Source: a virus
Strand: one strand, 5' to 3'
DNA: 64,000 nucleotides
Virus record (IMG/VR): IMGVR_UViG_3300030098_004420
Coordinates: 1-64,000 of that record
Shown here: positions 1 through 64,000 of the stretch, piece after piece
Numbering within the stretch: position 1 is the first letter of the stretch
Layout of the letters: each line of letters begins with the position of its first letter
Notes under the pieces: generated by a model
What the model was told of the DNA's origin: nothing
What the model saw: the letters and a program-made list of their open reading frames with translations, nothing else
Database searches by the model: none
Program-made: the position numbers and the translations under genes

Positions 1-2
1 TT

Positions 3-335
3 GCTGCACATGGTTATTTCGGAAGACTTATTTTCCAATATGCATCTTTCAATAACAGCAGAAGTCTTCACTTCTTCCTAGCATCATGGCCTGTTATCTG
101 TGTATGGTTAACCTCAATGGGTATCTGCACAATGGCGTTTAACCTTAACGGTTTCAACTTCAACCAGTCAGTCGTAGACACATCTGGTAAAGTAGTTCCT
201 ACTTGGGGTGACGTTCTTAACAGAGCAAACCTTGGTATGGAAGTTATGCATGAAAGAAATGCACACAACTTCCCACTAGACTTAGCATCTGCTGAGACTT
301 CTGAAGTCGCACTAGTTGCTCCTAGCGTAGGTTGA
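3..335 (+). CDS. psbA: Photosystem II D1 protein, C-terminal part (5' end outside window)
   Basis: Frame from nt 3 reads [56 protein letters not shown]...[17 protein letters not shown], the D1 C-terminus; [14 protein letters not shown] resembles Prochlorococcus-type D1. Confidence 0.99.
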
Positions 336-360
336 TAAAAACAGAATAATCTGTTATAAT
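332..360 (+). promoter_or_regulatory. sigma70-like early promoter for ho1
   Basis: TTGATA (332-337), 17-nt spacer, TGT-TATAAT (-10 at 355-360, extended -10). Confidence 0.7.
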
Positions 361-361
361 G

Positions 362-388
362 AGAGGGTCTTAATGACCCTCTTTTTTT
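362..388 (+). terminator. Rho-independent terminator after psbA
   Basis: AGAGGGTC-TTAAT-GACCCTCT hairpin followed by a T-run. Confidence 0.85.
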
Positions 389-1105
389 ATGTCAATATCG
401 GACTTTTCAAAACAGTTAAAAGAAGGGACAAAGAAGTCCCATACAATGGCAGAGAATACAAGTTTTGTTGCTTCATTTCTTAGAGGTGTTGTAGATGAAT
501 CTAAGTATCGTCAATTGATTGCTAATTTCTATTTCATCTATCATGCATTGGAAAGTGAGATGGAGATCAATAAAGATAATCCTTTTGTCGGTCCTATGAG
601 ATTGAATGGATTAGAAAGACATGATGCTCTAGTTGAAGACTGTAAATATTTTTATGGTGATGATTGGAAAGATATAATACGTCCAACAGAAGAAACTCAA
701 AAATATGTTAGTCGTATTCATGAAGTAGCAAAGGAGAATCCAGAGTTATTGATAGCACATCATTACACACGATACATGGGTGACTTATCTGGTGGACAGA
801 TTCTTAAAGGTATCGCACAGAAAGCATTGAATCTCAAGGAGGATGGACTTGCCTTCTATGAATTTCCTGAGATATGGGATAAGAAAGGATTTAAAGAATC
901 ATATAGAAGAGTTCTTGACACTATGATTCCTGCTACACAAAAAGATGTAGATGCTATTGTTGTAGAAGCTAACTATGCTTTTAGATTAAACATGTATATG
1001 TTTGAAGAGATACAAGGTGACGCAGGAAAATCTTTTGGTAAGATTGTTTTAAACTATCTTGGTGAGTTAGTTGCTGAGATGATTATTTCAAAGAGGTATA
1101 GATAA
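389..1105 (+). CDS. ho1: Heme oxygenase
   Basis: LKEGTKKSHTMAENTSFV N-terminal His motif; HHYTRYMGDLSGGQIL signature; EANYAFRLN. Confidence 0.96.
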   Translation: MSISDFSKQLKEGTKKSHTMAENTSFVASFLRGVVDESKYRQLIANFYFIYHALESEMEINKDNPFVGPMRLNGLERHDALVEDCKYFYGDDWKDIIRPTEETQKYVSRIHEVAKENPELLIAHHYTRYMGDLSGGQILKGIAQKALNLKEDGLAFYEFPEIWDKKGFKESYRRVLDTMIPATQKDVDAIVVEANYAFRLNMYMFEEIQGDAGKSFGKIVLNYLGELVAEMIISKRYR

Positions 1106-1287
1106 TGACTAAAGAATATATTAAAGATATTCCTAATTGGGAAAAGGATTATCTTGAGTCTATGAAGGGTAATTTATCCGAACAGCAGATAGAACTTCTT
1201 CAGGGTAGATATATAAAATCTGATGAAGGAATGATTTACGGGGAAATGTATGCTGATTGGAAAAGGAGAGCATGGGATATTGAATAA
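1105..1287 (+). CDS. Small hypothetical cyanophage protein
   Basis: 60-aa ORF; its ATG overlaps the ho1 stop. Confidence 0.7.
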   Translation: MTKEYIKDIPNWEKDYLESMKGNLSEQQIELLQGRYIKSDEGMIYGEMYADWKRRAWDIE

Positions 1288-1311
1288 ATACTTGAAAAAC
1301 TGTCACATACA

Positions 1312-1824
1312 ATGAAGACATATCAGAATTTTATGCTAGAATGTTCTCAAATAGATGAGAGTAGTTTAAGCCGTATTAAGTCAAAACATGATAAAGGAGG
1401 AGTGGCAGTCCTTTCTGGAAGTCGTGGTGATAAATCTAATAAGGAAAATAGGGCAAGAGCAAAGAGTTTAGATAAAGATATTCGTAGTAAGTTTGGTAAG
1501 GGTGCTACTAAAGTTACTGGTAAGTATACCGAGAAGGATGATAATACTGGTAAAGAAACAAGAGTGAAAGAAAGAAGTCATGTAGTTACTTCTGGTAAGA
1601 TGGGTAAGAAGAAGTTTAAGAAAGAGGTTAAGAAACTAGGTAAGAAGTACGGACAGGATTCTGTCATTACACAAACTAAACCAGGAGGAAAAGCAACTCT
1701 TAAAAGAACTAGAAAGGGTGGATTACCCAAAAAGAATATTAAACTAGGCAAATTTAAACCACAAGGAAAAAATCCTGAAGGTGAAACACAAGTTAAAGGA
1801 AAAACCTACACGTATGACAACTAA
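1312..1824 (+). CDS. Basic protein with a T4-type capsid-targeting-like N-terminus (putative internal head protein)
   Basis: Starts MKTYQNFMLE, very Lys-rich, preceded by late-promoter-like AATAAATA (1283-1290). Confidence 0.6.
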   Translation: MKTYQNFMLECSQIDESSLSRIKSKHDKGGVAVLSGSRGDKSNKENRARAKSLDKDIRSKFGKGATKVTGKYTEKDDNTGKETRVKERSHVVTSGKMGKKKFKKEVKKLGKKYGQDSVITQTKPGGKATLKRTRKGGLPKKNIKLGKFKPQGKNPEGETQVKGKTYTYDN

Positions 1825-2062
1825 ACTTTATGATGACTCCAATTGGAGAGAAGAATACAAGAGTTACACTAGTAACAAAAAACATCTTGAACTTCTAGAG
1901 AATGGACCTAAGAGTTTATCTCAATCTTGGATACTACAAGCACTCTATAATGAGTGGAAGAAAATGAAAGGGTATAATAAACTTGACCCAAAAGAAAATG
2001 AAGGTCAATTACAATCATCTATGAAAGAGTTTTTTCAAAAAACTAAAGATCAAGGTATATAA
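1814..2062 (+). CDS. Hypothetical cyanophage protein
   Basis: ORF 1781-2062; more likely start is the ATG at 1814 (MTTKLYDDSNWREEY), overlapping the upstream stop. Confidence 0.7.
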   Translation: MTTKLYDDSNWREEYKSYTSNKKHLELLENGPKSLSQSWILQALYNEWKKMKGYNKLDPKENEGQLQSSMKEFFQKTKDQGI

Positions 2063-2760
2063 TGACTAAAACTGAAATTATTAAAGGGAAGGTGAAGACA
2101 GTATTTACTACTGATGATCCTGATAAAGTTCTCATACAATATGAAGATAAGGTTACTGCTGGTAATGGTAAGAAGGAGTTAATAGTAGAAGATAAAGGTC
2201 GTATTTGTTGTGAAATATCTGCTCTTATTTTTAAGAAGTTAGAAGCAGAAGGAATCGATACTCATTACCTTAATACATTTCCTGTAAGTATTATGTCTTG
2301 TAAGAAGGTTGATATCATTCCACTTGAAGTTATCGTTAGAAACCTTGCAGCAGGTTCTATTTGTAGACAGACTACAATTCCAGAAGGTAAGTTCTTTATG
2401 AAACCACTAGTAGAGTTTCATTTAAAGGATGATAGTAAAGATGATCCACTTCTTACATTTGATCGTATGAAGTATATGGGACATGATCCAGAGGAATTTA
2501 TTGAACCTGCATTAAAGATTAATAAGGTCTTAATAAAAGTATTTCATAACATTGGACTTGATTTAGTTGACTTTAAAGTAGAGTTTGGTGTAGATAGTAA
2601 GGGGAATTTACTTCTTGCTGATGAGATAAGTCCTGATAGTTGCCGATTATGGAAAACTGGGACTAAACAAAGTATGGATAAAGATCTATTTCGTAATGAT
2701 GAAGGTGATATTATAGAACCTTATAAAATTATACTAAAAAAACTACAGGAGACCAATTAA
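2062..2760 (+). CDS. purC: SAICAR synthetase
   Basis: GKVKTV, YEDKVTAGNG, IPLEVIVRNLAAGS, LVDFKVEFG, LADEISPDSCRLW, DKDLFR motifs. Confidence 0.97.
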   Translation: MTKTEIIKGKVKTVFTTDDPDKVLIQYEDKVTAGNGKKELIVEDKGRICCEISALIFKKLEAEGIDTHYLNTFPVSIMSCKKVDIIPLEVIVRNLAAGSICRQTTIPEGKFFMKPLVEFHLKDDSKDDPLLTFDRMKYMGHDPEEFIEPALKINKVLIKVFHNIGLDLVDFKVEFGVDSKGNLLLADEISPDSCRLWKTGTKQSMDKDLFRNDEGDIIEPYKIILKKLQETN

Positions 2761-2761
2761 C

Positions 2762-2968
2762 ATGCACGGCAATTTGGAACCAGAAGAAAACATTTGGAAT
2801 AATGATAAACCAGTCAATGATCTTTATCAGGACATGGAACGTCTTAATGCTTTGTATGAAGAGTTAATGTGGCCACATGATGTAGCACTTGATTTTAGTG
2901 CTGACTATGAAAACAATCGTATTATAATTCAGGTTATGGATGACAAATTAAAACGTCCTGCTTTATAA
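2762..2968 (+). CDS. Hypothetical protein
   Basis: 68-aa ORF directly after purC. Confidence 0.7.
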   Translation: MHGNLEPEENIWNNDKPVNDLYQDMERLNALYEELMWPHDVALDFSADYENNRIIIQVMDDKLKRPAL

Positions 2969-2993
2969 AAATCTAAATAATCGTAAGTCGCAT

Positions 2994-3371
2994 GTGCTTA
3001 TGGAAATCCTATCTTCCCCCCGTCAGTATTTGTTTAATTTAGAAACACTGAGTTCAAATGAAGCAAAACGAATGTGGAGGAAGAATGTAAAGGAGGAATG
3101 GAATTATAGATGTGCATATTGTGGGTCAGGAAAGAATTTAACAATCGATCATGTAGTTCCTCGTTGTAAAGGAGGAACAGATTTCACAAAGAATGTAGTA
3201 TGCTGCTGTCATTCTTGCAATCAATCTAAAGCTCATAGTCCTTGGGAAGAGTGGTATCTTTCTCAGGACTTTTTTAGTGTCAAAAAATATAATAGAATTA
3301 TGGAGTGGATGAAACCAGAACCACCCCAAAATTTATTCTTATACAAACCGAGAAAAAATAACCTATTATAA
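2994..3371 (+). CDS. HNH endonuclease
   Basis: CAYCG...TIDHVVPRCKGG...NVVCCCHSCNQSK. Confidence 0.92.
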   Translation: MLMEILSSPRQYLFNLETLSSNEAKRMWRKNVKEEWNYRCAYCGSGKNLTIDHVVPRCKGGTDFTKNVVCCCHSCNQSKAHSPWEEWYLSQDFFSVKKYNRIMEWMKPEPPQNLFLYKPRKNNLL

Positions 3372-3374
3372 ATA
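3367..3374 (+). promoter_or_regulatory. T4-type late promoter
   Basis: TATAAATA upstream of the structural gene at 3425. Confidence 0.8.
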
Positions 3375-3424
3375 AATGAAGGCAGTATATACTGTCGTCA
3401 CTGGTACATACCGAATAGATATAA

Positions 3425-5818
3425 ATGGCAACTCCGATTAGGATCAAAAGATCTGCTGTCGCTGATAAGCGGCCTGCATTATCTGATCTACAGCTAGGCG
3501 AATTAGCTCTCAATACCTATGATGGTCGTTTATATACTGAAAGGGATGCTGGTGGCGTTGGTATAGGAACAACAATTACATTACTGACCCCGTGGACAGA
3601 GAATTATGGTGGGGATTCAGTATATTCGTTAAGTAATATTGGTATAGGAACTACTAACCCACAAGCAGCTTTGCAAGTGGGTACTGGTGTTACTGTTTAT
3701 GGTAACTCTGGTATTGTAAGTGCTACTTCTTTCTATGATGCTAATGGTGTTGTAGGTGCTACTCTTTCTGCTGCATCAGGAACACAAAGAATAGTTACTA
3801 CTAGTCTGACATCTGGCACTATGATTAGTGTTGGTACTGATTCAGATATAACATTTTCTGCTGGTCCTAGTACATTAAACGTTGGTGCTGCAATTACAAT
3901 GCAGGCCACCACTGGTATTGTAAGTGCAACATACTTCTATGGTGATGGTTCTAATCTTATTAATGCAGGTTCTAGTTTATCTGCAGCTGCAGGAGTTCAA
4001 AGAGTTGTACTAACAAGTTTAACATCAGGTAGTATGATTACTAATGCTACTGATGCAGATATAACATTTGATGCTAGTTCAAATACTTTAAACGCTGCTA
4101 ATTTATATGTTGCTCCACATACAGGTGTGGGCACTGTTTCTGGTGTTGATTTTTCTACTGGAATTGTAACGGCAACGAGTGGAATCGCAACGGTTTATGG
4201 TGATGTTGTTATAGGAACTCCTACTGGAGGGTTTAAGACAGGAGCATTTACCATTGCTGATACAGATAAGACGAAAGATTCTATTAATACTTTGAATAAT
4301 ATACTTGGAAAATTGGTTCCATCAGCACCTACTACAATTAATGGTGTTAGTTTAAGTTTAACTGGACTTACTGGAACTGGTAGGTTGTGTCAAGGATTTA
4401 CTCCAACAAATAATACAGGTGGTGCTGCACCATCAGCAGGTACTCAGTACAGTAGGAACACAGATCAAACAGTAAGTACAACATATCTTACTGAATATGG
4501 TCCAGGAGATTCTGAAACTGTTACTGGATTTGTTAATGCTGTTGGTGTTGGAACCAGAGCAATGGTAACAGGTAATGGTAATGCTGGTACATATGATCAA
4601 ATTCAGATAGCAAATAATGAAGATGCTTCTAATTCCACAAGAGATCCAGGAATTGATGCAGGATTCTATTCAATTTATGATGTTAGATTAATTAATGCTG
4701 CATGTCCTAATGGATATAACTTAGTAAAGATTACTCAAGGTTCTTCTACTACTGGTTCTGCATATTGGTATGAAGATCCAAGCACAGTAGCTGCTCCTAT
4801 AATGACATTTGGTTCGATGACTTTACCAGCATCACCAACATTAGCATACTCATCTGGTATTCCTCATTATACACAAGCAGCCGCTAATAACTTCACTTAT
4901 GTTATGGGTGTTGAGAATGCTAGTGGTGATATGTATACAACATCTAGCTTTGTTACTGATGATGGAGCGACAACTGGGTTTGGAGATCCTGGTAATAAAA
5001 GTTATACGGATTTTGGAGGAACTAATCCTCCAGCACAAAACTTTGGTGTTGGTACTGCTGTAACTTGTTTGGTTACAAATACAGTAAGAGATGTTCATTA
5101 TACTGTTAGTTCAAATATTTTCCCTCGTTATGATGTATCAACTCCTTATGGAAGTGACAATAATAATAGAATAGGATTTACTACTTCTATTAATATCATG
5201 GGTACAACAGCAGTCACATCCAGAATGGATGAGGATAATATCCTAGTAAGTTCTCTTGGAACTGGTTCTGGTAATGCTACAAGAGTTAAGGCAGGTGCAA
5301 CTGGAGATAATCCAACTCCTGCATATACAGCATGGACTGGTGGTAGTGTTGGTTCAATCGATACTTATGAAGCTGCTGTAAGAGGTGGTGTTCTATATCA
5401 CGATCAAACAGATTATACTGCATATTTACCTGCAGGTCCAGATTATTCTGCTGGTAGAAGTGGTAATCAGTATTTCCAAATAGCATTTATTAGATCTGCT
5501 GTTTCTGAATTTAGTATAACTTATGCTGGTTCATTAGCAGGTTGTTGGGTATGTATGCCTGATAACTCATCGTGGACTACATCATTATCAGGTACAAATG
5601 GTTGGGCAGATATGTTCCAAGCATATAAAGGAGCAGGTATTCCAACAGGAGCAGAACCAGGTTGTGCTACTGGTGGTCTTATGGATACCAATGGTGGTAC
5701 ATTTACTTGTACCTTCGGAACAGAATCATCATCAAATGATTCTAATAACAGAATTCTGATCAGATGGAAATTAACCTCTGGACAGTCAGTTACGTCTATG
5801 TCATTCACATCTACATAA
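3425..5818 (+). CDS. Virion structural / fibre-associated protein
   Basis: N-terminal IRIKRS...LQLGELALNTYDGRLY fibre-attachment-type motif, NIGIGTTNP repeat, Thr/Gly/Ser-rich, late promoter. Confidence 0.75.
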   Translation: MATPIRIKRSAVADKRPALSDLQLGELALNTYDGRLYTERDAGGVGIGTTITLLTPWTENYGGDSVYSLSNIGIGTTNPQAALQVGTGVTVYGNSGIVSATSFYDANGVVGATLSAASGTQRIVTTSLTSGTMISVGTDSDITFSAGPSTLNVGAAITMQATTGIVSATYFYGDGSNLINAGSSLSAAAGVQRVVLTSLTSGSMITNATDADITFDASSNTLNAANLYVAPHTGVGTVSGVDFSTGIVTATSGIATVYGDVVIGTPTGGFKTGAFTIADTDKTKDSINTLNNILGKLVPSAPTTINGVSLSLTGLTGTGRLCQGFTPTNNTGGAAPSAGTQYSRNTDQTVSTTYLTEYGPGDSETVTGFVNAVGVGTRAMVTGNGNAGTYDQIQIANNEDASNSTRDPGIDAGFYSIYDVRLINAACPNGYNLVKITQGSSTTGSAYWYEDPSTVAAPIMTFGSMTLPASPTLAYSSGIPHYTQAAANNFTYVMGVENASGDMYTTSSFVTDDGATTGFGDPGNKSYTDFGGTNPPAQNFGVGTAVTCLVTNTVRDVHYTVSSNIFPRYDVSTPYGSDNNNRIGFTTSINIMGTTAVTSRMDEDNILVSSLGTGSGNATRVKAGATGDNPTPAYTAWTGGSVGSIDTYEAAVRGGVLYHDQTDYTAYLPAGPDYSAGRSGNQYFQIAFIRSAVSEFSITYAGSLAGCWVCMPDNSSWTTSLSGTNGWADMFQAYKGAGIPTGAEPGCATGGLMDTNGGTFTCTFGTESSSNDSNNRILIRWKLTSGQSVTSMSFTST

Positions 5819-5840
5819 GGAATAGGAGAGGTAAAAATCA

Positions 5841-8800
5841 GTGGCAGCATCACAACAACAAAAAGTAGACTTTCTATTAAAGAAGATTGGTTATACCGCA
5901 TCCAAGACTGGACTTGCGGAAGATTCTAGTTTAAGTGGAACTAAGAAGGCTCCTTTTGCTGAAGCCGTTCCATCTCCATTAGTCATTGCAAGTACGTGTT
6001 TATGGGCAGATAGTACATATATTCCAGCGACTCCTCCTGGATCTGATAGTGATTATGTAAAGGTATATCTTAGTGCTGCTTCTGGTCATAGAATGACTGT
6101 TGACAGTACAGTTTCTGGTAATCGTGCTTATATTGCTTACTCAACTTATAATGATAATGGTACTGCAATCTTAGGTGACTGGATTGATACTCAATTTGGT
6201 GCTAGTTATATTATAAAAGTATATAAAGGTGATCCAAACTCTGGTGGTGTTCAATTATCTGCTGCTGGTTCTGGTTCTAATGATGGATGGTTCTTTGATT
6301 ATTCTGCTGGTATTCTAAACTTTAATGATACCAATGTTCCTAGTGGAGTAACAGATAGTAATATCTACGTTGTTGGTTACAGATATATTGGTACAAAGGG
6401 ACCAACTGCTGCTGGTGGTATTAGTACATTTACAACTCAATATGTATCAGGTGTTTCTACATTTGCTGATGATGTAAATCTATATGGTACTACTGGTGTA
6501 ACATCTGCATACTGGGATAAGACTGGAGATGCAGTTATACTTAAGGATCATACTAAAGCTTCATTTGGTACTGGTCAGGACTTAGAATTCTTTCATGATG
6601 GTGCAAACAGCACGATTAAAAATACTACTGGAACACTTTTTGTTGACAATGGTGGAACAACTTTTAGAAATGTAAGTGGTACTGAAACACAACTTGCTAT
6701 TAGTGATAATGGTTCAGTTGCTGCATACTTTGATAACGCCAAAAAGATAGAAACTCTTTCGGTTGGTGCTACAGTTACGGGCAACTTAGGAGCTACTTCT
6801 GTTAGTATATCTGGTATCTCTACATTTGAAGGTAATGTAGATGCTAATGGAACTTTAGATGTAGATGGTCAAAGTGAATTAGATGATGTTAATGTATCTG
6901 GTGTATCAACATTTGGTCAATTAGTTTCTGCTAGTGCTGGAGCAAATATTGCTGGTGCTGCTGGATTAAACGTTGCTGGAGTAACAACAGTTGGTGGGCA
7001 GATAGATGGTAATGCTGGAGCAGATATTTCTGGTGGAGAAACAACTTTAAGTTCTGCTACTATATCAGATCTAACTTCAGGGAGACTTACTGTTGCTGGT
7101 ACTAGTGGTGCTTTACAAGATAGTTCTAACTTAACATTTGATGGTACTAATAAATTAGCTGTAACTGGTGGACTAACTGTTTCTGCTGGTGCTACTCTTA
7201 GTTCTAATTTAGATGTGGATGGTGGAGCAGATATTTCTGGTGGTGGTGGAACAACACTTAACGTAGTAGGTCATACTGAATTAGACAGAGTTAATGTAAG
7301 TGCTGCATCTACTTTCGGTGGAGATATAGATGCGAATGGTAATATAGATGTAGATGGTCGTGCTGATTTAGATGACGTAGTTGTTACTGGTGTAGCAACA
7401 TTCTCTAATAATATTGATGCTGATGGTAATTTAGATGTAGATGGTCGTACTGATTTAGATGATGTAGTTGTTACTGGTGTAGCAACATTTTCTGCTTTAG
7501 TTGATGGTAATGCTGGTGCAAACTTCTCAGGTGCTGAAACAACTTTAAGTTCTGCTACTGTATCTGATTTAACAGATAATAGAATTGTACTTGCTGGTAC
7601 TTCTGGGTCATTAGAAGATAGTAGTAAGATAACTTTTGACGGAACAACTCTTGCTATAGTTGGAGATGCTACCTTCACAGGAAACGTATCTGTCGCAGGA
7701 ACATTAACCAGTGAAGATAAGGAAAATATAGATTCAGTTGGATTAATAACTGCAAGAACTGGTGTAAGAATTACTTCTGGTGGTCTTACTGTAAATTCTG
7801 GTGTTAGTACATTTACTGATGCTATTGATGCTAATGGTGGTTTAGATGTCGCTGGTGGTTCTGGTTTAGTCGCTTCTTCTGCTAAGATTTCTGACTTAAC
7901 TTCGGGAAGAGTTGTAGTCGCTGGTACTTCTGGAGAACTAGAAGATGCATCTACGTTCACTTTTAGTGGAGGAACTGTATCTGCTACTGCGTTCTCTGGT
8001 ACAAATCTAACAGGAACACTACAAACTGCTGCACAACCAAATATAACTTCATTAGGAACGATTGCATCTTTAGTCGCTTCAAGATCACAGGTTACTGGTG
8101 TTGGTGGATTTAGTGTAACTGGTGTTTCGACTTTCACTGGTGACATAGATGCGAATGGTAATATAGATGTAGATGGTCGTGCCGATTTAGATGACGTAGT
8201 TGTTACTGGTGTTGCTACATTCTCTAATAATATTGACGCTGACGGAGATTTAGATGTAGATGGTCATACTGAACTTGATTATGTAAATGTATCTGCTGCT
8301 GCTACCTTTGCTGGTTTCATTGATGCTAATGCTGGTGCTAATGTCGCTGGTGGATTTGTTGCTAACAGTGCTAAAATTTCTGACTTAACTTCAGGAAGAG
8401 TCCCAGTTGTTGGTACTGATGGAGAACTAGAAGACGCATCCACCTTTACATTTAGTGGAGGAACTGTTACTGCTACTGGGTTCTCTGGTAATTTAACAGG
8501 AACATTACAGACTGCTGCTCAAGGTAATGTTACATCAGTTGGAACTCTAACTGGATTGGATGTCAATGGTCATACAGAATTAGATAACATACAGGTAACT
8601 GGTATAGCAACAGTCGCTAATGTAGTTCTTACTAAAAACACCACAGGTGTTGGTGCTACGATTGGTGGATTAAATGTTGGTGTTGTTACTTACTATGGTG
8701 ATGGATCACAACTTACAGGTATAGATGCTACTGCATTAAAAGATAGTGGTGGTAACGTAAAGGTACAAGCAGTTACTACTGGTGCAGTTGTTACTGGTCT

Positions 8801-11510
8801 TATTACTGCTACTCAAGGATTCTCTGGAGAAATTACTGGTGTAGGTGCTACGTTCACTAACATTACTGGTACATTACAGACTGCTGCTCAAACAAACATC
8901 ACATCACTTGGAACTCTAACTGCATTAACAGTAACTGGTAATGTAGATGCTAATGCTGGATTAGATGTTACTGGTGTTGGTGGATTAAGTGTAACTGGTG
9001 TTTCAACATTTACTGGTGCTGTTGATGCGAATGGTGGTGTTGATATATCAGGTGGAGCAAACACTTTAAATGTTACAGGTCATACAGAATTAGATAATTT
9101 AAATGTATCTGGTATAGCAACGATAGCAAATGTAGTTCTTACAAAGAATACTACAGGTGTTGGTGCTACTGTTGGTGGTCAAAATGTTGGTGTCGTTACT
9201 TACTATGGTGACGGTTCAAAACTTACAGGTACTGGTTCAGACTCTGGTGGTACTCAAAGAGTAGAAGTAGTTAATACTGGTGTGATTCTTGTTGGTGTTA
9301 TAACTGCCACAGATCAATTCAGTGGACAGATTACTGGTGTAGGTGCTACGTTCACTAACATTACTGGTACATTAGTGACTGGTGCTCAAACTAATATTAC
9401 ATCACTTGGAAATCTAACTGGATTGACTATAAATGGTGATGAAGAATTTTATGGTTCTGCTGGTGTTACATCTGCTATCTGGGATAAGTCAGAAAATACT
9501 TTAAACTTTAAGGATCATACTAAAGCTACCTTCGGAACTGGAAATGATATAAGCATATATCATGATGGTGCAAATTCATATGTAGATAACGCTACGGGTG
9601 ATTTCTTCATTAGAAACAATTCTAATGCAATAAAAATTCGACCAAAAAATGATGAAGAATCTATAGTAGCTCATGAAAATGGATCTGTACAGCTCTTTTT
9701 TGATAATTCACAAAAATTTGAGACGACTTATACGGGAACGGTAACGACTGGTATTGGTACTTTTAGTGGTGGAGTTAAAATCGCTGATGATAAATCATTA
9801 ACTGTAGGTAATGACGATAATTTATACATCAAACATAGTGATGGTCACGGTAAGAATTTCTTCGTTTCATCTGTTGGTGACTGTGAATTCCATATGGCTG
9901 GTTCTGAAAAAGCCATGGAATTTAAGACGAATGGTTCAGTAGACATCTACTATAATGCGTCCAAAAAATTCGAGACGACTCATACGGGAGCGATTGTAAC
10001 TGGTATTGCTACTGCTACTACTTTTAGTGTAGGTGATGGTTCTCATAGTACTGATAGAATATCTATTGGCGATGATAATGATTTCGCTTTGTATCATAAT
10101 GGCTCAAATTCGTTTGTTGTAGATCGTGGAACTGGTCCACTGTATATAAGAGGTAATAACGCAGTTCGTATTGAGAGTTATACGAATGACGCTGCTGGCG
10201 AAGCAATGATTATTGCTAATTCTGACGGAGCCGTTGAAGCATACTATGATGCGTCCAAAAAATTCGAGACGACCTATCATGGAGCGATTGTAACTGGAAT
10301 ACTAACTGCTACTAGTGATATTAAGACTACTGCTAACATATATGGTGCTCAAGGACATTTTACCGATCACATATACATTGCAGATAAGATAGTTCATACT
10401 GGAGATACAAATACTGCAATAAGATTCCCTACTAATGATACATTCACAGTAGAAACTGCTGGTTCAGAAAGACTTCGCATCACATCAGCAGGTAATGTCG
10501 GTATCGGAACTGATGCTCCAACTAATTTTAATGCTGCTGCTGATAATTTAGTTGTTGGTGGTGGAGCTGGACATCATGGAATGACTATATGGTCAGCTGC
10601 TGATGGAGATGGTTGGTTAGTCTTTAATGATGCAGTTAACACTAATTTAACTGGAGCAGTTCAATATAACCATGTTAGTGATTACATGGCCTTTAGAACA
10701 GCTACTACTGAAAGACTTCAGATCACAAGTAATGGTAGAGTATTAATTGGAACAGGTGCAGTTGGTGCATCTAGTAATCTTGTAGCACAAGGTGGTTTAC
10801 AAGTTAGTGCAAATGGTGCTTCTGGTGCTCCTTCTCTTTGCATAGGTGCTGATGGTACAGGAGCTAATACTCAATCCTTAACTGATGATACAGTGAAGGA
10901 CTGTAGAATTGGTTATCCTAACTATGATATAGATGAAGAACCACTTGCATTAATATCTGGATTTGTTGGAGATGGTTCTTCATTAGATGACAATGACGGT
11001 GCAAGGATCTATATTGGTGGTGGAACTAGTTACTTGAATGCAGTTAATCAGGTTAGATTCTATACACAAAATACAAATATCGCCACTGTAACTGGTACAG
11101 AAAGATTTCGCATTGGACCCGATGGTACAGCAGACTTTAATTCTAATACAGTTCAAAAGGCAGTACTAAAGAACTATACAGAAACTGTTAAGGCTGTTGG
11201 TAATACAGGTACATCTGCAACTCTTGACTTAGCAGATGGTAACGTCTTCACTGCCACACTAAATGGTAACTGTACATTTACATTTACTACTGGTACGAAC
11301 TCAGCTCCTAATGCTGCATCATTTACTTTAATACTAGCGAATGATAGTACACCAAGTAGAACCATTACTTGGCCTGCAGCAGTTAAGTGGCCTAACAACA
11401 GTGCTCCTTCCAGAACTACTGCTGCAAGTAAGACTGACATTTGGACATTCATGACTCCTGACAATGGCACTACATGGTATGGTAATATAGCCCTATATAA
11501 CTTTACATAG
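5841..11510 (+). CDS. Long tail-fibre-like protein (1889 aa)
   Basis: Many VSGVSTF / DVDG / ISDLTSGR repeats, ERLRITSAGNVGIGT repeats, C-terminal TITWPAAVKWP...TDIWTF module. Confidence 0.85.
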   Translation: MAASQQQKVDFLLKKIGYTASKTGLAEDSSLSGTKKAPFAEAVPSPLVIASTCLWADSTYIPATPPGSDSDYVKVYLSAASGHRMTVDSTVSGNRAYIAYSTYNDNGTAILGDWIDTQFGASYIIKVYKGDPNSGGVQLSAAGSGSNDGWFFDYSAGILNFNDTNVPSGVTDSNIYVVGYRYIGTKGPTAAGGISTFTTQYVSGVSTFADDVNLYGTTGVTSAYWDKTGDAVILKDHTKASFGTGQDLEFFHDGANSTIKNTTGTLFVDNGGTTFRNVSGTETQLAISDNGSVAAYFDNAKKIETLSVGATVTGNLGATSVSISGISTFEGNVDANGTLDVDGQSELDDVNVSGVSTFGQLVSASAGANIAGAAGLNVAGVTTVGGQIDGNAGADISGGETTLSSATISDLTSGRLTVAGTSGALQDSSNLTFDGTNKLAVTGGLTVSAGATLSSNLDVDGGADISGGGGTTLNVVGHTELDRVNVSAASTFGGDIDANGNIDVDGRADLDDVVVTGVATFSNNIDADGNLDVDGRTDLDDVVVTGVATFSALVDGNAGANFSGAETTLSSATVSDLTDNRIVLAGTSGSLEDSSKITFDGTTLAIVGDATFTGNVSVAGTLTSEDKENIDSVGLITARTGVRITSGGLTVNSGVSTFTDAIDANGGLDVAGGSGLVASSAKISDLTSGRVVVAGTSGELEDASTFTFSGGTVSATAFSGTNLTGTLQTAAQPNITSLGTIASLVASRSQVTGVGGFSVTGVSTFTGDIDANGNIDVDGRADLDDVVVTGVATFSNNIDADGDLDVDGHTELDYVNVSAAATFAGFIDANAGANVAGGFVANSAKISDLTSGRVPVVGTDGELEDASTFTFSGGTVTATGFSGNLTGTLQTAAQGNVTSVGTLTGLDVNGHTELDNIQVTGIATVANVVLTKNTTGVGATIGGLNVGVVTYYGDGSQLTGIDATALKDSGGNVKVQAVTTGAVVTGLITATQGFSGEITGVGATFTNITGTLQTAAQTNITSLGTLTALTVTGNVDANAGLDVTGVGGLSVTGVSTFTGAVDANGGVDISGGANTLNVTGHTELDNLNVSGIATIANVVLTKNTTGVGATVGGQNVGVVTYYGDGSKLTGTGSDSGGTQRVEVVNTGVILVGVITATDQFSGQITGVGATFTNITGTLVTGAQTNITSLGNLTGLTINGDEEFYGSAGVTSAIWDKSENTLNFKDHTKATFGTGNDISIYHDGANSYVDNATGDFFIRNNSNAIKIRPKNDEESIVAHENGSVQLFFDNSQKFETTYTGTVTTGIGTFSGGVKIADDKSLTVGNDDNLYIKHSDGHGKNFFVSSVGDCEFHMAGSEKAMEFKTNGSVDIYYNASKKFETTHTGAIVTGIATATTFSVGDGSHSTDRISIGDDNDFALYHNGSNSFVVDRGTGPLYIRGNNAVRIESYTNDAAGEAMIIANSDGAVEAYYDASKKFETTYHGAIVTGILTATSDIKTTANIYGAQGHFTDHIYIADKIVHTGDTNTAIRFPTNDTFTVETAGSERLRITSAGNVGIGTDAPTNFNAAADNLVVGGGAGHHGMTIWSAADGDGWLVFNDAVNTNLTGAVQYNHVSDYMAFRTATTERLQITSNGRVLIGTGAVGASSNLVAQGGLQVSANGASGAPSLCIGADGTGANTQSLTDDTVKDCRIGYPNYDIDEEPLALISGFVGDGSSLDDNDGARIYIGGGTSYLNAVNQVRFYTQNTNIATVTGTERFRIGPDGTADFNSNTVQKAVLKNYTETVKAVGNTGTSATLDLADGNVFTATLNGNCTFTFTTGTNSAPNAASFTLILANDSTPSRTITWPAAVKWPNNSAPSRTTAASKTDIWTFMTPDNGTTWYGNIALYNFT
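6996..7195 (+). repeat. Fibre module, copy A (similar to 61497-61696)
   Basis: Encodes GQIDGNAGADISGGETTLSSAT...FDGTNKLAVTGGLTVSAGAT; 3' end nearly identical in DNA to copy B. Confidence 0.85.
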
Positions 11511-11535
11511 TAAAATTTATTAATCTTTTATTATT

Positions 11536-12153
11536 ATGACTGAACTACAACATTCTCCTGGAAAGTGCCAATATAATCAGTTTATTGGCATTTATGAAAA
11601 TGTATTTCCCGATGGTTATTGTAACCATCTAGTTACTGAAATGGAGAGTCTTTTAGCAACAGGAGCTGGTTATGATAGACAATCTACTGAAGGTGTTACT
11701 AAAACAGTAAAACAGGATGAATATGTTTTCATTAATATGAAAATTCATAATCCTAATCCATTTAATGGTGAGATGTGTCAGAAGATTTTTTGGGATGGTC
11801 TCCAACATTGTTTTGATCGATATTGTAGGGAGTATGATATTTTAAAAGATATGCCTCTTAAGGCTACTACTCTTAAATTACAGAAGACTGTTCCTGGTGG
11901 AGGATATCATGTTTGGCATTGTGAGCAGGGAACAGAAGATGGTGCTAACAGAGTTGCTGTTTACAGTTTGTATTTAAATACAATTGAAGAAGCAGGAGAA
12001 ACCGAATTCTTATATCAAAAATTGAGACTACCTGCAAAAGAAAACACAATGGTTATTTGGCCTGCTGGTTACACTCATCCTCATCGTGGAAATGCTGTGT
12101 ATGGTGACAAGGCAAAATATATTCTAACAGGATGGTTTTATGTTGATTATTGA
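11536..12153 (+). CDS. 2OG-Fe(II) oxygenase (prolyl-4-hydroxylase-like)
   Basis: GGGYHVWHCE...YLN...GETEFLYQ...IWPAGYTHPHRGN...KYILTGW. Confidence 0.9.
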   Translation: MTELQHSPGKCQYNQFIGIYENVFPDGYCNHLVTEMESLLATGAGYDRQSTEGVTKTVKQDEYVFINMKIHNPNPFNGEMCQKIFWDGLQHCFDRYCREYDILKDMPLKATTLKLQKTVPGGGYHVWHCEQGTEDGANRVAVYSLYLNTIEEAGETEFLYQKLRLPAKENTMVIWPAGYTHPHRGNAVYGDKAKYILTGWFYVDY

Positions 12154-12161
12154 TTCTTAAT

Positions 12162-12169
12162 TATAAATA
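12162..12169 (+). promoter_or_regulatory. T4-type late promoter
   Basis: TATAAATA just upstream of the Gly-rich gene at 12194. Confidence 0.8.
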
Positions 12170-12193
12170 AACTTATAGGAAAATAATAGAAAA

Positions 12194-15100
12194 ATGGCAA
12201 TAGGAACCAAAAAAGTATTAGCTCCTGGATTTATGGAACCTGCGGATTCCGTAACCTTTAATAATCCAGGTACTTTTGTTGCTCCTATGAGACTAAGGAA
12301 CCTTACTGTAACAGGTAGAGGTGGTAGTGGTAATCCAGGTAATGCAGGAAATGGTGGTAATGGTGGTACTGCAGGATCTGCTGGTAACTCAGGTAATCCA
12401 GGAACAGCAGGTAGTGGAGGTTCAGCAGGAAACCCAGGTGGTGATGGTAATGTAGGTACTGGTGGTAATGCAAACCCAGGTAATGCAGGTAATAATGGTG
12501 CTGCAGGAACAGCAGGTAACTCAGGTAACCCAGGAACAAAAGGTAATGGTGGTAGTGCAGGAAACCCAGGTAATGATGGTAATGTAGGTAGTGGTGGCAC
12601 CAAAGGTAATGCAGGAAACCCAGGTAATGCTGGAACTGCTGGTAACGGAGGAACAGCAGGAAACCCAGGTAATCCAGGTAATAATGGTGCTGCAGGAACA
12701 GCAGGTAATGCAGGTAATTCTGGAACTGGTGGTAACGGAGGTTCAGCAGGTAACCCAGGTAACTCAGGAACTGGTGGTCCTGGTGGAACAGCAGGAAACC
12801 CAGGTAACTCAGGAACTAATGGTGGTGCAGGAAACCCAGGAAATTCAGGAAACCCAGGAGGAAGTGGTAACGGTGGTCCTGGTGGTAATGCAGGTAATCC
12901 TGGTAATCCTGGCGGAACAGGTAATTCAGGAAACGCTGGAGGAGGAGGCGGCGGTGGTGGCGGTGGTGCCCAAGATTGGAACGTCGCTCCTATGCATCCA
13001 GGAAATCCAGGTAATGCTGGATCACCAAGTCCAGGTGGAGGACCAGGAGGTGCTGGAGGACCAGCTGCTGGACCTAACTTAGGACATACCGCTTCAGGAG
13101 GAAATGGTCAACCAGGAAATAGTGGAGGAGGTGGTTGGAACGGTAACCCAGGTAGTAATGGAAACCCAGGTCACGGACATAATAATGGTGGTAGTGGAAA
13201 TAGTGGACATAATGGTAACCCAGGTAACTCAGGTAATGCAGGGAATTATGGGTCTAATGGTAACCCAGGAACTGGTGGAGGAACAGGAGGTGGTGGTAGC
13301 TCAGGTAATCCAGGAACAGGAGCTACCAACGGTAATCCAGGAAGTCCAGGTAACCCAGGAACAGGAGCTAATCCAGGAACAAATGGTAACCCAGGTAATC
13401 CAGGAACAGGTGCCAATGAAGGTAACGCAGGATCAAGTGGTAACCCAGGATCAGGAGCTAATAACGGAAACCCAGGTAATTCAGGAGCAACAGGAAATCC
13501 AGGAACAGGTGCTACATCAGGAAACCCAGGAACAAATGGTACTGATGGATCTGGTGCTGGTAGTGGTGGTGCGGGTGCTGATGGTAATCCAGGAAATGCT
13601 AACCCAGGTAATGCAGGAAATCCAGGTACAGCAGGAACAGGTGCTACATCAGGAAATCCAGGCACAGCAGGAACAGCAGGAACAGGAGCTACATCAGGTA
13701 ACCCAGGTAATCCAGGAAATAATGGAAACCCAGGTAATGTAGGTAATCCATCATCAGTATTTGGATTAACATTCTCTGGTGGTAATGGTGGTACTGCTGG
13801 TAGTGGTAATCCAGGAACAGCAGGTAATCCAGGAAATAATGGTACTGGTGGTGCAGGTAATCCAGGTAACGCAGGAACCAATGGTACAGGTGGTACTGCA
13901 GGTAATCCAGGAAATGCTGGAACTGCTGGTACTGGTGGTAGTGCTGGTAACTCAGGTAATCCAGGAACATCAGGAACAAAAGGTAATGCTACTGGAGGTA
14001 ATCCAGGTAATAATGGTGCTGCAGGAACAGCAGGTAACCCAGGTAATGCAGGTAATCCAGGAACTAATGGAACAGGTGGTACTGGTAACCCAGGTAATGA
14101 TGGAAATAATGGTGCAGGTGGTACTGCAGGAACAGCAGGTAATCCAGGAAATAATGGTCCAGGTGGAACAGGTAATCCAGGTAATGCAGGAACCAATGGT
14201 ACAGGTGGTACTGGAAATCCAGGAAACTCTGGGGGTGCTGGTACTGGTGGTAGTGCTGGTAATAGAGGTACTGGAGGAAATGGTGGACCAAGAGGTAATG
14301 CAGGTAATCCTGGTGGATCAGGTAATCCAGGAGGAAGTGGATTTGGTGGCACTGGAGGACCAGGAGGAACTGGTGGTCCTGGCGGTGGAGGAGGCGGTGG
14401 AGGCGGCTCTACCGTAGGAGGATCATTTGGTGGATCTTCTGGACATTCTGCTGGTGGTGGATATAGTGGTGGTAATGGTGGTACCCAAGGTCCAGGTGGA
14501 TCTGGTGGTACTGGTGGTGGTGCTAACTCAGGATCTGGTGGTCATTCAGGATGGCATGCATCTAATGGTAATACAGGACCAAGTGGATCTGGACATAATA
14601 ATGGTGGTAGTGGTAACCCAGGCAGTCCAGGTACTGGAGCTACATCAGGTAACCCAGGACATGGTGGTAACCCAGGAAATGGTAACCCAGGTAATGCTGG
14701 TTCAGATGGTAATCCAGGAAGTGGTAACCCAGGTAACCCAGGATCTGCAGGAACAGCAGGAACTGGTGCTGGTTCAGGTAATGCAGGTGCTGATGGCAAT
14801 CCAGGAAATGCTAACCCAGGTAATGCTGGTTCTGATGGTAACAATGGTAACCCAGGAACAGGAGCAGGTGAAGGAGGAGCAGGAGCAAATGGTAATCCAG
14901 GAAACCAAAACCCAGGAAACTCAGGAGCAGCAGGTAATCCAGGAACAGGTGCTACATCAGGAAATCCAGGTAACTCAGGTAATCCAGGAACAGGAGCAGG
15001 TGAAGGGCAAGCAGGAGCAGATGGTAATCCAGGAAACCAAAGTAGTGGAGGTTCAGGATCTGCAGGAACAGCAGGTAATCCAGGAACAGGTAATCCAGGA

Positions 15101-15217
15101 GGTGCTGGAGGCACAGCACCTGCTAGTAACTTAGCGTCGTTGATAACTGGTGGTACTTCTTATCCAGTAGTTGTTGGTCCTGGTGGATATATAACAATTA
15201 CTTACGAGACACAGTAA
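12194..15217 (+). CDS. Gly-X-X repeat (polyglycine-II / collagen-like) structural protein, 1007 aa
   Basis: About 930 aa of GNP/GNA/GTA/GNS triplets between short globular ends resembling phage glycine-rich domains (TFNNPGTFVAP...LTVTGRGG; SYPVVVGPGG). Confidence 0.85.
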   Translation: MAIGTKKVLAPGFMEPADSVTFNNPGTFVAPMRLRNLTVTGRGGSGNPGNAGNGGNGGTAGSAGNSGNPGTAGSGGSAGNPGGDGNVGTGGNANPGNAGNNGAAGTAGNSGNPGTKGNGGSAGNPGNDGNVGSGGTKGNAGNPGNAGTAGNGGTAGNPGNPGNNGAAGTAGNAGNSGTGGNGGSAGNPGNSGTGGPGGTAGNPGNSGTNGGAGNPGNSGNPGGSGNGGPGGNAGNPGNPGGTGNSGNAGGGGGGGGGGAQDWNVAPMHPGNPGNAGSPSPGGGPGGAGGPAAGPNLGHTASGGNGQPGNSGGGGWNGNPGSNGNPGHGHNNGGSGNSGHNGNPGNSGNAGNYGSNGNPGTGGGTGGGGSSGNPGTGATNGNPGSPGNPGTGANPGTNGNPGNPGTGANEGNAGSSGNPGSGANNGNPGNSGATGNPGTGATSGNPGTNGTDGSGAGSGGAGADGNPGNANPGNAGNPGTAGTGATSGNPGTAGTAGTGATSGNPGNPGNNGNPGNVGNPSSVFGLTFSGGNGGTAGSGNPGTAGNPGNNGTGGAGNPGNAGTNGTGGTAGNPGNAGTAGTGGSAGNSGNPGTSGTKGNATGGNPGNNGAAGTAGNPGNAGNPGTNGTGGTGNPGNDGNNGAGGTAGTAGNPGNNGPGGTGNPGNAGTNGTGGTGNPGNSGGAGTGGSAGNRGTGGNGGPRGNAGNPGGSGNPGGSGFGGTGGPGGTGGPGGGGGGGGGSTVGGSFGGSSGHSAGGGYSGGNGGTQGPGGSGGTGGGANSGSGGHSGWHASNGNTGPSGSGHNNGGSGNPGSPGTGATSGNPGHGGNPGNGNPGNAGSDGNPGSGNPGNPGSAGTAGTGAGSGNAGADGNPGNANPGNAGSDGNNGNPGTGAGEGGAGANGNPGNQNPGNSGAAGNPGTGATSGNPGNSGNPGTGAGEGQAGADGNPGNQSSGGSGSAGTAGNPGTGNPGGAGGTAPASNLASLITGGTSYPVVVGPGGYITITYETQ

Positions 15218-15259
15218 ATAACAGCCTATATAAAAATGAGTTAATCATTATTTTTTGCC

Positions 15260-15913
15260 ATGCCAAAAAAAGAATCTGAAATTCGTAAGAAGATCAATGA
15301 AATGGCTGAAGAAAATGAATATTACAATCTTCAGCAAAATAAAAATCGAGCTCGCTCTATTACATGTGGAACTGCTTTTGGTGGAACCATAGAAGTTAAT
15401 ATGAGGGGTGATCACCATTCTATGTGGTGTAGTATGACACCTGTAGAAGCACTTGAGTTTGCAGAACAAATGGCTGCTGCTTGTGGTGTTCAAGTTGCTT
15501 TAAGACCTAAAGATGACTTTAGTGCTTGGAGAGGATGGGACATTGAAAATACTGAATATTCTCACTTTAAAGGTGCTGCACCTTGGCAAGTGCATAATAT
15601 TGCAGGAGCAAATGTTCATCAAAGTAGACTTGGTGGAAGTGGTGGTACTGCTGGTACACCAGTTGAAGATGAGTATCCTTCAAAAGAGGAACGAATTGCT
15701 GAGTTTAAAAGACAAAGAGATGAAGCACAAGCTGAGTTGGAAAATCTAGAAAAAGATCCTGAGGATATTATGGATGATATTGGAAATCCTGAAATTGCAA
15801 TAGCAGGTGTTCCAACTGAAAAAATGTTTGATCAGAAGGTTCAACATGAAGCTAATCTCATGAGTAAGAATCTAGAAGCTATAAAAGAACAACAAGAGGC
15901 ACAAAACGAATGA
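15260..15913 (+). CDS. Hypothetical protein
   Basis: 217-aa ORF following the Gly-rich gene. Confidence 0.8.
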   Translation: MPKKESEIRKKINEMAEENEYYNLQQNKNRARSITCGTAFGGTIEVNMRGDHHSMWCSMTPVEALEFAEQMAAACGVQVALRPKDDFSAWRGWDIENTEYSHFKGAAPWQVHNIAGANVHQSRLGGSGGTAGTPVEDEYPSKEERIAEFKRQRDEAQAELENLEKDPEDIMDDIGNPEIAIAGVPTEKMFDQKVQHEANLMSKNLEAIKEQQEAQNE

Positions 15914-16479
15914 CTAGAACAAATTTATATGTTCATGTTAATACTGTGGATAAGAAAGTTTTTTCTCATCCAACAGAGGTACCAGAAAACTGGAGTAACA
16001 TTCATGGTTTCTCCAGTTTAACTGATACTGAATTATCTGATTTATCAGATAGGCATCGTCCAAACGAAGCTTGGCTCAAATTTGATTCAAGCTTCGCTGT
16101 AGATGATTATACTTATGATGATGATTGGTTGGATGGTGCAAAGGGAACCATCAAATTGGTATATAAAAATCAAAGACAAGAAGCAATTAAGAAAGGTGTT
16201 TCTTATAACAGTATAATATTTGATGCTGATGCAGAGACACAAATTAAGATGAATATAAAGAAAGATTCATCTGCAACTTCTTTTAAGTGGAAGTATAATA
16301 ATACTTTCTATACATTAAGTAAGTCTGATATAACAGCAGTTCATAACGCTCTTGACGATTATATTCAGAAGTGTTATGATATGGAAGCGAATTATGTTAG
16401 TCAAATAGAAGCTGCAACTGATGCTGCTGGACTAAGAACCTTTACTTTAGATGGTACGTGGCCGACTAATTCATATTAA
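15910..16479 (+). CDS. Tail-fibre-associated protein, DUF4376-like
   Basis: VPENWSNIHG N-terminus; GVSYNSIIFDADAETQ...FKWK...YIQKCYDME C-terminal pattern. Confidence 0.6.
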   Translation: MTRTNLYVHVNTVDKKVFSHPTEVPENWSNIHGFSSLTDTELSDLSDRHRPNEAWLKFDSSFAVDDYTYDDDWLDGAKGTIKLVYKNQRQEAIKKGVSYNSIIFDADAETQIKMNIKKDSSATSFKWKYNNTFYTLSKSDITAVHNALDDYIQKCYDMEANYVSQIEAATDAAGLRTFTLDGTWPTNSY

Positions 16480-16502
16480 CTTATAATTTTTGTTTCTACA
16501 TT

Positions 16503-17168
16503 ATGGCATCACAATCATATTGGTTTTATACTGGTCTTCCAGATAAAGTTATAGATGCTATTGAAGAAGATTTAGAATTAAATTTAGATCCTAAGTTAGC
16601 ATCTTCCGTAGTAGGTCATACTAATTTAGATACTGCTGAAAAAAATGAAGAAAGTGTAGTATATATTGATAAAAGAAAAAGAAATGCATTGAATGCTTGG
16701 ATTCCTGCTGAACATTGGATAACAGGATTCTTATGGCACTATGTAATGATGGCTAATCGTATGAATTTTTTATATGATATTGAGCATGTAGATAGAAACT
16801 CTCTTCAATATACTGTATATAATGAAGGTCATTTTTATGGATGGCATAATGATGGAGGACTTCCTATTTGTTATCAACCAGTCAGTAATGGAAATCAAGG
16901 AAGTTTTGATGAATTAACACAAGATTTTCTTTCTACAACCTGTGAGAAAGTAAGAAAACTTTCTTTTAGTTTACTCTTATCTGATCCTGAAACTTATGAA
17001 GGTGGTAACTTTCAATTAATGGATGAGAATGAGAAGACTTACATTGCACCTAGACAGAAAGGTTCAATAATTCTTTTTGATTCAAGAGCAAGACATAGAG
17101 TTACACCTGTAAGAAAGGGTACACGTAAATCCATTGTTGGATGGACTATTGGACCACGTTGGAAATAG
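16503..17168 (+). CDS. 2OG-Fe(II) oxygenase (PKHD-type)
   Basis: LQYTVY...FYGWHND...RKLSFSLLLSDPETYEGG...FDSRARHRVTPVRKGTRKSIVGW. Confidence 0.92.
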   Translation: MASQSYWFYTGLPDKVIDAIEEDLELNLDPKLASSVVGHTNLDTAEKNEESVVYIDKRKRNALNAWIPAEHWITGFLWHYVMMANRMNFLYDIEHVDRNSLQYTVYNEGHFYGWHNDGGLPICYQPVSNGNQGSFDELTQDFLSTTCEKVRKLSFSLLLSDPETYEGGNFQLMDENEKTYIAPRQKGSIILFDSRARHRVTPVRKGTRKSIVGWTIGPRWK

Positions 17169-17174
17169 TTTATT

Positions 17175-18008
17175 ATGGCTCATGATGAACATGGTATGTG
17201 GATTCAAGATGATATTCCTTATAGAGAACGTCTTAATTCAGGTACATCTCTAACAAATCATAAAGAGTTTGAGGAGAATGGATATTTTGTTGTAAAGGAT
17301 TTTTATGATCCTCAATTTTTTTATGAATTGCCTCCTAAAAAACCAGGAAAATATGATTATAATGGTGATGTCAATTTGTATAATTATAATGAGAATGAAG
17401 GGCAGGTAAAAAATAGTACGTCAAGAACTAAGTACCCACCATATGAGAGTGCACATACTCGTATTAGATATAAACTTGAAAAACTTATAGGTAAAAAACT
17501 TTATAATACTTATTTTTATGATCGTTTTTATGTACCAGGATATCCATTAACTCCTCATACAGATCGTCCTGCTTGTGAGATTTCTGTAACACTTCATATT
17601 AGTAGTAATGTAAAAGATCCGTGGCCTATTTGGATTAAGGGTGCAGATACTTATGATATTCCTAGAGCTAAAAATCCGTGGAGTAAAAAAATTATAAACC
17701 AAGGACTTGAACGTTCAGTTATTTTAAAACCTGGCGATGCCTTAATTTATAAAGGATGTGAAAGACCTCATTGGAGAGAACCATTACCTAGAGAATATAG
17801 AACAATATATAGTATTCAATATACTGATGATATAACATCCATTCCACCAAAAGTTTATTCAGAACCTCAATATGGTATGAGGGAAGAGATTGGAGGATTA
17901 TATTATCATCAAATATTTTTTCATTATGTTTTACAAGATGGGTTGAGAGCAGATAAGGCTTGGGATAATAATGATTGCGATCCAATGCTATGGCCAAGTA
18001 GGTTATAA
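17175..18008 (+). CDS. 2OG-Fe(II) oxygenase-like protein
   Basis: HTDRPACEISVT (HxD), GDALIYKGCERPHWRE, QIFFHYV. Confidence 0.75.
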   Translation: MAHDEHGMWIQDDIPYRERLNSGTSLTNHKEFEENGYFVVKDFYDPQFFYELPPKKPGKYDYNGDVNLYNYNENEGQVKNSTSRTKYPPYESAHTRIRYKLEKLIGKKLYNTYFYDRFYVPGYPLTPHTDRPACEISVTLHISSNVKDPWPIWIKGADTYDIPRAKNPWSKKIINQGLERSVILKPGDALIYKGCERPHWREPLPREYRTIYSIQYTDDITSIPPKVYSEPQYGMREEIGGLYYHQIFFHYVLQDGLRADKAWDNNDCDPMLWPSRL

Positions 18009-18011
18009 ATA
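18004..18011 (+). promoter_or_regulatory. T4-type late promoter
   Basis: TATAAATA upstream of 18040. Confidence 0.75.
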
Positions 18012-18039
18012 TCTAAAATAGTAGAAATAATTAAGTGTA

Positions 18040-19719
18040 ATGACTACAGGGCAAATTGCTTATACTATTCCTGGTACTTACTCGTTTGTGTGTCCCATTG
18101 GAATTACTTCTGTCTCCGTTCTTTGTATCGGTGGAGGAGGACAGGGTGGAAATTCAAGTGCCCTTGACTCTCCAGGTGGAGGAGGAGGTGGATTAGGATA
18201 TAAAAATAATATTCCTGTTACTGCTGGACAATATTATACTGTTGTTGTTGGAGAAGGTGGAGCAGTTCTTAAACAAAGGGGTGAGAATGGTGTAGATGGA
18301 TTGGATAGTTATTTTATAAGTAAGGATACTGTTGTTGGGTTTGGTGGTAAAGGTGGACAGACTGGTGGAAATGCTGGTGCTGGTGGAACATACTTTGGAG
18401 ATGGTGGTGGTAATGGTGGTGCTGGAGGTGCTGCAAATAGTCTTCAAGGTGGAGGCGGTGGAGCAGGAGGGTACTCTGGTAACGGTGGAGATGGATTAAG
18501 TTCTGCTTCTGGTAGTAGTGGTGCTGGTACTGGTGGTGCTGGTGGAGGAGGATATAAAGCAGGTGGAGGTGGTGTAGGACTTCTAGGTGAAGGTTCTAGT
18601 GGTGCTTCTGCAAGTTCTGGGACTATTGGTAATGCTGGTTCGGGTGGTATTAATGCTACTGTTCCTACAATATCTTTTCCTTATGTTAATTTTTCTGGAG
18701 TTGCTACCAATTATACTTACACTAGTCCATTATTTTTAGTTGGTGGAGCATATGGTGGAGGTGGATGTAGTGCTTGGGCAAATGGAGGTGGAAGTGGTGG
18801 TGCAGTACGTATTATATGGGGTGAAGGAAGAGAATTTCCCTCAACTAATACAGGAGATGTTGGTATAGGAACCACTTCTCATAGACTTTATATTACTATT
18901 AGTGATGGTGAAGCATCACAACATCCCATATATGAATCTAACTTTAAGGAAGCATTTCCAAGTGTAGATGCTGATAATTTAGATAAGGATGAGTATTGTC
19001 TTTTCCAACGGGTTAAACGTACTTATTTGACTGCCTATGAAAAAAATCAAGTCAATAGTTATAGAAATTCTGAACCAATAACTATATTAACTTTAAACAA
19101 TACTGTTAATACTGTAGAGTGTCCTCCATTTGCTGTGATAAAAGGAGAGACAAGTGGTGCTACTGGATATGTTATTCCTAATTTAATTAATGATGGAAAT
19201 ATAGATCAAAGTACGATTAGTGATGTAATACAATTACAAAAAACTGTAGGGACTTTTAGTGTTCCTGAACAAATTTCTTTTAATGGATCGGGTGATCCAG
19301 AGAGAAGAATCACTAATATTGGTATTGGTACAACAACACTTGTGAACTTTAATACAGGAGCACCTGGTGTAATTGAACCATATGGAGATAATTTTTACTA
19401 TGATGTGTGGACTCATGATATAATGACAGACTCTGAAAAGACCACAAAACAAAATCAAATTAAGAGTGAATGGAATACCAGAGTTGGTACTTCATTATCA
19501 TCTTGGATTTTTGATGATGTTTCTTGTTCATATAAAACTCCAACACTACCTCCAACTCCTGCTAAAATTGGTATACAAACTAATATAGCTGTATATGATA
19601 AGGTAACTAATGAATATTTGGGTGTAGGAACAGCAGATGCTTATGTCCCATTACCACAATATCGTTGGGATGAGGCAGCATATCAGGCAGACAACACAAA
19701 GGGTTGGGTTACCGACTAA
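18040..19719 (+). CDS. Glycine-rich-domain structural protein
   Basis: PGTYSFVCPIGITSVSVLCIGGGG...YTVVVGEGG...GGAVRIIWG glycine-rich domain, then a KGETSGATGY module and QYRWDE tail. Confidence 0.75.
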   Translation: MTTGQIAYTIPGTYSFVCPIGITSVSVLCIGGGGQGGNSSALDSPGGGGGGLGYKNNIPVTAGQYYTVVVGEGGAVLKQRGENGVDGLDSYFISKDTVVGFGGKGGQTGGNAGAGGTYFGDGGGNGGAGGAANSLQGGGGGAGGYSGNGGDGLSSASGSSGAGTGGAGGGGYKAGGGGVGLLGEGSSGASASSGTIGNAGSGGINATVPTISFPYVNFSGVATNYTYTSPLFLVGGAYGGGGCSAWANGGGSGGAVRIIWGEGREFPSTNTGDVGIGTTSHRLYITISDGEASQHPIYESNFKEAFPSVDADNLDKDEYCLFQRVKRTYLTAYEKNQVNSYRNSEPITILTLNNTVNTVECPPFAVIKGETSGATGYVIPNLINDGNIDQSTISDVIQLQKTVGTFSVPEQISFNGSGDPERRITNIGIGTTTLVNFNTGAPGVIEPYGDNFYYDVWTHDIMTDSEKTTKQNQIKSEWNTRVGTSLSSWIFDDVSCSYKTPTLPPTPAKIGIQTNIAVYDKVTNEYLGVGTADAYVPLPQYRWDEAAYQADNTKGWVTD

Positions 19720-19737
19720 AATCTCTTATAAATTATT

Positions 19738-19998
19738 ATGACTATTCAAACAGGTATGAATTATACAGTTTTTTCTAAAGAAGGTTGTCCATATTGCGAC
19801 AAAATTAAACAAGTGCTTGAGTTGACAGGAAGCAACTTTGTAGTGTATACTTTAGGTGATCAATTCGATAAAGACGCATTCTATGGCGAGTTTGGAGAAG
19901 GTTCTACTTTTCCTCAAGTTGTTGTTGATGGTAAAAAGTTAGGAGGATGTGTTGACACAATTCAATATCTCAAAGAACACCAAGTTATTAAGTCCTAA
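19738..19998 (+). CDS. nrdC: Glutaredoxin
   Basis: CPYC active site, TFPQV, LGG. Confidence 0.93.
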   Translation: MTIQTGMNYTVFSKEGCPYCDKIKQVLELTGSNFVVYTLGDQFDKDAFYGEFGEGSTFPQVVVDGKKLGGCVDTIQYLKEHQVIKS

Positions 19999-20170
19999 GC
20001 TAAATACCAACAAAGATTATTTTAATCGTGGTATTGAAGTTATTCTCACGGGAGGTAAAAAAAAGCAGAAACAACCATTCCATATTTTAATCAACAAAGT
20101 AATTTGTTTCTTTAATACAGAAATAGATATTCACTTTGAATTTTCCTTAAACTTAAGGAAGAAAAAATAA
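19949..20170 (+). CDS. Possible small hypothetical protein (start uncertain)
   Basis: Open frame filling the gap after glutaredoxin; no in-frame ATG. Confidence 0.35.
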   Translation: MLTQFNISKNTKLLSPKLNTNKDYFNRGIEVILTGGKKKQKQPFHILINKVICFFNTEIDIHFEFSLNLRKKK

Positions 20171-20188
20171 ATTCCAAGGAGGTAACAG

Positions 20189-20410
20189 ATGACAATAGAG
20201 ACAATATTAGTTTTAGCGTTACCGATAGCATTTTTATTATTTTGTGCTGGAGCATTGGGTGGTTGGATTGCTAGAGATTACATGATGAACTATCAGGAGA
20301 TACCAAGACCACATCCTGAGATGTTTGATATAAATGGGAATTTAGTTCCCGACGAAATTGTCGCATTTAGATTTGAAAATTATGACGAAGACTACGACCA
20401 AGAAGAGTAA
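20189..20410 (+). CDS. Small membrane protein
   Basis: Strong SD (AGGAGGT), N-terminal hydrophobic helix, HPEMFD motif. Confidence 0.8.
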   Translation: MTIETILVLALPIAFLLFCAGALGGWIARDYMMNYQEIPRPHPEMFDINGNLVPDEIVAFRFENYDEDYDQEE

Positions 20411-20999
20411 AAGTTTTTCAGTAAAAGCAAATACTCCTACAAAAAAATCTGCTCCTAAACCAATGGAGCAGTTACCTTTAAATCCTCTTGCATTTGAAGT
20501 TTTAGATTTAGTTTCTAGACAAAGATCTAAAGCTAAGAAAATAGAAGCATTGAGAAAATATGAAGATATGTCTTTAAAGGTTCTCTTCATATGGAATTTT
20601 GATGAAAGTGTAATTAGTAATCTTCCTCCAGGTGAGGTTCCTTATCATGGATATGATGCTCAGAATACTTATAGTGGAACTCTTTCGACTAAAATTTCAA
20701 ATGAAGTTCGTAAAATGCATGAGACTGGATCATTTTCATTAGGATCTAGTGATCAGCAAGGACATACTACTATTCGTAGAGAATCAAAACATTTTTATCA
20801 TTTCTGTAAAGGTGGTAATGATGGTATGAATGCTCTTCGTCGTGAGACTATGTTTATTAACATCCTTGAAGGAGTTCACCCATTAGAGGCAGAAATACTG
20901 ACCTTATGTAAGGATAAAAGACTTGGAGAAGTTTATAAAGTAACTAAAGAAGTAGTTGCAGAAGCGTATCCTGATATTAGATGGGGTAATAGATCATGA
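20382..20999 (+). CDS. Conserved T4-like hypothetical protein
   Basis: LFIWNFDESV...LPPGEVPY...RRETMFINILEGVHPLEAEIL; ATG at 20382 preferred over 20358. Confidence 0.8.
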   Translation: MTKTTTKKSKSFSVKANTPTKKSAPKPMEQLPLNPLAFEVLDLVSRQRSKAKKIEALRKYEDMSLKVLFIWNFDESVISNLPPGEVPYHGYDAQNTYSGTLSTKISNEVRKMHETGSFSLGSSDQQGHTTIRRESKHFYHFCKGGNDGMNALRRETMFINILEGVHPLEAEILTLCKDKRLGEVYKVTKEVVAEAYPDIRWGNRS

Positions 21000-21334
21000 C
21001 AACAGCCACAGAAGAAAAGAAAGTAACTATCTGGACAAAAGAAGAGAAAGATAATTTTAAATCCAAGTATGGTTCTGAAATACTTGTAGAGAATGGTTCA
21101 TATGAAGATGTAACCATTACACAAGCACCTAGTGATGCTTATATTATAAAGTATATGCATGAAGATAAGATTTGTTTTGATTTAACTAGAGGAACAAAGA
21201 TAAAGTTGTTTGATATGTATTGGGATAAGTTTAAAGGTGGAATAAAATCTATTGAGTATGGTAAGGGTAGTATCAAACCAAACTTGTGGGGATATCAGTC
21301 ACCTAAACCACCAAAGAAAAAAAGGAAAGCGTAA
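20996..21334 (+). CDS. Hypothetical cyanophage protein
   Basis: 112-aa ORF with ATGA overlap. Confidence 0.8.
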   Translation: MTTATEEKKVTIWTKEEKDNFKSKYGSEILVENGSYEDVTITQAPSDAYIIKYMHEDKICFDLTRGTKIKLFDMYWDKFKGGIKSIEYGKGSIKPNLWGYQSPKPPKKKRKA

Positions 21335-21405
21335 ACCAAATTCGACTTTTAATTCCAAAATATCGGGGAAAAAAATCGGGCAAAATTTTTGCTCTGTAGG
21401 GTTTT

Positions 21406-21421
21406 TGTATCACATGTTACA
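21406..21421. promoter_or_regulatory. NtcA-binding box
   Basis: TGTATCACATGTTACA matches TGTA-N8-TACA and ends 7 nt before a -35 element. Confidence 0.7.
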
Positions 21422-21428
21422 GAACTAC

Positions 21429-21457
21429 TTGACTATATAGTATAACTGTGTTAGTAT
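21429..21457 (+). promoter_or_regulatory. sigma70-like promoter
   Basis: TTGACT (21429-34), 17-nt spacer, TGT-TAGTAT (-10 at 21452-57); predicted start about 21463-64, just before the riboswitch. Confidence 0.75.
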
Positions 21458-21465
21458 TAACACAA

Positions 21466-21510
21466 CGTTCATCTCCCGTATAGGAGACGCAAGTAAGCCG
21501 ACTCGGAACG
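21466..21510 (+). ncRNA. Glutamine-II (Downstream-peptide)-like riboswitch, copy 1
   Basis: P1 CGTTC/GAACG, P2 TCTCC-CGTATA-GGAGA, then CGCAA...GCCGAC; upstream of a YRG peptide. Confidence 0.8.
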
Positions 21511-21513
21511 GAT

Positions 21514-21683
21514 CGTTCATCTCATGGACATACTACTCGCTACTCTTTTAACTTGTAAAGAGGCAGAAGGTATTATCTCTAAGGTATCATCTTCTGATCC
21601 TGTGAGAACCGAATTAATTGAGGTTCTTAAAATGAGTACTGAGAAAGGATGTGAATGGGACGCAAAAGCCGACTGAAGGAACG
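21514..21683 (+). ncRNA. Glutamine-II-like riboswitch, copy 2, with an ORF in the P2 loop
   Basis: CGTTCA-TCTCAT ... ATGGGA-CGCAAAAGCCGACTGAAG-GAACG; same core as copy 1 but P2 loop about 130 nt. Confidence 0.72.
21524..21676 (+). CDS. 50-aa peptide nested in riboswitch copy 2 (absent from ORF track)
   Basis: MDILLATLLTCKEAEGIISKVSSSDPVRTELIEVLKMSTEKGCEWDAKAD*, translated by hand. Confidence 0.65.
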   Translation: MDILLATLLTCKEAEGIISKVSSSDPVRTELIEVLKMSTEKGCEWDAKAD

Positions 21684-21719
21684 GGGATTAAACCACCCTA
21701 CTACTTTGGAGTAAAGCCA

Positions 21720-21863
21720 ATGGCAAAAGTCACTTACCGTGGACACGAGTACGATACCGATGAGTATCGTAAGGCTCTCATCGCAGAGCATAATCAACAG
21801 AGAAACTACGATTTAATGTATCGTGGAATCAAAGTGAAGAGCAAGGCAGTTCCTTGTTCTTAG
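21720..21863 (+). CDS. DUF4278-like YRG-motif small protein
   Basis: MAKVTYRGHEY...LMYRGIKV with two YRG motifs; SD GGAG at 21708-11. Confidence 0.8.
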   Translation: MAKVTYRGHEYDTDEYRKALIAEHNQQRNYDLMYRGIKVKSKAVPCS

Positions 21864-21884
21864 GTCCTAAACGCTGATTGAAAG

Positions 21885-21913
21885 GAGCACCTATTGACAG
21901 GTGCTCTTTTTTT
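21885..21913 (+). terminator. Rho-independent terminator overlapping a sigma70 promoter
   Basis: GAGCACCT-ATTGAC-AGGTGCTC-T7; TTGACA (21894-99) + 17 nt + TAAAAT (21917-22). Confidence 0.85.
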
Positions 21914-21941
21914 ATGTAAAATAGTTAAAAGTCTAATTGTT

Positions 21942-22109
21942 ATGGAACGGGACAAATTAAAGTTGATAGTCCGTAATATGGAACTATTAGTTGATGCACT
22001 TAAAGCAGAAGTATATTCTGATGTTGAGTCATACAAGAATTCAAAGGCATTTGGACCACCAACTGATTATGACGAACTCTACGATGATGACGATGGGTAT
22101 CCAGACTAG
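21942..22109 (+). CDS. Hypothetical cyanophage protein
   Basis: MERDKLKLIVRNMELLVDALKAEVYSD; ATG at 21942. Confidence 0.75.
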   Translation: MERDKLKLIVRNMELLVDALKAEVYSDVESYKNSKAFGPPTDYDELYDDDDGYPD

Positions 22110-22269
22110 CAGAGCAAAAAGAATGCTCAAAATGCTTGAATCTTTATTATCATATGATCATCTCTATTCTGATGATAAGTTAAGAGAGATGAAAGCACAA
22201 AGAAATGTATTAAAAGAGGAAATTGCTGAAATGGAAGCAAAAAGATCAAAAGGATTTGGTAAGAAATGA
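22093..22269 (+). CDS. Hypothetical protein (start uncertain)
   Basis: MGIQTSRAKRMLKMLE...SKGFGKK; overlaps the thyX start. Confidence 0.6.
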   Translation: MGIQTSRAKRMLKMLESLLSYDHLYSDDKLREMKAQRNVLKEEIAEMEAKRSKGFGKK

Positions 22270-22898
22270 CTGTAAAACTTGTTAGTGTTACTCCTGATGC
22301 GGAGCAACTTATGGCATATATTGCCAGAGTATCTAATCCATCTAATCAGGACAATGAAAAGTATGCAGGACTATTGAAGTATTGCATCAAGCATAATCAT
22401 TGGAGCGTCTTTGAGCAGTCTACTATGACTCTTGAGATAGAGACTACTCGTGCTATTGCTGCACAGATATTAAGACATAGAAGTTTCACATTCCAAGAGT
22501 TCTCACAGAGATATGCAAGTAGCAACGATTTAGGTGATATTGATTTACCAGAACTTCGTAGGCAAGATACAAAGAATCGTCAGAATTCTATTGATGATTT
22601 AGATTCTGAAATGGTTGATAAACTTAATCGTCAGATGATTACTCTGTTCAGTTCTGCTAAGAGTCTTTATACTCAAATGTTAGATGCTGGAGTTGCGAAA
22701 GAATGTGCTAGAATGGTGTTACCACTCTGTACTCCTACCAGAATCTATATGACTGGTTCATGTCGTTCTTGGATACATTATATCAATTTACGTTCAGCAC
22801 ATGGAACACAGAAAGAGCATATGGTGATAGCAGAAGCATGTAGAGAGGTGTTTATTGAGCAGTTCCCTTCAGTATCAGAAGCCTTAGAATGGAAGTAA
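22266..22898 (+). CDS. thyX: Flavin-dependent thymidylate synthase
   Basis: HWSVFEQ, QILRHRSFTFQEFSQRY (RHRx7S), ARMVLP. Confidence 0.97.
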   Translation: MTVKLVSVTPDAEQLMAYIARVSNPSNQDNEKYAGLLKYCIKHNHWSVFEQSTMTLEIETTRAIAAQILRHRSFTFQEFSQRYASSNDLGDIDLPELRRQDTKNRQNSIDDLDSEMVDKLNRQMITLFSSAKSLYTQMLDAGVAKECARMVLPLCTPTRIYMTGSCRSWIHYINLRSAHGTQKEHMVIAEACREVFIEQFPSVSEALEWK

Positions 22899-23485
22899 AA
22901 CAACTTCCTAATGATGGTTATCTTCGTAGTTCTTTACCAAAAGAACTATTTGATTCTTTATTAACTGAAGGATTAGAATGTCATAATAATGAAAATAGGA
23001 TTACAGGATTGGTGAGACCTAATGGTACTCAAACTTGCCCTCATTATGATATGTCAGATAAAAATTCTGATTGTTTAAAGGATTTTATTTTTCCTTATAT
23101 CGATCAATATAAGGAAAATTTTACTTATGTTCAAAATCTTAAATGTTTGACTAGTAATAGTCCTTTTATTTTTGGAAAACCGTGGTATAATATTCAAAGA
23201 CCTAATGATTATTTACCGATTCATACTCATGATGGGGTTTTATCATACACTATTTGGTTAAAACTTCCTCCTTTATCTGAATTTATCTTTTATTATTCTG
23301 GTATAGTAAATCAAAAGGACTATACAATGAGACTTACACCTCAAGATGAAGGGGACTTTATTTTTTTCCCTGCTACTTTGGCTCATGGGGTACATCCTTT
23401 TCCATCAAATGATCCTAATGAAATTAGAATAAGTATTTCTGGGAACATTTCTCTGCAAGGAGTTGATGATTATCTATCTAAATAA
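22889..23485 (+). CDS. 2OG-Fe(II) oxygenase-like protein
   Basis: WYNIQ...PIHTHDGVLS...EGDFIFFPATLAHGVHPF...RISISGN. Confidence 0.8.
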   Translation: MEVKQLPNDGYLRSSLPKELFDSLLTEGLECHNNENRITGLVRPNGTQTCPHYDMSDKNSDCLKDFIFPYIDQYKENFTYVQNLKCLTSNSPFIFGKPWYNIQRPNDYLPIHTHDGVLSYTIWLKLPPLSEFIFYYSGIVNQKDYTMRLTPQDEGDFIFFPATLAHGVHPFPSNDPNEIRISISGNISLQGVDDYLSK

Positions 23486-23505
23486 AATTACGAAACACTA
23501 ACATT

Positions 23506-23754
23506 ATGCCACATTATCCTGTAAAACATAAAGAAACTGGTGAAGAGAAAGAACTCTATATGACTATAGTAGAGTATGACCAATGGAGAAAGGATAATCC
23601 CGATTGGGATAAAGATTGGTCTAAAGGATGTGCTTCTTCGCAAGAAGTTGGAGATTTTAGAGATAAGTTGAGAGCAAAACATCCAGGTTGGAATGAAGTT
23701 TTAAAGAAAACGCAAAAAAATAATTATGGAAATTATATTAGGAATTTGGATTAA
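23506..23754 (+). CDS. Conserved T4-like hypothetical protein upstream of phoH
   Basis: MPHYPVKHKETGE...HPGWNEVLKK; late-promoter-like CTAAATA upstream. Confidence 0.8.
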   Translation: MPHYPVKHKETGEEKELYMTIVEYDQWRKDNPDWDKDWSKGCASSQEVGDFRDKLRAKHPGWNEVLKKTQKNNYGNYIRNLD

Positions 23755-24515
23755 TGCCAAGAAAGAAAAGAGCAACATCTACAGATCAACCTATAGGAGT
23801 TGGTTTAACAGCTAAGCAGATGAAAAGAAAAAAACCTTTAAATTCTGAATATTTGGTGGATATTACACCAATTACTGATAATCAGAAAAAACTGTTTGAT
23901 TCTTATGATGAAGGTAAGCATATAATTGCTTATGGTGCTGCAGGAACAGGAAAAACATTTATTACTCTTTATAATGCTCTTAAAGATGTATTAAGTGAAA
24001 ATACACCCTATGATAAGATTTACATTGTTAGATCTTTGGTTGCTACTCGTGAAATTGGTTTCCTTCCTGGTGATCATGAAGATAAGTCTTCATATTATCA
24101 GATACCATATAAGAATATGGTAAAATATATGTTTCAGATGCCATCTGATGCAGACTTTGAGATGCTTTATGGTAATCTTAGAGCACAAGAAACTATTAAG
24201 TTTTGGAGTACCTCATTCTTAAGAGGAACTACATTAGATAATGCTATTATAATTGTTGATGAATTTCAAAACTTGAATTTTCATGAATTAGATAGTATAA
24301 TAACAAGAGTTGGTGAAAATACTAAAATTGTATTTTGTGGTGATGCATCTCAAACAGATCTCACTAAAACTAATGAAAAAAATGGTATTATCGACTTTAT
24401 GAAAGTTTTGAGAGCAATGCCATCTTTTGAACTTATTGAATTTGGTATTGATGATATCGTTCGTTCAGGACTGGTTAAAGAATACCTTATCGCTAAATTA
24501 GAAGCAGGTATGTAA
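23754..24515 (+). CDS. phoH: PhoH-family ATPase
   Basis: GAAGTGKT, IGFLPGD, LRGTTL, VDEFQN, CGDASQ, DIVRSGLV. Confidence 0.96.
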   Translation: MPRKKRATSTDQPIGVGLTAKQMKRKKPLNSEYLVDITPITDNQKKLFDSYDEGKHIIAYGAAGTGKTFITLYNALKDVLSENTPYDKIYIVRSLVATREIGFLPGDHEDKSSYYQIPYKNMVKYMFQMPSDADFEMLYGNLRAQETIKFWSTSFLRGTTLDNAIIIVDEFQNLNFHELDSIITRVGENTKIVFCGDASQTDLTKTNEKNGIIDFMKVLRAMPSFELIEFGIDDIVRSGLVKEYLIAKLEAGM

Positions 24516-25192
24516 TGTTTAATCATGTTGATGTGAATCTCCCTAAATTATCAAGGGAGACTGTAGATGGAGTTCGTTATTATTCTGTTCCAGATGAAGA
24601 TGAGTTACTTAAGTTAGTTTCTATTACTTCTGTTACTAGTCATTTTAATAAAGAAATCTTTGTTAATTGGCGAAAGAAGGTAGGTAATGAAGAAGCAGAT
24701 CGTATTACTAAGGCAGCAACTGGACGTGGTACTGATATGCATACTCTTACTGAGCATTACTTAAAGAATGAAAATTTGCCTGAAGTTCGTCCCATATCTG
24801 ATTTTTTATTCAAAATAGCAAAGGGACATCTTAATAAAATAGACAATATTCATGCTCTGGAAGGTTCCCTATATAGTAAAGAATTAGGTATTGCTGGAAC
24901 TGTTGATTGTATTGCTGAATATGATGGCGAGTTAGCGATAATAGATTTTAAAACATCAAAAAAACCTAAACCAAGAAATTGGGTAGAACATTATTTTGTT
25001 CAGTGTATGGCATACGGATGTATGTTGTATGAATTAACGGGAATATCCGTCAAAAAATTAGTAATTATCATGGCTTGTGAAAATGGAGAATGTGTCATCT
25101 ATGAAGAAAGAGACAAAGAAAAGTACATCAAACTTCTCAGCAAATACATTAGAAAGTTTGTTAAAGATAAATTGGAACTCTATGGAACCTAG
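24515..25192 (+). CDS. PD-(D/E)xK exonuclease
   Basis: SITSV, RGTDMH, AGTVDCIAEYDGELAIIDFKTS, QCMAY. Confidence 0.9.
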   Translation: MFNHVDVNLPKLSRETVDGVRYYSVPDEDELLKLVSITSVTSHFNKEIFVNWRKKVGNEEADRITKAATGRGTDMHTLTEHYLKNENLPEVRPISDFLFKIAKGHLNKIDNIHALEGSLYSKELGIAGTVDCIAEYDGELAIIDFKTSKKPKPRNWVEHYFVQCMAYGCMLYELTGISVKKLVIIMACENGECVIYEERDKEKYIKLLSKYIRKFVKDKLELYGT

Positions 25193-25442
25193 TAAAGAAC
25201 TCGAAAAAGCTATAGAGGATAAATTTTTAACTCCTTCTAAATTTGCTATAGAAATTGAAAAAATTGTAGCAGAAGAAGGATTTAATTATATTGATGCAAT
25301 ATTATACTATTGTGAATCTAATAGTTTAGAAATAGAATCAATTACAAAATTGATTTCAAAACCACTTAAAGAAAGACTTAAATGGGATGCCATTCGTCTT
25401 AACTTTATGAAAAAAACATCTAGAGCAAAATTACCATTATAA
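25182..25442 (+). CDS. gp33: Late transcription coactivator gp33
   Basis: FAIEIEKIV...YIDAI...LISKPLKERLKWDA...LNFM; position between exonuclease and gp59; ATG at 25182. Confidence 0.88.
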   Translation: MEPSKELEKAIEDKFLTPSKFAIEIEKIVAEEGFNYIDAILYYCESNSLEIESITKLISKPLKERLKWDAIRLNFMKKTSRAKLPL

Positions 25443-26074
25443 TGGAAAAACTTGAGGGATTAACGTTTCTTGAACCTTTTCCTCATTTAATTATAAACAA
25501 TTTTTATAATGATGAAGAACTTGAGTTAATTTGGGAAGAACTTAAATTCTATACTAAACCAGGTAAATTTTTACCTGCTAAGGACTATGGTGGTATAGAA
25601 GGATATACTGATTCAAAGGCATTATGTTTAGATCATCTTTATATTACTGGAGATCCTAATTATCGGCCAATATCCAATATTCTTACTGTTAATAGAAAAG
25701 TATTTGATGATTCTGTTCTTCAATCATTTTCAGACATACATGATTGTTGTGGGTTAGCATCACTATCAAATTATGATATTACAAAGGTAAGGTATTATCA
25801 TAATGGTGATTATTATGATCCACATATCGATAAAAGTATTCAATTTTTAGCATTTTCTTATTTTTATAAAGAACCTAAGAGATTTACTGGTGGAGAGTTA
25901 ATATTCCCAAAATATGATTTTGAGTTGACATGTGAAAATAATTCACTTATAATGTTTCCAGGTTGGGTAGAGCACGGAGTAAAAAAAGTAAATATGGAAG
26001 ACTCTAATTATTATGAAGGCTATGGTAGATATGCTATCACTAGTTTTTTTGGAAGTAAACATATTAAAAAATGA
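25442..26074 (+). CDS. 2OG-Fe(II) oxygenase
   Basis: YYHNGDYYDPHID...FTGGELIF...FPGWVEHGV...GRYAITSF. Confidence 0.9.
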   Translation: MEKLEGLTFLEPFPHLIINNFYNDEELELIWEELKFYTKPGKFLPAKDYGGIEGYTDSKALCLDHLYITGDPNYRPISNILTVNRKVFDDSVLQSFSDIHDCCGLASLSNYDITKVRYYHNGDYYDPHIDKSIQFLAFSYFYKEPKRFTGGELIFPKYDFELTCENNSLIMFPGWVEHGVKKVNMEDSNYYEGYGRYAITSFFGSKHIKK

Positions 26075-26673
26075 AAGTGACTCCATTTGAGACCTACCGA
26101 ACTTATCTCTCAATGAAAAGTCATTTTACTAACCCTAAGTATGACTTTTTTAAGTATGGGGGTAAGTCTCGTGCAACCATGACATCCTTTAATAAAAGAA
26201 AGGATAAGTATTGGTTTGAAAAAACATCTAGAAAATATTCCGATCAACAAGTATTGGATTTTTTATTATCAAATTTTGTAAATGCTGACACCCCACAAAA
26301 CTTATGGATAGGAGAGATAATCAACTCTGGCGAAAGAACTTACGCAGAGTGGATGAGACGCAAACAGAGTATGACTTATATTTTCAAGGAGCAGTCCGAG
26401 AAATTACTCTTGGAGAGCGACTTAGAAAAGTTGTTCAGATGCTCGAAGGGACATCCAATTATTCTAAAAAAATATTTGGGTGGAGAGGTATCGCTAGAAA
26501 CGCTTATCATACTGGAAAAAGTTTTTTCTTTCGTAAAGGACTTTGATAAAAAACTTACAGATCCTGTATGGGAAACCGTAAGTCTTAAAATTAAAAAATA
26601 TATTCCCTTCATAAATATAAATGTATACAACTACAAAAAGATCCTAAAGGAGGTTATTAGTAATGGCTCTTGA
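26071..26673 (+). CDS. gp59: Helicase loader gp59
   Basis: YLSMKSHF...YDFFKYGGK...RKDKYWFEK...SLETL. Confidence 0.9.
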   Translation: MKVTPFETYRTYLSMKSHFTNPKYDFFKYGGKSRATMTSFNKRKDKYWFEKTSRKYSDQQVLDFLLSNFVNADTPQNLWIGEIINSGERTYAEWMRRKQSMTYIFKEQSEKLLLESDLEKLFRCSKGHPIILKKYLGGEVSLETLIILEKVFSFVKDFDKKLTDPVWETVSLKIKKYIPFININVYNYKKILKEVISNGS

Positions 26674-26866
26674 GAATGCAGAAGTGCTTAAGAACTTACA
26701 AACTCAATTAACACAAGTTCAAGAACAACTTGAGGTTGGTCGTGCAACGGCTTTAAGACTTCAAGGTGCAATTGATGTTCTTACACAAATTGAAAGTAGC
26801 AAAGTTGAAGATGAAGCACCAGTTGATGGTGGTGAAGAAGAAGCTGAAACTACGGAGGGTGAATGA
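26663..26866 (+). CDS. Small coiled-coil hypothetical protein
   Basis: 67-aa ORF, LQGAIDVL. Confidence 0.75.
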   Translation: MALENAEVLKNLQTQLTQVQEQLEVGRATALRLQGAIDVLTQIESSKVEDEAPVDGGEEEAETTEGE

Positions 26867-27195
26867 GTAATTTTTTCGAGTCCGAAATAATTCGGAACGA
26901 ATTAAAAGAAATCAATAAGTTACAAGAAAGTGTTTACGGTAGCATGTTAACCTTTGGTGACATGGAACGTGAAGATCAACTTGAACATATTGATATGTTG
27001 AGTACTCTTTTAGATAAACAAAGAGTTATGTACACTCGATTGTCTCTATCAGATGATCCACAAGCTCATGCTTTAAAAGAACAATTAGAAAAGTCAGTTC
27101 AATTAATGGGTTTCCCTGAAGGAACTGATATTTCTGTTTTATTTAATGGTATGAATAACACTATTGATAAACTCAAACAAGTCGTTGACTATTGA
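26863..27195 (+). CDS. DUF1825-like protein
   Basis: FFESEII...KQRVMYTRLSLSDDP. Confidence 0.75.
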   Translation: MSNFFESEIIRNELKEINKLQESVYGSMLTFGDMEREDQLEHIDMLSTLLDKQRVMYTRLSLSDDPQAHALKEQLEKSVQLMGFPEGTDISVLFNGMNNTIDKLKQVVDY

Positions 27196-27213
27196 GAGTT
27201 TCTTTGTTATAAT
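27185..27213 (+). promoter_or_regulatory. sigma70-like promoter for gp32
   Basis: TTGACT, 17-nt spacer, TGT-TATAAT. Confidence 0.85.
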
Positions 27214-27255
27214 AAAACCAAATCCAATTAAATCCAAATTAATCCGAGGTAATCT

Positions 27256-28149
27256 ATGTCGTTTGCTAATCTTAAAAAGCAATCAAAACTAGGCTCTCTT
27301 ACACAAAAACTTGTGAAAGAAGTCGAAAAAATGAATAACAATGGTGGTCAAGGTGATGACCGTCTTTGGAAATTAGAATGTGATAAATCAGGTAATGGTT
27401 ATGCCGTTATCCGTTTTCTTCCTGCACCAGATGGTGAAGATTTACCATTTGTAAAACTATACTCCCATGCCTTCCAAGGTCCTGGTGGTTGGTACATCGA
27501 AAACTCTCTAACCACTCTTGGTCAGAAAGATCCAGTTTCTGAGTACAATACTACTCTATGGAACAATGGAACCGATGCAGGTAAAGAGACCGCACGTAAG
27601 CAGAAGCGTAAACTTACATACATTAGTAACATCTATGTTGTAAAGGATCCTGCTAATCCTGAGAACGAAGGTAAAGTATTTCTATACAAGTATGGAAAGA
27701 AAATCTTTGACAAACTAACTGCAGCAATGCAACCTGAGTTTGAAGATGAGGAAGCAATTGATCCATTTGATTTCTGGCAAGGTGCTAACTTCAAATTGAA
27801 GGCAAAGAACGTTGCTGGTTATCGTAACTATGACTCTTCTGAGTTCACTGCTGTTACTCCATTATTGGATGACGATGATGCACTAGAAGGACTCTGGAAG
27901 AAAGAAAACTCTCTTGCAGAACTTGTTGCTAATGATCAGTTTAAGTCATATGATGAACTTAAGACTCGTCTAAGTTATGTTCTTGGTAACAAGAAAGTCA
28001 CTCAAGATGTAGAGACTATTGATGAAGATAATGATAGAGGTGAAGCAGAACAGTTAGTAACTGCTGCTGTTACATCAACACCTACTCCGTCTAGCACGGA
28101 TGACGATGATGAAGCACTTTCGTATTTTGCGAAACTCGCTGCTGAATAA
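27256..28149 (+). CDS. gp32: Single-stranded DNA-binding protein gp32
   Basis: DDRLWK...GNGYAVIRFLP...YSHAFQGPGGWYIENS...NYDSSEF; acidic tail. Confidence 0.97.
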   Translation: MSFANLKKQSKLGSLTQKLVKEVEKMNNNGGQGDDRLWKLECDKSGNGYAVIRFLPAPDGEDLPFVKLYSHAFQGPGGWYIENSLTTLGQKDPVSEYNTTLWNNGTDAGKETARKQKRKLTYISNIYVVKDPANPENEGKVFLYKYGKKIFDKLTAAMQPEFEDEEAIDPFDFWQGANFKLKAKNVAGYRNYDSSEFTAVTPLLDDDDALEGLWKKENSLAELVANDQFKSYDELKTRLSYVLGNKKVTQDVETIDEDNDRGEAEQLVTAAVTSTPTPSSTDDDDEALSYFAKLAAE

Positions 28150-28152
28150 CAC

Positions 28153-28180
28153 AAGAAAGGGGTCTTACGACCCCTTTTTT
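28153..28180. terminator. Bidirectional terminator between convergent gp32 and gp53
   Basis: AAAGGGGTC-TTAC-GACCCCTTT with A-rich and T-rich flanks. Confidence 0.85.
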
Positions 28181-28859
28181 AATATGGCATTGTAATATTA
28201 GTATTCTCTGTTTGTATTAGGTCATCATCCACATATTCAGATGATCTGCCATATACCATTACATCCCTAAAGTCATTTAAGAATTGTCCTAGATATTCAT
28301 TTTTTAGCAAATATATTTGTCTTTTTTTATCATTTAAAAGAAGTTCATGGGTATAGTTTGAAATACCTGATCGAACATTAGATCCACTCTTAGTAACATA
28401 TCCAGTAACAGCAGCTGAATTATCAGGATCATAAAATTTAACTGTGAAATCAGAGTTAACTCTTTGACCTTTTGGTAAAATTAATTTACCTTTACTATCT
28501 TTAATTTCTTTTGTTTCATAGTAACGTATTTGATTTAAATCATTTCCATATTTATCAAGTGCGAAGTCATATATATCTCTATTAGAAAGTGGCCAATCAT
28601 TTCTAACATTTATTATATTAGCAGTAGTTAAAACAACCCAGTCCAATTCTGCACTACCATACATTTGTTCTGCTACAGTTTCAGGACGATATTCATCAGG
28701 TATTTCATATTTGTCAAAAACAGTAAATATATTTTGTAGATCATCTCTTACTTTAGATCTACGAAATATATTTTTTACTTCAATATAATCCAAAGAGGAA
28801 TTTTTGGAAGGTAAGAATGATTGGTAAAGTAAGTTTGGTAGTTCTCTGAAATATCCCAT
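28179..28859 (-). CDS. gp53: Baseplate wedge protein gp53
   Basis: YFRELPN...KNIFRR...RPETVAEQMYGSAELDWVVLTTANIINVRNDWP. Confidence 0.9.
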   Translation of the reverse strand: MGYFRELPNLLYQSFLPSKNSSLDYIEVKNIFRRSKVRDDLQNIFTVFDKYEIPDEYRPETVAEQMYGSAELDWVVLTTANIINVRNDWPLSNRDIYDFALDKYGNDLNQIRYYETKEIKDSKGKLILPKGQRVNSDFTVKFYDPDNSAAVTGYVTKSGSNVRSGISNYTHELLLNDKKRQIYLLKNEYLGQFLNDFRDVMVYGRSSEYVDDDLIQTENTNITMPY

Positions 28860-28860
28860 T

Positions 28861-30162
28861 TTAATATCCTACTGTGTTGTCTGCATCATATCCATATTTG
28901 TCAAAGTAATCAATATCATAGATTGGTTCAAGTTCTTTAAAGGTTAAATCCATAATCATAGAAATTGGTTCTTTATTTTCATATGTTGCATATACTCCTT
29001 CTGCAGTATAATTAACAGATATATCTGTTAAGAAGCATTGTTTAAATTTATGTAAGAATGGATGATCCTTTCTTCCTGATTTATATCTTAATTCAAATAC
29101 ATTAGGTGTTTTTAAAAATAATGACGAACCACCAGCATTTACTTTGGGTGCCATATTCATTTTAAAAGTTCTCACAATTAATTTTATTTGTTCTGCTTCT
29201 TTTTCACTTCTAGGAGTCATTTTGAATGAGAATCTGAAGTTTCTTAGTGTAGGACCATTGAACAATAACTCCATATTTGGGTTAAATATTGTTCCGTCTT
29301 GTCTAGATAATATTTGATTTACAGTTACATTACCACCTAATGCATTAACTGCACTTGCTGCTAATTTCTTAGTAATTAGACCTCTTACATCATTACCTAC
29401 TCCAGAATCAGTTATCATGTTTTTTATAACTTTTTGTCCTTCAGCTATAGCATTCCCCATACGAGTCTCATCTCCTTCAGGAGCCGTAGCAAGTGCCGTA
29501 CCTACATTTTCCATTAGACCTGTTGCTCCACCCACTGCAGCACCAACAATACTGTTCATTTTAGAATCACCAGCACTTACTGCATTTCCATCTTGAATGT
29601 TTGCTGGTATCTGTAATAATACAGTTCCTTTATTTACTAATGATTTGGTTGATACACCTTTAGGAAGTTTATTTCTATTGATAGTATTTCTTCTATTACC
29701 TGGTAAAGAAACAAGAGATCCACCAGATTTTTCACCTATAGATGAATATTCTACAATATCAACTTGTAGATAATCTGTACTTTCCGTCATTGCTTCTAAC
29801 GGATATCTTAATATACCACCCCTTGTTCTTATAGGTGCAACATTATTATTTAAAAACTTAGATGTAACAGCAGTCTTTGTTTTAGTTTTTACAGTTTCAT
29901 CATCATCATTATTCTGACTAATTTCCTTTATAAGTTTCTGTCCATCTTTAGAAATTTTAGGATCTATTGAAAAAGATGTTTCTGCACTAAATCCAGTAAG
30001 ACCAGCTTTGAAGAGAGTTGGATCAAAGAAGTCTTTAACACCTTTCCAGAAACCTCCTCCATTAACTACTTCAGTATCTCCAATAAAATCTTCGGGAGCT
30101 ATACCAAATGCTGGATCATCATAATCTCGACCCCATTTATCAGTACCTTGGTTCTTAGCCAT
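28861..30162 (-). CDS. gp48: Baseplate tail-tube cap gp48
   Basis: NPNMELLFNGPTLRNFRFSFKMTPRS...CFLTDISVNYT...LTFKELEP. Confidence 0.88.
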   Translation of the reverse strand: MAKNQGTDKWGRDYDDPAFGIAPEDFIGDTEVVNGGGFWKGVKDFFDPTLFKAGLTGFSAETSFSIDPKISKDGQKLIKEISQNNDDDETVKTKTKTAVTSKFLNNNVAPIRTRGGILRYPLEAMTESTDYLQVDIVEYSSIGEKSGGSLVSLPGNRRNTINRNKLPKGVSTKSLVNKGTVLLQIPANIQDGNAVSAGDSKMNSIVGAAVGGATGLMENVGTALATAPEGDETRMGNAIAEGQKVIKNMITDSGVGNDVRGLITKKLAASAVNALGGNVTVNQILSRQDGTIFNPNMELLFNGPTLRNFRFSFKMTPRSEKEAEQIKLIVRTFKMNMAPKVNAGGSSLFLKTPNVFELRYKSGRKDHPFLHKFKQCFLTDISVNYTAEGVYATYENKEPISMIMDLTFKELEPIYDIDYFDKYGYDADNTVGY

Positions 30163-30184
30163 TATTGATATACTTCATTAATTA

Positions 30185-30535
30185 TTAGTTATTTAGACGC
30201 ATCTTCGCATAAGGTATTCCACGTAACGATTGTATCTCTTCATTCGATACAATATGCAGTTGTCCTATTACCTCATCCCATGTATATTGTCTGAATCCAC
30301 CCCAATGAAAATTAATACCTCTAAAACCCCATTGAAAAATATCAGTGACTGCTACTAAAGGAAATTCATCATATTCTATATCAGGTGTTTTAGGTTGATA
30401 AACAAAAGTATAATACTTACCAGCCTCTGGAACTAATTCTGTTTCTGATAATATCTCTAGGATTTCAAGCATCCTATCATCAGGACTTACTGCACTAAGT
30501 ATTTCTTGTTTTGCATCATCGATTCTATCTGCCAT
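30185..30535 (-). CDS. gp2-like DNA end protector domain protein
   Basis: GKYYTFVYQPKT...YDEFPLV...GFRGINFHW; adjacent to gp4. Confidence 0.65.
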   Translation of the reverse strand: MADRIDDAKQEILSAVSPDDRMLEILEILSETELVPEAGKYYTFVYQPKTPDIEYDEFPLVAVTDIFQWGFRGINFHWGGFRQYTWDEVIGQLHIVSNEEIQSLRGIPYAKMRLNN

Positions 30536-30972
30536 TACTTGATACCTAGTTCGTTTTCTGTTAATACTTTAAATTCTACCATTCTATCTTTACAATATTC
30601 TGATGCTGCTTCCCATTTTGCTTGATTTTTTACATATTCGCATACTTCACGAATATATTTTTTAGATTTTATTTTTTGTACCTTTGGTTCTATACATTGT
30701 TTCTTTGGTTTGATTTCAATTACATATTTTTTAATTTGTCCAGTATTTTCTCGTACCTTAATATAGAAGTCTGGAAAGTACCTATGGTATCTATTATCTA
30801 TTGGTGACTTGTAAGGAATAAAGAATTCTTCACTTCCCCATTCTAAAATATTCTGATTACTATCACAATATTTCATAAACTTTAGTTCCCATAAAGAACG
30901 GTATATTATATTGGTATAATCCCCTTTATACTTCTTAGGAATGCTTGGTCTGAATTTTCCTTTATAAGCCAT
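30535..30972 (-). CDS. gp4: Head completion nuclease gp4
   Basis: YKGD...IIYRSLWE...WGSEE...RYFPDF...EIKP...NQAKW. Confidence 0.93.
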   Translation of the reverse strand: MAYKGKFRPSIPKKYKGDYTNIIYRSLWELKFMKYCDSNQNILEWGSEEFFIPYKSPIDNRYHRYFPDFYIKVRENTGQIKKYVIEIKPKKQCIEPKVQKIKSKKYIREVCEYVKNQAKWEAASEYCKDRMVEFKVLTENELGIK

Positions 30973-31010
30973 CTAAATAGAAATAATATAAGACTCGTAA
31001 GGTATTTAGA

Positions 31011-31622
31011 GTGGCAAAGGGTATAGCACAAAGAATAACAATGCAGGATGTCAAGGAGAAACTTGGCAAACTGTCGTTGACGAATCAGTATCAGGTTCAT
31101 TTTTCAACTTTAAGTAAGACAATATCAGATTATCTCAAAAGGAGTAGGGGACTTATTGATATTGATAATTTTTTATCTAGAAATGTTGGAATTTTATGTT
31201 CTGATGCATCTTTACCTGCTAGTGCATTTGCAACGGGGGAAGTAAAGGATAATTTTATGGGTATTCCTCAAGAGTTTGCTCATACTAGATTATATACTGA
31301 TATTGATTTTACTTTTTATGTGGATGAAGATTATAAATCTTTAAGTATTTTTGAAGGATGGATGGATTATATTTCTAGTGGTGCAGATATTGATCCTGAA
31401 GAAAGGGCATTCTATAGAAGATTTAGGTATCCAGATGATTATAAAGTCAATACAATGACTATTACTAAATTTGAAAGAAAGATGAAAAGTAAGTTAATGT
31501 ATGAATTTAAAAATGCTTTTCCTAAATCTATTACATCTTTACCTGTTACTTATGGAGCAGCAGATTTATTAAAAGTTACAGTTAACTTTAACTATGATAG
31601 ATACGTTGTAAATAGAAGTTAA
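31011..31622 (+). CDS. Tail-tube initiator / gp19-fold protein (gp54-like)
   Basis: NQYQV...CSDASLP...FTFYVD...FEGWMDYI...NAFPKSI. Confidence 0.75.
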   Translation: MAKGIAQRITMQDVKEKLGKLSLTNQYQVHFSTLSKTISDYLKRSRGLIDIDNFLSRNVGILCSDASLPASAFATGEVKDNFMGIPQEFAHTRLYTDIDFTFYVDEDYKSLSIFEGWMDYISSGADIDPEERAFYRRFRYPDDYKVNTMTITKFERKMKSKLMYEFKNAFPKSITSLPVTYGAADLLKVTVNFNYDRYVVNRS

Positions 31623-31631
31623 AATTACCCC

Positions 31632-31639
31632 TATAAATA
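31632..31639 (+). promoter_or_regulatory. T4-type late promoter
   Basis: TATAAATA upstream of gp26. Confidence 0.8.
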
Positions 31640-31663
31640 AAATTACTGAAGTGTGAAAACATT

Positions 31664-32383
31664 ATGCCATTACCAAAGATTAATACTCCAACTTATGAGT
31701 TGACTTTACCCTCTAATAATAAGAAAATTAAATATCGTCCCTTTCTCGTAAGGGAAGAGAAGATTCTTATTATGGCATTGGAGACTGAAAATAGTGAAGA
31801 TATATCAAATTCTGTTGTAGATATATTGTCTGAATGTATCCTTACAAAAGGAGTAGATGTTACTAAACTTGCTACTTTTGATATTGAATACTTATTCTTG
31901 AATGTTCGTTCAAAATCAGTTGGTGAAACTGTTGAAGTTAATATAGTTTGTCCTGATGATAATAAAACATCAGTTCAAATGGAAATTAATCTTGATAGTA
32001 TTAAAGTTCAAAAAACTAGAGGGCATAAGAATATTATTAAACTTGATGATCAATACTCTTTGAAACTTAAATATCCTTCTCTTGACGAATTTATTGGAAA
32101 TAATTTTGATACTAATGAAAGTAATATGGTTGATAAATCTCTTAATATGATTAGTTCATGTATTGAAATGGTTTATGATGAAGAGGAGAGTTGGGATGCT
32201 TCTGATTCAACTAAAGAAGAATTGGAAGAATTTGTAGAACAATTAAACAGTAAACAGTTTAAAGCAATTGAGAAATTTTTTGAAACAATGCCTAAACTTT
32301 CTCATAAAGTTAAAGTAACAAATCCAACCACTGAGGTGGAATCTGAAGTAGTGTTGGAGGGGTTGGCAAGTTTTTTCACTTAA
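31664..32383 (+). CDS. gp26: Baseplate hub assembly protein gp26
   Basis: MPLPKI..PTYELTLPS...YRPFLVREEKIL...FDIEYLFLNVRSKSVGE...LEGLASFF. Confidence 0.92.
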   Translation: MPLPKINTPTYELTLPSNNKKIKYRPFLVREEKILIMALETENSEDISNSVVDILSECILTKGVDVTKLATFDIEYLFLNVRSKSVGETVEVNIVCPDDNKTSVQMEINLDSIKVQKTRGHKNIIKLDDQYSLKLKYPSLDEFIGNNFDTNESNMVDKSLNMISSCIEMVYDEEESWDASDSTKEELEEFVEQLNSKQFKAIEKFFETMPKLSHKVKVTNPTTEVESEVVLEGLASFFT

Positions 32384-32385
32384 GT

Positions 32386-32559
32386 ATGGCTCATACTAGT
32401 CTTGAGTCATACTATAAAGTAAATTTTGCCTTGATACAACACCATAAATACTCTTTAACAGAGATAGAAAATATGATTCCTTGGGAAAGGGAAGTGTATG
32501 TGACTTTATTAAAACAGTACATAGATGAAGAAAACCTAAAACAACAAAGTGGCAGTTAA
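32386..32559 (+). CDS. gp51: Baseplate hub assembly catalyst gp51 (absent from ORF track)
   Basis: MAHTSLESYYKVNFALIQHHKYSLTEIENMIPWEREVYVTLLKQYIDEENLKQQSGS*, translated by hand. Confidence 0.85.
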   Translation: MAHTSLESYYKVNFALIQHHKYSLTEIENMIPWEREVYVTLLKQYIDEENLKQQSGS

Positions 32560-33760
32560 ACCTTTAAAAATAAATACGACTAATATCAAATCTCCTTTTG
32601 GTAGTGGAGGTTCTATACCATCAATTTCTGCTGGTACTAAGTTTAATCTTAAAGCAGTAGAATCACTTAAACCTGTTACTATCGAAAGTCCAACACTTGA
32701 GATGGAACTTGCTGATGATATGGAGGTAGTTAAAAGGGATATTAGTGGAATTAATAATAGTGTTAATAGTCATGGAAAACGTATTAATATGTTATCTGGG
32801 GCAGTATCCACCCTAAATGAACAGTTAGAAGAAACTACTGCAGTAATAAAAGATATTGGAAATGCATTAGCATTAGATTTTGCTAATAGAATTACTGAAC
32901 AGAAAAAAGATAATAAACAATTAAAATCACAGAAAGACTCACTTAAAAAAGAACGTGCTGAAGATAAATTAGAAAGAAAAAAAATAGGAAAAGGTGGAGG
33001 TATAGGATCTAAGTTAGGTGGTGTAGCAAAAGCAGGAACAGGAATTAATTTTGGTGGCATACTAGATGCTGCTAAAATTCTTGGTGTTGGTATTGCTATT
33101 AATGCATTGTGGCCAAAAATAAGTGATATATTTGCGTGGACAATGAACAATCTTGATAAGGTATTATTAGTTGGTGGAGCAATACTTGCACTTAATGTTG
33201 TTGGTGGAATTGGTACTTTACTTTCAATAGGAGCTCTTTTAGCAAATCCTTGGGTGCTTGCTCTTGTTGGATTATTAGGATCTGGAGTTTTAATTAATAA
33301 AATAATTGATAATATTAGAAATAAAGAAATAAATGACAAAAAACTTAAAGAAAACACTAAAAAGAAGATGGAGAAATATGGATTTACTGATGAAAAATTT
33401 GATCTAATACAAACTAACCAGTGGTGGGATTTTCTTGATTGGTTCCCAGATACGTTTAAAGTTAAACCAAAGGAGATGAATAGTGGTGGAATAGTTCCTG
33501 GTTCAGGTAATACTGATAATTTCCCTGCATTATTAACACCTGGTGAAGGTGTTATTGATGCTGATACAATGGCATCAATTTCTCAAAAACCTAGTGGAAT
33601 AAATTTAATTGAAATGGATTTACCTCCAATAAGACTTCCTTCAAAAAAAGAAAAGAAAGTTCCTTTAGGGGAAACAACAAATGTTGTTCCTATTTCTTCT
33701 ATTAATAGAATGAATCTTTATATGACTAAAACCCCAGAATTACATGGAATAATAATATAA
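32549..33760 (+). CDS. Putative tape-measure / baseplate hub-related protein
   Basis: Coiled coil, hydrophobic Gly-rich helices, GGIVPGSGNTD..PALLTPGE motif; follows gp26/gp51. Confidence 0.55.
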   Translation: MAVKPLKINTTNIKSPFGSGGSIPSISAGTKFNLKAVESLKPVTIESPTLEMELADDMEVVKRDISGINNSVNSHGKRINMLSGAVSTLNEQLEETTAVIKDIGNALALDFANRITEQKKDNKQLKSQKDSLKKERAEDKLERKKIGKGGGIGSKLGGVAKAGTGINFGGILDAAKILGVGIAINALWPKISDIFAWTMNNLDKVLLVGGAILALNVVGGIGTLLSIGALLANPWVLALVGLLGSGVLINKIIDNIRNKEINDKKLKENTKKKMEKYGFTDEKFDLIQTNQWWDFLDWFPDTFKVKPKEMNSGGIVPGSGNTDNFPALLTPGEGVIDADTMASISQKPSGINLIEMDLPPIRLPSKKEKKVPLGETTNVVPISSINRMNLYMTKTPELHGIII

Positions 33761-33764
33761 GATT

Positions 33765-34667
33765 ATGCCATTACCAGCAGTAGCAGTAGGAATAGCGAAA
33801 GTAGGAGCCATTATTAGTAAGGGAGCAATGGTAGCAGGAAAGGGACTTGCTGCTGGTGCAAAGGCTGGTGCAAAGATTGGTTCTTCTGCTGTAAAAACTG
33901 GATCTCGTGCTACAAGTAGTAGTGTAAAAGGTGCTAAGAATTTAAAAATATCAGTAACTAATATTAGAAGTGTTCTTAATAAAAAAACTAAGAGATTGAC
34001 TAATTTAAAAAAGATAAATGTAAGAGATCAGAATAATATATTAAAAGAAGAAAGGAAACGGGTAAAGGAAAAGAAGTTAGAATCTCAAAATAAGAATAAG
34101 AAAAAGAAAATGAAAATGCCAGGACCAATAAAAGGTGCTATTCAGAAAATTGGACAAGTTGGTGGATTATTATTAGCTGGAATTGGGATAAATGTTCTTT
34201 TTGAAATGTTAGATAAAACAAAAAAAGAAGCTGATGATTTGAATATTAAAGTTGATAACAAGTGGGGTTCTAGTGCTTCAAAAAGAAAAGACATGGAAAA
34301 TAAATTAGATAAGATTGATACTAAAAAATTGACACTAGATGCTAAGAAATTTGGTAATATGATGGAGAGAGAGAAATCAAATATACCAGATGTTAAAGAT
34401 CCTAATTCAACTATAACAGTAAAAGATGGTGATGGAACAAGTAAAAAAATGACAGCAAAGCAATTTATGTTTTGGGGAAGAAAAAAAAGTATTGATGATA
34501 ATTCTTCAAATAATAATGTTTCTATAAATTCTGGAGATGATACAAGTTCTACAAATAGTGTTATTCCTTTAGACAAGGATAAGAATCTTAGTAGTTTGTT
34601 AAATAATAATGATAATAAACAAACTGTGATTTTGACAAGACAAGTTGTTGAAGTACCTGTAGATTAG
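33765..34667 (+). CDS. Basic hypothetical tail protein
   Basis: 300-aa ORF in the tail cluster; Lys-rich coiled coil. Confidence 0.65.
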   Translation: MPLPAVAVGIAKVGAIISKGAMVAGKGLAAGAKAGAKIGSSAVKTGSRATSSSVKGAKNLKISVTNIRSVLNKKTKRLTNLKKINVRDQNNILKEERKRVKEKKLESQNKNKKKKMKMPGPIKGAIQKIGQVGGLLLAGIGINVLFEMLDKTKKEADDLNIKVDNKWGSSASKRKDMENKLDKIDTKKLTLDAKKFGNMMEREKSNIPDVKDPNSTITVKDGDGTSKKMTAKQFMFWGRKKSIDDNSSNNNVSINSGDDTSSTNSVIPLDKDKNLSSLLNNNDNKQTVILTRQVVEVPVD

Positions 34668-34677
34668 GAGGATATAA

Positions 34678-35937
34678 ATGTCAGGAAGTGCAGCACGAGC
34701 ATCCATTTATGAGAAGATGGAAATTAGTAAAGATGGTAAGAATGCCAATCTTATAGGTAAAACTGTAAGTTTTGATTACTATGAAAGTTTGTATTCTCCT
34801 GAAGTAACTGCTACTTTACTTTTTGTTGATGCTGGTGCATCTATTGAAGCTAGTAAAGAACAAGATAGTCAGGGTAGACTTGGAAGTATTAAAAGTGCAT
34901 TACCAATTACGGGTTATGAGGATGTTCAAGTAAAAATTAAATCTAAGTCAGGAACTTTAAATTTTCCATTTAAAGTTAATGGTGCTCCTACTTTAACAGA
35001 GGATTCAAATCGTCAAAGTGTTTTTCTATCTCTTAAATCCAGTTCTGCTTATGAAAATTTAGATATTAAAGATCCATGTAAGAAGTATAAAGGTAGAATT
35101 AGTGATACTGTTAAAAAAATACTTAAAGATCTCAATGTAAGAAAATCTACTATAGATCCTACACAAAATAATTATGATTTTTATTCAAATGGTGTAGGTG
35201 GATTAGATTTAATAAATGATTTATGTAGAAGATCTATTCCCCAAAATGGTGATCCTGCATACTTCTTTTATGAAACACAGAGAGGTATTAACTTTAGAGG
35301 TATAGATAATCTTATATCTCAAAGTCCAGTCGAAACTTATACATATTCTGGTGGTTCTAAGGCAAATCTTGATAATGATAATAATGACTATAGGATTTTA
35401 TTGCCACCAAATATTATTAAAGATCAAGACGTAGAGGAAGCATTGAAGTATTATAGTAGTCGTAATGTATTCTTTAATCCTTCAAATCTTGAAGTTGAAG
35501 AACCTAAAATTTATTCACTAAAGAATAGTAAGGTTAAAAAACTCTTGGGAAGGAAGCCAGCATTTGAAGATAAGATAAAGAGTTATAGTACAAGTAATTT
35601 TGTTGTTTTAGATATTGGTAGTACTGATGCTGATCCTAATGAATTAACTCCTAATAATGATCCAAGAGAATGGCAAGCAAAATCTCCTATGAGATATAAT
35701 CTTCTTCATTCTCAAATAATGGAGATTCAAGTTCCTTGTAATTTACAATTAAATGCTGGTGATGTAATTAAATGTGAATTTCAAAGACAAGGTGAAACTG
35801 CAATGGGTGGTGTTGATCAACAGCAAAGTGGTAAATACTTAATATTACATCTTTGTCATCATTTTGATACTGAAAGGTCATATACTTCTATGACCATATG
35901 CCGTGATGCTTACGGATTATACACTAATAAGAGTTAG
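34678..35937 (+). CDS. Baseplate hub protein (gp27-like)
   Basis: DYYESLYSP, FFYETQRG, LNAGDVI...SGKYLILHLCHHF; located before gp5. Confidence 0.65.
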   Translation: MSGSAARASIYEKMEISKDGKNANLIGKTVSFDYYESLYSPEVTATLLFVDAGASIEASKEQDSQGRLGSIKSALPITGYEDVQVKIKSKSGTLNFPFKVNGAPTLTEDSNRQSVFLSLKSSSAYENLDIKDPCKKYKGRISDTVKKILKDLNVRKSTIDPTQNNYDFYSNGVGGLDLINDLCRRSIPQNGDPAYFFYETQRGINFRGIDNLISQSPVETYTYSGGSKANLDNDNNDYRILLPPNIIKDQDVEEALKYYSSRNVFFNPSNLEVEEPKIYSLKNSKVKKLLGRKPAFEDKIKSYSTSNFVVLDIGSTDADPNELTPNNDPREWQAKSPMRYNLLHSQIMEIQVPCNLQLNAGDVIKCEFQRQGETAMGGVDQQQSGKYLILHLCHHFDTERSYTSMTICRDAYGLYTNKS

Positions 35938-35939
35938 AT

Positions 35940-36998
35940 ATGACTGATAATAATACATATTTTGGTAAAAATGGATTACGTCCTTTTATAGGGAAGGTAG
36001 TTAAGTTTGATGCTCAGAGAGAATTAGTTTCTGGACAATCTTGGGGGTGGAGATATAAAGTTCGTATTGTAGGAGATTTCTCAGATAAAGATAGTGTTGA
36101 TGATGGAAAGGTTGTTACTGCTTCTGCACTTTTACCTACAACTAGTGGAACAGGCGGTGGAGGAAGAACTGCTCCTGTTAGATTAGCCCAGGGAGATATG
36201 GTATTGGGTGCATTTTTAGCACCTAATAATGGATTTCCTGTTATCTTAATGGCTTTTCCTAGAACAAAAATTACACCAAATGCCAATTCTAAGAAAGAAG
36301 ATCCTGATACTAAATTTGGAATTGAATCTGGATTTGTTGGAAAGATGATTAAAGGTTTGACCGAAGGTTATGAATTTTCAGGTCATGATGATATTATCAC
36401 ACCTATAATAGAAACCGTAGTAAAGAAAGGTGGAGGTGAGACAAAATCTACTCCTAAGGAAGAGTTGAATAATGTTAAGGGTGGGCAGGATGATGAAAAT
36501 GCTATTGGTGCAACTCCAGATCCAAAAACTCCATTAACAGATGAAGGTGAAGAAGTAATAAAAGGAGAGAATCGTCCAACTGTTGCAGAAAGACGAGCAG
36601 CTAGAAAAGAATTTGATAAGAGACTTGAACAACTTGATAACCAATATAATGGAGCAATTCCAGAATCAGAGTATGATAAAGCATTTGAAGAAACCTTAGG
36701 TAGAAAAAATAATCAAACAAATAATAGTGTAATTAAACAAATTGCTAAGGATAATAAACTTTCACCTGATATTGTTGTTGCAATTGTAGAAAGTGATGAT
36801 GATTCATATTCTGAGATAGCCAGAAAATTAAAATATGAGGCTGGAAAGGAACTTCAACTTTATGAATATGGGGAAAATGGTGAACCACCATTTAAATTAC
36901 CAAATGGTACGAAAAATCCAGAATGGGTTGAATGGAACAAAAAGGAAATGGAATTGATAAGAAATTCTCCTGATGGTACTTACCTCACATTACAGTAA
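35940..36998 (+). CDS. gp5-like baseplate spike, N-terminal OB-fold part
   Basis: FIGKVV...RYKVRIVG...LLPTTSGTG...GDMVLGAFL...PVILM. Confidence 0.7.
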   Translation: MTDNNTYFGKNGLRPFIGKVVKFDAQRELVSGQSWGWRYKVRIVGDFSDKDSVDDGKVVTASALLPTTSGTGGGGRTAPVRLAQGDMVLGAFLAPNNGFPVILMAFPRTKITPNANSKKEDPDTKFGIESGFVGKMIKGLTEGYEFSGHDDIITPIIETVVKKGGGETKSTPKEELNNVKGGQDDENAIGATPDPKTPLTDEGEEVIKGENRPTVAERRAARKEFDKRLEQLDNQYNGAIPESEYDKAFEETLGRKNNQTNNSVIKQIAKDNKLSPDIVVAIVESDDDSYSEIARKLKYEAGKELQLYEYGENGEPPFKLPNGTKNPEWVEWNKKEMELIRNSPDGTYLTLQ

Positions 36999-37023
36999 TA
37001 AATAAAGTACGGATAGAATTAAG

Positions 37024-39006
37024 ATGACTTCAAGTTATAGGCAAGACAAACAAGGTAACATTTATCAAGATACTAATGGTGGTGCTACTGAGGGTGGGAC
37101 AACAACATTATTGATGGGTGTTACTGTTGATGAGGGAACTGGTATTGGTGGTGATGGAGGAATAACCACAAAGATTTTTAATGAAACCTCAGAAATTCCT
37201 AAGTTTCCAAAAAATCCACCTGAACCTCACGAATTAACCAGACAACAACTTAAAGCATATAGAACTCTTATAAGAGATAATCCTCTTGATGAAGATTGGC
37301 AGAAAAAAATTAAAGATCTTAAAGATAGATATCCAAGACTTGCTAATGAGAAAGCTTTTTCAAGTGAACAAATAAATGGATTATCTGACGAAGATTATGA
37401 ATCTTATGTAAGTAGAATTTCCAAATATAATGCAGTAAATTTTGCTAATGTTCAACCAGTATCACCATCTACTGCAAAAGAGGTTCTTGCTGCAGATCAC
37501 TGTAAAGGTAACTTTATAGATGAGGTAGAAGTTCAATTAAATAATTTTATTGATTTAGTAAGTAGAGCACAACAATTTAATCTTGATCTTCCTGGCGAGA
37601 TAAAGGGTATATCAAAATTAATTGGTAAAGCATCCCAATCATTTGTTAGTGGTATTGCTAATGGTTTGGCAGATGGGATGATTGATTGGGTAAAAAATGG
37701 AATGGATAAGATTGCATCTGACATATTTGCTGCTTTCCCAAAATTTCAAAAAGCACTTCCTAAAGTTATTGGTGCACAATCTGCATTAATACCATTTGTC
37801 ACAAAAATGTTTGGGTCGGTAGATTGTCTTGTGAATAAGGTTACTAATGCCTTGACTGGTGCTGTTGAAGATATGTTGACTGGAATGATTAAGAATGTAC
37901 TGAATGGTCCTGCTTGTGCTATTAATCAATTTGTAGGTGCTATAACTGGTAAAATTGGTTCGTTAGTTGATAATTTTATTTCTCCTGTTACAGGTCCATT
38001 AAACAAAGTTCTTGGTGCAGCATTTAAAGTAAAGGATTTTGTTAGCAAGGGAGCTAGTCTATTAAATAAACTTCAAGATCCTTTTGGATGTAAAAAAAAG
38101 AAAGAAAAATGTGTTAATCCTAAGTATAAAATTGATGGTAATGGTATAAAAACTAAAAGTGATGCTGAACAGCAGAATGTATTGGATAGAGTATTTAAAG
38201 GTGGAAATGATGCTATGGATCAAGTAGATGAGAAAAAGGGTGGTCTTCTTGGTGGTGTTAAAAAGAATATAACTAATTTTGAAAAAGAGTATGGTCAATG
38301 GTCAATATTTGGATCTAAAGTTGGTGAAGCAGAAGATCATGGTCTTGGTACTAATTGTTATACTGGAAATGTATTTAAATGTGGTGCTCCTAAAGTAACA
38401 TTATTTGGTGGTAATGGAATTGGAGGTGCAGGAAAAATTCTTCTTGGAAAATTTGTAGATAATCTTGATGTAAATGATATCTATGGTGATATTGAAAGAA
38501 CTGCTAGTATTGTAGGTGTTGAAATAACTGATCCTGGTGAAGGATATACTGATGAACCACTTGTTTCATTTAGTGACAGTTGTGATAAGGGATATGGTGC
38601 TTATGGTCAAGCAGTTGTTGATAAAAATGTAAATTCTCCTACTTATGGACAAATTACAAATATTGTAATTCTAAGTGAAGGTGAAAATTATCCTGTAGAT
38701 CTTCCAGCAGAAACAAAACCAGTCTATATTAAGGAAATTATAGTTGAAAATCCAGGTAAAGGGTATGAAGATGCTGAAATTGAGGATGAGTGCTTAACTC
38801 TAAATGTTGTTGATGGTAGAATTAAGAGTATTGATGTTACTTGTCAGAAAGAATATAGCAGTATTCCTACAATAAAGATTAAAAATGCTGGATTTGGTGC
38901 TGTTCTTCGCCCTATTATGACAACAGAAAGACGTATAATTGAACAAGATCTTGTTCAGTCTATTGATTGTGTGGGTAAACCATTGCAACCAGAAAGAGGA
39001 AGTTAA
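37024..39006 (+). CDS. Baseplate hub protein resembling the central/C-terminal region of cyanophage gp5
   Basis: Helical Cys-containing region, then CGAPKVTLFGGNGIG, ITDPGEGY, IDCV. Confidence 0.6.
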   Translation: MTSSYRQDKQGNIYQDTNGGATEGGTTTLLMGVTVDEGTGIGGDGGITTKIFNETSEIPKFPKNPPEPHELTRQQLKAYRTLIRDNPLDEDWQKKIKDLKDRYPRLANEKAFSSEQINGLSDEDYESYVSRISKYNAVNFANVQPVSPSTAKEVLAADHCKGNFIDEVEVQLNNFIDLVSRAQQFNLDLPGEIKGISKLIGKASQSFVSGIANGLADGMIDWVKNGMDKIASDIFAAFPKFQKALPKVIGAQSALIPFVTKMFGSVDCLVNKVTNALTGAVEDMLTGMIKNVLNGPACAINQFVGAITGKIGSLVDNFISPVTGPLNKVLGAAFKVKDFVSKGASLLNKLQDPFGCKKKKEKCVNPKYKIDGNGIKTKSDAEQQNVLDRVFKGGNDAMDQVDEKKGGLLGGVKKNITNFEKEYGQWSIFGSKVGEAEDHGLGTNCYTGNVFKCGAPKVTLFGGNGIGGAGKILLGKFVDNLDVNDIYGDIERTASIVGVEITDPGEGYTDEPLVSFSDSCDKGYGAYGQAVVDKNVNSPTYGQITNIVILSEGENYPVDLPAETKPVYIKEIIVENPGKGYEDAEIEDECLTLNVVDGRIKSIDVTCQKEYSSIPTIKIKNAGFGAVLRPIMTTERRIIEQDLVQSIDCVGKPLQPERGS

Positions 39007-39009
39007 TAA

Positions 39010-39630
39010 GTGGCAAATCAAGAGAATCGCACTTGCGATGTACTAAATCAAAAATTAATTATTGAATCTGGATCAGAGGTTGTTGGATATGCTGGAAAGA
39101 CTGCATATATTATGGAATCTCGAACTGAAGATAATGTATTATATAATCAGAGTTTGCATGAAGGTAGTGGTTTATCCAGACAATATGCAGGTAAAACACT
39201 ACAGGTAGAGTGTGGTTTTCAAAATAAGGATGAGGAAATCAGTTATAGAATGATAACTCATCATGGAAGTTATGCTGTTAATGCTGATAAAGGTGCTATT
39301 TTACTTAAGGCTGATAATATTTGTTTGGAAGGTAATAATGTTACTATTAAAGCAAAAAATACAATAAATATCGGAAATCTTGATCGTACAACCGATCAAA
39401 TCAATCTTAATGCGAGAAAGATCCAAGTCTCACGTAATAATGGTAATTTGGGGGATTTTTTGAAAATTAGTGATAAGTATAAAGCATTTGCTAGTAGTTT
39501 TGTAAATAATAAGTTAGGTTCGATAGGAGCCTCTGCTCTTGGTGGAGGTGGTCTTAAAGGACTTGCTAAAACTGCTGCTACTGCATATGCTGGTCCTGCT
39601 GGTGGTTTGGCAGTTGATGCGTTACTATAG
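39010..39630 (+). CDS. Spike / beta-helix-like baseplate protein
   Basis: AILLKADNICLEGNNVTIKAKNTINIG beta-strand repeats after the gp5-like genes. Confidence 0.5.
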   Translation: MANQENRTCDVLNQKLIIESGSEVVGYAGKTAYIMESRTEDNVLYNQSLHEGSGLSRQYAGKTLQVECGFQNKDEEISYRMITHHGSYAVNADKGAILLKADNICLEGNNVTIKAKNTINIGNLDRTTDQINLNARKIQVSRNNGNLGDFLKISDKYKAFASSFVNNKLGSIGASALGGGGLKGLAKTAATAYAGPAGGLAVDALL

Positions 39631-39638
39631 GAGGATAT

Positions 39639-42600
39639 ATGACACAATTAAGTAATCAAAATACATGGGCTGGTCAATCAATATTTGAAGATGTTTATAT
39701 CTATGGAACCCTTCATTATGACTTTAAAGGTGATGCTGCTTTTAGAAATTTAGAATTAGATACCCTTAAAGTTCTAGGAAACTCAGAGTTTCTTGGTCTT
39801 ACTACGTTCTATGGTGATGTTGATATTAAGGCTAACTTAAATACAGAATATTTAACAGTTTTTCAGAGATTAGATGTTGGTGCTGGTGGAACAGTATTTA
39901 CGGGAATTAGTACAGGTGCTGGTCCAGAAGGTGGTAGAGTTGGTGTTGCAAATACAGAACCTTTAGGAAGATTTCAAGTTGGTGGTCCTAATACTACTGG
40001 TGTTGGTGGTGAAGTAGAATCTAAAACTTTTATAGTAACAAATGATGGAATAATTGGAATTGGAACTACAATTCCAGGTCGAGAAACAGCTCAGATGATT
40101 AGTGATCCTGTAAAACTTGATGTGCAGGGTAGTGTACGAATTAGTAAAAATATTTTTGACTCTGCTGAATCTCCAGGTGTAAATGGATATTATTTAAATC
40201 GAGATGTAGATGGAATTAGATGGGTTGAAGCATCTCCTTTGTCATTAGAAGGAATATTTGTTCAAGATGAAGGGGTATATCAACCAAATCCTGGAACTGC
40301 TAGAACATTCTCAACTTTAAATTTCTGGGGAACTAATAGTCTTGGTTTAGGTACTGATAATGTAACTGCTTTACCTGATATTGATAATCCTACTGCTATT
40401 GCAAGAATAGAGAATCGGGATTATTGGGGATACACAACACCAGGTGCTAATGATACTGCAATCTATAGGATGACTAAGGTTGGTATTAAGAATAATAATC
40501 CACTTTATGTTTTAGATGTTACTGGAAATTTTCAAGTTACTGCTGAAGCTCAAGTTGGTGGTGGTTTAAATGTAGATGGTGCAACTACTCTTAATAATAC
40601 ATTAGATGTTGATGGTGCTACAACTCTCAATAATACTTTAGATGTGGATGGAGTTGCTACTTTTAATGATACCACAGACTCTACATTGCCAGCAAATGGA
40701 TCTGTTCAAATAGATGGTGGTGTTGGTATTGTTAAGAGATTGAATGTAGGTGGTCAGACAATAATTTTAGATACAACAGAATCAGGTAGTAAAGATGGTG
40801 GTGCACTTGTAGTTGATGGTGGTGTTGGTATTGAAAAGAATTTAAATGTAGGTGGTAATGCTTTAGTTTCAGCAGGAACAGATGCGACTAGTAGTAGCAC
40901 AGGTGCATTAAGAGTAGTAGGTGGTGCTGGTATAGGTGAAGATTTGTTTGTTGGTGAAGATGCTGAAATTGAGGGAACTACTGGATCTACTTCTACTAAT
41001 TCAGGTGCACTTATAGTTCGTGGTGGTACTGGTATTGCACAGAATCTTTTTGTTGGAAATGATGTAAAAATTGAAGGAACTACAGAATCGAATGATAAAG
41101 ATACTGGTGCATTAATAGTTGATGGTGGTGTTGGTATTGAAAAGAAATTAAATGTAGGTAGTGATGCAAAAATTGATGGAACTACTCAATCCACGAGTAA
41201 AGATACTGGTGCATTAATAGTTGATGGTGGTGTTGGTATTGAGAAGGATGTTCATATTGGTGGAACTACTCAATCTGAAGATACAGATACTGGTGCACTT
41301 GTAGTTGGTGGTGGTGCTGGTATTGAGAAGAATGTTAATATTGGTGGTTCTATAACAGTAGCAGATACGACAGTATCAACCAGTTGTACAACTGGTTCTG
41401 CTGTTTTTGGTGGTGGTATTGGTGTTGGTGGAACGGTTTATATTTGTGGTGATGCGATAGTTGAAGGAACTACTCAATCAACTGATAAGGATACTGGTGC
41501 TCTTATAGTTGATGGTGGTGCTGGTATTGAGAAAAATCTTAATGTTGGTGAAGATGCAAAAATTATTGGTACTTTAGAGTTAGAAAACTCTATTATTGAT
41601 AAGTTAAACAGTGTTGGTTATGATGCTAGTCGTACAAAGAATGATTATAGATTATCTGCTGTAGGTAGTGGTGTATCATGGAGACCTTCTGGTGTAGATA
41701 CTGATAATGCGATTTGGGTTACTGTTGATGGTGATGATACTAATACTGGATTATTAGAAGGTGATGCAAAGAGAACTGTTGGTGCTGCTGCATCTATAGC
41801 AAAAGAAGGAGATACTATTATTATTCGTTCTGGTACTTATACTGAGAATAATCCAATTGGATTGAGAACAGATGTTTCAGTATCTGGTGAAGATTTAAGA
41901 CTTGTAACTATTATTCCTCAGAACAGAACTAAGGATGTATTCCATGTTAGAAGAGGATGTTTGATACAGAATCTTAACTTCTCTGGTCCTCAAGATGATG
42001 GACAAGGTGGAGTTTCATATAATCATCCTGGATGTGCAGCTGCTGCTTTCCCACCATTAGATACTCCTGCTGCTACTGGATATGCTCATACTGGTCCTGC
42101 TAATGAAGGTCCGTCTGGTAGGTGGAAATCTCCATATGTTAGAAACTGTACTAACTTTATGACTGGTAGTATTGGTATGAAGATAGATGGTAATCATGCT
42201 AATGCTGATTTTGGCGGTACTAATAATTTAGGACAAGACTTTAAATCATTTGTTTGTGATGCGTTTACACAATATAATCAGAATGGTATTGGTGTATCAC
42301 TTACAAACAATGCATATGCTCAGTTAGTTTCTATCTTTACTATTGGTTGTGACATAGCAATTTATTGTGATAGTGGTGGACAGTGTGATTTAACTAACTC
42401 TAACTCATCCTTTGGTAATGTTGGATTAAAGGCAGATGGAGTTGGTGCTGTAGAATTTACAGGTACAACAACAGGAAATGTAGCTGCAGATAATGATACT
42501 TTCCAAATTACTAATCTTACAGATGTTCAGGGAAGATATAGAAAACCTTTTGATGGACAGGGATTATTCTTTAAGATTAATCTTTCAGACTATCTTGATA

Positions 42601-43289
42601 TAACTGGAAGTGGAATTATAGAAGAACCAATGCAATTAATTCGATCTATCGAAGTTGTTAATGGTGGAGCTAATGGAGATTATAATTCAGCAGCACCTCC
42701 AATTATTACTGTTCCAAATCCATTAGGACCAGAATCTATTCAAGCAGAATTTTCTGCGAATGTGAGTGCTGCTGGAACAATTACATCTGTTGATGTTCTT
42801 GCCAGTGGTAGAAATTTCTTGCCAAATCAATCATTTGCAGTTAATATTTCTGGTACAGGTAGTGCACAACTTACGGCAAATACAGATCCTATTTTATATA
42901 CTGTAAGTCTTGCTACTCCACCAACAGATACTGTTGGATTAACCACAGTAACTTTTAATGAATTTGTTCCGTATAAGGTTAATAGTGGAGTTGATATTGA
43001 ACTCTTCAGAATTAGTCGTATTATTACCAGTTCTCATTCATTTGAATATATCGGTGCTGGTACAGATATAAATAAAGCGAACCCCTTCCAAGGTGGTGAA
43101 CCTATTACTGCAAATGAAGTTATTGCTATAAACGGAGGTCAAGTTCCATTTACTAGCACTGATCAAAAAGGTAATTTTAGAATTGGTGATGGATTAACAG
43201 TCGATCAAACAACTTCAACTATTCGAGGAAGAGACTTTAACAGAGCAATTCAAGCCCAATTAACACCATTAATACTAGCGTTGAGATAA
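39639..43289 (+). CDS. Virion structural / fibre protein with tandem repeats
   Basis: Repeated DTGALIVDGGVGIEK units, SPYVRNCT beta-helix region, TDQKGNFRIG C-terminus. Confidence 0.8.
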   Translation: MTQLSNQNTWAGQSIFEDVYIYGTLHYDFKGDAAFRNLELDTLKVLGNSEFLGLTTFYGDVDIKANLNTEYLTVFQRLDVGAGGTVFTGISTGAGPEGGRVGVANTEPLGRFQVGGPNTTGVGGEVESKTFIVTNDGIIGIGTTIPGRETAQMISDPVKLDVQGSVRISKNIFDSAESPGVNGYYLNRDVDGIRWVEASPLSLEGIFVQDEGVYQPNPGTARTFSTLNFWGTNSLGLGTDNVTALPDIDNPTAIARIENRDYWGYTTPGANDTAIYRMTKVGIKNNNPLYVLDVTGNFQVTAEAQVGGGLNVDGATTLNNTLDVDGATTLNNTLDVDGVATFNDTTDSTLPANGSVQIDGGVGIVKRLNVGGQTIILDTTESGSKDGGALVVDGGVGIEKNLNVGGNALVSAGTDATSSSTGALRVVGGAGIGEDLFVGEDAEIEGTTGSTSTNSGALIVRGGTGIAQNLFVGNDVKIEGTTESNDKDTGALIVDGGVGIEKKLNVGSDAKIDGTTQSTSKDTGALIVDGGVGIEKDVHIGGTTQSEDTDTGALVVGGGAGIEKNVNIGGSITVADTTVSTSCTTGSAVFGGGIGVGGTVYICGDAIVEGTTQSTDKDTGALIVDGGAGIEKNLNVGEDAKIIGTLELENSIIDKLNSVGYDASRTKNDYRLSAVGSGVSWRPSGVDTDNAIWVTVDGDDTNTGLLEGDAKRTVGAAASIAKEGDTIIIRSGTYTENNPIGLRTDVSVSGEDLRLVTIIPQNRTKDVFHVRRGCLIQNLNFSGPQDDGQGGVSYNHPGCAAAAFPPLDTPAATGYAHTGPANEGPSGRWKSPYVRNCTNFMTGSIGMKIDGNHANADFGGTNNLGQDFKSFVCDAFTQYNQNGIGVSLTNNAYAQLVSIFTIGCDIAIYCDSGGQCDLTNSNSSFGNVGLKADGVGAVEFTGTTTGNVAADNDTFQITNLTDVQGRYRKPFDGQGLFFKINLSDYLDITGSGIIEEPMQLIRSIEVVNGGANGDYNSAAPPIITVPNPLGPESIQAEFSANVSAAGTITSVDVLASGRNFLPNQSFAVNISGTGSAQLTANTDPILYTVSLATPPTDTVGLTTVTFNEFVPYKVNSGVDIELFRISRIITSSHSFEYIGAGTDINKANPFQGGEPITANEVIAINGGQVPFTSTDQKGNFRIGDGLTVDQTTSTIRGRDFNRAIQAQLTPLILALR

Positions 43290-43290
43290 T

Positions 43291-45228
43291 ATGGCAATAG
43301 CACCAGTAAATAAGTTTATATCAATCGTTGTACCTGTAGCACCAGGACAGCAGGAACTTTATCAGGTTCCAACAGGAACTTCTGCTCTAGTATTATATGT
43401 TCAAGTAGCAAATGTCGGTGTAGGTACATATCCAACAGTCACTTTAACTCAGAGAAGAGAATCAAGAAGTACAGGACTTACACGAGATGTAAGAGTCATA
43501 AAAGATATAGAAATACCACCAAATGATGCAGCAATTCTTGTTGATGGTAGAATGGTGTTGGAAAAAACACCCCTAGTTTTAGATCGTTTATTGGTTAGTG
43601 GAGTACAAAGTGGTTTAGCTACAATCACTGATGTTACTTATTGTGAACCATTAGGAATTGCTACAGTAACTACGATAGATAATCATGGATTTAGTGCAGG
43701 TGATCCGATTACTTTAGCTGGAATAGCATTTACTTGTGCTAATAATAATTCTGGTATCACAACTACAATTTTTCCAGATCCACAATCATCTTATGTTGTG
43801 GAAGCGGTTACTGATCCAAAGTATTTTTCTATTCGTGTTGGTTCTTCTAATGGTATAACTCATTTTTATAATGGTGCTCAACACAGTTATGTCAGGTCAG
43901 ACGTTAATTCAGTATTTGCTAATGGTAATGCAGTTTACTTTACTCCTACCAGTGGAAGTTATGATTCAGGAACAGGAGATTTAGAATTAAATATACCAGG
44001 TCATGGACTTTTTGCATCTGCAACATCACATACTCCAAACTGGGCATTCTATACTCCTTCATCAGGAATTATGACTGTTACCACGGCAACTGCTCATGGA
44101 TTTTCTACAAATAATGTTGTTAAATTTGATGATTATGCATTAGCATTTAAATGTGCAATGGATGGTAGTAGTTCTATAAAAAAATATCCAAGATCAACAG
44201 ATCCTATAAGTGGTAAGTGGAAAAAAATTACTGTAGGTACTACAACTTCATTTACAGTAGATGTAGGGAAAAGTAATCTTGTTAATTTTACACCTACTGC
44301 TGGTGAATATAATGGTGCTGTTGGTATTATGACTCTTACTATTGGTAGTCATAGTTTACCTGGTCCTACAACACATAGTCCAACTAATGCTGTTTATAAC
44401 CCTACAACAGGTGTTATGACAATTACTCTTGCTAATCATAATTTTATTAACGGAGATTTAATTAAAATTGATGATGATGCTATAGGTTTTACATGTACTC
44501 ATGGTTCTGGAACTAAGTATTATCCTAGATCAACTGACCCAATTTCTGAGAGATGGATTCCTATCACATATATTGATGCTAATAGTTTTAGTATTCAGGT
44601 CTTGGATTCTGCTCCCTCTACTAATACTACTACTCATACGTTTGTATCATGGACTGCAAGTACTTTAAGTAGAGCAACTACATCAGTTAAGATAGCAACA
44701 GAATCTATTAAATTTACTTGTGCACAAGATACACATGCATCTATAAAATCTTATCCAAGAGCAAGTGGTTGTACTGGACCTAATTGTGTTGGTGGAGCTG
44801 ATCCTTATTACAATAAACCTGTTCCTATTGTGGAAGCAGGTGACACAACAATTGCTTTAAATGTTGGTAGAACCACTTCTGGTGGTATTCATACATTCTC
44901 ATCTGCAGACGCTGATGCTATTGTTAGTGGTGGTGATTATGCTCATACTCCTGTTCCTGCTTCCTTTACTGCTAGTGGTATGAAGAGAGCAGCTGATTAT
45001 ATTGGTATTGCTACAGAATCAATAGTCTTTACTTGTAGTCAAGATGGAGATGCTACAGAGCATGGATATCCAAGAGCAAGTGATCCTGCTTATAATAGTA
45101 ATTTACCAATTATCGAAGGAGATACTAATAATATTACTGTAAATGTTGGTGTGAATACGAGTGGTGGACTTGTTGGACCACTTCAGATGGAATTTATCGC
45201 AAGTATTCTAGAGAATAGTAATGCCTAA
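43291..45228 (+). CDS. Virion structural protein
   Basis: Repeated FTC..D....YPR.TDP modules. Confidence 0.75.
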   Translation: MAIAPVNKFISIVVPVAPGQQELYQVPTGTSALVLYVQVANVGVGTYPTVTLTQRRESRSTGLTRDVRVIKDIEIPPNDAAILVDGRMVLEKTPLVLDRLLVSGVQSGLATITDVTYCEPLGIATVTTIDNHGFSAGDPITLAGIAFTCANNNSGITTTIFPDPQSSYVVEAVTDPKYFSIRVGSSNGITHFYNGAQHSYVRSDVNSVFANGNAVYFTPTSGSYDSGTGDLELNIPGHGLFASATSHTPNWAFYTPSSGIMTVTTATAHGFSTNNVVKFDDYALAFKCAMDGSSSIKKYPRSTDPISGKWKKITVGTTTSFTVDVGKSNLVNFTPTAGEYNGAVGIMTLTIGSHSLPGPTTHSPTNAVYNPTTGVMTITLANHNFINGDLIKIDDDAIGFTCTHGSGTKYYPRSTDPISERWIPITYIDANSFSIQVLDSAPSTNTTTHTFVSWTASTLSRATTSVKIATESIKFTCAQDTHASIKSYPRASGCTGPNCVGGADPYYNKPVPIVEAGDTTIALNVGRTTSGGIHTFSSADADAIVSGGDYAHTPVPASFTASGMKRAADYIGIATESIVFTCSQDGDATEHGYPRASDPAYNSNLPIIEGDTNNITVNVGVNTSGGLVGPLQMEFIASILENSNA

Positions 45229-48200
45229 GTATCTTAGTGGTAGAGTAAAAAGAACACCTCAGAGTGCTTTAACGGATGATAGATATCAATATCTTGGATT
45301 AGAGCAAGCTGAACCTAATATTGGTGATCCTACAACTTCTTTACCTGCTGTTCCTGTAGGTCAACAATATCAACTAGTTTCTCTTGTAAATTATCCAGGA
45401 GAAAGATATTGGGTTACAAAAAGTGGTGGTATAATACCTGGTGCTATTAGTTTATATGATGAAGGAAGTCTTGTAGGAACTGCTGACAGTATTACTCAAG
45501 TTGACTTTCGAGGAAATGCGATAAATGTAGTTGCTGATCCTTATGTTGATGGTGTATCTACAGGTGTTGCTGGAACTGTTACTGTTAGACCTCCTGGTGA
45601 TAATGGGAGTGTTTTATTTAAAAGTTCTGATGATTTTGCTACGTCAGCAAATTTAGTATTTGATACTACTGTTGGTATTCTTACGGTAGGTAAAGGATTA
45701 GATATAGGAATAGGTGGAACTTTCTTTACAGTATCTCCTGGAACTGGATATGCTGGTATATTAACTGCTGCTCCCACACAAGAATTGCATGTTCTTGGTA
45801 ATTTTAGATTAGAAGAACATCTTTATGATTATAGTAATAGTAAAGGTACTCAAGGTAATATTTTAAGTAGAGGTGCTACAGGTGTTGAATGGATAGCACA
45901 ATCTTCAGTTATATCAGGTGCTGGTGGAACAATATATGAAATGCAATATCACAGTACTGCTGGTACTGTTGGTGGTGCTGATAATTTTGTTTATCGTGCA
46001 GATACAAATCGTGTTGGTATAGGAAGTACACAACCAAGAGTTTTATTGGATGTTGTAGGTGTATCTTCATTTACAGGGGATGTTAGGGTTGATGGTGCTA
46101 TTGATGGTAGTACTTTGTATATCACTGGTATTAGCACATTCCTTAATGTTATTAATGCAGATGGTGGTATAACTGCAAACACTGCAAAAGTTACTGATCT
46201 TACAAGTGGACGGGTTGTTACTGTAGGAACGGGTGGAGAGTTAAAAGATAGTGCTAACTTAACTTATGATGATTATACTCTAAGCAGTCAAGGAGTAAAT
46301 GTTTCTGGAACTACTACAACGGTAGGATTAAAGGCTAGTGGTGTTGGTACTATATCTAACATTGAGATTGGTAAAGTTGATAGTACTACTATTGATACAA
46401 TAGCAGGTGATCTTAAATTAGAATCTGCTGGTGGATCAGTAGATATATCAGCTTCTACTACATTTGAAGTTTTAAATGTAACTGACTCTTGGAGTGTAGA
46501 TACTGGTGCTGTTACAGTAGATGGTGGTGTTGGAATTAATAAGAATGTAAATATCGGTGGATCAATTACTGTATCTGGTCTTTCTACTTTTACTGGTATA
46601 GGAACTTTTGGTGATGATCTTTATGTTGAGGGTGATTTATATGTTAAGGGTGCCCAGATTTTAGAAGAAGGTAATTTCCAGAGACTTATTGTAAGTCCAG
46701 GAATTTCAACGTTTAAAGGAGATGTACAACTTCATGGTGTTAATGGTATAACATCAGCTTATTGGGATAAGTCTGATAATGCACTTAAGTTTATTGATGA
46801 TACAAAAGCTATATTTGGTACTAGTGAAGATCTTCAGATATATTATACAGATGGTGATGGATCTAATGAGGGTAGTGTATTCAAACACACAGGACCACAT
46901 GATATGCGGTTCCAAGTACCTACAGGTAGTCATGATATAGTATTTGAAACTACTAGTGGTGCTAATTTAGCAGTATATAATGCTGATGGAGCTGTAGATT
47001 TATATTATAGAGGAGGTACTGGTGCTGGTAGGAAATTTGAAACTACTTCACATGGAGCTAAAATAACAGGAATTTTAACTGTTACTCAAAATGTAGAGGC
47101 TGTAGATGGTATTCTTTCAGGTATTTTAACTGTAAGTGATGTTTCATACTTAAATGCGAATGTAGTTTTAGGTGATGCAGATACTGATAATATAACTGTT
47201 GTTGGTAGAGTAGATTCTAATATTGTTCCTGATGCTGACAATACCTATGATTTAGGTACTGATGTTCTTAGATGGAGAACGGGTTATTTTCAAACAATTT
47301 CAGGTTTAACAAATCTCGATGTTAATTACCTATATGTCTCTGGCATTGCAACTTTTAAAGATGATGTACAGTTTCATGGTGCTAATGGTATAACATCAGC
47401 TTTCTGGGATAAGTCTGCTAATCGACTTAAGTTTAATGATGAATCATATGCTAGTTTCGGAACAGGAAATGATTTAAAAATATATCATACTAATACACTT
47501 AGGGATCAAAATGATTCTAATGGAGATTCAATTGTTGATGGTAGAACCTCATTAATTGAAGAGGTAGGACCAGGTGGATTAATATTTAAGTCAAATGGTG
47601 GTGATGGACCAGGAGCATATCAATTCTTTGATCAAGATTGGCGTAACTTATTAAAATTGCATGGTGGTAATAATGCAAGAGCAGTTATCTATAGTCAGGG
47701 TAATCCACGTATAGAAACAACTGGCGTTGGTGCTACTTTCTATGGTAATGTTGGTATCAATTCACTGACTGTATCAGGAATTGCTACCTTTGCAAGTGCA
47801 GTTCATGATAGTACTGGGAGTGCTGGAAATAGTGGATGGATTTTAAGTTCATTAGGTGCTTCTGGAACACAATGGATAGACACAGGAACTGTATCAGTAG
47901 AAAATGCAGAGAAGGTTAGAGTTAATTCTAAGAGTGATGATAATACTTATCATATAACATTCGTTGATGATACATCAACAGCTTATCAAGGAATTAATGT
48001 TGATAATGATAGTTTAACTTGGAATGCATCAACTAATTTATTAACTGCTCAAAAGTTAAAAGTACAATCAATAGAAGAATGGGCTAGTGTTGATACTGGA
48101 GCAAATGAGCAGGTTATAACAGCAGATGGTACTGGTGGATGGACATGGAAAGATAATACAAGTGGTGGTATTGGTACAGTATTTGTAAAACAATTCTCAG

Positions 48201-50005
48201 ATGATAATACTTCCCCAAGATCTGTAAGGTCATGTCTCAATCCAATTGATGTAGATGTTAGTACACCAGGAATTTCAACTATTGGAATTGGAACAACTAG
48301 TAATGCATATGGACATAAATTTGTACAAACAGATGATCCTACTAGTGTAGCAGGTGGTAGTTACACAGTTTGTGATGGTGATTTATGGTATGATGAAACT
48401 GCTAGTGGTGGATCAGGTGGTGGTGTAACTGATGGTGATAAGGGTGATGTAGTTGTAAGTGGTAGTGGAACGATTTGGAATTTAGATACTACTGGAGTAA
48501 GTGCAGCATCATATACTAATGCTGATATTACTGTAGATGCGAAAGGTAGAATAACTGCAGCATCTAATGGTTCTGGTGGCGGTGGTTCATCTACATTATC
48601 TGGACTTACAGATACAACAATTGCTTCTCCTGCTAAGAATCAGACATTAATATATGATGGTTCAACAAATAAGTGGAGAAATATAACTCAGAGTGTTGCT
48701 AATGTTAAAGATTATGGTGCAGTAGGTGATGATAGCACTGATGATACAGCAGCGATTCAAGCAGCAATAGATTCTTTATCTGGTAATACTAATAACTATG
48801 AAGATGGTGGTATTGTATTTTTCCCTGCTGGTATATACAGAATTGCTAGTGCTCTTTCATTAGATACTGCAGATACTAGCATATCATTAATGGGTGCATC
48901 TAAACATGCTCCAATTACTGCTGCTGAAGTTGGTGGTTCTGTCATTAGATCAACTAGTACAACTGCTAATGCTATTGAAATAGCAAATTCAAGAGCACTT
49001 TATATTGGTAATCTTGCAATTGATACTAGTGTTACAAAGACAAATGGAACTGCTATTCAGTTAGTTTCGACTTCTGATCGTCAGGCAATGACAATAGAAC
49101 AAGTTTATATTAAAGGTTTCTGTAAGGGAGTTGATATAGATGGATATGCACAAACTAATGTAAGAGATGTAGAGATAAGAGAACAACCTAATTCTGCTAA
49201 TAGTACGTTTGGAGTTAGAGTTGCGTGTACTAGTGATACTCGTGTAGATCAGGTTAGATTGGAAAATGTTGTTATTGATGCTGTACATAGTGGTAGTAGT
49301 AAGCATGATTATTCTACTGGGTATCTATTTGAAGATTATGTTAATTCAATTTGGATGAAGGACTGTGTAACACTTCGTTCTAATATTGGTATTAAATTTG
49401 ATTCAACTATGGGTAATGGTTTAAGTGGTACTAGTGGAGCATATCATAGATTAGTAAATTGTGATGCCGATCAAAATAAATCGCATGGCATTGTAATTGC
49501 TGGTGGTACTATAATATGGATTGATAATGCATATGTAAGTGCTAATGGTGGGGATGGTTTACTGACTGAAAGTACTTTTGGAGGAACACTTGAGATTGGT
49601 AGTGTAGATTGTAGATTAAATCAAAATCATGGTATAAATATAGGAGCAAATCATGCAAAGATTCGTATAAGAGATCCTCATTGTGCTAATAATAGTCAAT
49701 CTTCCAGTAATACATATCATGGTATTAATATAGCTTCAGGTGCAGAAGATATTCAGATTATAGGTGGACAATGTGGAGGAGATGAATATGGAACCTCAGG
49801 TGGGACAACTCTTCAAAGTTATGGTATAATGTTCCTTAGTAATAATCATAAACGTATACAGGTCATAGGAGTTGATTGCACTGGTAATAATGCTGGTGGT
49901 GGAGCAATAGGATGGCAGACATCAGGTGATAATACAACTGCTGGTTCCTATAATTTTATTCAGTTTGTTGCTGGATACTCCACTGGACAAACTACATTCC
50001 CTTAA
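45221..50005 (+). CDS. Tail fibre / tailspike with C-terminal pectate-lyase-like beta-helix
   Basis: Fibre repeats then NVKDYGAVGDDSTDDTAAIQAAID...VFFPAGIYRI. Confidence 0.85.
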   Translation: MPKYLSGRVKRTPQSALTDDRYQYLGLEQAEPNIGDPTTSLPAVPVGQQYQLVSLVNYPGERYWVTKSGGIIPGAISLYDEGSLVGTADSITQVDFRGNAINVVADPYVDGVSTGVAGTVTVRPPGDNGSVLFKSSDDFATSANLVFDTTVGILTVGKGLDIGIGGTFFTVSPGTGYAGILTAAPTQELHVLGNFRLEEHLYDYSNSKGTQGNILSRGATGVEWIAQSSVISGAGGTIYEMQYHSTAGTVGGADNFVYRADTNRVGIGSTQPRVLLDVVGVSSFTGDVRVDGAIDGSTLYITGISTFLNVINADGGITANTAKVTDLTSGRVVTVGTGGELKDSANLTYDDYTLSSQGVNVSGTTTTVGLKASGVGTISNIEIGKVDSTTIDTIAGDLKLESAGGSVDISASTTFEVLNVTDSWSVDTGAVTVDGGVGINKNVNIGGSITVSGLSTFTGIGTFGDDLYVEGDLYVKGAQILEEGNFQRLIVSPGISTFKGDVQLHGVNGITSAYWDKSDNALKFIDDTKAIFGTSEDLQIYYTDGDGSNEGSVFKHTGPHDMRFQVPTGSHDIVFETTSGANLAVYNADGAVDLYYRGGTGAGRKFETTSHGAKITGILTVTQNVEAVDGILSGILTVSDVSYLNANVVLGDADTDNITVVGRVDSNIVPDADNTYDLGTDVLRWRTGYFQTISGLTNLDVNYLYVSGIATFKDDVQFHGANGITSAFWDKSANRLKFNDESYASFGTGNDLKIYHTNTLRDQNDSNGDSIVDGRTSLIEEVGPGGLIFKSNGGDGPGAYQFFDQDWRNLLKLHGGNNARAVIYSQGNPRIETTGVGATFYGNVGINSLTVSGIATFASAVHDSTGSAGNSGWILSSLGASGTQWIDTGTVSVENAEKVRVNSKSDDNTYHITFVDDTSTAYQGINVDNDSLTWNASTNLLTAQKLKVQSIEEWASVDTGANEQVITADGTGGWTWKDNTSGGIGTVFVKQFSDDNTSPRSVRSCLNPIDVDVSTPGISTIGIGTTSNAYGHKFVQTDDPTSVAGGSYTVCDGDLWYDETASGGSGGGVTDGDKGDVVVSGSGTIWNLDTTGVSAASYTNADITVDAKGRITAASNGSGGGGSSTLSGLTDTTIASPAKNQTLIYDGSTNKWRNITQSVANVKDYGAVGDDSTDDTAAIQAAIDSLSGNTNNYEDGGIVFFPAGIYRIASALSLDTADTSISLMGASKHAPITAAEVGGSVIRSTSTTANAIEIANSRALYIGNLAIDTSVTKTNGTAIQLVSTSDRQAMTIEQVYIKGFCKGVDIDGYAQTNVRDVEIREQPNSANSTFGVRVACTSDTRVDQVRLENVVIDAVHSGSSKHDYSTGYLFEDYVNSIWMKDCVTLRSNIGIKFDSTMGNGLSGTSGAYHRLVNCDADQNKSHGIVIAGGTIIWIDNAYVSANGGDGLLTESTFGGTLEIGSVDCRLNQNHGINIGANHAKIRIRDPHCANNSQSSSNTYHGINIASGAEDIQIIGGQCGGDEYGTSGGTTLQSYGIMFLSNNHKRIQVIGVDCTGNNAGGGAIGWQTSGDNTTAGSYNFIQFVAGYSTGQTTFP

Positions 50006-50028
50006 TAAATAGACAAAAGATATAAATT

Positions 50029-51615
50029 ATGGCGTTAAAGATAAGAAAAGATGGTGCTTGGGTAAACATTGCGGATCTTGGTGTCAAGGGACAAAAAGGT
50101 GAGAAAGGAGAGAAGGGAGAAAAGGGTGAAAAAGGACAGAAAGGACAGAAAGGTGAGAAAGGACAAAAAGGTGAAGCTGGAGAAGTAGCAGAAAAAGGGC
50201 AGAAAGGTGAGAAGGGAGATAAAGGTCAGAAAGGTGAAATAGGTGGCCAAGGTAATAAAGGTCAGAAAGGTGAAGTTGGTGATAAAGGTCAGAAAGGTGA
50301 GGATGGGGATAAAGGTAATAAAGGAGAAAAGGGTGAGAAAGGAGAAAAAGGAGAAAAAGGTATAGAAGGTGCAGCTGCTGATAAAGGGCAGAAAGGGGAG
50401 AAAGGTGAAAAGGGTCAGAAAGGTGCAATAGGTGGAACTGGTGATAAGGGTCAGAAAGGAGAAGTTGGTGAAAAAGGAGATAAAGGAATTAAAGGTGACT
50501 TTAAAGGGGATAAAGGTGAAAAAGGAGAAAAAGGAGAAAAGGGTCAATCTGGAGACGACGGTAATAAAGGTCAGAAAGGTGAAGATGGAGAAAAGGGAAT
50601 TAAAGGCGACTTTAAAGGAGAAAAGGGACAGAAAGGAGAAGGAGATAAAGGACAGAAAGGAGAAGAACCTGATAAAGGTCAGAAAGGAGAAGGAGATAAA
50701 GGTGACAAAGGAGAGAAAGGGGAGAAAGGTGAAAAGGGTCAGAAAGGTGAAAAGGGTGCTATAGATGAGAAGGGTGCTAAAGGGGAGAAGGGTGAAAAGG
50801 GACAGAAAGGTGACTTTAAAGGAGAGAAAGGAGAGAAAGGACAGAAAGGTGAAAAGGGTGCTGTAGAGGATAAAGGTAATAAAGGTGACAAAGGAGATAA
50901 AGGTGAAAAGGGTGCTATAGATGAGAAGGGTAATAAAGGTGACAAAGGAGAGAAAGGACAGAAAGGTGACTTTAAAGGGCAGAAAGGTCAAAAAGGACAA
51001 AAAGGTGATGTAGAAGAAAAGGGTAATAAAGGTGATAAGGGACTTAAAGGTGAAGAAGGTGCTGGTGCTGATTTAGATATGCAGTATGAGTTACCAAACA
51101 CCACTTATGGTGGTAGTTGGGATACAACACTTAAAACAGGAATTGATACTCTAAAATTTAAAGGTTGGTTACCACCTGGTCCTTCAGTAACATCTGGAAG
51201 TATTGGACCAATAGTAACATCTGGAAGTACTGCTACCGTTTACATGAATGGTGTTCACTCTTCATTTGCTGGATCTTGGCAACTTTTTGCTGCTAGGTGT
51301 ACGGGTACTTGTAATTACAATAGTGGTAGTCCAATACAATCTGGTTGGCAGAATCAATTCTCATCTATGAGTGTTCCTGTTGCTGGTTTTATGCGAGGTA
51401 CTTATACGTTCCCCCTAACTTCAGGATTTGGTTCTCAACCTGCTGTTGTTACAGGACCAAAAGGATATGAACAAACTAAAGGTGTACAGATTTATTGTAC
51501 TGGTCATACCACAACTATAATTGACTTTATAACATTGACTACTACACCTCAAGGTGCATTAAATATTATTGATGTAGTTAGTCAACCATTCTCATTTGCT
51601 GTCTTTGATTGGTAA
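50029..51615 (+). CDS. Collagen-like protein (Gly-X-Lys repeats)
   Basis: About 325 aa of GEK/GQK/GDK triplets with a globular C-terminal domain; AATAAATA upstream. Confidence 0.9.
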   Translation: MALKIRKDGAWVNIADLGVKGQKGEKGEKGEKGEKGQKGQKGEKGQKGEAGEVAEKGQKGEKGDKGQKGEIGGQGNKGQKGEVGDKGQKGEDGDKGNKGEKGEKGEKGEKGIEGAAADKGQKGEKGEKGQKGAIGGTGDKGQKGEVGEKGDKGIKGDFKGDKGEKGEKGEKGQSGDDGNKGQKGEDGEKGIKGDFKGEKGQKGEGDKGQKGEEPDKGQKGEGDKGDKGEKGEKGEKGQKGEKGAIDEKGAKGEKGEKGQKGDFKGEKGEKGQKGEKGAVEDKGNKGDKGDKGEKGAIDEKGNKGDKGEKGQKGDFKGQKGQKGQKGDVEEKGNKGDKGLKGEEGAGADLDMQYELPNTTYGGSWDTTLKTGIDTLKFKGWLPPGPSVTSGSIGPIVTSGSTATVYMNGVHSSFAGSWQLFAARCTGTCNYNSGSPIQSGWQNQFSSMSVPVAGFMRGTYTFPLTSGFGSQPAVVTGPKGYEQTKGVQIYCTGHTTTIIDFITLTTTPQGALNIIDVVSQPFSFAVFDW

Positions 51616-51657
51616 ATATAATATAATATGATATACTATAAGAAATAGAAAGAAATT

Positions 51658-52308
51658 ATGTCTGCTTATAACTTTATACCAAACCCAGATGAAGCACCTG
51701 TTTATACTAAAACAATACTTCATAAAGGATATTTCAGGGGAAAGGAATGTCTCATAATGACCAGGTTATTAGCTGATAATGATGGTGCTTGGACATGTGA
51801 TCAGAGAGATGAATTAGGAATCCATACTACTACTTTGATGAAGAATGTTTGTAAGGATTGGGATCCAAATGGAGATCATACTGATTTCAAAGAGATTTTA
51901 GATACTGACATACCAAAAGATTTAACTTTTAGAGATGCTTGGAGATATGATAAAACTAAATCTAATGGTATTGGTATTGACATTGCAGATGCGAAAAATT
52001 CACATAAAGCATATATTAGAGCTATTCGTGATCAAAAAATAATTGATCTTGATGTGCAATTTCAAAGAGCATTAGAAGTTGGTGCTGATACAAGTGATAT
52101 TGTTACTAAAAAACAAATTCTTAGAGATCTTCCAGCACAAGTAGATTCTCTTAATGTTACTGAAACAACTGTGGTTGGTATATCAAGTCAAATTAAAGCA
52201 GTATGGAATGATGATTTATTAGGTGCTTTTCCTTATAATCATGGAGCTGTTGTGACAACTATGGATGATGTTAATACTTGGGAGGAATCTATAGGAGTGA
52301 GCACTTAA
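51658..52308 (+). CDS. Tail-fibre assembly-like protein
   Basis: DIPKDLTFRDAW...IRAIRD...LDVQFQRALE...KQILRDLP. Confidence 0.65.
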   Translation: MSAYNFIPNPDEAPVYTKTILHKGYFRGKECLIMTRLLADNDGAWTCDQRDELGIHTTTLMKNVCKDWDPNGDHTDFKEILDTDIPKDLTFRDAWRYDKTKSNGIGIDIADAKNSHKAYIRAIRDQKIIDLDVQFQRALEVGADTSDIVTKKQILRDLPAQVDSLNVTETTVVGISSQIKAVWNDDLLGAFPYNHGAVVTTMDDVNTWEESIGVST

Positions 52309-52313
52309 TATAA

Positions 52314-52844
52314 ATGAGTCTTATTAAAAAATTACAGAATCCCAAAACCTGTAATTATATTGATTTAAAGAATATTATTTTTAGTTTAAATTTTCCTTGG
52401 TTTATAAGGGATGCTCATCCTTGGTTACCTGATGATCACAAAGATGCTCTTAAATTTTTTTCTCATAATTTTTTAGAGAGACCAGATTGTGGGCATCAAT
52501 TATATCCTGAATCATGTTCCGATCATACATCCTTAGTTGGTATCGTTTTAAAAGAAATATTTAATGAAAATAATATTGATGTATCTTGTATTTACAGGAT
52601 GAATGTAAATTTATTAACACCAATATTACCAGTTCAAAGGACTAAAGAACATGTGGACCATACTTTTCCACATAATAATATTTTGATATATTTGACAGAT
52701 GCTGGTGGAAGAACCATAATAGATAATGAGTCTTATGATCCAAATGAGGATGATATTATTGTATTTCCTGGATGTATGCATTGTATAGAAACTTCCCATA
52801 CTAAGAATAGGGTTGTATTAGTGGCTACTTTTCAAGATGGTTGA
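52314..52844 (+). CDS. 2OG-Fe(II) oxygenase-like protein
   Basis: EHVDH (HxD)...ILIYL...IVFPGCMHC...RVVLVATF. Confidence 0.7.
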   Translation: MSLIKKLQNPKTCNYIDLKNIIFSLNFPWFIRDAHPWLPDDHKDALKFFSHNFLERPDCGHQLYPESCSDHTSLVGIVLKEIFNENNIDVSCIYRMNVNLLTPILPVQRTKEHVDHTFPHNNILIYLTDAGGRTIIDNESYDPNEDDIIVFPGCMHCIETSHTKNRVVLVATFQDG

Positions 52845-52869
52845 CACATCAGATCTCGTATGGTATAAT
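52841..52869 (+). promoter_or_regulatory. Consensus sigma70 promoter
   Basis: TTGACA, 17-nt spacer, TGG-TATAAT. Confidence 0.9.
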
Positions 52870-52894
52870 TTCAAAATAGTATGAGTGTATCTTA

Positions 52895-53089
52895 ATGGAT
52901 GATGATACAGTATTGGGAATTATAATCGATTTATGTTCTCGTAAATTTTTATTATTGAGTGAAGAAGGGCAAGAAAAAGAAGTGACTTGTGAAGATCCTG
53001 ATCAGTTTATGAGAGTGTTAAAAGTGTGTACTGATAGGTTAGATGAGTCACAAATTCAGTATGCAGATTTATCAACAAGAGAGATATAA
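52895..53089 (+). CDS. Small hypothetical protein (likely early)
   Basis: 64-aa ORF directly under the consensus promoter. Confidence 0.75.
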   Translation: MDDDTVLGIIIDLCSRKFLLLSEEGQEKEVTCEDPDQFMRVLKVCTDRLDESQIQYADLSTREI

Positions 53090-53152
53090 AAAATAACTTA
53101 CTTTTTAGGTGACTAAATAGAAACATAGAAATATTTTGGTCAATATAAGAAG

Positions 53153-56100
53153 ATGCCTCTTAATAGATTAGAGAATTTTATCAAGAACATTGAAGGAAGG
53201 ATACTTTATGTTAATCCGAATGATCTTGATTCATCCGATAGTATAAACAATGACGGTAATTCGTTAGCACAACCATTCAAGACGATTCAGAGGGCACTCA
53301 TTGAGGCAGCACGATTCTCTTATGTATCTGGTGACAATAACGATTATATAGAAAGAACAACAATACTTGTATATCCTGGTGAACATGTTATTGATAATCG
53401 TCCAGGATACGCAATAAAACCTGATTCTGGTAATCCTACTGTAGCAAAAGCGGTTGCCCCGAATGGTGGAGAGTCGAACGCACAAGATGAGTTTACATTA
53501 ACTCTGACTTCTAATTTTGATATAGAGCAAAAGAATAATATTTTATATAAGTTTAATAGTGTAAATGGTGGTGTTGTTGTACCTAGAGGAACTTCTTTAG
53601 TTGGTTTAGATTTAAGAAAGACAAAGATAAGACCAAAATATGTTCCAAACCCAATAGATCCTGCTGTTCCTACTTCTGCTATTTTTAGAATTACTGGTGC
53701 ATGTTATTTCTGGCAGTTCTCTTTATTTGATGGTAACACAGACGGAACTGTATATACTAACAATAAAAGTTTTGATGGTGTAAATGATGTAGCTACTCCA
53801 CTCTTCTCTCATCACAAATTAACTTGTTTTGAGTATGCAGATGGTGTTAATGTAGCAGCACCTGGATATGAGAAAACTGATCTCGACATGTATTACTATA
53901 AATTAGGTAATGCATTTAATGCTTCAGCATCTACAAAAGAAATTCCTGCTGCAGATAAGTATCCTCTTAATCCTGAAGGTTTTGCAAAGAGAAGACCAGA
54001 ATATGAAATAGTTGGTGCATTTGCAAGTGATCCTATTACTATATCAAATATCATTTCTGGTGATGGATCAACTCCTTCTAGACTTATTACAATTACAACT
54101 GCGAAAGCACATGGATTAAACCAAGGAACACCTATTAAGGTTGATGGAGTAAGTCAAGGAACTAATACTGTAATTTCTTATAATGCTTCTTCAGTTGTTC
54201 AAGAGGTTCTTAGCGATACTCAGTTTACCTATTTAATTAATGGATCTACTACTGGATTATCTGCTAGTACTTCAGGTACAGGACTTAGTGTTGCTAATGC
54301 AACTGTAACTGTTGAGACTGATACTGTAGAAGGTGCATCTCCTTATATCTTTAACTGTTCATTGAGATCAGTTTATGGTATGCAGGGAATGAAGGCAGAT
54401 GGTAAGAAGGCAACTGGTTTCCGTTCAATGGTTGTTGCCCAGTTTACTGGTATTTCATTGCAGAAAGACGATAGAGCATTTGTAAAATATAACAAATCAA
54501 ATAGAACTTATGAAGGTATATCCCTTAGTACTATTACTACTGGTAGTAAATTAGCAGCAGAATCTTCTGCTCTTGATGTAAATAAGGTTTATCATTTAGA
54601 TTCTGATGCAGTTTATAGAAGTGGATGGGAAACTACACACGTTAGTATTACTAATGATGCTATTCTTCAGATAGTTTCTGTGTTTGCTATTGGATATAAT
54701 AAGCATTTTGGTGCAGAGACTGGTGGAGACGCATCTATAACAAACTCCAACTCCAACTTTGGTCAGTTATCATTAAGTTCTGATGGATTTAAAGCAGAAG
54801 CCTTTGAAAAGGATAATACTGCACTTATTACTTCAATTATTACACCAAAATCAATCGCTGGAACTGCTAAAACTAGTGGAGAAAGTACAACTAAGATTGA
54901 TTGGTTCAAGATTGATGCTGCAAAAACTAGAGCAGTTGGTATTAATAGTCATCTTTATGTTAATGGATTCATAAACGATAGTGATGCTCCACCAACTTTA
55001 ACAGCAGGATATCGTATTGGTGCAAGAGGTGGACAGGTAGGAATTAATTCTGGTAGTCAAGAAATATTATATGTAACCATTGGAAAACGATCTAATCCAA
55101 ATAGAGTTACTCGTAGTGCCACTGTTCATATGGTTGATGGTGGTGGAGTAGGTGCAGGTCTTTCTGTTTATATGGGAAGTAGTGTAAGTGTAAAGAGATA
55201 TCCTGTTGTATCTGGTCCAGTTAATAATAAATTTAACATTGGAACACACGAATTAACAACTGGTGAAACTATTAGAGTCTTTAGTGATGATGCAGATCTT
55301 CCTGAAAATCTAGATGATCATACTCTTTATTATGCTATTGTAGATTCTACTACAGAAATTAGAATAGCATCTTCATTTACAGATGCTGAGAATTCAGAGG
55401 CAATCACGATTTATGGTGGATCTAAACTAAGTGTAGAAAGTAGAGTTCATGATAAAGAGTCTGGTGAGATTGGATCTCCTATACAGTTTAATAGTAATGC
55501 TGCAGGACCATTCACTAGAGAGGGTGCTTCTGTAACAGAGACTGCTGGTTGGTATATTACTGTTGATCCTAATAATAGTGTTTATCAAGATATTGCTGCT
55601 CAGACAACCGATCTTCCTGAGGAGGGTACTACCAATGTAAGTTATATTTCTCGAACAGAAGACTCTAGATCTCTTGACGAGAAAATCTACAAGATGAGGG
55701 TTGTTGTTCCTAAAGAAGTTGTAAATGGAAAGAATCCAGAAGAGAGTTTTATTATTCAAGATTCTAGTACTACAGGAGCAAGATCAGCTGCTGATTTCAG
55801 TTTAACTTCTATAGATTCTGATGATTGGGAGTATGGTAGAAATCCAAGATTCATTAGTACATGTACAGTTTCATCAAATGTTGTTACTGTTTTAACCGAT
55901 CTTCCTCATAACTTAAATGTTCATGATAAGGTCACTATTAAAAATGTAAAAAGTACTAACAATACTGCTGGAGCAGCAAATTCTGCATACAATGGTGTCT
56001 TTTCTGTTAGTGAAATTGTTGATAGTAAGTCCTTTAAGTATCCAACGACTGACACTGATGGATTATTACATACTGTAGGTACATTTACAAATGATGTAAC

Positions 56101-58891
56101 AACTAGAGATACAGATCTTCCAAGATATGAAATAACTGATATTGGTCAAAACTATTATATCTACAGGAATGAAACTATAACTCCTTATATTGAAGGAATA
56201 CAAGATGGTATCTATCATGTATTTGTTCTAAATGCTGGTAATGCAATGCCAGAGGAGTTTACTGATCTTAAGTATAGTCAGAATGTAGTTGATCTTTATC
56301 CACAATCTGATAGGGATAATTTAAATCCTAATGCTTCTGCGACTGTTTCAACAACTAAGAGAAGTCCTCTAGGTGAGGTTGCAACCAATTACTTAAAGGA
56401 TAGTTTAACTAGAGAAAGTGCAGATAAGTTTATCAAAGACTTTGGTTTAGGTAATGTAATTACAACTGTAAGTGATAGTGGTACAAGTGCTACTCTTACT
56501 TTTGATAGAGGACATAATTATAATGCAATAGTACAGGGAACTATTACTGCAGGATCTGGTTACATAACTGGAACACATCAAAACGTAAAACTACTTAACA
56601 ATAATTCAGACCCAACAGTTGGTACTTGGAAAGGTGCTACTGCAAAAGTAGTTGTTACTGGTGGTGCTGTAAGTAGTGTTGAAATTATTGCGAAGGGTGG
56701 TGGATATAGTTCTGATTCATTATACTTTGATCAGACTAGAATTGGTGCTGGTAATGGTGCTGCGAGATATGTTATCACTAGCACAGGAACCGATATTGGT
56801 ATCGCTAACAACGTTGGAGATGTTGTTCAGGCAACTGGTATAGGAACTCAAACTGATGGATATTATAAAATCGCAACGGTTCCTAATCATACTCAAATAT
56901 CAATTGCGAAGAGTATTGGAGATCCAACTCCTTATGCTGGACAATATATTCTTGATATTGGTCCTTCTGTAAGTATAGGATCTACTGCTTGGACTGATGA
57001 AGTTTTAACAGTTAATACCTCTACTGGACATGGATTAGTTGTTGGAAATTCTTTCAGAATATTAAACAGTTCTAATGAAAGACTTGGTGACTTTGTTGTT
57101 AGTGAAGTTAGTGATGTTGATACCATTAAAGCAGTAGTTGGTCTTACAGATATTTCTGGATCTAGTACCATCTATAAATTGGGAATGGATACTAACAATG
57201 CACTTTCCGATAAAGATGGTGAGAATCTTGGTACTAGAGGTTTATCTTTCTACGATAAAGAAAGTTTGAAACTCGTAGCAGATTGTTTAGCTGCTGCTAC
57301 TACTATTAATGTCGCACTTCCAACTGCTGCTGGTATAGGAACCATGACTAGATTCCCATTGGGATCTTACTTACAGATTGGAAATGAGATAATGAGAGTT
57401 TCCTCATCTACTCTTTCTGGATCTAGTAACAATGAAATAAGTGTAATTCGTGGTGCTTTAGGATCTATAAAGTCTAAACATCTTAATGGAGCAGTAGTTA
57501 AAAAGATTAAACCAATTCCTGTTGAATTCCGTAGACCATCTATTCTACGTGCATCTGGACATACATTTGAATATGTTGGATATGGTCCAGGTAACTATTC
57601 AACTGGTTTACCTCAGGTTCAAGTTAAGACACTTACCGAAAGAGAAGAGTTCTTAGTTCAGTCACAAGAAAGATCTTGTGGTGCTGTTGTCTATACTGGT
57701 ATGAACAACAGAGGTGACTTCTTCATTGGTAATAAGAGAGTTAGTTCTACAACTGGACAAGAGAGAACATTTGATGCTCCAATACCAACTGTAACTGGTG
57801 AAGATCCTGCACGTTTAAGTGTGGTCTTTGATGAAGTAATCGTTAAAGAAAGAATTAATGTAGAAGGTGGTAAATCTAATAAGATTCTATCAACGTTTGA
57901 TGGTCCTGTTACATTTAATGGTGATATTAAGATGAATGGTGATGTTACTTTCAACGGAACTATTAAATTCACAGGTAAGACTGAATTTGAAAGTATTTCA
58001 TTAGCAGGTGCTAATTTTGAATCTGATGTTACTTTTGAAGATGATGTTTATGCTTTATTTGGTGATGATAAAGATTTAAAGATCGGACATAATAATACTG
58101 GTAGTGAGAGTGTAATTGAGCAGGTCTCAACTGCAACTGGTAATTTAAAGATAAAGGATGCTGGAGTTACTAGACTTGAAGTTGCTCCTTCTGGTTTAGT
58201 TTTATCTGGTATTTCCACATTCTCTGGTGATGCGGAGTTCACTGGTGATTTATATAATGCACTATGGGATAAGTCTACAGATTCACTTCACTTTAATGAT
58301 TTCGCAGAGGCAACCTTTGGTAATACCTCAGCTGATCCTGATTTAGAGATTTATGCGAATGGTACTAATTCGGTAATACATCATACCTTAAACTCTGGTA
58401 TGCTTCATTTAAAATCTAATAAGAGTATTGATCTTATTACATCTGGGTTTACTGCTATTAGAGCAGTAGGTGATGCGGTATCTGCGGCTACATTGTATTT
58501 TAATGGTAGTGAGAAATTAAGTACTACTGCGGCAGGTATATCCATTAGTGGTGATTTATTATGTACTGGTGATATTACTGCTTTCTCATCTTCTGACGAA
58601 ACATTAAAGGATAATATTACACCTATTTCAGACCCTCTTATGAAGGTGATGTCTATCAGTGGTAATACATTCGATTGGAACGAGAAATCAGGTAAAACAG
58701 GAAGTGACACTGGTGTAATTGCACAAGAGGTTGAAGCACTTGGATTGCCTAATGTAACTACTACTAGAGAGGATGGTACTAAGGCAGTTAGTTATGAAAA
58801 ACTTGTTCCTCTTCTTGTTGAGGCAATTAAGCAGCAGAATAATCTTCTCTTAGAACTTAAGATGGAAGTTAACCAATTAAAAGGTAATTGA
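53153..58891 (+). CDS. Large fibre/structural protein with C-terminal intramolecular chaperone (peptidase S74-like)
   Basis: PFKTIQRALIE N-terminus; C-terminal SSDETLKDNI...GVIAQEVE...VSYEKLVPLLVEAIK plus coiled coil; CTAAATA at 53113. Confidence 0.85.
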   Translation: MPLNRLENFIKNIEGRILYVNPNDLDSSDSINNDGNSLAQPFKTIQRALIEAARFSYVSGDNNDYIERTTILVYPGEHVIDNRPGYAIKPDSGNPTVAKAVAPNGGESNAQDEFTLTLTSNFDIEQKNNILYKFNSVNGGVVVPRGTSLVGLDLRKTKIRPKYVPNPIDPAVPTSAIFRITGACYFWQFSLFDGNTDGTVYTNNKSFDGVNDVATPLFSHHKLTCFEYADGVNVAAPGYEKTDLDMYYYKLGNAFNASASTKEIPAADKYPLNPEGFAKRRPEYEIVGAFASDPITISNIISGDGSTPSRLITITTAKAHGLNQGTPIKVDGVSQGTNTVISYNASSVVQEVLSDTQFTYLINGSTTGLSASTSGTGLSVANATVTVETDTVEGASPYIFNCSLRSVYGMQGMKADGKKATGFRSMVVAQFTGISLQKDDRAFVKYNKSNRTYEGISLSTITTGSKLAAESSALDVNKVYHLDSDAVYRSGWETTHVSITNDAILQIVSVFAIGYNKHFGAETGGDASITNSNSNFGQLSLSSDGFKAEAFEKDNTALITSIITPKSIAGTAKTSGESTTKIDWFKIDAAKTRAVGINSHLYVNGFINDSDAPPTLTAGYRIGARGGQVGINSGSQEILYVTIGKRSNPNRVTRSATVHMVDGGGVGAGLSVYMGSSVSVKRYPVVSGPVNNKFNIGTHELTTGETIRVFSDDADLPENLDDHTLYYAIVDSTTEIRIASSFTDAENSEAITIYGGSKLSVESRVHDKESGEIGSPIQFNSNAAGPFTREGASVTETAGWYITVDPNNSVYQDIAAQTTDLPEEGTTNVSYISRTEDSRSLDEKIYKMRVVVPKEVVNGKNPEESFIIQDSSTTGARSAADFSLTSIDSDDWEYGRNPRFISTCTVSSNVVTVLTDLPHNLNVHDKVTIKNVKSTNNTAGAANSAYNGVFSVSEIVDSKSFKYPTTDTDGLLHTVGTFTNDVTTRDTDLPRYEITDIGQNYYIYRNETITPYIEGIQDGIYHVFVLNAGNAMPEEFTDLKYSQNVVDLYPQSDRDNLNPNASATVSTTKRSPLGEVATNYLKDSLTRESADKFIKDFGLGNVITTVSDSGTSATLTFDRGHNYNAIVQGTITAGSGYITGTHQNVKLLNNNSDPTVGTWKGATAKVVVTGGAVSSVEIIAKGGGYSSDSLYFDQTRIGAGNGAARYVITSTGTDIGIANNVGDVVQATGIGTQTDGYYKIATVPNHTQISIAKSIGDPTPYAGQYILDIGPSVSIGSTAWTDEVLTVNTSTGHGLVVGNSFRILNSSNERLGDFVVSEVSDVDTIKAVVGLTDISGSSTIYKLGMDTNNALSDKDGENLGTRGLSFYDKESLKLVADCLAAATTINVALPTAAGIGTMTRFPLGSYLQIGNEIMRVSSSTLSGSSNNEISVIRGALGSIKSKHLNGAVVKKIKPIPVEFRRPSILRASGHTFEYVGYGPGNYSTGLPQVQVKTLTEREEFLVQSQERSCGAVVYTGMNNRGDFFIGNKRVSSTTGQERTFDAPIPTVTGEDPARLSVVFDEVIVKERINVEGGKSNKILSTFDGPVTFNGDIKMNGDVTFNGTIKFTGKTEFESISLAGANFESDVTFEDDVYALFGDDKDLKIGHNNTGSESVIEQVSTATGNLKIKDAGVTRLEVAPSGLVLSGISTFSGDAEFTGDLYNALWDKSTDSLHFNDFAEATFGNTSADPDLEIYANGTNSVIHHTLNSGMLHLKSNKSIDLITSGFTAIRAVGDAVSAATLYFNGSEKLSTTAAGISISGDLLCTGDITAFSSSDETLKDNITPISDPLMKVMSISGNTFDWNEKSGKTGSDTGVIAQEVEALGLPNVTTTREDGTKAVSYEKLVPLLVEAIKQQNNLLLELKMEVNQLKGN

Positions 58892-58894
58892 TCA

Positions 58895-60823
58895 ATGGCA
58901 TTACAAGGATCGGGTGCAATAAAATACTCTGAGATTGAAGCAGAGTTTGGTAGATCTTATGCAAATCAGCAAGAAACTTATACTGTACCGTGGGTAAAAT
59001 GGACTCCTCAAGCAGCATGGGTTTTATCAAGATTAGGTGGTGGTAATGCAAGCACACCAAACTGGTCACAGTTCTTGGTTGATTATGGTGTGTATCCTTC
59101 TAATACAGATCCTTTAGTTGGTACTCATACTGGTGTATGGAGGATCTTTTTTCCTGCAGGTAGTTATACTATAGAAGTTCAGGCAGATAATACTGCAGTA
59201 TTGAAACTTGATGGTTCTACTTTAGGATCAACTGTTGTAACTAATCCTCAATTAAATTCAGCATTTTATAGCTTTACTGTTACAGAAGATCAACATTATA
59301 TTGAAGCAGATGTAACTAATGTTGATAATGGACAACCTTGGGTAAATAATCCTGCTGGAGTAGCATGGAAAATAACAAAAGATATTGATGGATCTGAGTT
59401 TGCTAATTCAACTCAAGGATTTAATTATTCAGTTGCTAGTACAGGATGGGGATCTCTTTTAAATACTTACGGTGTTTATCCTTCTGCTACTGATCCATTA
59501 TTAGATACAGTACATACTACAACTTATGTAATTGAACCTACAAGTTCTGGTGATTTAACATTTGAAATATCAGCAGACCATGAAGGTAGTATTAAACTTG
59601 ATGGTACACCATTAATATCTCAAGTCGGTGATTCAAATGGTTCAACTACTACAACAACATATGTTGAGGAAGGAAGGCATACTTTAGAAGTTTCTGTAGA
59701 AAATATTACTTCTACTACATTACCATCTAATACTTGGTTTCATAATCCAGGTGCCGTAGCATTTACTGTTAAAAATACTTCGGGAACCATAATTAAATCT
59801 TCTTTAGATGTTGGACTACAGGGATCATTTACTGAAGGTAGTGGAGCATATAGTTTAGGTAACTATAGAGTTAATGCCTCTTATGGTGGAATTTCATTTC
59901 CATTAGATACTAATGCAGGTGCAGATTCAGATACAGATATTCCTCAGAGTGGTCCAATAAAGTTTAGTGATTTTTATAATGGTCGATTAAACATGCTTGT
60001 TAATTATTTTGGACAGGATGAAACTAGACCAGAAAAGGGTAGTACTAGATATAATGATCCTGCAGCCGTTGTAGTTGTTGGTGGTTTTAAAGAAAGACCA
60101 AATAGTACAACTGGAAAAAAAGTTCATCTAGTTGTAGGTAAGACTATGGGTTCTAAGAAATGGGAATCTAGTGGTGAAGAAACTAAGTGTGCTATAAGAA
60201 CTGGTACTTGGAATAGTGATACTAAACTTGTAGTAGATGTTGGACCTACTGCTAAAGTATTTGGTGCTGGTGGAGATGGTGGTCAAGGACAAAGGCATAG
60301 TCAAAATGGTCTTCCTGGAAAATCTGGAACCAGTGCTATTGGTATTGAATATGAAGGAACTGGAAATACTGAAGTAAATATTAGGTCTGGTGGTGTTGTT
60401 GCTAGTGGCTTCGGAGGAGGCGGTGGTAGTGGCGGTGGTCGTGGAGAAAATAATGAATTTATGAAAGATGAAAGTGATCGTGTAGTAGGTTCTGGTGGTG
60501 GAGGTGGTCAAGGAATTCCTGCTGGACAAGGTGGTGGTTCATATGATCCTGCTAGAGCTGGACAAGATGGTACTGCTGATGAAGGTGGTGAAGGTGGAGC
60601 AGGAGCTACTGGTGAATTTGGTTGTTTTTCTAATGCTGGTGGAGATGGTGGAGAAACTACTGTAGCTGCACAAGCAGGTGGAACAGGTGGTGACGAACCC
60701 AATACAAGTGGTGGTGCTGCTGGTGCTGCTGGTGCTGCAATTCGTAAGTCAGGTGGTATTACTCTTAGTATTACTAATAACGGTACTGTTTATGGTTCAA
60801 CATCCGCTTCTGGAGTTACATAA
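58895..60823 (+). CDS. gp38-like glycine-rich adhesin with two inserted beta-sandwich repeats
   Basis: ALQGSGAIKYSEIEAEFG start, two YGVYPS.TDPL...AD...NPAG/NPGA repeats, C-terminal GAGGDGG...GGGGGG...GAAI...NNGTVYG. Confidence 0.6.
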   Translation: MALQGSGAIKYSEIEAEFGRSYANQQETYTVPWVKWTPQAAWVLSRLGGGNASTPNWSQFLVDYGVYPSNTDPLVGTHTGVWRIFFPAGSYTIEVQADNTAVLKLDGSTLGSTVVTNPQLNSAFYSFTVTEDQHYIEADVTNVDNGQPWVNNPAGVAWKITKDIDGSEFANSTQGFNYSVASTGWGSLLNTYGVYPSATDPLLDTVHTTTYVIEPTSSGDLTFEISADHEGSIKLDGTPLISQVGDSNGSTTTTTYVEEGRHTLEVSVENITSTTLPSNTWFHNPGAVAFTVKNTSGTIIKSSLDVGLQGSFTEGSGAYSLGNYRVNASYGGISFPLDTNAGADSDTDIPQSGPIKFSDFYNGRLNMLVNYFGQDETRPEKGSTRYNDPAAVVVVGGFKERPNSTTGKKVHLVVGKTMGSKKWESSGEETKCAIRTGTWNSDTKLVVDVGPTAKVFGAGGDGGQGQRHSQNGLPGKSGTSAIGIEYEGTGNTEVNIRSGGVVASGFGGGGGSGGGRGENNEFMKDESDRVVGSGGGGGQGIPAGQGGGSYDPARAGQDGTADEGGEGGAGATGEFGCFSNAGGDGGETTVAAQAGGTGGDEPNTSGGAAGAAGAAIRKSGGITLSITNNGTVYGSTSASGVT

Positions 60824-60854
60824 ATAACTAAAAATCTAATGGCATAGATTATAG

Positions 60855-62720
60855 ATGGCGAATATCAGAAAGACATTTAATTTTAGAGAAGGCGTTAAAG
60901 TTGATGACAGCGTTCTAGTTGTTGCAGGAGAACGAGTAGGTATTGGAACTACTGTTCCTGCACAAGTCCTCGATGTTCGTGGAAGAGTAACGATAACTGG
61001 TGACATTGATTACAGTAATTCTACAACAACTGGAATCTCGACCTTTGCTGAAGTAAGATTAGGAACAGGAGTTACAATCTCGTCCTTAAGTGGGGTTATA
61101 ACTGCTACGAGTTATTATGGTGATGGTTCTACTTTAAGTAATTTACCAACATCTCAATGGGTAGATATGGATGTTGGACTGGGATTTACCAGTATATACA
61201 ATAGAGGCAACGTAGGGGTGGGGACCACCGATCCTAGACATACCTTCCAAGTTGGTTCTAATCCTGATGATTCTGGAAAGAAAGGTGTAGGAATAAATTC
61301 TGAAACAGGTAATATTAAATCTAGTGGTATTATAACTGCTACGAGTTTTGTTGGTTCATTAACAGGTAATTCATCTGGAAATGTAACTGCAACTACTTTA
61401 AGTGTAACTGGTGTATCAACATTTAGTGATAAGGTTAATGTTACTAAACATGCTGGTATTGGTAGTATAACTGTTACGGGTGTATCAACATTTGTAGGAC
61501 AAATAGATGGTAATGGTGGTGCGGATATATCAGGTGGAGAAACTACTTTAAGTTCTGCTACTGTCTCTGATTTAACTTCAGGAAGAGTTGTAGTCGCTGG
61601 TACTTCTGGATCTTTAGATGACAGTTCTAATCTAACATTTGACGGTACTAATAAATTAGCTGTAACTGGTGGACTAACTGTTTCTGCTGGTGCTACATTT
61701 ACTTCATTAGTAAATGTTACTCACACATTGTCTTCAGGTATAGGATCTTTTGGATCTAATGGAAGCGTAGCAGTTGGAATTGGAACTACAAATCCTATAG
61801 CTCAACTTCAAATATTAAGTGAAAAAGATTCATCTAATGATGGATTGTCTAGGATTGTTTTAGGAAGAGGAAAGGCACTTGCAGGTAATAATGGTGCAAT
61901 AGCATTTGGAAATACTGCGGTATCTTTCCCCTATAGTGGATCAAAATCATTAGATTTTCTTAATTATGGTCAAGGAAATGTTAATTTCTATCTCGAAGCA
62001 GGTAGTACAGGAGTTAGCACAGGAGATTTCCATTGGCATAGGAGAGGAAATTATGCTCGTTTGATGTCACTAACCTATTCAGGTTCATTAGGTATAGGAA
62101 TTACTCAACCTGTTAATACCTTACATGTGGTAGGAACTTCTACAGTTACTAATAAGGCATACTTTGGAGGTGATGTTGAATTTGGTGACAATGATATAAG
62201 TAGAATAGGTTCAATAACTGCCGATTCATTAACTGTTTCTTCTTTATCTGCTACTCTAACTGGAAATGTTAATGCTACATCAGGTGTTTCTACTTTCACT
62301 AATGTAGAAGTAAATAATGATGTTGATCTTTTAGGTGTGGTTGGTATTGGAACAACTGCTACAGATGATTTCCCATTAAGAATTAATGGCACTGCTAATA
62401 AACTATTTACAGTATCAGACACAGGTGTTGTTGGTATAAAAACAGATGTATTTACAACAAATGGTATCAACTGTGTAGATGGAAGTGCTATTTTTGCTGG
62501 TGTTGGTGTAGGTACTATTAATACTACAAAAGCAGCAGTTGATTTTTCTAACGCAGGTACGCTTGGTATAACAACCACTAACAGGTTTATGTTACCACCT
62601 AAAGTGACTACCACAGAGAGAAATGCTATCGCTGCTGTTGTTGCTGGTGCTATAGTGTATAATACCACTTCAAATATGCTACAATGTTATAATGGTACTG
62701 TATGGCAGGATTTATTCTAA
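60855..62720 (+). CDS. Tail-fibre-like structural protein
   Basis: VGIGTT repeats, YYGDGSTLSNL, C-terminal LPPKVTTTERNAI...GAIVYNTT. Confidence 0.8.
   Translation: MANIRKTFNFREGVKVDDSVLVVAGERVGIGTTVPAQVLDVRGRVTITGDIDYSNSTTTGISTFAEVRLGTGVTISSLSGVITATSYYGDGSTLSNLPTSQWVDMDVGLGFTSIYNRGNVGVGTTDPRHTFQVGSNPDDSGKKGVGINSETGNIKSSGIITATSFVGSLTGNSSGNVTATTLSVTGVSTFSDKVNVTKHAGIGSITVTGVSTFVGQIDGNGGADISGGETTLSSATVSDLTSGRVVVAGTSGSLDDSSNLTFDGTNKLAVTGGLTVSAGATFTSLVNVTHTLSSGIGSFGSNGSVAVGIGTTNPIAQLQILSEKDSSNDGLSRIVLGRGKALAGNNGAIAFGNTAVSFPYSGSKSLDFLNYGQGNVNFYLEAGSTGVSTGDFHWHRRGNYARLMSLTYSGSLGIGITQPVNTLHVVGTSTVTNKAYFGGDVEFGDNDISRIGSITADSLTVSSLSATLTGNVNATSGVSTFTNVEVNNDVDLLGVVGIGTTATDDFPLRINGTANKLFTVSDTGVVGIKTDVFTTNGINCVDGSAIFAGVGVGTINTTKAAVDFSNAGTLGITTTNRFMLPPKVTTTERNAIAAVVAGAIVYNTTSNMLQCYNGTVWQDLF
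61497..61696 (+). repeat. Fibre module, copy B (similar to 6996-7195)
   Basis: Shares GGTACTAATAAATTAGCTGTAACTGGTGGACTAACTGTTTCTGCTGGTGCTAC exactly with copy A. Confidence 0.85.
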
Positions 62721-62747
62721 CCAATAATTAAAGTGGCACAGACCCTC

Positions 62748-62776
62748 TTGCATTTTATGTAAGGGGGTTTTATAAT
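62748..62776 (+). promoter_or_regulatory. sigma70-like early promoter within an inverted repeat
   Basis: TTGCAT, 17-nt spacer, TATAAT; ACCCTCTTGCAT/ATGTAAGGGGGT inverted repeat; upstream AAGTGGCACA. Confidence 0.75.
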
Positions 62777-62798
62777 GCCTTTATATAATCATTTTCTG

Positions 62799-64000
62799 AT
62801 GGACAATACAGTCTATATCGCTGGTACTATTCAATCCGACATATTTCATGTTGGGATGACAGAAAATAATCGTGATCCAGAGGATAGGTGGCGAGATCCT
62901 GATTACAGAGCAAAAATGATCTATGTCCCTTATAAAGTGGCAGCATTTTATACTGGAGATCTTAGGGATGAACCTGTTTCAAAATATATTTTAAAGGATA
63001 AGAATGTATATCTGTTAAAGGAGGAGGTTGATATTCGATCTGATGAAATTTATAGAGTTGATGCTGAGAATCCTGCTGAATATATTAAAAATCTTGTAAA
63101 AGAAGCAATTGAATATTATAATTCTGATTCTCGTGAGAGATTAGAATCATTTACTCCTAGATTTGGTCAAGAGGATGCAATAAAAGAGATTGTTGATACA
63201 TTATTAAAGGATAGTAATTGTTTATTTGCTGGATATACTGGTATTGGTAAAACTCTTATTAGTGAAGTAGCAGTTCTTAGATATTTTAATAGTATAAAGA
63301 AAGGTGGATTAGTATTAGTTACCACTCCTATTCCTGATACTTTAAATTCTTTTATTAGGGGTTTAAAGAATATTGATGTATCTGCTACTAGAGAACAGAA
63401 ATATAGTTATATGACTAAGAAAGAATGGGAAAATACCTCTTTACAGGATGTAAAGAAAAGAACTAACAATGGTGAGGTTATATTTTTACTTCTTACTGCT
63501 CAAGATCTCTTTTATGATGATAAGAATGGTGATTCAACAATTAGAGGTAAGTATAATAAACTAAATGGTAAGATTGATCTGTGGGTAAGAGATGAGGGTC
63601 ATAAGTTCTATCGTGGAGAAAGAACTTCTACTCTTCTTGATTGTTTACAGGCATCTGCTATTCTTGATCTTAGTGCTACTCCATATAATTTTCTTGATAC
63701 TTATGATAAAAATACCATAGTTAATCGTGATTTATTATGGGGATCAAAGCATAGAGAATACACTAAACTTCCTAACATTGCTATTGAATCTTATGATACG
63801 CCATTTGTAGCGTTAAGTGATAAGATTAAAGCTGCATATGATATTGAAGAGGGATATGATCCTCGTAAATGGTTTGTTCGTGATGATAATAGTGCATATG
63901 TTTATATTGAGGATATTGTAGAAACATATGGTCTTAAGTATGTTGAGGTATTACCTAAGAATAAAAATCATTTAAATGTTAATCTTTCAGATAAGAGAGT
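62799..64000 (+). CDS. GIY-YIG-like + SF2 helicase/ATPase, restriction-enzyme-like (runs off window; absent from ORF track)
   Basis: Translated by hand: MDNTVYIAG..FHVGMTE..R; FTPRFGQEDAI; GYTGIGKT (Walker A); VRDEGH (Walker B); LSATP; no stop seen to the window end. Confidence 0.8.
   Translation, partial: MDNTVYIAGTIQSDIFHVGMTENNRDPEDRWRDPDYRAKMIYVPYKVAAFYTGDLRDEPVSKYILKDKNVYLLKEEVDIRSDEIYRVDAENPAEYIKNLVKEAIEYYNSDSRERLESFTPRFGQEDAIKEIVDTLLKDSNCLFAGYTGIGKTLISEVAVLRYFNSIKKGGLVLVTTPIPDTLNSFIRGLKNIDVSATREQKYSYMTKKEWENTSLQDVKKRTNNGEVIFLLLTAQDLFYDDKNGDSTIRGKYNKLNGKIDLWVRDEGHKFYRGERTSTLLDCLQASAILDLSATPYNFLDTYDKNTIVNRDLLWGSKHREYTKLPNIAIESYDTPFVALSDKIKAAYDIEEGYDPRKWFVRDDNSAYVYIEDIVETYGLKYVEVLPKNKNHLNVNLSDKR

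What the first reader, a model, noticed from the sequence alone, without database searches (positions are those of the whole stretch)
12194..15217. Four-arm, out-and-back Gly-X-X protein: possible single-chain polyglycine-II fibre
Seen: the three pieces of a small glycine-rich domain (N-terminus, central SSVFGLTFSGG at ~13750, C-terminus) are separated by two huge inserts of matching design. Each has an outgoing arm of about 200 aa of near-continuous G-X-X (12329-12937; 13780-14380), a poly-Gly run (12938-67; 14381-406), an irregular His/Trp-containing tip (both contain GHNNGGSGN), and a return arm punctuated by GTGATS/GTGAGE stutters. Established: G-X-X chains form antiparallel polyglycine-II bundles (snow-flea antifreeze protein, S16 gp38). 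Inference: two hairpins pack into a four-chain rod of roughly 60 nm (200 residues x ~0.3 nm) with binding loops at the tip, unlike trimeric fibres or collagen.
Basis: partly seen in the sequence, partly recalled or inferred. Interest (0 to 1): 0.8.

Follow-up and report, generated by a model that had tools for sequence, protein, structure and literature searches.

The report
Phage fibre of two glycine hairpins
A marine cyanophage gene encodes a 1007-residue Gly-X-X protein whose chain leaves a tiny core twice and returns twice in exact register, so it is probably a 60-80 nm stretched version of known glycine-rich phage tail-fibre tips, a kind of protein rod not yet seen in nature.

Summary

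In ten full-length homologues (1007-1207 aa), the four arms keep matching lengths. Insertions recur at the same distance from the core in all four arms. Every break in the Gly phase of an outgoing arm has a partner at the same height in its return arm, and none in the other hairpin.

The N- and C-terminal core pieces resemble the start of the Gly_rich_2 domain, which is the fold of the cyanophage Pam3 gp24 fibre tip. The tips are the most variable part.

My best reading is a phage fibre or adhesin built from two long antiparallel polyglycine-II-type hairpins. Three things remain inferred, not shown:
- the conformation of the arms
- whether they are straight (a compact bundle of short helices is the main rival)
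- the oligomeric state

AlphaFold2 on the monomer was uninformative.

The scan met this protein type before on other DNA (e1-5706831) and also read it as a long-stemmed fibre-tip relative. I class it as a new variant of a known kind.

The parts
12194..12325 (+). Core piece N (aa 1-44): beta strands ending in LTVTGRGG
   Evidence: 88% mean pairwise identity among lineages and fixed length. Aligns to Gly_rich_2 positions 1-33. AF2 strands at aa 20-23 and 37-42.
12326..12937 (+). Outgoing arm 1 (aa 45-248, 204 aa): near-continuous G-X-Y, rich in extra Gly
   Evidence: 17 + 55 in-phase triplets. One phase break at height 49, mirrored in return arm 1. Length co-varies with the other arms.
12938..13108 (+). 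Tip 1 (aa 249-305): Gly10 run, then the irregular AQDW...GHTASGGNG segment
   Evidence: Non-Gly identity is only 38% between lineages. Carries W, H and, in some lineages, CC.
13109..13747 (+). Return arm 1 (aa 306-518, 213 aa): G-N-P-rich, with a GxGA (Gly-to-Ala) break about every 15 aa
   Evidence: Phase break at height 49 matches outgoing arm 1.
13748..13783 (+). Central core piece (aa 519-530): PSSVFGLTFSGG
   Evidence: 91% identity and fixed 12-aa length. In the three-piece complex prediction, replacing the chain that holds this piece dropped the score to 0.06.
13784..14377 (+). Outgoing arm 2 (aa 531-728, 198 aa): G-X-Y with five one-residue-short steps (GxGGxG)
   Evidence: Phase breaks at heights 20, 69, 96, 125 and 143.
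14378..14527 (+). Tip 2 (aa 729-778): Gly9 run plus an irregular segment
   Evidence: The most variable segment: non-Gly identity 23%, and dN/dS about 1 or above in 4 of 6 pairs.
14528..15115 (+). Return arm 2 (aa 779-974, 196 aa): G-N-P-rich, with two-residue-long steps (GNANPG, GNQNPG) and GTGA breaks
   Evidence: Phase breaks at heights 25, 69, 101, 131 and 146 mirror outgoing arm 2.
15116..15217 (+). Core piece C (aa 975-1007, plus stop): ASNLASLITGGTSYPVVVGPGGYITITYETQ
   Evidence: 81% identity. Aligns to the Gly_rich_2 motif NNI.VTPGQSYTVVVG.GG, positions 34-66. AF2 strand at aa 999-1004.
11536..12153 (+). 2OG-Fe(II) oxygenase directly upstream, weakly prolyl-4-hydroxylase-like; candidate modifier of the G-N-P-G prolines
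   Evidence: PF13640 E 1.1e-9. All six PDB hits are prolyl 4-hydroxylases, but only at E about 0.1. Present upstream in every homologous locus that reaches that far.
15260..15913 (+). Conserved 217-aa gene directly downstream, no known family; possible assembly or adaptor protein
   Evidence: No Pfam, PHROG or PDB match. Present in every locus that reaches that far. The role is inferred only from its position, which resembles that of the Pam3 chaperone gp25 (PMC9608196).
18040..19719 (+). Canonical Gly_rich_2 protein of the same cassette, the short-loop relative
   Evidence: PF21722 E 1.1e-7. AF2 pLDDT 88. Foldseek top hits are the Pam3 fibre 7ypx/7yfw and the Bxb1 tail tip, followed by LTK/ALK.

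Best explanation
The gene encodes a virion fibre or adhesin of an uncultured T4-like marine cyanophage.

Proposed architecture. About 89 residues, split into three pieces (N 44, central 12, C 33), form a small beta core related to the first part of the Gly_rich_2 / Pam3 gp24 fibre-tip fold. Canonical members have a 20-residue glycine hairpin loop at this point. This protein instead has two hairpins, each with arms of 196-261 residues. Each outgoing arm lies antiparallel to, and in residue register with, its return arm. The two hairpins have the same length and share height-specific features. I therefore read them as running side by side, as a four-stranded rod of left-handed three-residue (polyproline-II / polyglycine-II type) helices with the in-phase Gly stripe facing inward. 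At about 0.31 nm per residue the rod would be 61-66 nm long here and up to about 80 nm in relatives. The two irregular tips (57 + 50 aa) meet at the far end and probably form the variable binding surface.

Likely modification. The adjacent oxygenases may hydroxylate the Y-position prolines (X-Pro-Gly).

What is shown. The comparative analysis shows the split conserved core, the out-and-back pairing in register, the equal and co-varying arms, and the variable tips.

What is inferred. The helix type, straight arms as opposed to a compact bundle, the oligomeric state, receptor binding and hydroxylation are all inferred.
For: 1. Segment lengths between conserved landmarks in ten homologues, given as out1/ret1/out2/ret2:
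- window 204/213/198/196
- L012 213/222/207/205 (+9 in every arm)
- L017 237/248/230/228
- L005 243/248/239/238
- L011 252/261/244/242
The core pieces stay fixed at 44/12/33.

2. Indels are mirrored in all four arms at the same distance from the core. L012 has +6 at residue 85-96 and +3 at 109-132 in each arm, stable under three gap settings. L005 has +6 at 7-19 and +11 at 88-96 in each arm. The inserted sequences differ between arms, so gene conversion between the arms is not the cause.

3. Gly-phase breaks are mirrored within hairpins.
- In the window, out1 and ret1 both break at height 49. Out2 breaks at 20/69/96/125/143 and ret2 at 25/69/101/131/146.
- L005 gained three further breaks in out1 (98/210/224) and three in ret1 (99/212/226).
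- Mean nearest distance is 0-3.8 aa in nine of the ten within-hairpin comparisons, against 15-86 aa for random placement (P 5e-5 to 5e-3); L017 hairpin 1 is the exception (25.7 aa, P 0.11).
- Cross-hairpin pairs look random, P 0.3-0.7.

4. A composite of the core pieces scores 35.1 in hhalign against a Gly_rich_2 alignment (Prob 75%, E 2.5e-5). Sixty column shuffles gave 11.9 +/- 2.4, maximum 19.4. The whole 930-aa middle falls where the canonical domain has its first Gly hairpin.

5. The neighbouring canonical Gly_rich_2 domain folds confidently (pLDDT 88). Its best structural matches are the Pam3 fibre gp24, the Bxb1 tail tip, and LTK/ALK. In Pam3 gp24, six out-and-back glycine loops run along the fibre axis, with a conserved stem and a variable receptor-binding tip (PMC9608196).

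6. Conservation falls from core to arms to tips, and tip 2 has dN/dS of about 1.

7. The context is a tail-fibre gene cluster, and the synteny is strictly conserved.

8. ESMFold2 complex of three core-plus-stub pieces: ipSAE 0.56 against a best control of 0.06. The runs agree in at least 62% of contacts and the partner pLDDT is at least 60. The mark was reached by 58 of 80 solved complexes and 2 of 110 mismatches, but at 0.60 or under by only 7 of those 80 and by both mismatches. This is weak support only.

9. Pro sits at Y 72 times and at X 10 times. The upstream oxygenase's only PDB hits are prolyl 4-hydroxylases, at E about 0.1.
Against: - No structural evidence for the arms exists. AF2 on the full monomer gave pLDDT 30.
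- All four arms show a super-period of about 15 aa. That equals the helix-plus-loop length of the compact springtail antifreeze bundles, whose helices have 3-4 GXX repeats (PMC10235112). Many short helices are therefore possible in place of four long ones.
- Gly content of the arms, by my estimate from the triplet counts, is about 36-49%, well below the GGGGxGG motifs of Pam3 gp24.
- Hairpin 1 has one phase break and hairpin 2 has five to eight. That is awkward for a symmetric four-helix bundle.
- The Pfam models PF21722 and PF12810 do not match the protein.
- Only about five independent length classes are available, all from marine metagenomes.
- The oligomeric state is unknown, and TNF-like fibre tips are usually trimers.
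- No virion proteomics exists and the phage is not cultured.
Confidence: 0.6

Rival explanations
1. Compact polyglycine-II sandwich. Each 'arm' is a sheet of about 13-17 short (about 11-residue) PPII helices joined by tight turns, as in springtail antifreeze proteins. The outgoing and return arms form facing layers. The particle would be a plate of roughly 8 x 3.5 nm, not a 60 nm rod.
For: A super-period of about 15 aa for GxGG and Pro in the outgoing arms and for GxGA in the return arms. Natural PPII bundle helices have 3-4 GXX repeats with Gly facing inward (PMC10235112). All solved PPII bundles listed in PMC12227593 are compact. Matched features at equal path length from the core would also arise if the layers face each other.
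Against: Indels are 3, 6, 11-12, 18 and 21 residues, not multiples of 15 or 30. They lengthen single units without changing neighbouring units in the same arm, which would leave helices protruding from a sheet. All four arms are matched, which would need a four-layer stack, yet the outgoing arms have only about 49% Gly (my estimate from the triplet counts), too little for Gly on both faces. The canonical relatives use straight hairpins along the fibre axis.
Confidence: 0.17
2. Folded-back collagen-like homotrimer. Each arm forms a parallel triple helix with the same arm of two other subunits, stabilised by hydroxyproline made by the neighbouring enzymes. The four triple helices run out and back from a trimeric core.
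For: G-X-Y periodicity, with phmmer matches to collagens (E 6.5e-42). PF01391 matches weakly in the window protein and above threshold in L005. Pro is at Y in the X-Pro-Gly context. A P4H-like oxygenase is always adjacent. TNF-like fibre tips such as Pam3 gp24 are trimers.
Against: Gly occupies X or Y in 20-28% of triplets in the outgoing arms, and Asn occupies X in 45% overall. From general knowledge of collagen host-guest studies, both are poor triple-helix formers. No trimerisation domain is present. Identical chains in a triple helix match their own interruptions automatically, so nothing would force outgoing and return arms to place breaks and indels at the same height. The charged collagen-like fibre in the same window (50029-51615) looks quite different.
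Confidence: 0.12
3. Linear fibre made of a tandemly duplicated collagen-like module, or a single giant hairpin with SSVFGLTF at its tip. In both cases there is no four-arm arrangement.
For: The two halves are clear paralogues: out1 vs out2 are 72% identical in DNA over 213 nt, and ret1 vs ret2 are 67-79% identical. Duplication alone therefore explains the 'matching design'.
Against: Phase breaks pair out1 with ret1 and out2 with ret2, not out1 with ret2 (P 0.3-0.7 for cross pairs). A linear fibre predicts no mirrored heights at all. The N and C pieces align to adjacent strands of one domain. The central piece is as conserved and hydrophobic as the core, unlike the variable tips.
Confidence: 0.04

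Closest known systems
Cyanophage Pam3 tail fibre gp24 (PDB 7YPX/7YFW; PMC9608196), the TNF-like plus glycine-rich domain type; Pfam Gly_rich_2 PF21722
   Same: A beta core from which out-and-back glycine-rich hairpins run along the fibre axis. The stem is conserved and the distal tips are variable. It is encoded in a phage fibre gene cluster. The N and C core pieces align to the first 66 positions of the family profile. A canonical member sits 3 kb downstream in the same cassette.
   Different: Hairpin arms are 196-261 residues here, against about 7-10. There are two hairpins, not six. The arms are G-N-P / G-X-Y, not GGGGxGG. The core is only about 89 aa and covers about a third of the domain. 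No N-terminal alpha-helical docking or trimerisation domain is present. The Pfam model does not match.
Salmonella phage S16 gp38 adhesin (PDB 6F45), a polyglycine-II sandwich of ten glycine-rich motifs
   Same: A phage adhesin in which PPII-type glycine helices form the stem and the loops at their far end bind the receptor (as described in PMC9608196 and PMC12227593).
   Different: No sequence match. gp38 is compact and caps a separate fibre, gp37. Here the glycine helices themselves would be the shaft.
Springtail (snow flea) antifreeze proteins, two-layer antiparallel PPII bundles (PMC10235112)
   Same: G-X1-X2 tripeptide repeats with the in-phase Gly facing inward, antiparallel helices, and similar small polar residues.
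   Different: Their helices have 3-4 triplets and the proteins are 6.5-15 kDa and compact. They are not related to phage fibres and have no beta core.
Bacterial and phage collagen-like proteins (Pfam PF01391; Scl1/Scl2; the window's own fibre at 50029-51615)
   Same: Long G-X-Y tracts, Pro at Y, and an adjacent prolyl-hydroxylase-like enzyme. Iyer et al. 2010 (PMC2938197) predicted that bacterial dioxygenases modify glycine-rich collagen-like proteins.
   Different: Intrachain antiparallel register between arms. No trimerisation domain. Many Gly at X and Y, and almost no charged residues. The protein scores below the Pfam threshold (21.5 vs 27.2 bits).
ALK/LTK glycine-rich domain (PF12810; PDB 7LS0, 7NX1)
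   Same: A distant structural relative of the neighbouring Gly_rich_2 domain: a TNF-like sandwich with a polyglycine-II lattice (ranks 5-13).
   Different: No profile match in this genome. It is a eukaryotic receptor domain with short helices.

Membership tests
Gly_rich_2 (PF21722) / Pam3 gp24-type fibre tip | Match to the family profile above threshold | tested here: not met
   No PF21722 hit for the whole protein or for its N, central or C pieces. A six-frame scan of the contig finds only the neighbour at 18070-18648.
Gly_rich_2 (PF21722) / Pam3 gp24-type fibre tip | N-terminal strand motifs (..tpGtY.w.vPagV..v.v...GGGG, then NNI.VtPGqsYtVvVG.GG) | tested here: met
   hhalign of the composite core against the family alignment: score 35.1, Prob 75%, E 2.5e-5. 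Column shuffles gave 11.9 +/- 2.4, maximum 19.4. An ESM Atlas feature search also points to viral Gly_rich_2 clusters, at 0.80-0.83, which is a lead only.
Gly_rich_2 (PF21722) / Pam3 gp24-type fibre tip | Complete TNF-like two-sheet sandwich (about 230 profile positions, six loops) | tested here: not met
   Only about 66 of 230 positions are covered. The central piece does not align significantly. The core is 89 aa with two loops.
Gly_rich_2 (PF21722) / Pam3 gp24-type fibre tip | Glycine-rich loops that go out and come back side by side | tested here: met
   Met by comparative evidence only: co-varying arm lengths, mirrored indels and mirrored phase breaks.
Gly_rich_2 (PF21722) / Pam3 gp24-type fibre tip | Conserved stem with a hypervariable distal tip | tested here: met
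   Non-Gly identity is 79-88% in the core, 41-54% in the arms and 23-38% in the tips. Tip 2 has dN/dS of about 1.
Collagen triple helix (PF01391) | Profile match above the gathering score | tested here: inconclusive
   The window protein scores 21.5 bits against a cut-off of 27.2. The homologue in L005 scores 56.7 bits. These matches rest on periodicity and composition.
Collagen triple helix (PF01391) | Uninterrupted G-X-Y over the helical region | tested here: inconclusive
   Arm 1 has 55 consecutive triplets. Arm 2 has five one-residue deletions. The return arms have a Gly-to-Ala break about every 15 aa and two-residue insertions.
Collagen triple helix (PF01391) | Three parallel chains in a staggered homotrimer or heterotrimer, with a trimerisation domain | not testable with these tools
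   No trimerisation domain was found. The antiparallel intrachain register argues against this as the main interaction.
Polyglycine-II / PPII helical bundle (structural class) | Three-residue repeat with an inward Gly stripe and antiparallel neighbouring helices | tested here: met
   Met at sequence level: the G-X-Y phase and antiparallel register.
Polyglycine-II / PPII helical bundle (structural class) | PPII backbone angles and inter-helix main-chain hydrogen bonds | not testable with these tools
   The AF2 monomer model has pLDDT 30. The tool released no coordinates or contacts for the complex prediction.
ALK_LTK_GRD (PF12810) | Profile match | tested here: not met
   No match anywhere on the contig at E up to 10.

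The most novel reading that the evidence does not exclude
Nature has built a fibre shaft from polyglycine-II-type helices. These would be 200-260-residue antiparallel PPII strands held in register for 60-80 nm, possibly hydroxylated by phage-encoded prolyl-hydroxylase-like enzymes. That would be a further kind of protein rod alongside coiled coils, beta-structured fibres and collagen. A stronger form of this reading is a trimer in which the almost break-free hairpin 1 strands form a straight inner bundle. The outer hairpin 2 strands would wind around it, and their matched phase breaks would be the resets that such winding requires.
Probability: 0.4. Interest if true: 0.85.

Novelty: new variant of a known kind. 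Interest (0 to 1): 0.72.

Why it matters
Known natural polyglycine-II / PPII bundles have helices of about 7-12 residues and are compact (PMC12227593, PMC10235112, PMC9608196). If the arms here are continuous, this family shows that the same packing can be extended about 20-fold into a rod roughly 1 nm thick and 60-80 nm long, encoded by one chain.

That would matter in three ways:
- Protein designers who want PPII building blocks would gain a natural model.
- It offers a model for how marine cyanophages reach their hosts.
- It helps interpret the many collagen-like annotations of G-X-Y proteins in viromes.

The compensated indels and mirrored phase breaks give a sequence-only test for register. 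The same test can be applied to other repeat fibres.

The strict linkage with three oxygenase-like genes also makes a long-standing question directly testable: what do the many cyanophage 2OG-Fe(II) oxygenases do? The test is to look for hydroxyproline in this protein.

Tried and rejected
- **AF2 of the full monomer**, with a 3-sequence alignment: pLDDT 30, pTM 0.21, no information on the arms.
- **Pfam, NCBIfam and PHROG** on the whole protein and on its N, central and C pieces. Only weak collagen/Scl matches driven by periodicity appeared; no Gly_rich_2, ALK_LTK_GRD or PHROG hit.
- **phmmer against the PDB.** Only collagens matched. The 8ZXL 'spindlefibril/axialfibril' hit is cited in a collagen-assembly paper.
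- **Cultured-phage collection** (DNA, whole protein, N- and C-terminal pieces): no homologue.
- **Word-indexed protein search** with the whole protein: only collagen-like low-complexity hits.
- **N-terminal region search against shorter proteins:** only three contig-end fragments, and no short-armed relative.
- **Profile search of 1.84 billion representatives** with A1: swamped by long G-X-Y proteins. The family appears only as a 105-aa fragment.
- **Central piece against the Gly_rich_2 profile:** not significant. A permuted core raised the score only slightly, from 35.1 to 38.5.
- **GG doublets against GxGA breaks, antiparallel vs parallel register.** Antiparallel was equal or better in all 10 comparisons, but only by 0-2 coincidences, so I treat this as suggestive only.
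- **Gap positions in the more divergent pairs** (L017, L011 vs the window) move with gap penalties. Only the L012 and near-core L005 indel matches are used as evidence.
- **Gene conversion as the cause of matched indels:** rejected. The inserted sequences differ between arms and no long near-identical DNA repeats exist.
- **Downstream genes at 15260-15913 and 17175-18008:** no PDB sequence match.


Full report
**1. What is there**

Window 12194-15217 (+) is a 1007-codon ORF. The protein is 38.7% Gly, 17.1% Asn, 9.9% Ala and 9.4% Pro, and has almost no charged or large hydrophobic residues.

- Outgoing arms are at aa 45-248 and 531-728.
- Gly10 and Gly9 runs are at aa 249-258 and 730-738.
- The irregular His/Trp-bearing segments follow those runs.
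- GHNNGGSGN occurs at aa 328 and 800.
- SSVFGLTFSGG starts at aa 520.
- The return arms are punctuated about every 15 residues by GTGAT/GTGAN/GTGAG.

Gly stays in phase for 17 + 55 triplets in arm 1. The triplet positions are used asymmetrically. X is mostly Asn (45%), Gly or Thr. Y is mostly Pro, Gly or Ala. Pro occurs 72 times at Y and 10 times at X. The other-frame and antisense ORFs in this stretch are by-products of the codon periodicity.

**2. Where it lies**

The window is part of a 78.9-kb IMG/VR viral contig, estimated 35% complete. The gene neighbours are those of a T4-like cyanomyovirus tail-fibre region.

The local order is:
- a 1889-aa fibre (5841-11510)
- a 2OG-Fe(II) oxygenase (11536-12153)
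- this gene
- an unknown 217-aa gene
- a DUF4376 fibre-like gene
- a second oxygenase
- a canonical Gly_rich_2 (PF21722) protein at 18040-19719

The same order is found in every one of eleven further viral or metagenome loci that extends far enough. No cultured phage record holds a homologue. The gene is under purifying selection, with dN/dS of 0.34-0.57.

**3.

I aligned ten full-length homologues of 1007-1207 aa (A2). I then measured the segments between conserved landmarks: GRGG, the poly-Gly/AQDW start, SGGNG, PSSVFGL, FSGG, the tip-2 anchors, and NLASLITGG.

The core pieces never change length (44, 12 and 33 aa). The four arms change together:

| Lineage | out1 | ret1 | out2 | ret2 |
|---|---|---|---|---|
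| window | 204 | 213 | 198 | 196 |
| L012 | 213 | 222 | 207 | 205 |
| L017 | 237 | 248 | 230 | 228 |
| L005 | 243 | 248 | 239 | 238 |
| L011 group | 252 | 261 | 244 | 242 |

L012 is exactly +9 in each arm relative to the window.

The individual indels are also mirrored. Relative to the window, L012 has one +6 at 85-96 residues from the core and one +3 at 109-132 residues from the core in each of the four arms. This holds under MAFFT and under three pairwise gap settings. L005 has +6 at 7-19 and +11 at 88-96 in each arm.

The inserted residues differ between arms, and the DNA has no long near-identical repeats. Copying between arms therefore does not explain the pattern. For the two most divergent lineages the gap positions depend on the method, so I do not use them as evidence.

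**4. Register within each hairpin**

I traced the Gly phase along each arm and recorded every shift as a height above the core.

- In the window, out1 and ret1 each have one shift, both at height 49.
- Out2 shifts at 20, 69, 96, 125 and 143. Ret2 shifts at 25, 69, 101, 131 and 146.
- Lineage-specific gains are mirrored too. L005 hairpin 1 has shifts at 55/98/210/224 in out1 and 55/99/212/226 in ret1.
- L011 hairpin 2 has eight shifts in each arm, all within 5 residues of a partner.

Against random placement, the within-hairpin match gives P of 5e-5 to 5e-3 in nine of the ten comparisons (L017 hairpin 1: P 0.11). The cross pairs (out1-ret2, out2-ret1) are indistinguishable from random, with P of 0.3-0.7.

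This shows that each outgoing arm runs antiparallel to its own return arm, in register. It excludes both a linear tandem fibre and a single giant hairpin. In hairpin 2 the shifts are one-residue deletions in the outgoing arm (GxGGxG) and two-residue insertions in the return arm (GNANPG, GNQNPG).

Hairpin 1 is almost free of shifts and hairpin 2 is not, so the two hairpins are not equivalent.

**5. The core and its relatives**

The Pfam models do not match the protein. I built a composite of the three core pieces with 6-residue stubs and compared it with an alignment of Gly_rich_2 domains, made from homologues of the neighbouring gene.

- hhalign gave a score of 35.1, Prob 75%, E 2.5e-5.
- Sixty column shuffles gave 11.9 +/- 2.4, with a maximum of 19.4.
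- The N piece aligns to the first three strands.
- The C piece aligns to the hallmark NNI.VTPGQSYTVVVG.GG element.
- The whole 930-residue middle sits where canonical members have their first 20-residue glycine hairpin.
- The central piece does not align significantly.

The neighbour's canonical domain folds with pLDDT 88. Its best PDB matches are the cyanophage Pam3 fibre gp24 (E 8e-7), the mycobacteriophage Bxb1 tail-tip proteins, and then LTK/ALK.

In Pam3 gp24, a TNF-like sandwich sends out six out-and-back glycine loops along the fibre axis. They stack at about 5 A spacing, with a conserved stem and a variable receptor-binding tip (PMC9608196). PMC13243192 classes the Pam3 and Bxb1 domains as PPII helical bundles.

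The present protein shows the same conservation gradient. Non-Gly identity is 79-88% in the core, 41-54% in the arms and 23-38% in the tips. Tip 2 has dN/dS near or above 1 in four of six pairs, though the counts are small.

**6. Structure prediction**

AF2 on the whole monomer was uninformative (pLDDT 30).

I also submitted an ESMFold2 complex of three pieces: aa 1-104, 460-591 and 917-1007, which is the core plus 60-residue arm stubs. It scored ipSAE 0.56 against a best control of 0.06. Runs agreed in at least 62% of contacts, and the partner pLDDT was at least 60.

By the tool's calibration, the mark was reached by 58 of 80 solved complexes and 2 of 110 mismatches. At 0.60 or under it was reached by only 7 of those 80 and by both mismatches. 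This is weak support only. Replacing the central chain dropped the score to 0.06.

**7. Reading**

Shown by comparison:
- a split conserved core
- two out-and-back hairpins in antiparallel register
- four arms of equal and co-varying length that share height-specific indels
- variable tips

Inferred: the arms are PPII / polyglycine-II-type helices with the in-phase Gly facing inward. The grounds are the three-residue repeat, the antiparallel neighbours, and the family precedent. I also infer that they are continuous. At about 0.31 nm per residue, a figure from established knowledge of PPII geometry, that gives 61-66 nm here and up to about 80 nm in the longest relatives.

The main rival is a compact sandwich of many short helices. 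All arms show a super-period of about 15 residues. Springtail antifreeze bundles use helices of 3-4 triplets (PMC10235112). The indel sizes (3, 6, 11-12, 18, 21) and the matching across all four arms fit a rod better, but they do not exclude the compact form.

A folded-back collagen-like trimer is a weaker rival. Identical chains match their own interruptions automatically, so that model gives no reason for outgoing and return arms to match.

The oligomeric state is open. The contrast between the nearly unbroken hairpin 1 and the frequently shifted hairpin 2 would fit an inner straight pair and an outer winding pair. That is speculation.

**8. The oxygenases**

Pro sits in the X-Pro-Gly context that collagen prolyl 4-hydroxylases use. 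The upstream enzyme belongs to PF13640, and its only PDB sequence hits are prolyl 4-hydroxylases, at E about 0.1. The linkage is invariant.

Iyer et al. 2010 noted tandem dioxygenase arrays in cyanophages. They predicted that bacterial dioxygenases modify glycine-rich collagen-like proteins (PMC2938197). Hydroxylation of this protein is therefore a reasonable hypothesis, but it is untested.

**9. Earlier notes of this scan**

After I had reached the Pam3 link, I found a follow-up on other DNA, e1-5706831, also 3024 letters long. It had read a Gly-Asn-Pro protein beside a prolyl-hydroxylase-like enzyme as a long-stemmed relative of phage fibre tips. This agrees with my reading.

New here are the register evidence (co-varying arms, mirrored indels, mirrored phase breaks) and the mapping of the core onto the first part of Gly_rich_2.

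**10. Verdict**

The conformation, the straightness of the arms and the oligomeric state are still to be shown. I class it as a new variant of a known kind, the Pam3 gp24 / Gly_rich_2 glycine-rich fibre tips, with an extreme and unprecedented elongation of the glycine hairpins.

Noticed in passing
window 50029-51615 (+): A second, classical collagen-like fibre gene. It has about 340 aa of charged GEKGEKGQKG triplets (X = E/Q/D, Y = K) followed by a globular C-terminal domain. PF01391 matches at E 1.6e-39, and many PHROG tail-fibre families match. Its composition is quite unlike that of the Gly-Asn-Pro protein.
   Followed up: partly
window 18040-19719 (+): A canonical Gly_rich_2 (PF21722) protein in the same conserved cassette. 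The AF2 model of aa 1-275 has pLDDT 88, and its best PDB matches are the Pam3 fibre gp24 and the Bxb1 tail tip. Its family had more than 3000 hits in the word-indexed search, some with two or three tandem domains per protein.
   Followed up: partly
window 15260-15913 (+): A 217-aa gene always found directly downstream of the Gly-Asn-Pro gene. It is 41-92% identical across loci and has an acidic, coiled-coil-like C-terminus, with no Pfam, PHROG or PDB match. Its position recalls the fibre chaperone gp25 downstream of Pam3 gp24.
   Followed up: partly
It has no Pfam or PDB sequence match, so its enzyme class is unverified.
   Followed up: partly
window 12326-15115 (+), all four arms: A super-period of about 15 residues. 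A Gly at the Y position recurs every five triplets, as GxGG in the outgoing arms and as GxGA in the return arms. Its phase relative to the core is the same in both hairpins and in five lineages (offsets congruent to +7 modulo 15). The cause is unknown.
   Followed up: partly
L013:3-3399: One metagenome copy of the gene is broken into three frames (374-aa, 236/261-aa and 872-aa open stretches). This is either an assembly or sequencing slip in the repeats or a real frameshift.
   Followed up: no
window 10500-11507 (+) and loci L004-L019: The C-terminal end of the upstream 1889-aa fibre varies from 51% to 98% identity among loci whose neighbouring genes are otherwise similar. This suggests that fibre ends are exchanged in a mosaic fashion.
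   Followed up: no
window 12157-12603 (-), 13246-14352 (-), 14542-15114 (-): Long antisense Pro/Leu/Val-rich ORFs of up to 368 aa overlap the gene. They mirror the GGN periodicity and should not be annotated as genes.
   Followed up: no

Follow-up and report, generated by a model that had tools for sequence, protein, structure and literature searches.

How might a cyanophage couple the making of small proteins to the nitrogen state of the cell that it infects? The question is raised by a unit of approximately 500 bp at positions 21406–21913 of the window (the whole 64,000-nt stretch of viral DNA that was analyzed), in which reading of the sequence identifies a box, a promoter, two aptamers, a nested ORF, a 47-aa ORF, and a terminator, arranged as follows.

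21406–21421, no strand assigned: NtcA-type palindromic box, TGTA-N8-TACA (consensus of related promoters, TTGTATCAnAnnTTACAAA)
21429–21457, plus strand: sigma-70-type early promoter, TTGACT-17-TAGTAT, with TG upstream of the −10
21447–21464, no strand assigned: inverted repeat TGTGTTA/TAACACA flanking the −10 hexamer
21464–21514, plus strand: aptamer 1, a compact glnA-type glutamine aptamer
21514–21525, plus strand: 5′ half of aptamer 2 (P1 strand CGUUC and P2 strand UCUCAU, including the first two bases of the nested AUG)
21524–21676, plus strand: nested 50-aa ORF, filling the P2 loop of aptamer 2
21655–21683, plus strand: 3′ half of aptamer 2 (P2 strand AUGGGA, core CGCAAAAGCCGACUGAAG, P1 strand GAACG)
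21684–21698, plus strand: short GGG...CCC helix adjoining P1, a candidate expression-platform helix
21708–21711, plus strand: Shine-Dalgarno (SD) sequence GGAG, 8 nt before the AUG at 21720
21720–21863, plus strand: 47-aa DUF4278-like peptide with two YRG motifs (IF17-like)
21880–21913, plus strand: intrinsic terminator, hairpin (21880–21911) and U run

The box, promoter, two aptamers, double-YRG ORF, and terminator of the original prediction were each found where they had been placed; that observation is confirmed, and the interpretation built on it is partly supported. At a probability of roughly 0.6, we read the whole as a regulatory cassette, complete in itself, that T4-like cyanophages carry as their copy of the gifB/IF17-like unit of cyanobacteria. 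It probably encodes two distinct, differently controlled small proteins, and its output probably follows the nitrogen status of the host cell during infection. What the analysis itself establishes is the identity of every part and its conservation, the covariation of the stems, and coding signatures in the two ORFs.

The cassette was found in 104 records of cyanophages and in over 120 contigs of IMG/VR, loci that come from related phages and so are not counts of independent events; its conservation across many cyanomyoviruses argues for function. Marine metatranscriptome contigs cover 21479–21757 far more deeply than the flanks, a single 306-nt contig spans 21486–21765, and none of those mapped extends past 21881, all weak indications from contigs only. 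Such contigs give no 5′ ends, and the start site and RNA 5′ end used here are predictions. A scan of 596 Gb of genome contigs with a 14-base tandem-junction pattern returned chance matches in unrelated bacteria only and is uninformative on hosts. No match to the nested or the 47-aa peptide was found in the sampled phylum, a result given no weight since DUF4278 was likewise absent from all 401 genomes of this poor cyanobacterial sample.

Promoter and upstream box

The promoter is near consensus, with a predicted start at ∼21463–21465. The pattern TTGnnn-N16–18-TAnnnT is kept in 117 of 133 relatives, with a 17-nt spacer in 101. The arms of the inverted repeat around the −10 hexamer covary in relatives, where the element folds with a mean minimum free energy (MFE) of −6.0 as compared to −1.1 in shuffles and reaches −3 kcal/mol or lower in 92%. 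Arm pairs comprise 491 Watson-Crick and 21 G-U pairs, a proportion compatible with either strand. A T4-late-like CTAWATA start upstream of the repeat was considered as a candidate alternative.

A lone match to GTA-N8-TAC means little, since the window contains 36 matches where 17.8 are expected. Support for the box comes from its position: other phage contigs supply 113 distinct promoters of the cassette, and the motif lies 21–23 nt before the −35 in 64 of them and exactly 22 nt before it in 61, a fixed phase kept despite unrelated upstream genes. The box is absent from 43% of related promoters, P-SSM2 among them. Its center lies at approximately −50.5 from the predicted start, which bears out the earlier placement near −50 rather than at the canonical −41.5. 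Class II NtcA-activated geometry (GTA-N8-TAC near −41.5, replacing the −35, ∼22 nt before TAN3T) was not found, and a canonical class II site was rejected, since 7 nt separate the end of the box from an intact −35 hexamer, TTGACT. The repressed geometry of gifA/gifB, with a site near or over the −10 or start (Klahn 2018), was not found either, the box being upstream of the −35. Position −50 thus fits neither the known activator position (−41.5) nor the known repressor position (over the −10 or start).

We infer both the binding of NtcA and its sign. In the reading that we prefer, a strong host-type sigma-70 early promoter would start the RNA a few bases before aptamer 1, and putative NtcA with 2-oxoglutarate, a nitrogen-poor condition, would dampen rather than activate transcription, as at host gifB. 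Our slight leaning toward dampening arises because the promoter is near consensus and the box covers the UP-element/alpha-CTD region instead of −41.5. A tentative alternative, to which we give clearly less credence than to the cassette reading as a whole, is that NtcA activates from a class-I-type site; RNA would then be made under nitrogen stress, possibly caused by infection, while glutamine gates translation; two opposing signals would thus be combined in an AND gate, and starved cells would have to receive nitrogen again before the DUF4278 peptide could appear. In favor of this, NtcA sites of cyanomyoviruses were proposed to drive phage genes when infection brings on nitrogen stress (Sullivan et al. 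2010, PMC3037559), strict phasing of the box with the −35 is typical of activator-polymerase contacts, and the box overlaps neither the −35, the −10, nor the start, where known repressing sites lie. However, a near-consensus promoter with an extended −10 needs no activator, the homologous host units are NtcA-repressed, and presence of the box does not track −35 quality (48/83 promoters with TTGAC, 16/30 with other hexamers).

Two aptamers and a reading frame within the second

Aptamer 1 pairs 21466–70 with 21506–10 (P1) and forms a P2 hairpin at 21472–87. Of the two Rfam models named in the original prediction, RF01739 (glnA) is passed by aptamer 1, though at a borderline 35.3 bits (gathering score, 35; P-SSM2 orthologue, 35.1 bits), whereas RF01704 (Glutamine-II/Downstream-peptide), the type first proposed, scores 26.6 bits at 21463–21516 with a cut-off of 33. 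One relative (L094) reaches 33.2 bits with RF01704. As judged from these scores, the aptamers appear to be of the glnA type and not of the Downstream-peptide/Glutamine-II type. The structural hallmarks of RF01739 (P1, a covarying P2, and a conserved core) are present: in compact units, P2 pairs 0–3 are paired in 103–104 of 104 with two to five pair types, and the core ACGCAAGUA...GGAACG is invariant in the alignments. Covariation in P1 could not show, because the scan for relatives required CGTTCA and GGAACG and so fixed that stem.

The tandem aptamers are joined head to tail by ∼3 nt (GGAACG-GAU-CGUUCA). Aptamer 2 had been pictured as a second compact element; instead, a protein-coding ORF is enclosed within it, separating its halves by 129 nt. 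To this insert we attribute the lack of any Rfam match to aptamer 2 at E up to 10 across 21300–22000, which is not counted against the aptamer. Its two halves match compact orthologous units, and where, in relatives, unit 2 is compact with the same core, it scores 33.9–40.3 bits with RF01739. Among 72 distinct ORF-holding units, pairs 0 to 5 of the closing P2 stem are paired in 72, 72, 71, 66, 67, and 51, respectively. Pair 3 occurs as four pair types (CG 27, UA 17, AU 14, UG 7), and its pairing exceeds all 500 shuffles (shuffle maximum 46). RNAalifold of 41 units recovered P1, P2, and a mini-P3 only, with no conserved structure inside the ORF, and the MFE fold of 21513–21686 contains P1 and P2. 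The core is kept as RNA and not as peptide: in two variants (L134 and L165) a frameshift puts it in a different reading frame, and nested families B, C, and D end at different offsets relative to it. Approximately 60% of sampled phage arrays carry a small-protein-encoding insert of 137–224 nt in one or both units, and 34 are plain compact tandems. No description of ORF-encoding inserts within glutamine aptamers was found in the literature, and we know of no protein-coding gene nested in an aptamer loop with its start codon in the closing stem.

The nested ORF is intact in 43 IMG/VR loci at 52–90% identity. Its product has a hydrophobic N terminus, Cys11 and Cys43, and a C-terminal WDAKAD; its AUG is part of the P2 stem, and its UGA stop falls inside the core of aptamer 2. 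With a median dN/dS of 0.49, and values below 1 in 97% of pairs, the ORF is by its substitution pattern under purifying selection. Across families, the nested ORFs are intact, with in-frame indels and median dN/dS of 0.22–0.59, and in every family the AUG lies 9–13 nt after CGTTCA, within the covarying P2 stem. The product belongs to phrog_504 (family A group) and is annotated in P-SSM2 (GU071092) as “predicted protein”; the family D peptide matches phrog_504 weakly. In profile-profile comparison, the probabilities for families A, B, and C were 1–12%, by which homology is not shown. At least three peptide families without detectable sequence relationship (A, B, and C) occupy the same position in phage aptamers. 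An AlphaFold model of the nested peptide consists of two helices (pLDDT 73) without a match in the PDB, and the ESM Atlas returned unnamed viral clusters only.

In the proposed mechanism, the RNA would carry two glnA-type aptamers, with glutamine binding opening translation of the 47-aa DUF4278 peptide, and aptamer 2 would be closed by long-range P1 and P2 helices around the 50-aa two-cysteine ORF. As the nested start region lies in these helices and the stop in the core, nested translation and folding of aptamer 2 should exclude each other. It is conceivable, though we hold it only tentatively, that the aptamer-nested ORF makes the riboswitch a toggle between two outputs of one mRNA. When glutamine is scarce, P1/P2 closure would fail, the nested peptide would be translated, and ribosomes would keep the core unfolded, leaving DUF4278 off; with glutamine present, the aptamer would close over the nested start codon, turning the nested peptide off and DUF4278 on. 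A somewhat less probable arrangement consists of two overlapping single switches, both glutamine-ON, in which aptamer 1 controls the nested ORF and aptamer 2 the DUF4278 ORF only. The nested AUG does lie 13 nt past P1 of aptamer 1, as do regulated start regions in other arrays, and in one relative (L039) a nested-type ORF, preceded by an AGGAGG SD of its own, lies behind a compact aptamer. However, 22 arrays (L-S and L-L) begin with the ORF-holding aptamer and have none upstream of it, and the position of the AUG inside a covarying P2 stem in every family points to control by the enclosing aptamer.

The DUF4278-like peptide and the 3′ boundary

The 47-aa peptide scores 24.1 bits (E 4.6e-5) with PF14105, below the gathering score of 25.3, and matches phrog_5049 at E 1e-17. 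Many of its homologues (62–81% identity) carry PF14105, and P-TIM40 gp197 is annotated DUF4278; on these sequence grounds it is treated as a divergent DUF4278 member. It contains VTYRG and MYRG, in line with the YRG/(L)TYRG motif, and YRG was described in peptides behind such aptamers (Weinberg 2010 supplement, PMC2864571). A double-YRG ORF follows 123 of 137 arrays, 30–37 nt past GGAACG and with an SD. Alignment to the DUF4278 profile is restricted to positions 26–56, and the C-terminal region of IF17 for interaction with glutamine synthetase (GS) is absent, as judged by length and profile positions, reminiscent of the short IF17-like proteins without the C-terminal residues crucial for GS binding (Klahn 2018, PMC6212724). 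Action on GS or on the timing of infection, as suggested originally, would be a candidate role.

We infer the glutamine response, its ON logic, and targets for both peptides; by analogy with the Synechocystis and Prochlorococcus switches, the 47-aa peptide would be a product of nitrogen-rich cells. In relatives of another class, the SD is sequestered by the helix adjoining P1 (CUCUUUA with UAAGGAG), which fits the helix-melting model quoted by Klahn 2018 (PMC6212724). The corresponding candidate helix of the window varies in sequence in relatives, and in its class the SD is not clearly sequestered, so that a candidate ON mechanism is less clear here.

A simple terminator scan missed the hairpin at 21880–21911, which folding revealed (−18.3 kcal/mol, z −4.75). 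Its loop holds the −35 of the next promoter, TTGACA (21894), with a −10 TAAAAT ending at 21922 (11/12 promoter match); 21880–21922 is thus, as read from the sequence, a composite terminator/promoter. That the cassette is bounded by such a composite, a known type of shuffling site in T4-type phages when stem-loop and early promoter are combined, and that it sits behind many upstream genes unrelated to one another, would suit a mobile promoter/ORFan module of a hyperplastic region (PeSL-like), whose aptamers and box are inherited host sequence with little regulatory role. We consider this highly improbable: next to diverging flanks and peptides the aptamer cores hardly vary, their stems covary, box phasing is exact, and a change of the overlapping frame leaves the RNA core intact, which together argue for ongoing selection on RNA and box.

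Relation to known systems

Marine cyanomyoviruses are among the most abundant ocean viruses, and the classical cyanobacterial nitrogen signals are 2-oxoglutarate, via NtcA, and glutamine, via RNA. The cassette would offer, in ∼500 bp, a small defined system for viral reading of both signals and a way into the function of the still uncharacterized DUF4278 peptides. The nested ORFs are the surprising part and, if confirmed, would represent a new coupling of translation to ligand sensing; the toggle, if true, would be a general, previously undescribed phage way to embed genes in ligand-sensing RNA. Both glutamine riboswitches of phages and NtcA sites of cyanophages have been described before (PMC5473149, PMC9964418, PMC3037559). 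A 2017 survey counted only two glutamine aptamers in cyanophage genomes and found riboswitches rarely used by phages (PMC5473149); with the cassette now seen in 104 phage records and over 120 viral contigs, control by riboswitch would be common in marine cyanomyoviruses.

A close likeness is to Synechocystis gifB (IF17), where NtcA repression is combined with a type 1 (glnA) riboswitch through which glutamine turns translation on (Klahn 2018, PMC6212724). An NtcA-type site, a glnA-type 5′ UTR aptamer, and a DUF4278-containing product are common to both, and the analogy to host gifB/IF17-like units drawn in the original prediction holds. In contrast to gifB, the phage unit is virus-encoded, has two aptamers of which one encloses an ORF, has its box ahead of an intact −35, at ∼−50, and not where NtcA would repress, and yields a product of 47 aa without the C-terminal part of IF17. 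In Prochlorococcus MED4, the NtcA site at an IF17-like gene overlaps the start site (Klahn 2018, PMC6212724), whereas the phage box does not.

The Downstream-peptide/Glutamine-II RNAs of marine picocyanobacteria, including yfr6 (Weinberg 2010, PMC2864571; Klahn 2018), share with the cassette the host group, short YRG peptides, the CGUUCA...GGAACG core, and a link to nitrogen, but differ in type, the window aptamer falling below the RF01704 cut-off and above that of RF01739. The NtcA sites of Sullivan et al. 2010 (PMC3037559) are likewise intergenic GTA-N8-TAC motifs of T4-like cyanophages with a link to 2-oxoglutarate; riboswitches are unmentioned there, whereas the present box belongs to a single cassette, where its spacing from a sigma-70 promoter is fixed and non-canonical.

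PeSL cassettes of T4-type phages (Arbiol 2010, PMC2839356; Comeau 2014, PMC4122927) combine a strong sigma-70-like early promoter with a stable stem-loop terminator and lie at the flanks of small ORFans of variable regions. Such a composite forms the 3′ boundary at 21880–21922; at the cassette's own promoter, in contrast, the stem is built around the −10 hexamer and does not lie next to the promoter. Finally, tandem glnA RNAs (Weinberg 2010, PMC2864571) show the same head-to-tail aptamers with a joint of ∼3 nt, and the phage arrays are set apart from them by the 137–224 nt small-protein insert found in ∼60% of those sampled.

Cassette elements and genomic setting

Each element listed in the original prediction was recovered in 21100–22300, with the box, sigma-70 promoter, double-YRG protein, and terminator all at the places claimed.

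Elements of the cassette (window positions)
21406–21421, palindromic: NtcA-type box TGTA-N8-TACA, read from sequence 21100–22300
21429–21457: sigma-70-type promoter TTGACT-17-TAGTAT with TG upstream (promoter match)
21464–21514, + strand: aptamer 1, glnA type (RF01739), 35.3 bits, cut-off 35
21514–21519, + strand: CGUUCA, three bases after aptamer 1, then UCUCAU; 5′ half of aptamer 2
21655–21683, + strand: AUGGGA, conserved core, and GAACG; 3′ half of aptamer 2
21708–21711, + strand: Shine-Dalgarno (SD) GGAG preceding the 47-aa ORF
21720–21863, + strand: 47-aa ORF with two YRG motifs; DUF4278 E 4.6e-5, 24.1 bits, just below the 25.3 cut-off
21880–21913, + strand: terminator, 13-bp hairpin and U run, −18.3 kcal/mol, z −4.75

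The window belongs to an IMG/VR virus record of 78.9 kb. T4-like cyanomyoviruses of the Kyanoviridae, represented by Prochlorococcus phage P-SSM2 and by single-cell "marine virus" assemblies, are the closest named relatives, with ∼78–80% DNA identity over the cassette region. Blastn detected this region in 104 phage records, of which 42 are named Synechococcus, 32 Cyanophage, 22 Prochlorococcus, and 8 Marine virus. A DUF6433 protein (132 bits) is encoded two genes upstream (neighbor genes, 20358–20996 and 22266–23485). Downstream lies a thymidylate synthase-like ORF, called by synteny with P-SSM2 td, followed by a 198-aa ORF that resembles 2OG-Fe(II) oxygenases in its HxD...H pattern. In P-SSM2, the gene terminating directly at the cassette start encodes a 2OG-Fe(II) oxygenase. 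The related locus L067 carries a manA RNA (RF01745, 176 bits; 1697–1889, minus strand) ∼5 kb from its glutamine cassette.

The split aptamer and its nested ORF

Tandem glutamine riboswitches had been predicted, with Downstream-peptide RNAs as the precedent. Aptamer 1 instead passes the glnA-type model, the sole Rfam family over gathering score within the 64-kb window, while the Glutamine-II/Downstream-peptide model scores 26.6 bits, under its cut-off of 33; aptamer 2 is split and had no match in the Rfam scan of the window. Its halves are separated by 129 nt, which together with parts of both halves constitute a 50-aa ORF (21524–21676) whose AUG overlaps the P2 5′ strand and whose UGA sits in the core, between mini-P3 and the P1 3′ strand. 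In close phage relatives sharing the promoter, unit 2 is compact, with the same core, a tetraloop-type P2, and RF01739 scores of 33.9 to 40.3 bits. P1 and P2 formed in the minimum-energy fold of 21513–21686, and RNAalifold of 41 related units retained P1, P2, and mini-P3, with no conserved structure within the ORF. The compact relatives and folds support assignment of the split unit as an aptamer, as judged from sequence. Six pairs of the long-range helix adjoining the core were paired in 72, 72, 71, 66, 67, and 51 of 72 distinct ORF-holding units (pair 3: CG 27, UA 17, AU 14, UG 7; shuffle maximum, 46 paired), figures that apply to P2-side pairs only, P1 being fixed by the search pattern, and that count sequences from related loci rather than independent events. 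P2 strands include UCUUAUG/CAUAAGA, UCCAAU/AUUGGA, UCCGAUG/CAUUGGA, UCCUAU/AUAGGA, UCUAUG/CAUAGA, and UCCUCA/UGAGGA. The core is conserved as RNA and not as peptide. ORF ends fall at positions around it that vary by family, and in related loci L134 (1490–1663) and L165 (1490–1657) a frameshifted nested ORF passes through the intact core in a different frame and ends ...TQKPTKGTD/E. The P2 3′ strand of L134 changes from GGG to GAG, with pairing to UCUC kept.

IMG/VR holds at least 120 exact matches to the tandem junction GGAACG-N-ATCGTTCA, and a nested-peptide search added 43 further loci. The distance from CGTTCA to the next core, scanned in both sets, was bimodal, with 165 units containing a hairpin of <40 nt and about 110 containing inserts of 120 to 240 nt. 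Arrays in the junction sample, whose selection took no account of ORFs, were compact–compact (34), compact–long (31), long–compact (16), long–long (6), single long (11), and single compact (6); a small number of the single units probably match by chance. All but one of the 137–224 nt inserts hold an ORF of 49 to 69 aa, which starts 9 to 13 nt after the C of CGTTCA and stops at a family-specific set offset from the core (family A, +16, ending DAKAD; family B, +9, ending IGRK; families C and D, just before the core). These ORFs are unbroken in every complete locus, indels are in frame, and variation is least at second and greatest at third codon positions. Median pairwise dN/dS was 0.49 for A (70 sequences), 0.22 for B (12), 0.28 for C (11), and 0.59 for D (3), with values <1 in 97 to 100% of pairs. 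Gene callers had already predicted the nested ORFs in metagenomes; their peptides fall in PHROGs 504, 6471, and 13397, with function unassigned there, and GenBank labels beside the DUF4278 gene read "predicted protein" (P-SSM2) and "hypothetical protein" (P-TIM40).

All families share a hydrophobic N terminus and two cysteines ∼31 to 40 residues apart. Profile comparison of the families detected no homology, and the predicted family A model, a two-helix hairpin (pLDDT 73), had no match in a structural search. Family B (67–69 aa) carries the motif HW..C...EYLIDY..TKV..C, its IGRK end lying inside the core; family C (67–69 aa) has a DIVKNDDVV motif and an N terminus, MTKALLLLAWVPLLS, resembling a classical signal peptide; family D comprises 61 to 62 aa. 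The window's ORF, of family A, occupies aptamer 2; in other cyanophages (L002 at 1155–1365, L009, L149, and others), the first aptamer too holds a nested ORF, of families B to D, and six arrays have ORFs in both. L039, L061/L090, and L086 have a two-cysteine ORF after the second CGTTCA, with no 3′ core by the search pattern or with the ORF continuing through the core (92 aa in L061/L090); in L039, this ORF comes with an AGGAGG SD of its own. Such variants may be decayed or alternative arrangements.

Promoter architecture and downstream gene

The predicted start, ∼21463–21465, places the box center near −50.5, in agreement with the −50 originally proposed. A lone GTA-N8-TAC is unremarkable (36 matches in the window versus 17.8 expected). 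Among 113 distinct related sigma-70-pattern promoters, 64 carry a perfect GTA-N8-TAC 21 to 23 nt ahead of the first −35 base, and in 61 of these the distance is exactly 22 nt; full TGTA...TACA occurs in 50 (consensus TTGTATCAnAnnTTACAAA). The perfect box at this spacing is absent from 43%, the P-SSM2 version is degenerate, and box presence is independent of −35 quality. Upstream genes differ between loci yet phasing is kept, so by sequence comparison the box is part of the cassette. NtcA activator sites center at −41.5, replacing the −35, and repressor sites cover the −10 or start (Klahn et al. 2018, PMC6212724); the phage box matches neither geometry. Because the promoter comes close to consensus, with the box over the usual UP-element/alpha-CTD region, NtcA with 2-oxoglutarate would, at slightly better than even odds, dampen transcription. 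With such dampening, the two inputs would act coherently, as they do at gifB in the host.

Directly upstream of the box, many relatives carry a conserved CTCTGTAGGGTTTTT and a small GC hairpin with a T run (e.g., GCCGA-A6-TCGGC then T7), whose arms are no longer complementary in the window (21340–21400). An inverted repeat flanks the −10 hexamer (21447–21464), at the same position in related loci L003–L165. Its arms covary between phages (TGTGTTA/TAACACA, GGTC/GACC, AGAGG/CCTCT, GGTATG/CATACC), and mean MFE is −6.0 versus −1.1 in shuffles. Given a correct sigma-70 start, the repeat would lie outside the transcript; it may be the 5′ stem-loop of a second transcript, a DNA-level element, or a recombination site like promoter-early stem-loops (PeSLs).

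The 47-aa peptide matches phrog_5049 (E 1e-17), and many homologs (62–81% identity) carry PF14105. A double-YRG ORF comes next, 30 to 37 nt after GGAACG, in 123 of 137 arrays, with two expression-platform classes. In one, CUCUUUA pairs with UAAGGAG in a helix adjoining P1, hiding the SD, in line with a proposed mechanism in which a short helix joined to P1 melts on glutamine binding (Klahn et al. 2018, PMC6212724); in the window's class, the helix (21684–21698) leaves the SD outside. At 21880–21922, the terminator loop holds the −35 (TTGACA) of a next promoter, with TAAAAT 17 nt later (11/12 match), preceding a 55-aa acidic ORF (21942–22109); this composite resembles PeSLs of T4-type phages.

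Contigs of four marine RNA libraries cover 21479–21757 at hundreds to thousands of word-depth versus 0 to 20 in the flanks, values summed over many strains from assembled contigs and showing presence in RNA libraries only; none of these contigs extends past 21881. One contig of 306 nt begins in aptamer 1, crosses the nested ORF, and reaches the DUF4278 ORF, and others skip 136 to 186 nt, corresponding to relatives with a compact unit 2.

Comparison with known systems

Tandem glnA RNAs (Weinberg 2010, PMC2864571) and NtcA motifs in cyanomyoviruses (Sullivan et al. 2010, PMC3037559) have been described, and glutamine riboswitches of T4-like cyanophages mentioned; one survey counted only two in cyanophages and judged phage riboswitches rare (PMC5473149). 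A literature search of incomplete coverage turned up no account of the fixed −50 box at the cassette, nor of ORFs nested in the aptamers. The cassette merits experiments for its wide distribution, for its phased NtcA-type box at a non-canonical position, and most of all for the genes nested in its aptamers. The original interpretation was right in outline, apart from the gene enclosed by aptamer 2 and the class of aptamer 1: in logic and parts, the cassette matches the Synechocystis gifB unit and picocyanobacterial units encoding IF17-like (gifB-type) products (Klahn et al. 2018, PMC6212724), and is a phage copy of this known host circuit.

What the first reader, a model, noticed from the sequence alone, without database searches (positions are those of the whole stretch)
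21514..21683. A whole protein-coding gene nested inside a riboswitch loop
Seen: in copy 2 the 6-nt P2 loop of copy 1 is replaced by about 130 nt of coding sequence. The ORF ATG (21524) overlaps the 5' strand of P2 (TCTCAT), its Glu-Trp-Asp codons supply the 3' strand (ATGGGA), and its last codons and stop (GAC GCA AAA GCC GAC TGA) are the aptamer core. Inference: folding of aptamer 2 hides the start codon, while translation would unfold it. That makes the two mutually exclusive and could couple the nested peptide to the downstream YRG gene. I do not know of this architecture being characterised.
Basis: partly seen in the sequence, partly recalled or inferred. Interest (0 to 1): 0.9.

Follow-up and report, generated by a model that had tools for sequence, protein, structure and literature searches.

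The report
Gene nested inside cyanophage glutamine riboswitch
In this marine T4-like cyanophage, one hairpin of a two-core glutamine-sensing RNA closes around a real 50-codon gene whose start and stop lie inside the sensor, so sensing nitrogen status and translating that gene must compete on one RNA; about two thirds of related phage leaders share the layout and I found no paper describing it.

Summary
Observation confirmed. At 21514-21683 the two halves of a glutamine-riboswitch unit (CGTTCA...; ...GACGCAAAAGCCGACTGAAGGAACG) flank 129 nt that hold a 50-codon ORF (21524-21676). Its ATG lies in the 5' strand of hairpin P2 and its last six codons and stop are sensor core.

The ORF is a real gene (PHROG 504). 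The frame is open in 69/69 relatives, in-frame pN/pS is 0.53 against 0.95 and 1.52 out of frame, interior indels come in threes, the insert has no conserved RNA fold, and a free-standing paralogue exists.

The sensor is also under selection. The core is invariant and P2 pairs across the insert in every variant.

In an unbiased sample of 104 phage leaders, 70 carry such an ORF and 33 have a plain hairpin. A second, unrelated ORF family (PHROG 6471) sits the same way in the first unit of relatives.

An 8-nt helix between them covaries (U-A/A-U, 0 exceptions in 183 leaders), which argues for a strand-swapped double sensor.

Competition between folding and translation is structural. Reciprocal glutamine control of the nested peptide and the downstream IF17-like gene is inferred.

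This scan has reported the same layout on other phage DNA. The searchable literature has not, and Rfam models miss the split unit.

The parts
21429..21457 (+). Promoter-like site: TTGACT, 17 nt, TAGTAT with TG before the -10. It would start the RNA at about 21464.
   Evidence: 9 of 12 consensus matches. The implied start coincides with the first base of the Rfam hit. This is a consensus match only.
21447..21464 (.). Perfect palindrome TGTGTTAGTATTAACACA over the -10. Candidate operator.
   Evidence: Read. Relatives have other palindromes at the same place, some of them GTA-N8-TAC. Not followed up.
21466..21470 (+). CGUUC, 5' strand of the outer P1. In the side-by-side reading it is the P1 of unit 1.
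   Evidence: Rfam alignment. Invariant in 20/20 canonical leaders. RNAalifold pairs it with the last GAACG.
21472..21487 (+). P2a hairpin: UCUCC, loop CGUAUA, GGAGA.
   Evidence: Compensatory changes in relatives (cols 7-10 with 21-24).
21488..21495 (+). Junction CGCAAGUA, holding the AGUA half of loop E.
   Evidence: Invariant in relatives. Unit 1 has no GAA partner of its own.
21496..21503 (+). h1 (AGCCGACU), one strand of the helix shared by the two cores.
   Evidence: Its last base covaries with the first base of h2, with 0 exceptions in 183 leaders. AU:11 and UA:9, none unpaired.
21506..21518 (+). GAACG, loop GAU, CGUUC: the inner P1 hairpin. In the side-by-side reading these are the P1 3' strand of unit 1 and the P1 5' strand of unit 2. 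It lies 6-18 nt upstream of the nested ATG.
   Evidence: Sequence. Predicted by RNAalifold in 20/20 relatives. The strands never vary, so there is no covariation test.
21520..21525 (+). P2b 5' strand UCUCAU. It contains A and U of the nested start codon.
   Evidence: Pairs with 21655-60 at p = 0.84-0.998. Stem kept in all relatives.
21524..21676 (+). Nested gene, 50 codons plus TGA (PHROG 504). Two invariant Cys (C11, C43) and a predicted two-helix fold.
   Evidence: These cover the conserved frame, pN/pS of 0.53 in frame against 0.95 and 1.52 out of frame, 275 clusters at 50% identity, and pLDDT 71.
21655..21660 (+). P2b 3' strand AUGGGA, lying within the codons GAA TGG GAC.
21661..21666 (+). 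Junction CGCAAA of the inner core. It has no AGUA.
21667..21674 (+). h2 (AGCCGACU), partner strand of h1. Its last U is the first base of the stop codon.
21675..21677 (+). GAA, the loop E half that matches AGUA at 21492-95. G and A are the last two bases of the stop codon.
   Evidence: Rfam consensus GAAGGAACG. Present only in unit 2 in every leader.
21679..21683 (+). GAACG, 3' strand of the outer P1.
21708..21711 (+). GGAG Shine-Dalgarno of the downstream gene, 8 nt before its ATG.
   Evidence: Sequence. Conserved as GGAG or AGGA in relatives.
21720..21863 (+). Downstream 47-codon gene with two YRG motifs. DUF4278/IF17-like, PHROG 5049.
   Evidence: Pfam DUF4278 at 24.1 bits, below the cut-off of 25.3. 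phrog_5049 at E = 1e-17. Alignment A6.
21885..21913 (+). Terminator-like hairpin (GAGCACCU, 6-nt loop, AGGUGCUC) followed by T7.
   Evidence: Read directly. The scan tool did not list it.

Best explanation
The stretch from about 21464 to 21913 is one short early-type transcript of a T4-like cyanomyovirus. Its leader is a double glutamine sensor.

The sensor has two glutamine-I-type cores that share a central 8-bp helix (21496-21503 with 21667-21674). They most likely swap P1 strands.
- The outer core is closed by 21466-70 with 21679-83.
- The inner core is closed by the hairpin 21506-18.

Hairpin P2 of the inner core closes around a real 50-codon gene (PHROG 504). Its ATG is in the P2 5' strand. 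Its last codons and stop run through the P2 3' strand, the junction, the shared helix and the loop E half of the outer core.

Shown:
- Both the gene and the RNA pairings are under selection.
- Their overlap is fixed and widespread.
- It follows that a ribosome reading the gene must unfold both cores, and that the folded sensor buries the gene's start region (inner P1 hairpin at -18 to -6, plus P2).

Inferred:
- Glutamine stabilises the fold. At high glutamine the nested peptide is therefore not made, while the downstream IF17-like gene is switched on, as in the cyanobacterial gifB leader.
- At low glutamine, ribosomes on the nested gene keep the sensor open and the downstream gene off.

The peptide's own function is unknown. 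It is a small two-helix, two-cysteine protein.
For: Gene:
- The frame is open in 69/69 unique relatives, and the other two frames hold stops in all of them.
- pN/pS is 0.53 in frame against 0.95 and 1.52 out of frame.
- Unit lengths step by three where the ORF interior changes (164/167/170/173/176 nt).
- Codon position 2 is the most conserved.
- RNAalifold finds no conserved fold in the insert (-0.43 kcal/mol).
- The family has 275 clusters at 50% identity, with invariant C11 and C43.
- PHROG 504 matches at E = 1.9e-9.
- A free-standing paralogue has no aptamer around it.

Sensor:
- Unit 1 scores at the Rfam gathering score.
- The halves of unit 2 equal the uninterrupted unit 2 of S-PM2.
- 83 of the 84 sequences with a tblastn hit to the peptide (83 loci plus the window; 80 of the loci were fetched by peptide words alone) have GTTCA 3-6 nt before the ATG. 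GGAACG follows the stop wherever the locus reaches that far.
- The P2 stem is kept, with compensatory classes.
- Third-position entropy is about 0.4-0.6 bit in the core-overlapping codons against about 0.97 in the interior (my arithmetic).

Interlock:
- The h1/h2 terminal pair is U-A or A-U with 0 exceptions in 183 leaders, and the two strands are shortened together in L072 and L096.
- The formal count is AU:11 and UA:9 with none unpaired, whereas the within-unit pairing is broken in 11/20.
- RNAalifold gives the nested topology.

Prevalence: 70 ORF-bearing, 33 plain and 1 unresolved in an unbiased sample of 104 leaders.

Independent second case: PHROG 6471 ORFs are nested the same way, in another reading frame of the core, with pN/pS of 0.43.

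Permissive loop: L2 was replaced by a GAAA loop in the crystal constructs (PMC5393176).

Direction of the downstream switch: the gifB and MED4 glutamine riboswitches are ON switches for DUF4278 genes (PMC6212724).

Transcription: RNA-library contigs cover the ORF. One is a 148-nt contig identical over 21527-21674 and one is a 306-nt contig spanning 21486-21765.
Against: - No experiment bears on ligand binding, on translation of the peptide or on the direction of regulation.
- The P1 strands never vary, so the strand swap rests on one strongly covarying pair, co-shortening, the loop E argument and an energy-based consensus. The two folds may also alternate.
- The G-U tolerance of the P2 3' strand (UGGGA) makes most P2 variation uninformative. 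The own-versus-cross stem control is weak (6.25 against 5.58 bp).
- The nested ATG has no well-spaced Shine-Dalgarno sequence. GGA ends 11 nt upstream.
- In half of the diverse leaders only the A of the ATG lies in the contiguous stem.
- I found no pairing partner for the downstream Shine-Dalgarno sequence, so the expression platform of the YRG gene is unknown.
- The RNA contigs cannot exclude carried-over DNA and show neither ends nor translation.
- The existence of a free-standing paralogue shows that the protein does not need the riboswitch.
Confidence: 0.55

Rival explanations
1. Permissive-loop passenger. The gene and the sensor are both functional, but the overlap is only genome economy. 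L2 tolerates insertions, a small gene landed there, and the phage gains nothing regulatory from the competition.
For: - L2 can be replaced without loss of ligand binding in crystal constructs (PMC5393176).
- The family has a free-standing copy.
- ORF modules of two or three families occur in unit 1, unit 2 or the middle of three units, and 32% of leaders lack any ORF in unit 2.
Against: - In 70/70 cases the ATG lies 3-6 nt into the P2 5' strand and the ORF runs into the core, instead of starting and stopping inside the loop.
- An unrelated family does the same in another frame.
- The physical exclusion holds whether or not it is 'used'.
- The layout has persisted while the peptides diverged to about 26% identity.
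Confidence: 0.25
2. Positive coupling. Translation of the nested ORF is needed to open the leader or deliver ribosomes to the YRG gene, so the two proteins are made together and the sensor gates both.
For: - The stop lies 2 nt before the last P1 strand and 44 nt before the next ATG, on one transcript.
- A terminating ribosome would cover the outer P1 3' strand.
Against: - 44 nt is long for termination-reinitiation.
- The YRG gene has its own GGAG at a good spacing.
- Leaders without the ORF drive the same gene.
- Unfolding P1 is the OFF state in the gifB model (PMC6212724).
Confidence: 0.12
3. Relic sensor. The ORF-bearing unit no longer binds glutamine, and the conserved flanks are kept only as translation signals and coding sequence of the nested gene.
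For: - Rfam finds no hit for the split unit even at E<=10.
- Unit 2 lacks AGUA.
Against: - The non-coding flanks (CGTTCA before the ATG, AGGAACGG after the stop) are invariant while the linkers around them vary.
- Uninterrupted second units have the same core.
- The h1/h2 covariation holds in ORF-bearing leaders too: 11 ORF-bearing leaders of the ACA/ATG class.
- Synonymous sites in the overlap are constrained.
Confidence: 0.05
4. Non-coding expansion. The 129 nt are a structured or spacer extension of P2, and the ORF is an accident.
For: - The window's own insert folds somewhat better than shuffles (z = -2.36).
- Annotated CDSs do sit on top of structured RNAs in these phages, for example manA in P-SSM4.
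Against: - Coding signature.
- No conserved fold.
- Invariant Cys pair across 26-60% identity.
- Free-standing paralogue.
- 70/70 frames are open from a fixed ATG.
Confidence: 0.02

Closest known systems
Glutamine-I riboswitch (glnA RNA motif, Rfam RF01739), e.g. the Synechocystis gifB (IF17) leader (Ames & Breaker 2011; Ren et al. 2015; Klahn et al. 2018, PMC6212724)
   Same: - CGUUC/GAACG P1.
- A P2 hairpin directly after P1.
- A CGCAAGUA junction and GAAGGAACG.
- A position upstream of a DUF4278/IF17-like YRG gene.
- Occurrence in tandem is noted in the literature (PMC2864571).
   Different: - P2's loop holds a whole translated gene that overlaps the core.
- P3 is not a hairpin but an 8-bp helix formed between two units.
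- Each unit alone has only half of loop E.
- The second unit is invisible to the Rfam model.
- In Weinberg's 2010 alignment, P-SSM2's split unit is left as unaligned flank. P-SSM4, where both units are split, is absent from the stored part of the file.
Glutamine-II riboswitch (Downstream-peptide motif, RF01704; PMC6698751)
   Same: - Same ligand pocket logic: CGUUC pairing with GGAACG, and a CGCA linker.
- Upstream of short YRG peptides in marine picocyanobacteria.
- Unit 1 scores 26.6 bits.
   Different: - The score is below the gathering score of 33.
- The family's P2/pseudoknot helix is not formed here.
- The 'downstream peptide' of that family lies after the aptamer, not inside it.
Open reading frames in peripheral loops of group I and group II introns (homing endonucleases, maturases)
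   Same: A protein gene sits in a loop of a structured functional RNA. It sometimes reaches into core helices, so folding and translation interfere.
   Different: Those are self-splicing mobile elements whose ORFs serve their mobility. Here the host RNA is a metabolite sensor in an mRNA leader. There is no sign of splicing or homing.
Leader-peptide attenuators and dual-function regulatory RNAs (trp leader; SgrS/SgrT; RNAIII/hld)
   Same: Translation of a short ORF inside a regulatory RNA decides which alternative structure forms.
   Different: Leader peptides are not conserved as proteins and sense tRNA charging. Here the ORF is a conserved protein family, with a free-standing paralogue, embedded in a ligand-binding aptamer.
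Tandem glycine riboswitch
   Same: Two aptamers for one ligand in one leader, joined by inter-aptamer contacts.
   Different: Here the two cores appear to share a helix and swap their closing strands, and one carries a gene.

Membership tests
Glutamine-I riboswitch (RF01739) | Covariance-model score at or above the gathering score (35 bits) | tested here: inconclusive
   Unit 1 (21464-21514) scores 35.3 bits. The ORF-split unit (21514-21683) gives no hit even at E<=10. The equivalent uninterrupted unit of S-PM2 scores 33.3 bits.
Glutamine-I riboswitch (RF01739) | P1 helix CGUUC/GAACG closing the junction | tested here: met
   Both strand pairs are present. They are invariant in relatives, so there is no covariation. 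Which 5' strand pairs with which 3' strand is ambiguous from sequence alone.
Glutamine-I riboswitch (RF01739) | P2 hairpin next to P1, supported by covariation | tested here: met
   - P2a and P2b show 8 pairs with compensatory changes in uninterrupted leaders.
- Across the ORF, the stem is 4-12 bp in 70/70 leaders.
- Compensatory classes include UCCUUA/UGAGGA.
Glutamine-I riboswitch (RF01739) | Loop E (AGUA opposite GAA) at the base of a P3 hairpin | tested here: not met
   Not met within either unit: unit 1 has AGUA but no GAA, and unit 2 has GAA but no AGUA. It is met only if the units pair with each other through h1/h2. This is a variant architecture, not a textbook member.
Glutamine-I riboswitch (RF01739) | Selective binding of L-glutamine | not testable with these tools
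   Needs in-line probing or ITC.
Glutamine-I riboswitch (RF01739) | Leader of a nitrogen-related gene, typically DUF4278/IF17-like | tested here: met
   Downstream gene 21720-21863: DUF4278 at 24.1 bits, just under Pfam's cut-off of 25.3. phrog_5049 at E = 1e-17. Two YRG motifs.
Glutamine-II riboswitch (RF01704) | Score at or above 33 bits, with the P2/pseudoknot helix formed | tested here: not met
   26.6 bits, with most P2 pairs marked as non-standard.
PHROG 504 (phage small protein, unknown function) | Profile match over the whole protein | tested here: met
   Window ORF E = 1.9e-9 (residues 2-48). P-SSM4 5.6e-16 and P-HM1 3.5e-12.
Protein-coding gene (as opposed to RNA spacer) | Conserved frame, purifying selection, and indels in multiples of three | tested here: met
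   as set out in the For line.

The most novel reading that the evidence does not exclude
A metabolite sensor and a protein gene are deliberately overprinted. The folded, glutamine-bound double aptamer silences the gene inside its own hairpin, and ribosomes on that gene in turn dismantle both ligand pockets. This gives a reciprocal, ribosome-sharpened switch between the nested peptide (low glutamine) and the IF17-like glutamine-synthetase inhibitor homologue (high glutamine) during infection of the ocean's most abundant phototrophs. It would be a regulatory logic not described for any riboswitch class, together with a strand-swapped two-core aptamer fold.
Probability: 0.4. Interest if true: 0.9.

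Novelty: new variant of a known kind. Interest (0 to 1): 0.8.

Why it matters
Riboswitch aptamers are treated as non-coding. Here a conserved protein gene lies inside one and shares nucleotides with its ligand-binding core, in most leaders of this type sampled from marine cyanomyovirus contigs.

Standard covariance models miss the split unit. Surveys have therefore undercounted phage riboswitches: McCown et al. 2017 report only two glutamine aptamers in cyanophages (PMC5473149).

If the competition is used, it is a new way to couple metabolite sensing to translation. It also gives a direct handle on how cyanophages read and manipulate host nitrogen status through the IF17-like gene.

The apparent strand-swapped two-core fold is also a testable new RNA architecture.

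Both claims can be tested with probing and reporter assays on a 450-nt RNA.

Tried and rejected
- Rfam at E<=10 on 21300-21950: no hit for the split unit. This is expected, because a 129-nt loop insert costs more than the model's score, so it is not evidence against.
- Pfam on the peptide: nothing.
- Foldseek against the PDB with the AF2 model (pLDDT 71): no match at E<=0.001.
- ESM Atlas: only the peptide's own family.
- Profile-profile comparison of the two nested families (A4 against A5): probability 33%, so common origin is unproven.
I therefore did not test whether cellular genomes hold the nested form.
- No test of peptide/YRG-protein binding was made and none is claimed.
- The terminator scan found none, although a hairpin plus T7 is readable at 21885-21913.
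- Search for a partner of the downstream Shine-Dalgarno sequence by RNAalifold: none found.
- Own-versus-cross P2 stem control: weak (6.25 against 5.58 bp), because UGGGA pairs with many 5' strands.
- Parts of 21300-22000 without RNA-contig cover are not interpreted. The 'joints' are relatives with a plain hairpin, not splicing.
- Weinberg's supplementary alignments: the P2 loop region of glnA.sto has about 150 gap columns, so some aligned member has a long insert. I could not identify it in the stored part, and four string searches for nested-ORF sequence found nothing.
- Lipoprotein or signal-peptide reading of the N-terminus (MDILLATLLTC): rejected on inspection. It has no basic n-region, only 10 residues before the Cys, and Thr at -1.

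Full report
**What the window is.**
The region lies in a T4-like cyanomyovirus record (78.9 kb viral contig). Its closest isolates are P-SSM2-type phages.

Around the finding, the + strand carries:
- a promoter-like site (TTGACT, 17 nt, TAGTAT; 21429-57);
- an Rfam glutamine-riboswitch hit at 21464-21514 (RF01739, 35.3 bits against a gathering score of 35);
- the stretch in question (21514-21683);
- a GGAG and a 47-codon gene with two YRG motifs (21720-21863; DUF4278 at 24.1 bits, just under Pfam's cut-off; phrog_5049 at E = 1e-17);
- a hairpin followed by a T-run (21885-21913, read).

- CGTTC (21514-18), A, then TCTCAT (21520-25) are followed 129 nt later by ATGGGA (21655-60) and ACGCAAAAGCCGACTGAAGGAACG (to 21683).
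- The ORF runs from ATG 21524 to TGA 21674-76.
- The split pattern occurs once in the window and never in 100 shuffles.
- Phage S-PM2 has the same leader with an ordinary 20-nt hairpin in the second unit. The 3' half of that unit is identical to the window's, and Rfam scores it at 33.3 bits.
- Rfam itself cannot see the split unit even at E<=10.
- In a thermodynamic fold of 21440-21760, the six P2 pairs across the insert have probabilities of 0.84-0.998, and A and U of the start codon are paired.

**The insert is a gene.**
- A word-based protein search found 41 clusters at 56-100% identity.
- A full profile search found 275 clusters at 50% identity.
- PHROGs files the ORF under phrog_504, together with annotated 'hypothetical proteins' of P-SSM4, P-SSM7, S-SSM7 and P-HM1.
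- In 80 IMG/VR loci fetched through peptide words from the N-terminal and middle parts, there are 70 unique ORF sequences. The frame is open in 69 of the 69 analysed, and both other frames contain stops in all.
- pN/pS is 0.53 in frame against 0.95 and 1.52 out of frame.
- Codon position 2 is the most conserved.
- Unit lengths step by three where the ORF interior changes.
- RNAalifold finds no conserved structure in the insert (-0.43 kcal/mol, only P1).
- Across members at 26-60% identity, two cysteines and one glutamate stay fixed.
- AlphaFold gives a modest two-helix model (pLDDT 71) with no structural relatives.
- A subgroup ending in GCYEGSERNS is free-standing in cyanomyovirus-like contigs. 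It has no CGTTCA upstream and no Rfam hit. The protein therefore exists on its own as well.

**The RNA is also under selection.**
- 83 of the 84 sequences with a tblastn hit to the peptide (83 loci plus the window) have GTTCA 3-6 nt before the ATG. GGAACG follows the stop wherever the locus reaches that far.
- The linkers around these motifs vary.
- All 24 P2 stem variants keep at least 5 contiguous pairs. Compensatory classes include UCCUUA/UGAGGA, in which the encoded residues change from E-W-D to F-E-D.
- Variants that lose one base in the 3' strand shift the reading frame and acquire a different tail (...ETQKPTKGTD). This shows that the C-terminal residues are dictated by the RNA.
- Third-position entropy is about 0.4-0.6 bit in the codons that overlap the core, against about 0.97 bit in the interior (my arithmetic).

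**How common it is.**
- I scanned IMG/VR with the core of the second unit alone (CGCANANGNNGACTRAAGGAACGG).
- Of 104 unique evaluable leaders, 70 carry an ORF in P2 of that unit, 33 have a plain hairpin and 1 is unresolved.
- In all 70, the ATG lies 3-6 nt into the P2 5' strand and the ORF reads into the core. Among the 39 for which the position was recorded, the stop always lies 13 nt into the core, at GAC TGA or GAC TAA.
- A second, unrelated family (phrog_6471; 67 codons; invariant H14, H18, W19, C23 and C59; pN/pS of 0.43 against 1.05 and 1.25) is nested the same way, mostly in the first unit. It reads the core in another frame (GGA CGC AAG TAA).
- That family also occurs in the second unit, or in the middle unit of three.
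- P-SSM4 and P-HM1 carry ORFs in both units.
- A profile comparison does not establish homology between the two families (33%).

**The two units are probably interlocked.**
Earlier notes of this scan use that word, so I tested it.
- Unit 1 has the AGUA half of loop E but no GAA. Unit 2 has GAA but no AGUA.
- The 8-mers after AGUA (h1, 21496-21503) and before GAA (h2, 21667-21674) are both AGCCGACU. Antiparallel to each other they give 6 of 8 pairs.
- In 183 unique leaders the terminal pair is U-A (h1 ...ACU, h2 AAG...) or A-U (h1 ...ACA, h2 AUG...), without exception.
- h2 variants GUUGACU add a pair. Both strands are shortened together to AGUCA/UGACU in L072 and L096.
- On 20 uninterrupted leaders the formal count is AU:11 and UA:9 with none unpaired. 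The within-unit two-base 'P3' of the Rfam alignment is broken in 11 of 20 in each unit.
- A helix between h1 and h2 is only compatible with complete cores if CGUUC(21466-70) pairs with GAACG(21679-83), and GAACG(21506-10) pairs with CGUUC(21514-18) across the GAU loop. RNAalifold predicts exactly that topology.
- The P1 strands never vary. The swap is therefore an inference from one covarying pair, co-shortening, the loop E argument and energy. The two folds might also alternate.

**Mechanism.**
*Shown:* the ORF's initiation region (inner P1 hairpin at -18 to -6, and P2 over the ATG) and its last eight codons (P2 3' strand, junction, h2, GAA) are the sensor. The stop lies 2 nt before the outer P1 3' strand. 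A translating or terminating ribosome therefore excludes both cores, and the folded RNA occludes the start.

*Inferred from established work:*
- Glutamine stabilises P1 and the junction (Ren et al. 2015, as summarised in PMC5393176 and PMC6698751).
- Glutamine riboswitches before DUF4278 genes are ON switches (PMC6212724).

Together these predict the nested peptide at low glutamine and the IF17-like protein at high glutamine, with ribosome traffic sharpening the choice.

*Open points:*
- I could not identify the expression platform of the downstream gene.
- The nested ATG has no well-spaced Shine-Dalgarno sequence.

*Transcription:* metatranscriptome contigs cover the ORF (identical over 21527-21674), and one contig spans 21486-21765. 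Relatives with plain hairpins are present in the same libraries. This is compatible with transcription, but it does not exclude DNA carry-over and says nothing about translation.

**Prior knowledge.**
- Weinberg et al. 2010 describe glnA RNAs, note tandem copies and list cyanobacteria and marine samples (PMC2864571).
- In their alignment, P-SSM2 has only its first unit aligned, with the split unit left as flank. P-SSM4 is absent from the stored part of the file.
- McCown et al. 2017 found only two glutamine aptamers in cyanophage genomes.
- The cyanophage papers that mention the riboswitch do not mention ORFs inside it.
- Four full-text searches returned nothing on a gene inside this aptamer. 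Ames & Breaker 2011 was not held.
- The nested ORFs themselves are annotated as hypothetical proteins (T4-GC 429/430/541; PCMG_00321 in one P-SSM2 record).
- This scan has reported the same layout in many other phage genomes. Those are unreviewed notes, not publications.

**Verdict.**
The side-by-side picture should be replaced by a two-core, probably strand-swapped sensor. The regulatory use of the overlap is likely but unproven.

Noticed in passing
window 21447-21464: A perfect palindrome, TGTGTTAGTATTAACACA, overlaps the -10 of the leader's promoter-like site. Relatives carry different palindromes at the same spot, some of them GTA-N8-TAC (for example ggtatgctaacatacc). This suggests an NtcA-type operator, as at the NtcA-repressed gifB promoter.
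   Followed up: partly
L087 115-300 (P-SSM4, AY940168.2): A manA RNA (184 bits) lies just upstream of the riboswitch cassette. The record annotates a CDS (PSSM4_169.1, T4-GC 428, locus 170-343) on top of it. This is either a spurious call or another ORF/structured-RNA overlap.
   Followed up: no
L228 and L229, 501-659: A free-standing paralogue of the nested peptide (PHROG 504 type, ending GCYEGSERNS) lies behind its own promoter-like TTGATT in cyanomyovirus-like contigs. It has no aptamer halves around it.
   Followed up: partly
L096 and L098 (about 600-950); L094 and L095: Some leaders have three sensor units, with the PHROG 6471 ORF in the middle one. In L094/L095 the same ORF sits in the last unit and acquires a different tail (...GRKS). 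The ORF-in-hairpin modules seem to be exchangeable between units.
   Followed up: partly
L165 (reverse strand, about 150 nt upstream of 1927-1950): A third kind of nested ORF (61 codons, MFLLSLILATSQ...). Its TAA stop lies inside the P2 3' strand (UCUUAU pairing with AUAAGA), so start and stop codons face each other in the stem. L107 and L109 (PHROG 6471) show the same with UCUUAUGG/CCAUAAGA.
   Followed up: no
window 21885-21913 and 21894-21922: The terminator-like hairpin after the YRG gene carries the -35 hexamer (TTGACA) of the next promoter-like site in its loop (11/12 consensus match).
   Followed up: no
window 21300-22000, RNA runs X15-X18: Marine metatranscriptome contigs contain both ORF-bearing and plain-hairpin versions of the second unit. 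Very high word depth over the conserved core segments reflects many co-occurring phage strains.
   Followed up: partly
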